The notes under the pieces: model-generated | Seen by the model: only the letters and a program-made list of their open reading frames with translations | Told to the model about the DNA's origin: nothing | Databases searched by the model: none | Position numbers and translations under genes: made by a program | NCBI RefSeq assembly: GCF_000150275.1 | Contig: NW_002061035.1 | Span: 1 to 14,229 of the forward strand | Origin: Trichoplax adhaerens | Taxonomy: Eukaryota; Animalia; Placozoa | DNA length: 14,229 nt | Direction: 5' to 3' | In this document: positions 1 to 14,229 of the stretch, piece after piece | Layout: each line of letters starts with the position of its first letter | Position numbering within the stretch: position 1 is the stretch's first letter

Positions 1-101
1 ATGGATTTGATACTAATCTTACCGTGAACCAGAATACCGGTGCCGATCGAACGGTTAACTTTAATTCTAGTTTACATGCAAAAGCAAAAATGATTCTTTT
101 G
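1..101 (+). CDS. Possible coding exon of an upstream gene, truncated by the window edge (GFDTNLTVNQNTGADRTVNFNSSLHAKAKMILL)
   Basis: The frame starting at 3 is open for 33 codons. It ends in phase 0 exactly at a consensus donor, TTG|GTAAGT (GT at 102-103), and has two N-glycosylation sequons (NLT, NSS). It is short, so chance cannot be excluded. Confidence 0.35.
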
Positions 102-1134
102 GTAAGTTCATTAATGTTAGTTTGAATTATTTTGTATTGCTAATTATTGCTGTGATTGGGCGTAAAGATATGTTGTTTATGATAACTGGATATGGAAGTA
201 GTTTTGTCATCGATAATTCATTATCAATTTTTTGAAGAGTTATCACATTATTTCTACGGGTAAAACAATGAAAGGTATCATTTAATAGTAACAAGGCAAA
301 AATTGGAAATTATGTTATACAAAAGTAAATATTAGACTGCCTGACAATTTGATAATCTGTAGCGTCATGCAAATAAATGACTGATGGAATAATATTTGCT
401 TTTATATATACATGTACGAATATTCGAGCTTTGTCAATATTTTTCACCAGTTTCAATGATTTTTTTGATTTTTTTGATTGATGTCGTACGATCATGAAAG
501 TAAGTACGTAATTGTAAATATATAGCTATTACATAACTATGCAATGTCTACAGTATTACTCGATCATTTTATGGAAGGTTCTATCAAAATGCATCACTAT
601 TTCAAGTTGATAGTACGAAGCCCTGATCCATTCGTCAATATTCACTAAAAGTTTTCGCAAGTTAGATGACGTTACAGCCATTTGCTTTCTGTTTAAAATC
701 GTTCCCAATTCGTCGTAATTTCTTGCTCCATTCTACTATAGCGTATTCTACATTGGCCATATGTCCACATACGTAAGAAAGATTGCAGATGTTTCTGCTT
801 TATTATTTAGATCCCATTCGTCAGGGTTTCATTTGTACATTGTACTAAATTGGATTCCATTTTGCCGTTACATCCACAATATCAAGAAAGATTGTGGGCG
901 TTCCTCCTTTACTATAGAGCTGATATATTTGATTAATTTTGAGCATCTGCTTACTGAATGTATTGCATTTTGAACTCGTCAACTTTCTTTGGAAGGAAGA
1001 AGTGATTAGTTGCCTTTGCGGAAAAGTTCACGTAGAGCTTTTATTAAATGAATGATCATTTTTGGGTTAGAGCCAGCTCTCGAGTCAAGAAATCACTAGC
1101 ACTCGTCTAGGTAGTGACGTTTCAAAAAGAAAAT

Positions 1135-2328
1135 ATGTTGAAGAAATTTCCTCCGTCCCTTTCCAATTGCCAAAGGGATTTCCATCTAAGTCAACTACTT
1201 CCTTATGATCCTAATGTTAAGAAAGAAAGGAGATTAATCGATGGCCTCAAAGAATATCTAGTACTTGTAATAGCTACAGAACATGTTATGGAAATGCTGA
1301 GTAAGCGTGATATCAATAAGTTTGATCCGATTGTGGGAGAAAATGCTAGCCAAATTAGAGCAGTTCAGACAGCCCTTGTCTTCCTTAAGCATCCGTCAGT
1401 GAACAACCAAGTCCTTTTATCCAAGATAAATCGAATTAAATTGCAATGCTTAAGCATGCTACAAGATATTGAGCGAGTGATTAAAGAAGGATTTTCTTTA
1501 TCCAATTTGCTAAAAGAAAAGAATATTGAACTCAATTTAAACTTTGATGAAATTTTCCTAATTGAATCTTACCTGCTTACAAAGGTGAAAATAGTCTTGC
1601 CTCCTAGACAAGAAAATCCCATCGTTAAAAACGAGTATACTGATACCAAAAAAATCAAAGAAATTAGCAGTGTAGGATCTACGTTTGCTAATAAGCTAGT
1701 AGCTCGATTAAGACAGAATCTATCCGAACACTCAGTGCAATTTGTTCAGGAGTTAGCCTATCAATTAGAGTTGGAAGAGAGTATAAAACAAATGATTTCT
1801 GCAGACTTTGTAGTAATGCATCGCAAGCTCAAGTGCACACCGTTCTTTTGGACGACAAAAGTAATCACGGAAGCGGCACTGTCTTATGGTATTCCTATCG
1901 TTATGCATGTTCAGCTAAAGAGCAAAGATAGAAATTATCAGCTGGAACATGAGATCTATCTCTACTTTGAAGCGACTTCGTCAAAATATCAGAATGTTTG
2001 TCCTTCTTCTTTACAAAAAGAATCTCCAGCGATTGTTCTGCTAGGTAGCACATGCAGAGATTCTAGTAATCTTCCGTCCATAAGCGACTGGACAAAGGAA
2101 ATAACCACATCAGGCCCAGTTGATTTACTGTTAGCTTATGCAGCAGCACATAGACAATATCCTGATGAAACATCTGAAATCAATATTCAGGACAAAGAGT
2201 TTGAATTTTATCGAAAGAAAGCTTTCGAATGGGGTTGTTGTCTACAAAATTCTTCGCGCTTTTTCTTATCGCAGGCATACTGTGATCATATTGAAAATAT
2301 GCTGCAGGAAAGCTCGAAATTAGAATAA
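1135..2328 (+). CDS. Uncharacterised ~397-aa soluble protein, paralog 1 (candidate catalytically dead copy)
   Basis: Uninterrupted 1.2-kb ORF in AT-rich DNA with full-length homology to 7096-8307. The ORF track starts at GTG 1114, but ATG 1135 (A-rich context AAAATATG) aligns with the paralog's Met. ATTAAA at 2451-2456 may be the polyA signal. No signal peptide or TM helix is evident. Confidence 0.9.
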   Translation: MLKKFPPSLSNCQRDFHLSQLLPYDPNVKKERRLIDGLKEYLVLVIATEHVMEMLSKRDINKFDPIVGENASQIRAVQTALVFLKHPSVNNQVLLSKINRIKLQCLSMLQDIERVIKEGFSLSNLLKEKNIELNLNFDEIFLIESYLLTKVKIVLPPRQENPIVKNEYTDTKKIKEISSVGSTFANKLVARLRQNLSEHSVQFVQELAYQLELEESIKQMISADFVVMHRKLKCTPFFWTTKVITEAALSYGIPIVMHVQLKSKDRNYQLEHEIYLYFEATSSKYQNVCPSSLQKESPAIVLLGSTCRDSSNLPSISDWTKEITTSGPVDLLLAYAAAHRQYPDETSEINIQDKEFEFYRKKAFEWGCCLQNSSRFFLSQAYCDHIENMLQESSKLE

Positions 2329-2912
2329 CAACTTCATTCTAAGTAACAAGAGCCTTTGTCGATTATCACAAAGTTCATCGTTAGACTATCTCATTTTTTA
2401 TTGCCAATGATACAGTAGTATGACCATTCTGTAAGTCATAACATGCCTTTATTAAATGTCTTATTTTAATGAAGAAATGTAGTGTATACTGTAGGTATAA
2501 GGTGGATTTCAGAATTATGCATTATCGTTTACTTTTTTCCACCATGCCTTGTGCATTGACTTGCGTATTGAATCTATATTGTCTACGAAATTCTTAGCTA
2601 ATGTCGGTGTAGTGTATTTAGTTTTCACTGTAATTTTTAGACATGTTCTTTAATACAGATATTTTGTTATGTTCTGAATATACATACCTCTACGTGGTAT
2701 AGACTAAGTGTTTGTGTCGTAGTATGTAGAGTATTTAGTTCTATAGCCTATTTCAACTATGCTCAAATATAGCTTGCCATGTTTAGGTATTTATAGCACC
2801 TACAGCCTTTGCTATATCCTACAATCATTTACTATTATAGCCTGTTTATGGTATATGATGTATCTAATTCTACAATCCTCTTCTCTTCATATGTTCTCTC
2901 TCTAAAATTATA

Positions 2913-2980
2913 AATACTGATGATTTCTGCCTCAGATTGGTTCAGTAATACTAATGATTTCTGCCTCAGATTGATTCAGT
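2913..2980. repeat. 34-bp tandem duplication (2 copies, 2 mismatches)
   Basis: aatactgatgatttctgcctcagattggttcagt (2913-2946) is followed by aatactaatgatttctgcctcagattgattcagt (2947-2980). Confidence 0.95.
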
Positions 2981-4019
2981 TACACTTGTTAGTGTTAGTA
3001 TTCTGCACATGTTACTTCATGACAGCTTATGCGCTGATCTACGACTAACTACCACACTCTATCTAGTTATTCTCTACAATAAATATCTCTTTTTCTAATA
3101 ACCCCTCGTATCATTATTGTGAAATGCCTAAGGAGTCTACATCCGCAGACTCTTCGAACCCTCCATCACAGTCAGTTATTTATGCTCAGAGTTTTGAATA
3201 ATAAACCACTTTTTCTTTATTCCGCTTTGTTGTTTATTTCATTAATATATTGTACAAATTAATTAGCACAGTATTTGAAAGAAATTAAATGTAAATGAAG
3301 AATTCATGGCAATCTCTATAAGTAAATTAATGGTTTGAGGCTGAAGAAAGCAATGAAATGGCACGGACACCGAATAGCTACTAGCACCGTGGACTACTAA
3401 ATATTATACCAACGAGAGCATCTAGTAGTGCATCCCAGCACCAAATTGGAGTGGAGTGCCGTACTCAGTGAGAGTACGTTGCTAGTTTAATGCATTTATA
3501 TTAAGTCTGTCATTACGAAATTGAATTTACTTCAAGAAAAACTTAAACCGGAATAGTTTTTTTTATCGATTGAATTGTCTTAGATTTAGCTTACTTCCAG
3601 ATGAGAAGGTATTGCAGTTTGTGACAAAATTTCACTCGAAACATGTTAAAATTCATTACTGAAGCTTCGTCGACGATAATTACAGCTTTTCTTAAGATTT
3701 ACCGTATCTTTAAGAAGAGGAAGATCATTTATCATGATGTTATTCATTCTTATATCTTGCTTAAAATCTACTTTACAACTTACCGGTAAGTATGTTTCTC
3801 TATAAATATCGAGAGCAAACGCGCCCATGATTATAATTAGTCTGACTTATAGGTATGAGGTTCATTCTGCAGTTTAGCAGTTTTAATTAAATTTGGATGG
3901 TATCCTAATTTATAGTATAAAGCAAAATCTTTTATTGAACACAAATATGTGATAGAATCAGAACAAAATTCGTGTATTTTGCTAATCTTGAATTTAAATA
4001 AGATTTACTAGAATCAGAT

Positions 4020-4370
4020 TATCACAGCATCGCCAATCAATTGAACTTCCTTTTAATACATTTCTTGCTTGGCATCGTCCGCATAAATTACCTTCCCTAT
4101 TGCCAATAATCTATTTTATACATTCAATCTTATTTTTATATAACGAATTCTTTGCACTTGATAGACAATATCATACAATACTGCACTAAGAGTAATCTGC
4201 TTGAATTAATTTGCAGCGTGAGCGCGGTATGCAGCAGTGAAGGGATTAATACGTTATTCGCCCATGACTCGTATCCCCCAAAACGAGTATTTCAGCTTGT
4301 AAACTAAAACTATTGGGATTTTGGTCTAGATTACCATCCACACAACAAGTTCTCTGCAACATCATCGATC
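4020..4370 (-). pseudogene. Degraded fragment of a Cys-rich extracellular protein gene (FWG...YC...NRxGxLCGxC type)
   Basis: Minus strand 4101-4072 reads NREGNLCGRC. In-frame upstream it reads CSIV*YC...ECIK* with stops. Further upstream are TTT TGG GGG (FWG) and TCCVDG in shifted frames. The motif order resembles the Cys-rich region of large multi-pass membrane proteins common in basal metazoans; this is recognised from memory, not searched. Confidence 0.45.
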
Positions 4371-5563
4371 ACAAACTTTCGTATGAATACGATTACAATA
4401 TTGTTGGTAAACCGTTATAGAACGTTATCCTTTATTCTTTCGTGCGTAACGGTAGCAATATCGAAAAGAAAGTTTAGTCTAGAATTTAAGATCCAGTAAA
4501 CACTCTTTACTATAATACAATAAAGTATCTTAATTAAAAAAATTGAGACATCGACGAATGATTATTCAATAGCCACTGATATCAATACTCGGCATTAATT
4601 AGAATGATATCGATTTATTTTATTAAACATATAATTGTACAGGCTAAATCAGGCCCAAACTAGATAAATTCTATATTTGGTTGTAGCCTAATAATTCTAT
4701 GGGTATATATAAATACTATACAGAAATTTCAACGGAATACAGCTTTGATTTTTTAACGAAGAGGAGACATCGAAAATAATCACATTGTACTGCACGGTAG
4801 GTACTGTACACTGTACAGTAGGGGTGTCAAAATCGGAAATTAAAATTTCAATATGGATTGCATTGCTTTACAGCTTACCAGAATTCTTTGCATTTGATTA
4901 TTACCCTATGTATTGTAGCATCCTAAATTATTAATGATTATTAATCTACTATATAAACGTAGTCGCATTCCTTCCTCTTCGAAATAATTAAGTAATTATT
5001 TTAAGCCATTATAAATAGTTAAGCTGATAATGTTAATTTCGCCCGCTAATTTAATTCATTATGCTGATGGACCTTAATTAATTATAACTAACATTCAATA
5101 TTATCTTTTGTGCCTATAAGAAAAATTTTGCATTTACGTAATGATTTTAACTTTTGGCGAATAAACCAAATTACTTAATGCGTATAACGAGAGATAATTT
5201 CGTCGGTTTATGATAAATATTCCTTAACATATATTTTAAATGCATATAAGTCCGTTCAAATATATACCTATAGATATTTTGTCTTTCATTATCACAGTTG
5301 CTGCATACTTTTGCGATAATTTTAATTTAATTGTGGCAATCAGCAGTCAAGATGCAATTGGCGGCCACTAATATGATATGTATATAGCAATCAATGTCGC
5401 CGCTGTTATGGGCAACAATAGGCATTCTTTTGGTCAAGCTATCTATTTTATACCTGGCTTGGAAAGACGTGCCATGACTAGCCTTACGACACAAGAAACC
5501 AATTAGTACTTATAGTCAATATTAGTTTAGTCCGTAAGACCACTTCTGTATACCGTAACTCAA

Positions 5564-5578
5564 ACACACACACACACA
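5564..5578. repeat. (AC)7 microsatellite
   Basis: acacacacacacaca. Confidence 0.9.
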
Positions 5579-6371
5579 ACAATTTTTATTGATCATTATC
5601 TCACTTATATACTCTATCTGTCGTTATAAACATATTAACTACGTTATCAGCATCTTTTAAATAACAAGTATGCTATTACAGTTAAGTTATCATACATAGG
5701 TAATTGTAGGAATAAACAATTTGATACATACGTACGTCTCAACTGCGAGCTCTTTCGAGCTCCTATATTTTATATACCTATTTGAGATTTATTACTATTC
5801 TGTTATAATATCACAATATCTAAGTTTTTTGTGTCTGTGATAAGACGATACTAATGCTAATATGTGGCAGTAAAGATTATTCTAAAGGACAAATACGAGT
5901 GAGTAAACAAAATAATCAGCATTTTACTTAATTATCATTCTTAATCCAATCAATCATAGCTATAAATGCGATAATACGACACAATTGACAGTTGGCGTAA
6001 GCGATCATTCTGAATCCAGGGGGTTAATTTGTACACCAATCTATCCATCTGGTTTTGGTAATAATATAATTCTTCACTTTTAAGTACATATGTATATGAT
6101 GTGTAATATCCTTCTATTTTTTTTAGATTGGCTCACTCAACTCCATTTAGCCATTCGCGCGCATTATACTTTGGTATTGGTTGCATTCAATTAAGTTATT
6201 ATTTCTCCAAAATAACAGCTTCTAGACTAATATTATTAGGTACAGCTATACAACAATAGATACTATACAGCACTACAAGCTTGAATTTCAACAGTAATTA
6301 CAATTCTTCCGCTTTGAACCTTTCAATTCTTTTGTATTATATCTTCTTACTTACTTTATATAGCGATGACT

Positions 6372-6394
6372 CTAACCCTAACCCTAACCCTAAC
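6372..6394. repeat. Interstitial telomeric-type repeat (CTAACC)3CTAAC, i.e. TTAGGG on the minus strand
   Basis: ctaaccctaaccctaaccctaac; TTAGGG is the ancestral metazoan telomere unit. Confidence 0.85.
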
Positions 6395-7015
6395 ATATGG
6401 TCTGATATTTTTGAATGGTTTCTAATTAGCGATGCTTTACTCTAACATTATATTGACGTAGTTTGGCAGGGTAGTATAGTAGTTGCGACTATTGGATACT
6501 GTTGTCTCGCCTACTCCTAAATGAAATGACATTATCATCTATGTTTGCTAATAAGAGGATTTCGTATATTCGGAAGGCGTATTTATTGTGCTTGCATTAA
6601 GCGTGTGCATGCAATGCAGTTTACTTTCTTGAAAGGCATTTACGAATTTTTTCAAAAGTTCCTGATTTGAACAAGCAACAGTCTTTCACCCTCGTATATT
6701 TTCTCGATTTTTTTGAAATTTGATATTTGTAGACAGTCTAATCTTTGAAATTATCGGCAATACGATATTTTATTGGTATAAGAAAGAAATTGTCATTAAC
6801 TTTATTGTGTAAAGTTCGGTTAGCGTAATTCGCTTAGGTGTATTGAAAGTCTTCACAAGGTAGATTGGCGTCGAATTGTATCCTTTCTGGTTGAGGATTA
6901 ATTTCAGCATTCGTTCAATGTGTCATCCATTAGACTCATAAAATTTCTGGAGAAATTTAAAGATATATATTGCCAGAAAATACCGTACTAAGTTCGAACT
7001 CGTGCAAATCCAACA

Positions 7016-7093
7016 GTAAGTTAATTTCCTGTTTTAGTTAAAACTCTAGTCGAACATCACTAGTAGCCAATCGATTTAATTCCATTTTTACAG
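7016..7093 (+). other. Candidate 78-nt GT-AG intron in the 5'UTR of paralog 2
   Basis: GTAAGT donor at 7016-7021. The acceptor ttccatttttacAG ends at 7093, two bases before ATG 7096. Confidence 0.55.
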
Positions 7094-7095
7094 AT

Positions 7096-8307
7096 ATGAA
7101 ATTAGAGAAAAATTTTCTGTCTCCTTTCAATAATCAAAGAGATTTTCTCTTAAGTCATTTACTTCCTTATGATCCTAATAATAATAAAGCCAAAAAATTG
7201 GAAAATGGTCTCCGCGAATATCTACTACTAATAATCGCTACAGAACAAGCTTTAGAAATCGTAGCGAAGAAAGATATCAACAGGTTTGATCCACTTGTTG
7301 GAGAAAATGCTTGCCAAATTAGATCTCTTCAGATTGCCCTTATTTTCTTGAGATATCCAGTAGATAGCCAAGCTCTTCTATCGGAGATAAGCCGAGTCAG
7401 AATACATTGCCTAAACCTTATCGAAAATCTGGATCGGATAGTTAATAAAAGACCTATATCCGATTTATTCAAAAGTGATATTGAAATTCATTTAAACTTT
7501 AGCGAGTATTTTCTAATCCAATCTTACTTGCTTACAAAAGTGAAAATATCCAAGCCACCAAGTAAAGAAAATCCTCTAGTTTTGAACGAGTATACAGACA
7601 TAAAAAAAATTGGAGAAATTAGTCACATAGGATCTAATTTTACTAATAAGCTTGTAAGCCATTTAAGACAAAGTTTGTCCGTACATTCAGTAGAGCTAAT
7701 TCAAAGTTTGGCATATCAATTAGAAATGGATCAGACTGTAAAACAAATAATCTCAGCAGATTTTGTAATAATTCATCGCCATCTCAAGTGCTTGCCATGC
7801 TTTTGGGTCAGCAAAGTAGTCATTCAAGCAGCTATTAAATACAAGATCCCTATAGTTTTACACGCTCAGCTCAAGAGCCAAGATAGAAATTATCAGATAG
7901 AAAACGAGATCTTTCTTTATTTTGATGCTACCTTAACTGGATATCAGAATGTACCCCTCATTTCCTTAAAAAAGGAAACCCCAGCCATTGTTCTAATAGG
8001 GAGTACAGCTAGAGATTTTAACAATCTTCCGTCAGTTCATGACTGGAAAAAGGAACTCATCGCATCAGGTCCTATTGATATATTTCTAGCTTGTGCAGCG
8101 ACACATAAACAGTATCCCAATGAAATGGCTGGAGAAGAAATTTATAAAGACCAAATTCAGAACAAAGAATTTCAATTTTATCGAAAAAAAGCCTTTGAAT
8201 GGGGATGCTGCCTACAAAATGCCTCCAGATTTTTCTGGTCTCATGTATACTGTGATAGTATCGAGAACATTTCTTTATCAAGCTTCGAAACTGCAGACAA
8301 CTCTTGA
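7096..8307 (+). CDS. Uncharacterised 403-aa soluble protein, paralog 2 (retains Cys73, C232xxC235, Cys333, His383; candidate active enzyme)
   Basis: Uninterrupted ATG-to-TGA ORF. Blocks shared with paralog 1 include LLPYDPN, FDPxVGENA, SYLLTKVKI, QLKSxDRNYQ and FYRKKAFEWGCCLQN. AATAAA at 8445-8450. Confidence 0.92.
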   Translation: MKLEKNFLSPFNNQRDFLLSHLLPYDPNNNKAKKLENGLREYLLLIIATEQALEIVAKKDINRFDPLVGENACQIRSLQIALIFLRYPVDSQALLSEISRVRIHCLNLIENLDRIVNKRPISDLFKSDIEIHLNFSEYFLIQSYLLTKVKISKPPSKENPLVLNEYTDIKKIGEISHIGSNFTNKLVSHLRQSLSVHSVELIQSLAYQLEMDQTVKQIISADFVIIHRHLKCLPCFWVSKVVIQAAIKYKIPIVLHAQLKSQDRNYQIENEIFLYFDATLTGYQNVPLISLKKETPAIVLIGSTARDFNNLPSVHDWKKELIASGPIDIFLACAATHKQYPNEMAGEEIYKDQIQNKEFQFYRKKAFEWGCCLQNASRFFWSHVYCDSIENISLSSFETADNS

Positions 8308-8907
8308 TTCAACATAGCAAACCAGAGGTCGATTACCTTAGAAATGAACGTTTAGGCTACCTCATTTATATCATTATTTTATTTACCGATTTTTCAGATT
8401 GGAAAGAAAATAACTAGAATGAAAATATTAGAAAAATTCTCGAAAATAAACGGAGAGCTCGTACACGTATACGCATAGAACCAGTTATAATGCAGTATAC
8501 TTAGAGTTAGAGCTAGCCGTGACATTGCTAACTATAGTAGTTAAACATTTACCTCCTTAAATAATCGCTTATTCTTTTTCGCACATATGATGCAATAAAT
8601 TTAGATCTTTAATCGTCACGTTAGTTAACTATTTCCAACTACGACATTTTTAAATAATTTATGTTTTTGCACTTCTAACTTAATCATTTTAATTCCTATA
8701 GTCGCGTAACCGTCATATGCGGCACGAAAGTAACGAAATATTTGAACACGATGGGAATATTTTCCCTTAATGGTGCTGTAATTAAGACTATACAGTATGT
8801 CACTGTGCACATGTTGTATGCATACATATAGATGTAACTCTATTGCATGAATTAATTATCGAAAGACTTAGGTTAATCGAATTATATAACTTTAATAGCG
8901 CTTCTAC

Positions 8908-9627
8908 TGGTAGACCTCATTACCCACTGCAAAGTTCGAGTAACGTGCAATAAGCGTGCAGAGCCTCCTTCGTTTAATTGGCTATTTATTAGTTATTGCT
9001 AATTAAAGTTGTTTGCTAGTTGTATCTATAGTAAACTATATAGTTTATTGAGGGTTGTTTCCCTATATGAACCAGTCAATGTTGTGTTACTAAATTACTA
9101 TGTGTACACCACAAGTTTGGTGGTATGGTATAAAAAGAGGAGCGAACGCTCAGCTTCTCAGTTCGTGATTCGATAGCTTTTCGGCTTGTTACAACTTCCA
9201 AATTTTGTAACAAGTACTAGATCTGCACTCAGCAAGGAGACCCAGTAATTAAGTTGAAGAACTAACTTTATAGTTAAAATGAAGAGTTTATATACTTTCT
9301 TTATTGTGACCTTTGATCTACTGACGTAGATCACAAGATCATCACTAACAGAAAGGTTTCCCTAGTTTAGTCATTACAAATAGACTATCATGCCAAGTAT
9401 GGCAACATGAGAATACATATATAGATAACCTTAATATAGTACCATAACTACATCTATATACGCCTGACGTGATAACATCGTGATATTTAACCATATATAG
9501 AAAGAAGGTAACATACTAATTATGTAACTATTACAGAACGTGACACGGCTACTCTATTAATAAAAACTATGCTAAACTCTTAGAACAGTCTTATCCCTGT
9601 GTGACCGTAAGTAGTATAGGACTACCA
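8908..9627 (+). mobile_element. Possible solo LTR-like relic (720 bp)
   Basis: TG...CA ends with a 9/10 terminal inverted repeat (tggtagacct / aggactacca), an internal TATA-Inr, and AATAAA at 9559-9564. No TSD, PBS or PPT was found. Confidence 0.3.
9129..9163 (+). promoter_or_regulatory. Pol II core promoter-like TATA box plus initiator
   Basis: TATAAAA at 9129-9135 and TCAGTT at 9158-9163. The TATA starts at -31 relative to the Inr A (9160), which is the canonical spacing. Confidence 0.45.
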
Positions 9628-9736
9628 CACAGTAGGCCTCCAGGTGCAGTGGAGGTAGGAATAAGTAATCAATTAGTTTAGGGTAGTAGTTCTAAGTTAA
9701 CTTTGTGGCAATTACAAATGAATGTCAATCTGACGT

Positions 9737-9874
9737 AATGATTAGCCATAAGCGATAGACTAGGAATCGTATTTTTAGATATCGTATCAAAGGAGGTTAG
9801 TGTTTTTCTCCCGCCTGCACAGTTAGTGCTTAATATCACTTACACAAAATGATTAGCCATAAGCGATAGTCTAG
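9737..9874. repeat. 27-bp direct repeat (1 mismatch), 111 bp apart
   Basis: aatgattagccataagcgatagactag (9737-9763) and aatgattagccataagcgatagtctag (9848-9874). Confidence 0.92.
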
Positions 9875-9899
9875 ATTAGATATAGCTACTGGAGGAGAT

Positions 9900-10054
9900 T
9901 CGAAAATTATTGGATCAAGCTACTTATTTTCCTCACGCAACGCTGCAATAACTAGGATTTGCTATTAAAAATATTGCATCGAAATTTATCGGATCAAGCT
10001 ACCTATTTTCCACACGTAATGCTGAAGAAATTACAATTTATTATTGAAAAATAT
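9900..10054. repeat. Diverged ~79-bp tandem duplication
   Basis: tcgaaaattattggatcaagctacttattttcctcacgcaacgctg (from 9900) versus tcgaaatttatcggatcaagctacctattttccacacgtaatgctg (from 9979). Both continue to aaaaatat. Confidence 0.9.
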
Positions 10055-10899
10055 GATATAATAGTTAGCGATTCCTTTAGAAATATCGTGAAAATGATAC
10101 AGTAAGTCAGGCTATGGATAAAGAATTGTTGATTTAGTACTTTTAATAGTACTGCACCTTCAATTTTGCTATATTGCGACAACGATATTTTGATGGGTAG
10201 AAGTCCTATCAGAGATTGGATTTAAATTGAAATTGAATCTACTAATAGCATAATCAAATGTAGGTTCCACAAGACTAAATTCAGGCTGATGTTATATTTA
10301 TTTATAAGTAATTCAAAGTGATAAGCCGTCAAAATCGATTAATATTAAGTCAGACTACTGCTGGCGTTAGTCAACCTATTTTTATACTAGTTGTAGTACA
10401 TTTATTCACTTATGCCTCTCTAAAAGTAGCTTACAAAGGAAATATATCTTATTCAAACAACTTGAAGAATAAAAACAGCGAAATCCTATTTACATATTCC
10501 GTTTACATTGGTAGCTGTGAATTAAGTCTTGACATTGTTTAAGTGTAACTTGTATAAATAAATAATATTAGTATCTCTGTAAATTTTTTTACTAGAATTT
10601 CTCGTCAGACTAATGGAAGACGAATCATGACCGTACGAATAAAGGTCAAGTCGTAGATGCAGAAGTATAAAATTCTTCAATATAAAGACGCATACAAAAT
10701 TTTATTCTAATGATATACAGCAAGGCATTACTTTTATACAGTTTTGTGAAAAATTACGACGACTAAGCTTTCTAATCTATATAATCACGATATAGTTATT
10801 GCAGTATAGGTATGTGACAAAGGCATCATCTATGCTGATCGTGATGACAAGGGCGATCTATATGATGACTGAACTAACGGGCGAGGTATGCGAACAGTT

Positions 10900-10947
10900 G
10901 TTATGGTCTAGGTATGTGACGAAGGTATCATATACCTAGACCATAAC
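10900..10947. repeat. 20-bp inverted repeat (hairpin, 8-nt loop, one G-T wobble)
   Basis: gttatggtctaggtatgtga (10900-10919) pairs with tcatatacctagaccataac (10928-10947). It is immediately followed by CTAGTTTT. Confidence 0.93.
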
Positions 10948-11421
10948 CTAGTTTTCATGTTGCGATCACTATAATCTTATTAACAACTGATTAAATGTTT
11001 ATCTGGAGCATAGAATTTCCTATGGCTATACAGTATTTTAAATTATCAAGGATTTGAAAGATTTATAGTCCTATGCAACAATAGAACTAATCATGCTTGG
11101 CGACTTTAATTTATCTTCACAATCCAGGTCATTCACGTTATACGAGATAACTTTGATAGTTATGTTAGTATCTCAAAAATACTATGACAGAGAATACAAT
11201 TGCTAGCTCAACTTCCACTTCCGTTACACAACATAGCCGTATAACGCATTTTGATATTTCTATAGGGATTTATTCATAGCAAACACGATCAGAATATATT
11301 CACTTCCTGCTATTTTTCAAACCATAATAATGAAAGAACAATTCATTCATATTAATAATTGCTTTCGCTATGTTATTTGTTCGTTTCAACTTTTATGAAA
11401 GTATAAGCTATTGTTAGCTCT

Positions 11422-11447
11422 TAAATAGTGTATAAATAGTGTATAAA
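11422..11447. repeat. 11-bp tandem repeat
   Basis: taaatagtgta x2 plus taaa. Confidence 0.8.
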
Positions 11448-12869
11448 ATAAGATGTCAAACTAATACTGAAATTAATTTTGTTAGATTCAATTATGAAAA
11501 TAAAGTTTTGTTTTTATTAATAAGTAAATATGATGAAGAGGCGGTGTTTCCTTCCCAGCTTCTTTTATTTTAGTAGTAGTGTAATTTATAACGTCTTTAT
11601 TGCTATAATCAAAATTTATTTGAGAATAACTAAATTAGCCGAGGTTAACCCTCTGAGGTTAAGATCCTGCTGGCCTTCAGTCATAAACAGTCTTCAAATC
11701 TCTCACGTAAACGTAAAGACTAATGATAATACAGACGAAAACAAATAATCGATGTCTTCGTAGCTAAAATTATAATCAAAATTTAAGATTGATAATTTAC
11801 GATGCACTCGCTTAGATAATTTCTTAACACTTAAATTAATCAAATGCCGTATCTCGATGGATAAGTATTTACCATCATCAATAAATTAAATTCATGTACA
11901 AATCTAACAGTAGGTCTACTTCTGAGAATAGAAGACTGCTTATATCTACTATTGTAAAATTTGTATATGCTCAATAAACTATACCAAACTTCTACGATAG
12001 TTCTAAAATGAAGTACAGTAATATAATGAAGATTTTAATCCTTTAACATGACCAAATTAACCTTATATTTGGTCCTTTGTTACTTATTCATTATCTGATT
12101 TGTATCGTCATTTTATCGATATCGTAAAGGAAAATTTTACATTGTATGGAAAACTTTTACTTACGAGACATTATTGTCGTATTATTTCGTTGATAGTAGA
12201 TGAGGTGCCAAATCAAAGCATTTTTAATATTTGCAATAGTCTTTTATTTGATTTCCAACGCATAAAATCACAATATTACTTTTGATTAGAAATAAAATGA
12301 ACGCGGACTGATTAAATTATTGAATCATTCTCGGCGTTAAGAATTACTTAATTATTAACTTTCTTAAGGCAGAAAAAGGATTAAAATGATAGCAAACTGC
12401 TTAACAGATTGTTTCTATATGTATATCTATAAGTATCAGATGAAGATAATGTTGGGATGGAGACATCATTACTCATAACGTATTGTTATATTATGATGTA
12501 AGTAGAATTCTACACACAAATAAATGAAGATAAATAACCATGCTACTTTAATATATTTTAGGTCGTCATTCACTTCTAGTATACTTATTATGTAAGTATA
12601 TGAAGCAGGGTTCGATCTACGCTAATAACAGAAATGTCAAAAAAGATTTTAAAATTATCGTGACTATGTCATAGTATGCATAAAACAATTATTTAACAAT
12701 CTTAGTACACTACTGGAAACATTAACCTGGATGCACACATTTTTAAAGCAATTTAAGATAAATGACTTCTTACTTCTTTATATCTATGACTAGTATCAGA
12801 AAATATTCAAAATACACACAAAACATTAATTATAATGGATTACACGAAGGAAATATTGAAAATGGACAT

Positions 12870-13826
12870 TTAGCAGTTACAACAGAACAGTCGTTTCAAT
12901 TTTGAGAACATAGCGATCCTGATTTGTTTATCAAATATCATATAGACAAGCGGATTGACAACACCCATTGAAAACATACAAGCGACAGAACCGTGAATAA
13001 TAACTGCTAGAAACGCGTTATTGCCAGAAGTATGTGAAAGTTTTATCCCCATTGCTGCTAAGATCATAGTAGAAAATAAATGAGGGATTCCTATCCCTAC
13101 ATAACAACAAGTTATTAATATTAGCATTTTGTTAAATTTCTTTCTTTTCATGAAATCATCTTGAAGCTGCTCCGATGTCCAAAATCCAGGCCTGGTATAA
13201 TTTCTTTGAAAGATTATAATTTTTGTATAAGCGATAATAATGATGGTAACAGGAATAACATAAATCAGAGTTGCTAAATGGAAAACATATATTGAAACAG
13301 AAAGGTCCTTAGCAGCATATTCACAAACAGTAACTTTGCCAGGGCTCGTAGTTAGAAACACTAGGATTGGTGATGCAATCGATATCGATGCTATCCAAAT
13401 AAAGATTTGAGTTAAAATGAGAAATTTTTTTTTATGGCATTTATAAAACATCGAGAGTGGTCTAATGACAACGAAATAGCGATCCACTGCGATTAATGCT
13501 AATGTCATAGTAGAAATGGAAGTAGATGCATAATTGGTAGTAAAGCTGATTTTACACACAATGGCGCTGAAGTTATAATCTCTCTCAATCCCATAAACGA
13601 CCAACACAGGAAGAATTGTTGTCCCACCGATAGTATCAGATATTGCTGCCATTCGTATTAGACGATAAGTTGTTTTACGGAAGTTAGGATCAGTAAATAA
13701 AATTCTGATCAGTAATAAATTAAATGCTATTCCTAGTATAAATATTGGCAAAATACTAAAAGTAGCGAAGCGGAGAGCCATGATCGAAATGGCTTTAGTT
13801 CCATTCAAAGTATTTGAAGTGTTCAT
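12870..13826 (-). CDS. Intronless class A (rhodopsin-like) GPCR, peptide-receptor-like orphan, ~318 aa
   Basis: Seven hydrophobic segments. Motifs: TM1 GxxxN, TM2 AxxD, Cys at the top of TM3 plus an ECL2 Cys, TM3 DRY, TM4 Trp, TM5 IP...Y, TM7 NPLVY and helix 8. The ORF-track start at 13916 is TTG. ATG 13826 gives MNTSNTLNGT with two N-glycosylation sequons, typical of a short GPCR N-terminus. Confidence 0.95.
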   Translation of the reverse strand: MNTSNTLNGTKAISIMALRFATFSILPIFILGIAFNLLLIRILFTDPNFRKTTYRLIRMAAISDTIGGTTILPVLVVYGIERDYNFSAIVCKISFTTNYASTSISTMTLALIAVDRYFVVIRPLSMFYKCHKKKFLILTQIFIWIASISIASPILVFLTTSPGKVTVCEYAAKDLSVSIYVFHLATLIYVIPVTIIIIAYTKIIIFQRNYTRPGFWTSEQLQDDFMKRKKFNKMLILITCCYVGIGIPHLFSTMILAAMGIKLSHTSGNNAFLAVIIHGSVACMFSMGVVNPLVYMIFDKQIRIAMFSKLKRLFCCNC

Positions 13827-14040
13827 GTTTTCTATATTTCCTTTTGTGAACTTGAAAAGTTCGATAGACGGGATGCTATATCCGACAAGGAGAAAATAAC
13901 TGAGATATAAAATCAAATACGTACGGTATATATATTTTCAATCATTTACAAAATTTAATTGCAGCAATTCTATATTTGGTATTTATCAATTCCCGACGGA
14001 AAAATAAGTCAATAAGCGTATGAATAGAACATTTACATCA

Positions 14041-14077
14041 ATATCATTATTACTATATCATTATTATATCATTATCA
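14041..14077. repeat. Low-complexity ATATCATTAT repeat (3 copies)
   Basis: atatcattattactatatcattattatatcattatcac. Confidence 0.7.
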
Positions 14078-14229
14078 CACAAGAACAGTACATTTTCAGC
14101 TACAGCACACCATACAAGGGACCGATCGAAGCTCGTAAATTTATTTAATAGAGATTAATTAATTCTATGCCATAAACTAACCCATTTAATAATACCTGTA
14201 CTATTTGTTTAACAGTATATAATATCCTG

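What the first reader, a model, noticed from the sequence alone, without database searches (positions are those of the whole stretch)
1135..8307. Paralog pair with coordinated Cys/His differences: candidate enzyme plus pseudoenzyme system
Seen in sequence: four Cys/His residues of paralog 2 differ in paralog 1 by single bases, all inside conserved blocks. (1) C73 TGC (7312-7314, GENACQIR) is S AGC (1348-1350, GENASQIR). (2) C235 TGC (7798-7800, KCLPCFW) is F TTC (1843-1845). (3) C333 TGT (8092-8094) is Y TAT (2137-2139). (4) H383 CAT (8242-8244, SHVYCD) is Q CAG (2272-2274, SQAYCD). Paralog 1 is still a fully open ORF despite about 45% divergence, so it appears to be under purifying selection. 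Established knowledge: Cys-to-Ser with His-to-Gln is the classic inactivation pattern of Cys-His catalysts (papain-like proteases, deamidases, transglutaminases) and of metal-binding sites. Inference: copy 2 is an active Cys-dependent or metal-binding enzyme, and copy 1 is a retained dead decoy, substrate trap or regulator. The direction of change is unknown without an outgroup.
Basis: partly seen in the sequence, partly recalled or inferred. Interest (0 to 1): 0.85.

Follow-up and report, generated by a model that had tools for sequence, protein, structure and literature searches.

The report
Bacterial-origin enzyme genes, one catalytically dead
Two intronless genes in this Trichoplax (placozoan) scaffold belong to an unnamed bacterial Cys/His enzyme family taken up by horizontal transfer and duplicated, and copy 1 alone has very recently lost the one universally conserved cysteine and its partner histidine, so it is either a young dead-enzyme paralog or a gene starting to decay.

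Summary
Only two of the four differences matter. C73 and H383 are the conserved Cys and His of a large family with no Pfam model (C in 200 of 201 domains, H in 196 of 198). Paralog 1 is the only member lacking both. C235 is a variable position, and C333 is a novelty of the paralog-2 subclade.

The window is a Trichoplax scaffold. The placozoan copies form one clade nested inside proteins of Chlamydiota and other bacteria, so they arose by horizontal transfer followed by tandem expansion.

The telling comparison is with two sister copies, not with paralog 2. These sisters are 95-97% identical to paralog 1 and keep C73, C235 and H383, so the loss is very recent. Paralog 1 is still an open frame, its branch has omega about 0.29, and it is letter-identical in a second assembly and in contigs of three runs.

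Function is unproven. The fold is only weakly OTU/papain-like (Z about 5), and profile comparison with OTU is negative. In bacteria the gene sits in operons with NCS1 permeases, S-Me-THD-like (DUF917) genes and hydantoinase-A genes. This favours small-molecule metabolism over deubiquitination.

No evidence was obtained for a decoy or heterodimer role. Another first-stage reading (s1-744551) had flagged this same stretch as possible horizontal transfer.

The parts
1135..2328 (+). Paralog 1 (p1), 397 aa, intronless. Member of the unnamed bacterial-origin Cys/His family; lacks the conserved Cys and His.
   Evidence: ORF and translation. 61% identical to p2. 96.7% and 95.2% identical to sister copies L003 and L004. 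Exact protein also encoded in the Trichoplax sp. H2 assembly.
1324..1362 (+). p1 Cys-loop motif D-P-I-V-G-E-N-A-S-Q-I-R-A. S72 (1348-1350, AGC) replaces the invariant Cys. I66 replaces a Leu that is 91% conserved.
1843..1845 (+). p1 F237 (TTC) where the sisters and p2 have Cys. This position is variable across the family.
2272..2274 (+). p1 Q380 (CAG) replacing the near-invariant His (H383 in p2 numbering).
1005..2777 (+). Stretch covered without any difference by single contigs of public runs: X3 covers 1005-2816 and X1 covers 989-2777. X6 covers 848-2946 and differs only after 2806. A probable transcript unit of p1.
   Evidence: The run type 'RNA' is a guess for X3 and X6, so transcription is suggested, not shown.
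7096..8307 (+). Paralog 2 (p2), 403 aa, intronless, with the complete set of family-invariant residues.
   Evidence: AlphaFold2 model with pLDDT 91.7.
7288..7326 (+). p2 Cys-loop motif D65-P-L-V-G-E70-N71-A-C73-Q74-I-R76-S. C73 (7312-7314) is the first residue of helix 73-86.
8104..8118 (+). p2 H337-K-Q339-Y-P motif (family consensus H-R-Q-Y-P) at the end of helix 314-336. Q339 is conserved even in the deepest paralogs.
8242..8244 (+). p2 H383 (CAT), in strand 380-388. Candidate general base.
8092..8094 (+). p2 C333 (TGT). Derived state shared only by p2-type copies; 42 of the 53 closest homologues have Tyr.

Best explanation
p1 and p2 are two units of a tandem, segmentally duplicated array of intronless genes in the placozoan Trichoplax. 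A placozoan ancestor acquired the gene once from a bacterium; relatives are mostly Chlamydiota, with some Verrucomicrobia, Legionellales and Amoebophilus.

The family is uncharacterised and has no Pfam model. I infer that it is a thiol enzyme. C73 sits at the N-terminus of a helix, after the almost invariant loop D-x-L-V-G-E-N-A-C-Q-I-R, and would be the nucleophile. H383, on a beta-strand, would be the base. D65, N71 or Q339 would complete the site.

In bacteria the gene is operonic with NCS1 (CodB/Mhp1-type) permeases. In one subgroup it is also operonic with S-Me-THD-like (DUF917) and hydantoinase-A genes. The likeliest substrate is therefore an imported small N-heterocycle or amide, not ubiquitin. 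This is inference from gene neighbourhood.

p2 and the sister copies L003, L004 and L007 keep the full site. p1 replaced the nucleophile (C to S) and the base (H to Q) within a branch of only about 0.036 synonymous changes per site, while keeping every other invariant residue and an open frame. p1 therefore cannot carry out the ancestral chemistry. I lean slightly (about 55:45) towards it being retained as a non-catalytic paralog that still binds its ligand, rather than being a gene at the start of decay.
For: Identity and origin:
- The genome is Trichoplax and the closest named proteins are from T. adhaerens and Trichoplax sp. H2.
- The family has 1352 clusters at 50% identity and no Pfam, NCBIfam or PADLOC match.
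- 25 of the 40 named genome loci carry a Chlamydiota label; most of the rest are unclassified or Verrucomicrobia MAGs.
- The placozoan copies form one clade (SH-aLRT 98) nested within the rest. Its successive sisters, P0003 (99) and P0005 (100), lie on gene-dense bacterial contigs.
- The array lies on the 13-Mb scaffold C1414 among pseudogene copies. The window also carries an animal GPCR, and the H2 orthologue lies near an Arf/Ras GTPase gene.

Active site:
- C73 starts helix 73-86 and H383 lies in strand 380-388.
- The only solved fold that spans both residues is OTU: 6w9r Z 5.0, 124 residues, 3.6 A; OTUB1 4ddg Z 4.4; OTUB2 and viral OTUs Z 3-4.
- The alignment end-points are consistent with C73 matching OTUB1 C91 and H383 matching H265. 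The OTUB1 residue numbers are from my own knowledge.

Bacterial context:
- 32 of 56 family genes have a permease gene within 400 nt, and 30 of 42 loci hold one.
- The permease profile hits Mhp1 (E 6e-8) and CodB (E 2.7e-5). Four of its 52 members match Pfam PF02133 at E up to 0.1 (best 2.7e-13).
- Eight loci show a tight operon of family gene, usually a permease, S-Me-THD-like gene and hydantoinase A.

p1:
- Sisters L003 and L004, the H2 orthologue P0002 and every pseudogene copy keep Cys and His.
- The p1 branch has about 10 nonsynonymous and 9 synonymous changes, omega 0.29, P = 0.009 against neutrality.
- Three of its 9 scorable replacements hit positions that are at least 90% conserved, against 0 of 11 in the sisters.
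- The sequence is real. It is identical over 6057 nt in the H2 assembly. Contigs of three runs from three studies cover its CDS without a difference.
Against: - No biochemical data exist for any family member.
- The OTU/papain-like resemblance is weak. Z of 5 or less is in the range the tool calls 'common arrangement'. It falls to Z 2.8 for the C-terminal domain folded alone.
- Profile-profile comparison with an OTUD3-based profile is negative (probability 0.25%).
- The OTU hallmark, an acidic residue two positions after the His, is absent; the motif here is H-A/V-F/Y.
- I could not measure the spatial adjacency of C73 and H383.
- The omega of 0.29 is averaged over the whole p1 branch, so the constraint may predate the inactivating changes.
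- The branch is short and the array makes pseudogenes freely: L002, L009, L010, L012 and the frameshifted p2-like copy L006/L008.
- H1 and H2 are identical in the flanks too, so their identity says nothing about selection.
- Transcription of p1 rests on runs whose RNA label is a guess.
- The enrichment of replacements at conserved sites is modest (hypergeometric P = 0.03; Fisher P = 0.07).
Confidence: 0.55

Rival explanations
1. p1 is simply a nascent pseudogene. Relaxed selection in a redundant tandem array let the catalytic residues mutate first by chance, and the open frame only reflects the short time elapsed.
For: The p1-specific branch is very short: about 9 synonymous changes and dS about 0.036. 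The array contains at least five decayed copies. Two intact near-identical sisters make p1 dispensable. The enrichment at conserved sites is only P = 0.03 to 0.07.
Against: Omega on the branch is 0.29, significantly below 1 (P = 0.009). All other invariant residues are intact (D65, E70, N71, Q74, R76, K150, H-R-Q-Y-P). Hitting both C73 and H383 at random has probability about 6e-4. Full-length contigs without a difference occur in several runs, with transcript-like ends.
Confidence: 0.38
2. The family is an OTU-type deubiquitinase or Ubl protease, an effector of intracellular bacteria. Trichoplax uses the captured copies in ubiquitin signalling, and p1 is a ubiquitin-binding dead DUB.
For: OTU structures are the only recurring full-span structural matches. 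The Cys-loop G-E-N-A-C-Q-I-R-A resembles the OTU motif D-G-N-C-L-F-R-A seen in Trichoplax OTUD3. The taxa are those rich in host-directed effectors: Chlamydiota, Legionellales and Amoebophilus.
Against: None of 53 members hits Pfam OTU. hhalign probability is 0.25%. There is no H-aromatic-D/N/E motif. Z is at most 5. The tight operons with a 12-TM NCS1 permease, a DUF917 gene and hydantoinase A are not what one expects of a secreted effector.
Confidence: 0.15
3. C73, H337 and H383 are ligands of a catalytic or structural metal (a Cys-His-His site), not a nucleophile-base pair. p1 is then a metal-free copy.
For: The family has three near-invariant Cys/His residues. Substituting Ser and Gln would also abolish a metal site.
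Against: H337 is Tyr in the deepest paralog group, which still keeps C73 and H383. The other cysteines vary. The Cys at a helix N-terminus and the His on a strand is the papain-like arrangement. No match to metallohydrolase folds was seen.
Confidence: 0.12
4. The Ser/Phe/Gln codons, or the genes themselves, are artefacts: sequencing errors, or bacterial contamination of the assembly.
For: The window is a short unplaced scaffold (14.2 kb) of a draft assembly. The genes are intronless and bacterial-like.
Against: The sequence is identical over 6057 nt in an independent assembly. Contigs of runs from three studies cover the p1 CDS with no difference. Paralogs lie on a 13-Mb scaffold. An animal GPCR is in the window. 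GC is 34-37%, close to the host's 32%. The bacterial partner genes are absent from the locus.
Confidence: 0.02

Closest known systems
OTU deubiquitinases (Pfam PF02338), for example Wolbachia wMelOTU (PDB 6w9r), OTUB1 (4ddg) and nairovirus vOTU (3pse)
   Same: The sequence order is Cys then His. The Cys is at a helix N-terminus after a conserved acidic/Asn loop, and the His is on a C-terminal beta-strand. They are the best, and the only full-span, structural matches (Z 3-5, 114-144 residues aligned). The Cys-loop motifs look alike.
   Different: There is no sequence-profile relationship. There is no acidic residue two positions after the His. About 270 extra residues are present, including a large helical insertion, and the element order around the sheet differs. 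The genomic context is metabolic, not effector-like. Ubiquitin binding could not be assessed (one search gave no answer).
Papain-like (clan CA) small-molecule amidases and transferases, such as NlpC/P60, CHAP amidases, phytochelatin synthase and Cif-type Cys-His-Gln enzymes. This comparison is from established knowledge and was not tested here.
   Same: A Cys nucleophile at a helix N-terminus plus a His on a strand. A conserved Gln or Asn (Q339, N71) could serve as oxyanion-hole or triad residue. Some members act on non-protein amides, which fits the permease and hydantoinase neighbourhood.
   Different: No structural or sequence hit to any of these families appeared. The resemblance is one of principle only.
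Pseudoenzymes derived from thiol enzymes, for example catalytically dead DUB or protease paralogs (known kind)
   Same: The nucleophile and the base are replaced while the fold and the rest of the pocket are kept. An active paralog sits next door.
   Different: The p1 copy is extremely young: 3-5% protein divergence from active-type sisters. It is in a horizontally acquired family of unknown activity, and no retained function has been shown.
Bacterial NCS1 permease, hydantoinase A (HyuA-like) and S-Me-THD-like (DUF917) gene clusters
   Same: The bacterial relatives of p1 and p2 sit inside such clusters, often with overlapping stop and start codons.
   Different: The Trichoplax array carries only the Cys/His gene. 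No NCS1 gene was found in the genome. A HyuA plus S-Me-THD-like gene with introns lies on another scaffold.

Membership tests
OTU deubiquitinase (PF02338) | Significant sequence or profile match to the OTU domain | tested here: not met
   No PF02338 hit in any of 53 members at E up to 10. hhalign of A1 against an OTUD3-based profile gives probability 0.25%. The profile search of PDB sequences finds no OTU.
OTU deubiquitinase (PF02338) | OTU fold: central beta-sheet between helical lobes, with the catalytic Cys helix | tested here: inconclusive
   OTU chains are the only full-span matches but are weak: 6w9r Z 5.0 over 124 residues at 3.6 A; 4ddg Z 4.4; others Z 3-4. Foldseek E is 0.29 or worse. 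The C-terminal domain alone gives Z 2.8.
OTU deubiquitinase (PF02338) | Triad threaded as C...H-aromatic-D/N/E, or an A20-type acid before the Cys (PMC7396840) | tested here: not met
   The order Cys then His is met, but the motif is H-A/V-F/Y-x, with no acid at +2. Invariant D65 and E70 upstream of the Cys could play an A20-like role; this was not tested.
OTU deubiquitinase (PF02338) | Binds and cleaves ubiquitin or Ubl | not testable with these tools
   Complex prediction of p2 with Trichoplax ubiquitin returned 'no answer'. This is not evidence either way.
Papain-like thiol enzyme (general) | Invariant Cys at the N-terminus of a helix and invariant His on a beta-strand | tested here: met
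   DSSP on the model gives helix 73-86 and strand 380-388. C73 is C in 200 of 201 and H383 is H in 196 of 198.
Papain-like thiol enzyme (general) | Cys and His side chains adjacent in 3D | not testable with these tools
   Model coordinates are not exposed. Only the end-points of alignments to OTU structures are consistent with equivalence.
Pseudoenzyme (retained dead paralog) | Catalytic residues lost relative to active homologues | tested here: met
   p1 alone has Ser and Gln. All other Trichoplax copies and the bacterial members keep Cys and His.
Pseudoenzyme (retained dead paralog) | Purifying selection after the loss, and expression | tested here: inconclusive
   Omega is 0.29 on the p1 branch (P = 0.009), but the branch cannot be split into before and after the loss. 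Full-length contigs occur in runs guessed to be RNA.
Horizontally transferred bacterial gene in an animal | Animal sequences nested within a bacterial clade, with physical integration among host genes | tested here: met
   Tree. Bacterial identity of the sister contigs. Host scaffold, GPCR and GTPase neighbours.
NCS1 permease (PF02133), for the bacterial neighbour family 'B' | Profile match to NCS1 transporters, about 12 TM segments | tested here: met
   Hits to Mhp1 (E 6e-8) and CodB (E 2.7e-5, near full length). Four of 52 members match PF02133 at E up to 0.1, best 2.7e-13.

The most novel reading that the evidence does not exclude
p1 is not decaying. It is a selected, very young pseudoenzyme. 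In an animal that captured a bacterial thiol enzyme of a previously undescribed fold family, one tandem copy had both catalytic residues replaced in quick succession while the rest of the pocket stayed intact. This converted a metabolite-processing enzyme into a metabolite-binding, non-hydrolysing protein, such as a sensor, buffer or regulator of its active sisters. The active copies would work with the host's own hydantoinase-A/S-Me-THD-like enzyme on a diet- or symbiont-derived N-heterocycle.
Probability: 0.25. Interest if true: 0.7.

Novelty: new variant of a known kind. Interest (0 to 1): 0.5.

Why it matters
If it holds, this gives three things at once.

1. It defines a large protein family (more than 1300 clusters at 50% identity) with no Pfam model. 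The family has a sharply defined Cys/His site and a conserved operon context, so it is a tractable target for enzyme discovery.

2. It is a clean case of bacterium-to-animal gene transfer into one of the earliest-branching animal lineages, followed by birth-and-death evolution in a tandem array.

3. It is a natural experiment in which an enzyme and its catalytically dead copy differ by only about 13 residues. This is ideal for asking how pseudoenzymes arise and what the first steps are.

If p1 is merely decaying, the finding reduces to an ordinary horizontally transferred gene family with one dying copy.

Tried and rejected
- Pfam, NCBIfam and PADLOC scans of p1, p2, the 53 homologues and the bacterial neighbours gave no family for the Cys/His protein.
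- ESM Atlas searches by features and by shape gave nothing above noise.
- The profile search of PDB sequences returned only noise.
- hhalign against an OTUD3-based OTU profile was negative.
- Complex prediction of p2 with Trichoplax ubiquitin returned no answer, with score 0.00 and the alignment not used. It counts neither for nor against binding.
- The C-terminal domain (p2 residues 146-403) folded alone with pLDDT 92.9. The wide structural search with it was swamped by matches to one long helix, and OTU matches dropped to Z 2-3.
- The bacterial neighbour family B is not a divergent, Cys-less paralog of the family: hhalign probability 0.1%. B is an NCS1 permease.
- The 700-975 aa family members are not enzyme-permease fusions. 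They carry an unknown soluble C-terminal domain, or are tandem fusions of two family domains.
- No copy in the genome could have donated the Ser and Gln codons by gene conversion; none carries them.
- Contamination and sequencing error were rejected.
- Literature searches found no description of this family or of these Trichoplax genes.

Full report
**1. What is in the window**

The window has only three ORFs of 80 aa or more and is 32% G+C. They are p1 (1135-2328, +, 397 aa from the first ATG), p2 (7096-8307, +, 403 aa) and a rhodopsin-type GPCR (12870-13916, -; Pfam 7tm_1, E 1e-29). The window is the whole of scaffold C1322 of a 105.6-Mb, 1414-contig genome. The closest named proteins are from Trichoplax adhaerens and Trichoplax sp. 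H2.

**2. The observation**

p1 and p2 are 61% identical. Both have eight cysteines, and p1 has three that p2 lacks. Cys differences therefore run both ways.

**3. The family and its conserved residues**

Neither protein hits Pfam, NCBIfam or PADLOC. A word-indexed search found 58 relatives. A profile search of 1.84 billion cluster representatives found 1352 at E up to 1e-3 and 342 at E up to 1e-30.

In 217 aligned domain instances the conservation is as follows:

| p2 position | Count |
|---|---|
| D65 | 200 of 200 |
| C73 | 200 of 201 (the exception is p1) |
| R76 | 200 of 201 |
| H337 | 196 of 199 |
| Q339 | 196 of 199 |
| H383 | 196 of 198 (exceptions: p1 Gln, P0088 Tyr) |

The loop D-x-L-V-G-E-N-A-C-Q-I-R-A is almost letter-perfect across bacterial members. 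Even the deepest paralog group keeps D65, N71, C73, Q339 and H383, while H337 becomes Tyr there.

C235 is variable (Met 68, Cys 62, Phe 22, Tyr 21). Position 333 is also variable: Tyr in 42 of the 53 closest homologues, and Gly 63, Tyr 63, Cys 20 across the wider set. Cys there occurs only in p2-type copies. The other two carry no signal.

**4. Origin**

Named genome loci are mostly Chlamydiota (Parachlamydiales, Rhabdochlamydiaceae, Simkaniaceae, Waddliaceae, Anoxychlamydiales). There are also Verrucomicrobia MAGs, a Legionellales MAG, Candidatus Amoebophilus and a few others. A remote relative lies on a Legionella antarctica plasmid.

In a maximum-likelihood tree the seven placozoan sequences form one clade (SH-aLRT 98). 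It is nested within the rest and its successive sisters are P0003 (99) and P0005 (100). Both sisters lie on gene-dense bacterial contigs.

The Trichoplax copies lie on the 13-Mb scaffold C1414 at 13.07-13.13 Mb and on this scaffold. They are intronless, have host-like G+C (34-37%) and are interspersed with decayed copies. In H2 the p2 orthologue lies on a 203-kb contig near an Arf/Ras GTPase gene. This is a single horizontal transfer followed by tandem or segmental duplication, not contamination. Driscoll et al. 2013 (PMC3641634) list other bacterial genes in this genome, some of them chlamydial, but I found no mention of this family there.

**5. The key comparison**

Scaffold C1414 carries two copies, L003 and L004 (TRIADDRAFT_52829 and 52830). 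They are 96.7% and 95.2% identical to p1 and keep C73, C235 and H383. L007, the H2 orthologue P0002 and all pseudogene copies keep the Cys and His as well. The Ser and Gln are therefore derived and unique to p1.

With L003 and L004 polarising each other, the p1 branch carries about 10 nonsynonymous changes: Y58R, L66I, C72S, L88S, I235T, C237F, A241T, F310S, residue 370 and H380Q. It carries 9 synonymous changes. That gives omega 0.29 and P = 0.009 against neutrality. By the same counting, the L003 and L004 branches give about 0.12 and 0.19.

Three of the nine scorable p1 replacements hit positions that are at least 90% conserved, against 0 of 11 in the sisters. The hypergeometric P is 0.03 and the Fisher P is 0.07. 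All other invariant residues are intact in p1.

**6. Is p1 real and used?**

The H2 assembly (GCA_003344405.1) has a 7-kb contig identical to window 1-6057 over 6057 nt. Single contigs of runs from three studies cover the p1 CDS without any difference: 1005-2816, 989-2777 and 848-2946. One begins with an Illumina adapter. These ends look like a transcript of about 1.8 kb, but the RNA label of those runs is a guess, so transcription is suggested, not shown. H1 and H2 are identical in the non-coding flanks too, so their identity says nothing about selection.

**7. Fold**

AlphaFold2 with the 53-sequence alignment gives pLDDT 91.7. C73 is the first residue of helix 73-86. H383 lies in strand 380-388. 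H337 ends helix 314-336.

Foldseek finds nothing at E up to 0.001, and its top hit is a rice OTUB-like domain at E 0.29. VIA-align finds no Z of 6 or more. The only chains that span both C73 and H383 are OTU deubiquitinases:

| Chain | Z | Aligned residues |
|---|---|---|
| wMelOTU 6w9r | 5.0 | 124 (3.6 A) |
| OTUB1 4ddg | 4.4 | 129 |
| OTUB2, C. elegans and rice OTUB, nairovirus OTUs | 3-4 | 114-144 |

The alignment end-points fit C73 matching OTUB1 C91 and H383 matching H265. The OTUB1 residue numbers are from my own knowledge.

Against OTU membership:
- No member hits Pfam OTU.
- hhalign gives probability 0.25%.
- The motif after the His is H-A/V-F/Y, not H-aromatic-D/N/E as defined in PMC7396840.
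- The C-terminal domain folded alone (pLDDT 92.9) matches OTUs only at Z 2-3.

I therefore call it 'papain/OTU-like in layout, membership not shown'.

**8. Bacterial context changes the functional guess**

Next to the bacterial genes lies a second family of about 415 aa that is hydrophobic throughout. Its profile hits the hydantoin permease Mhp1 (E 6e-8) and the cytosine permease CodB (E 2.7e-5). Four of its 52 members match Pfam Transp_cyt_pur (PF02133) at E up to 0.1, the best at 2.7e-13. It is an NCS1 permease.

Of 56 family genes, 32 have such a permease within 400 nt, and 30 of 42 loci contain one. Typical cassettes alternate permease and enzyme, as in permease-enzyme-permease-enzyme-permease. 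In eight loci there is a tight operon of family gene, usually an NCS1 permease, an S-Me-THD-like (DUF917) gene and hydantoinase A. In six of the eight it includes the permease. The stop and start codons often overlap.

This context points to metabolism of an imported small N-heterocycle or amide, not to a secreted deubiquitinase.

Trichoplax has no detectable NCS1 gene. It does have, on scaffold C1409, adjacent intron-split hits to hydantoinase A and S-Me-THD-like domains. A possible partner enzyme therefore exists in the host.

**9. Verdict**

p2, and more to the point L003, L004 and L007, has the complete Cys/His site of an uncharacterised enzyme family of bacterial origin. p1 has lost the nucleophile and the base and cannot perform the ancestral chemistry.

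Whether p1 is a retained pseudoenzyme or a gene that has just begun to decay is open. Constraint on the branch, the intact pocket and probable transcripts favour retention. The very short time elapsed, the redundancy and the pseudogene-rich array favour decay. Nothing supports a decoy or heterodimer role in particular, and a multi-Cys metal site is not supported.

Noticed in passing
window 12870-13916 (-): Intronless rhodopsin-family GPCR (Pfam 7tm_1, E 1e-29) with DRY-like and NPxxY-like motifs. It is an animal gene next to the bacterial-origin genes.
   Followed up: partly
L030:5905-12515, L031:1392-7859, L022:3661-10486: Conserved bacterial five-gene cassette that alternates NCS1-type permeases (three paralogs) with two divergent paralogs of the Cys/His family. 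Neither family has a Pfam hit for most members.
   Followed up: yes
L060:846-5776, L064:536-5481, L071:36-5266, L063:6386-11381, L065:7848-12979, L044:7992-13108: Tight four-gene operon of Cys/His family gene, NCS1 permease, S-Me-THD-like (DUF917) gene and hydantoinase A, with overlapping stop and start codons. L062 and L068 have the same operon without the permease.
   Followed up: partly
G000:C1409:358666-361194 (+): Trichoplax has adjacent, intron-split matches to Hydantoinase_A and S-Me-THD-like domains. This may be a fused HyuA-DUF917 gene, and so a host counterpart of the bacterial operon partners. Its origin (ancestral or transferred) was not examined.
   Followed up: no
G000:C1414:13069000-13132000 and window 1-12541: The window is one unit of a segmentally duplicated array. 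Window 1-4625 is 95% and 93% identical to two C1414 segments. Window 4827-9186 is 95% identical to a third, which holds a p2-like copy split into two overlapping reading-frame pieces. C1414 has an 18.3-kb gap at 13100000-13118312 into which this 14.2-kb scaffold might fit. Decayed copies are L002, L009 (on C1179), L010 and L012.
   Followed up: partly
window 7016-7093: A GTAAGT at 7016 and a pyrimidine-rich tract ending in CAG at 7091-7093, two bases before the p2 ATG, look like a short intron in the 5' UTR. This would be a eukaryotic feature gained after transfer. It was not tested with reads.
   Followed up: no
window 2836-2877: Short element with very high contig depth (up to about 1850) in several runs. 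Contigs there continue into unlike sequence, so it is probably a dispersed repeat just downstream of p1.
   Followed up: no
P0057, P0122, P0123, P0132, P0151, P0153, P0159, P0179, P0180, P0183, P0187, P0197, P0198; P0059, P0062: A subgroup of the family carries a shared soluble C-terminal extension with no Pfam hit in the members scanned; the proteins are 578 to 975 aa long. Two proteins are tandem fusions of two family domains.
   Followed up: partly
L077:949-7005 vs window 1-6057: The T. adhaerens scaffold and a Trichoplax sp. H2 contig are 100% identical over 6057 nt, non-coding DNA included. In contrast, p2 differs from its H2 counterpart P0001 by about 1% of residues.
   Followed up: partly
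NZ_AP022841.1:3280-4521 (-): Remote homologue (20% identity, 93% coverage) annotated as a hypothetical protein on a 35-kb Legionella antarctica plasmid.
   Followed up: no
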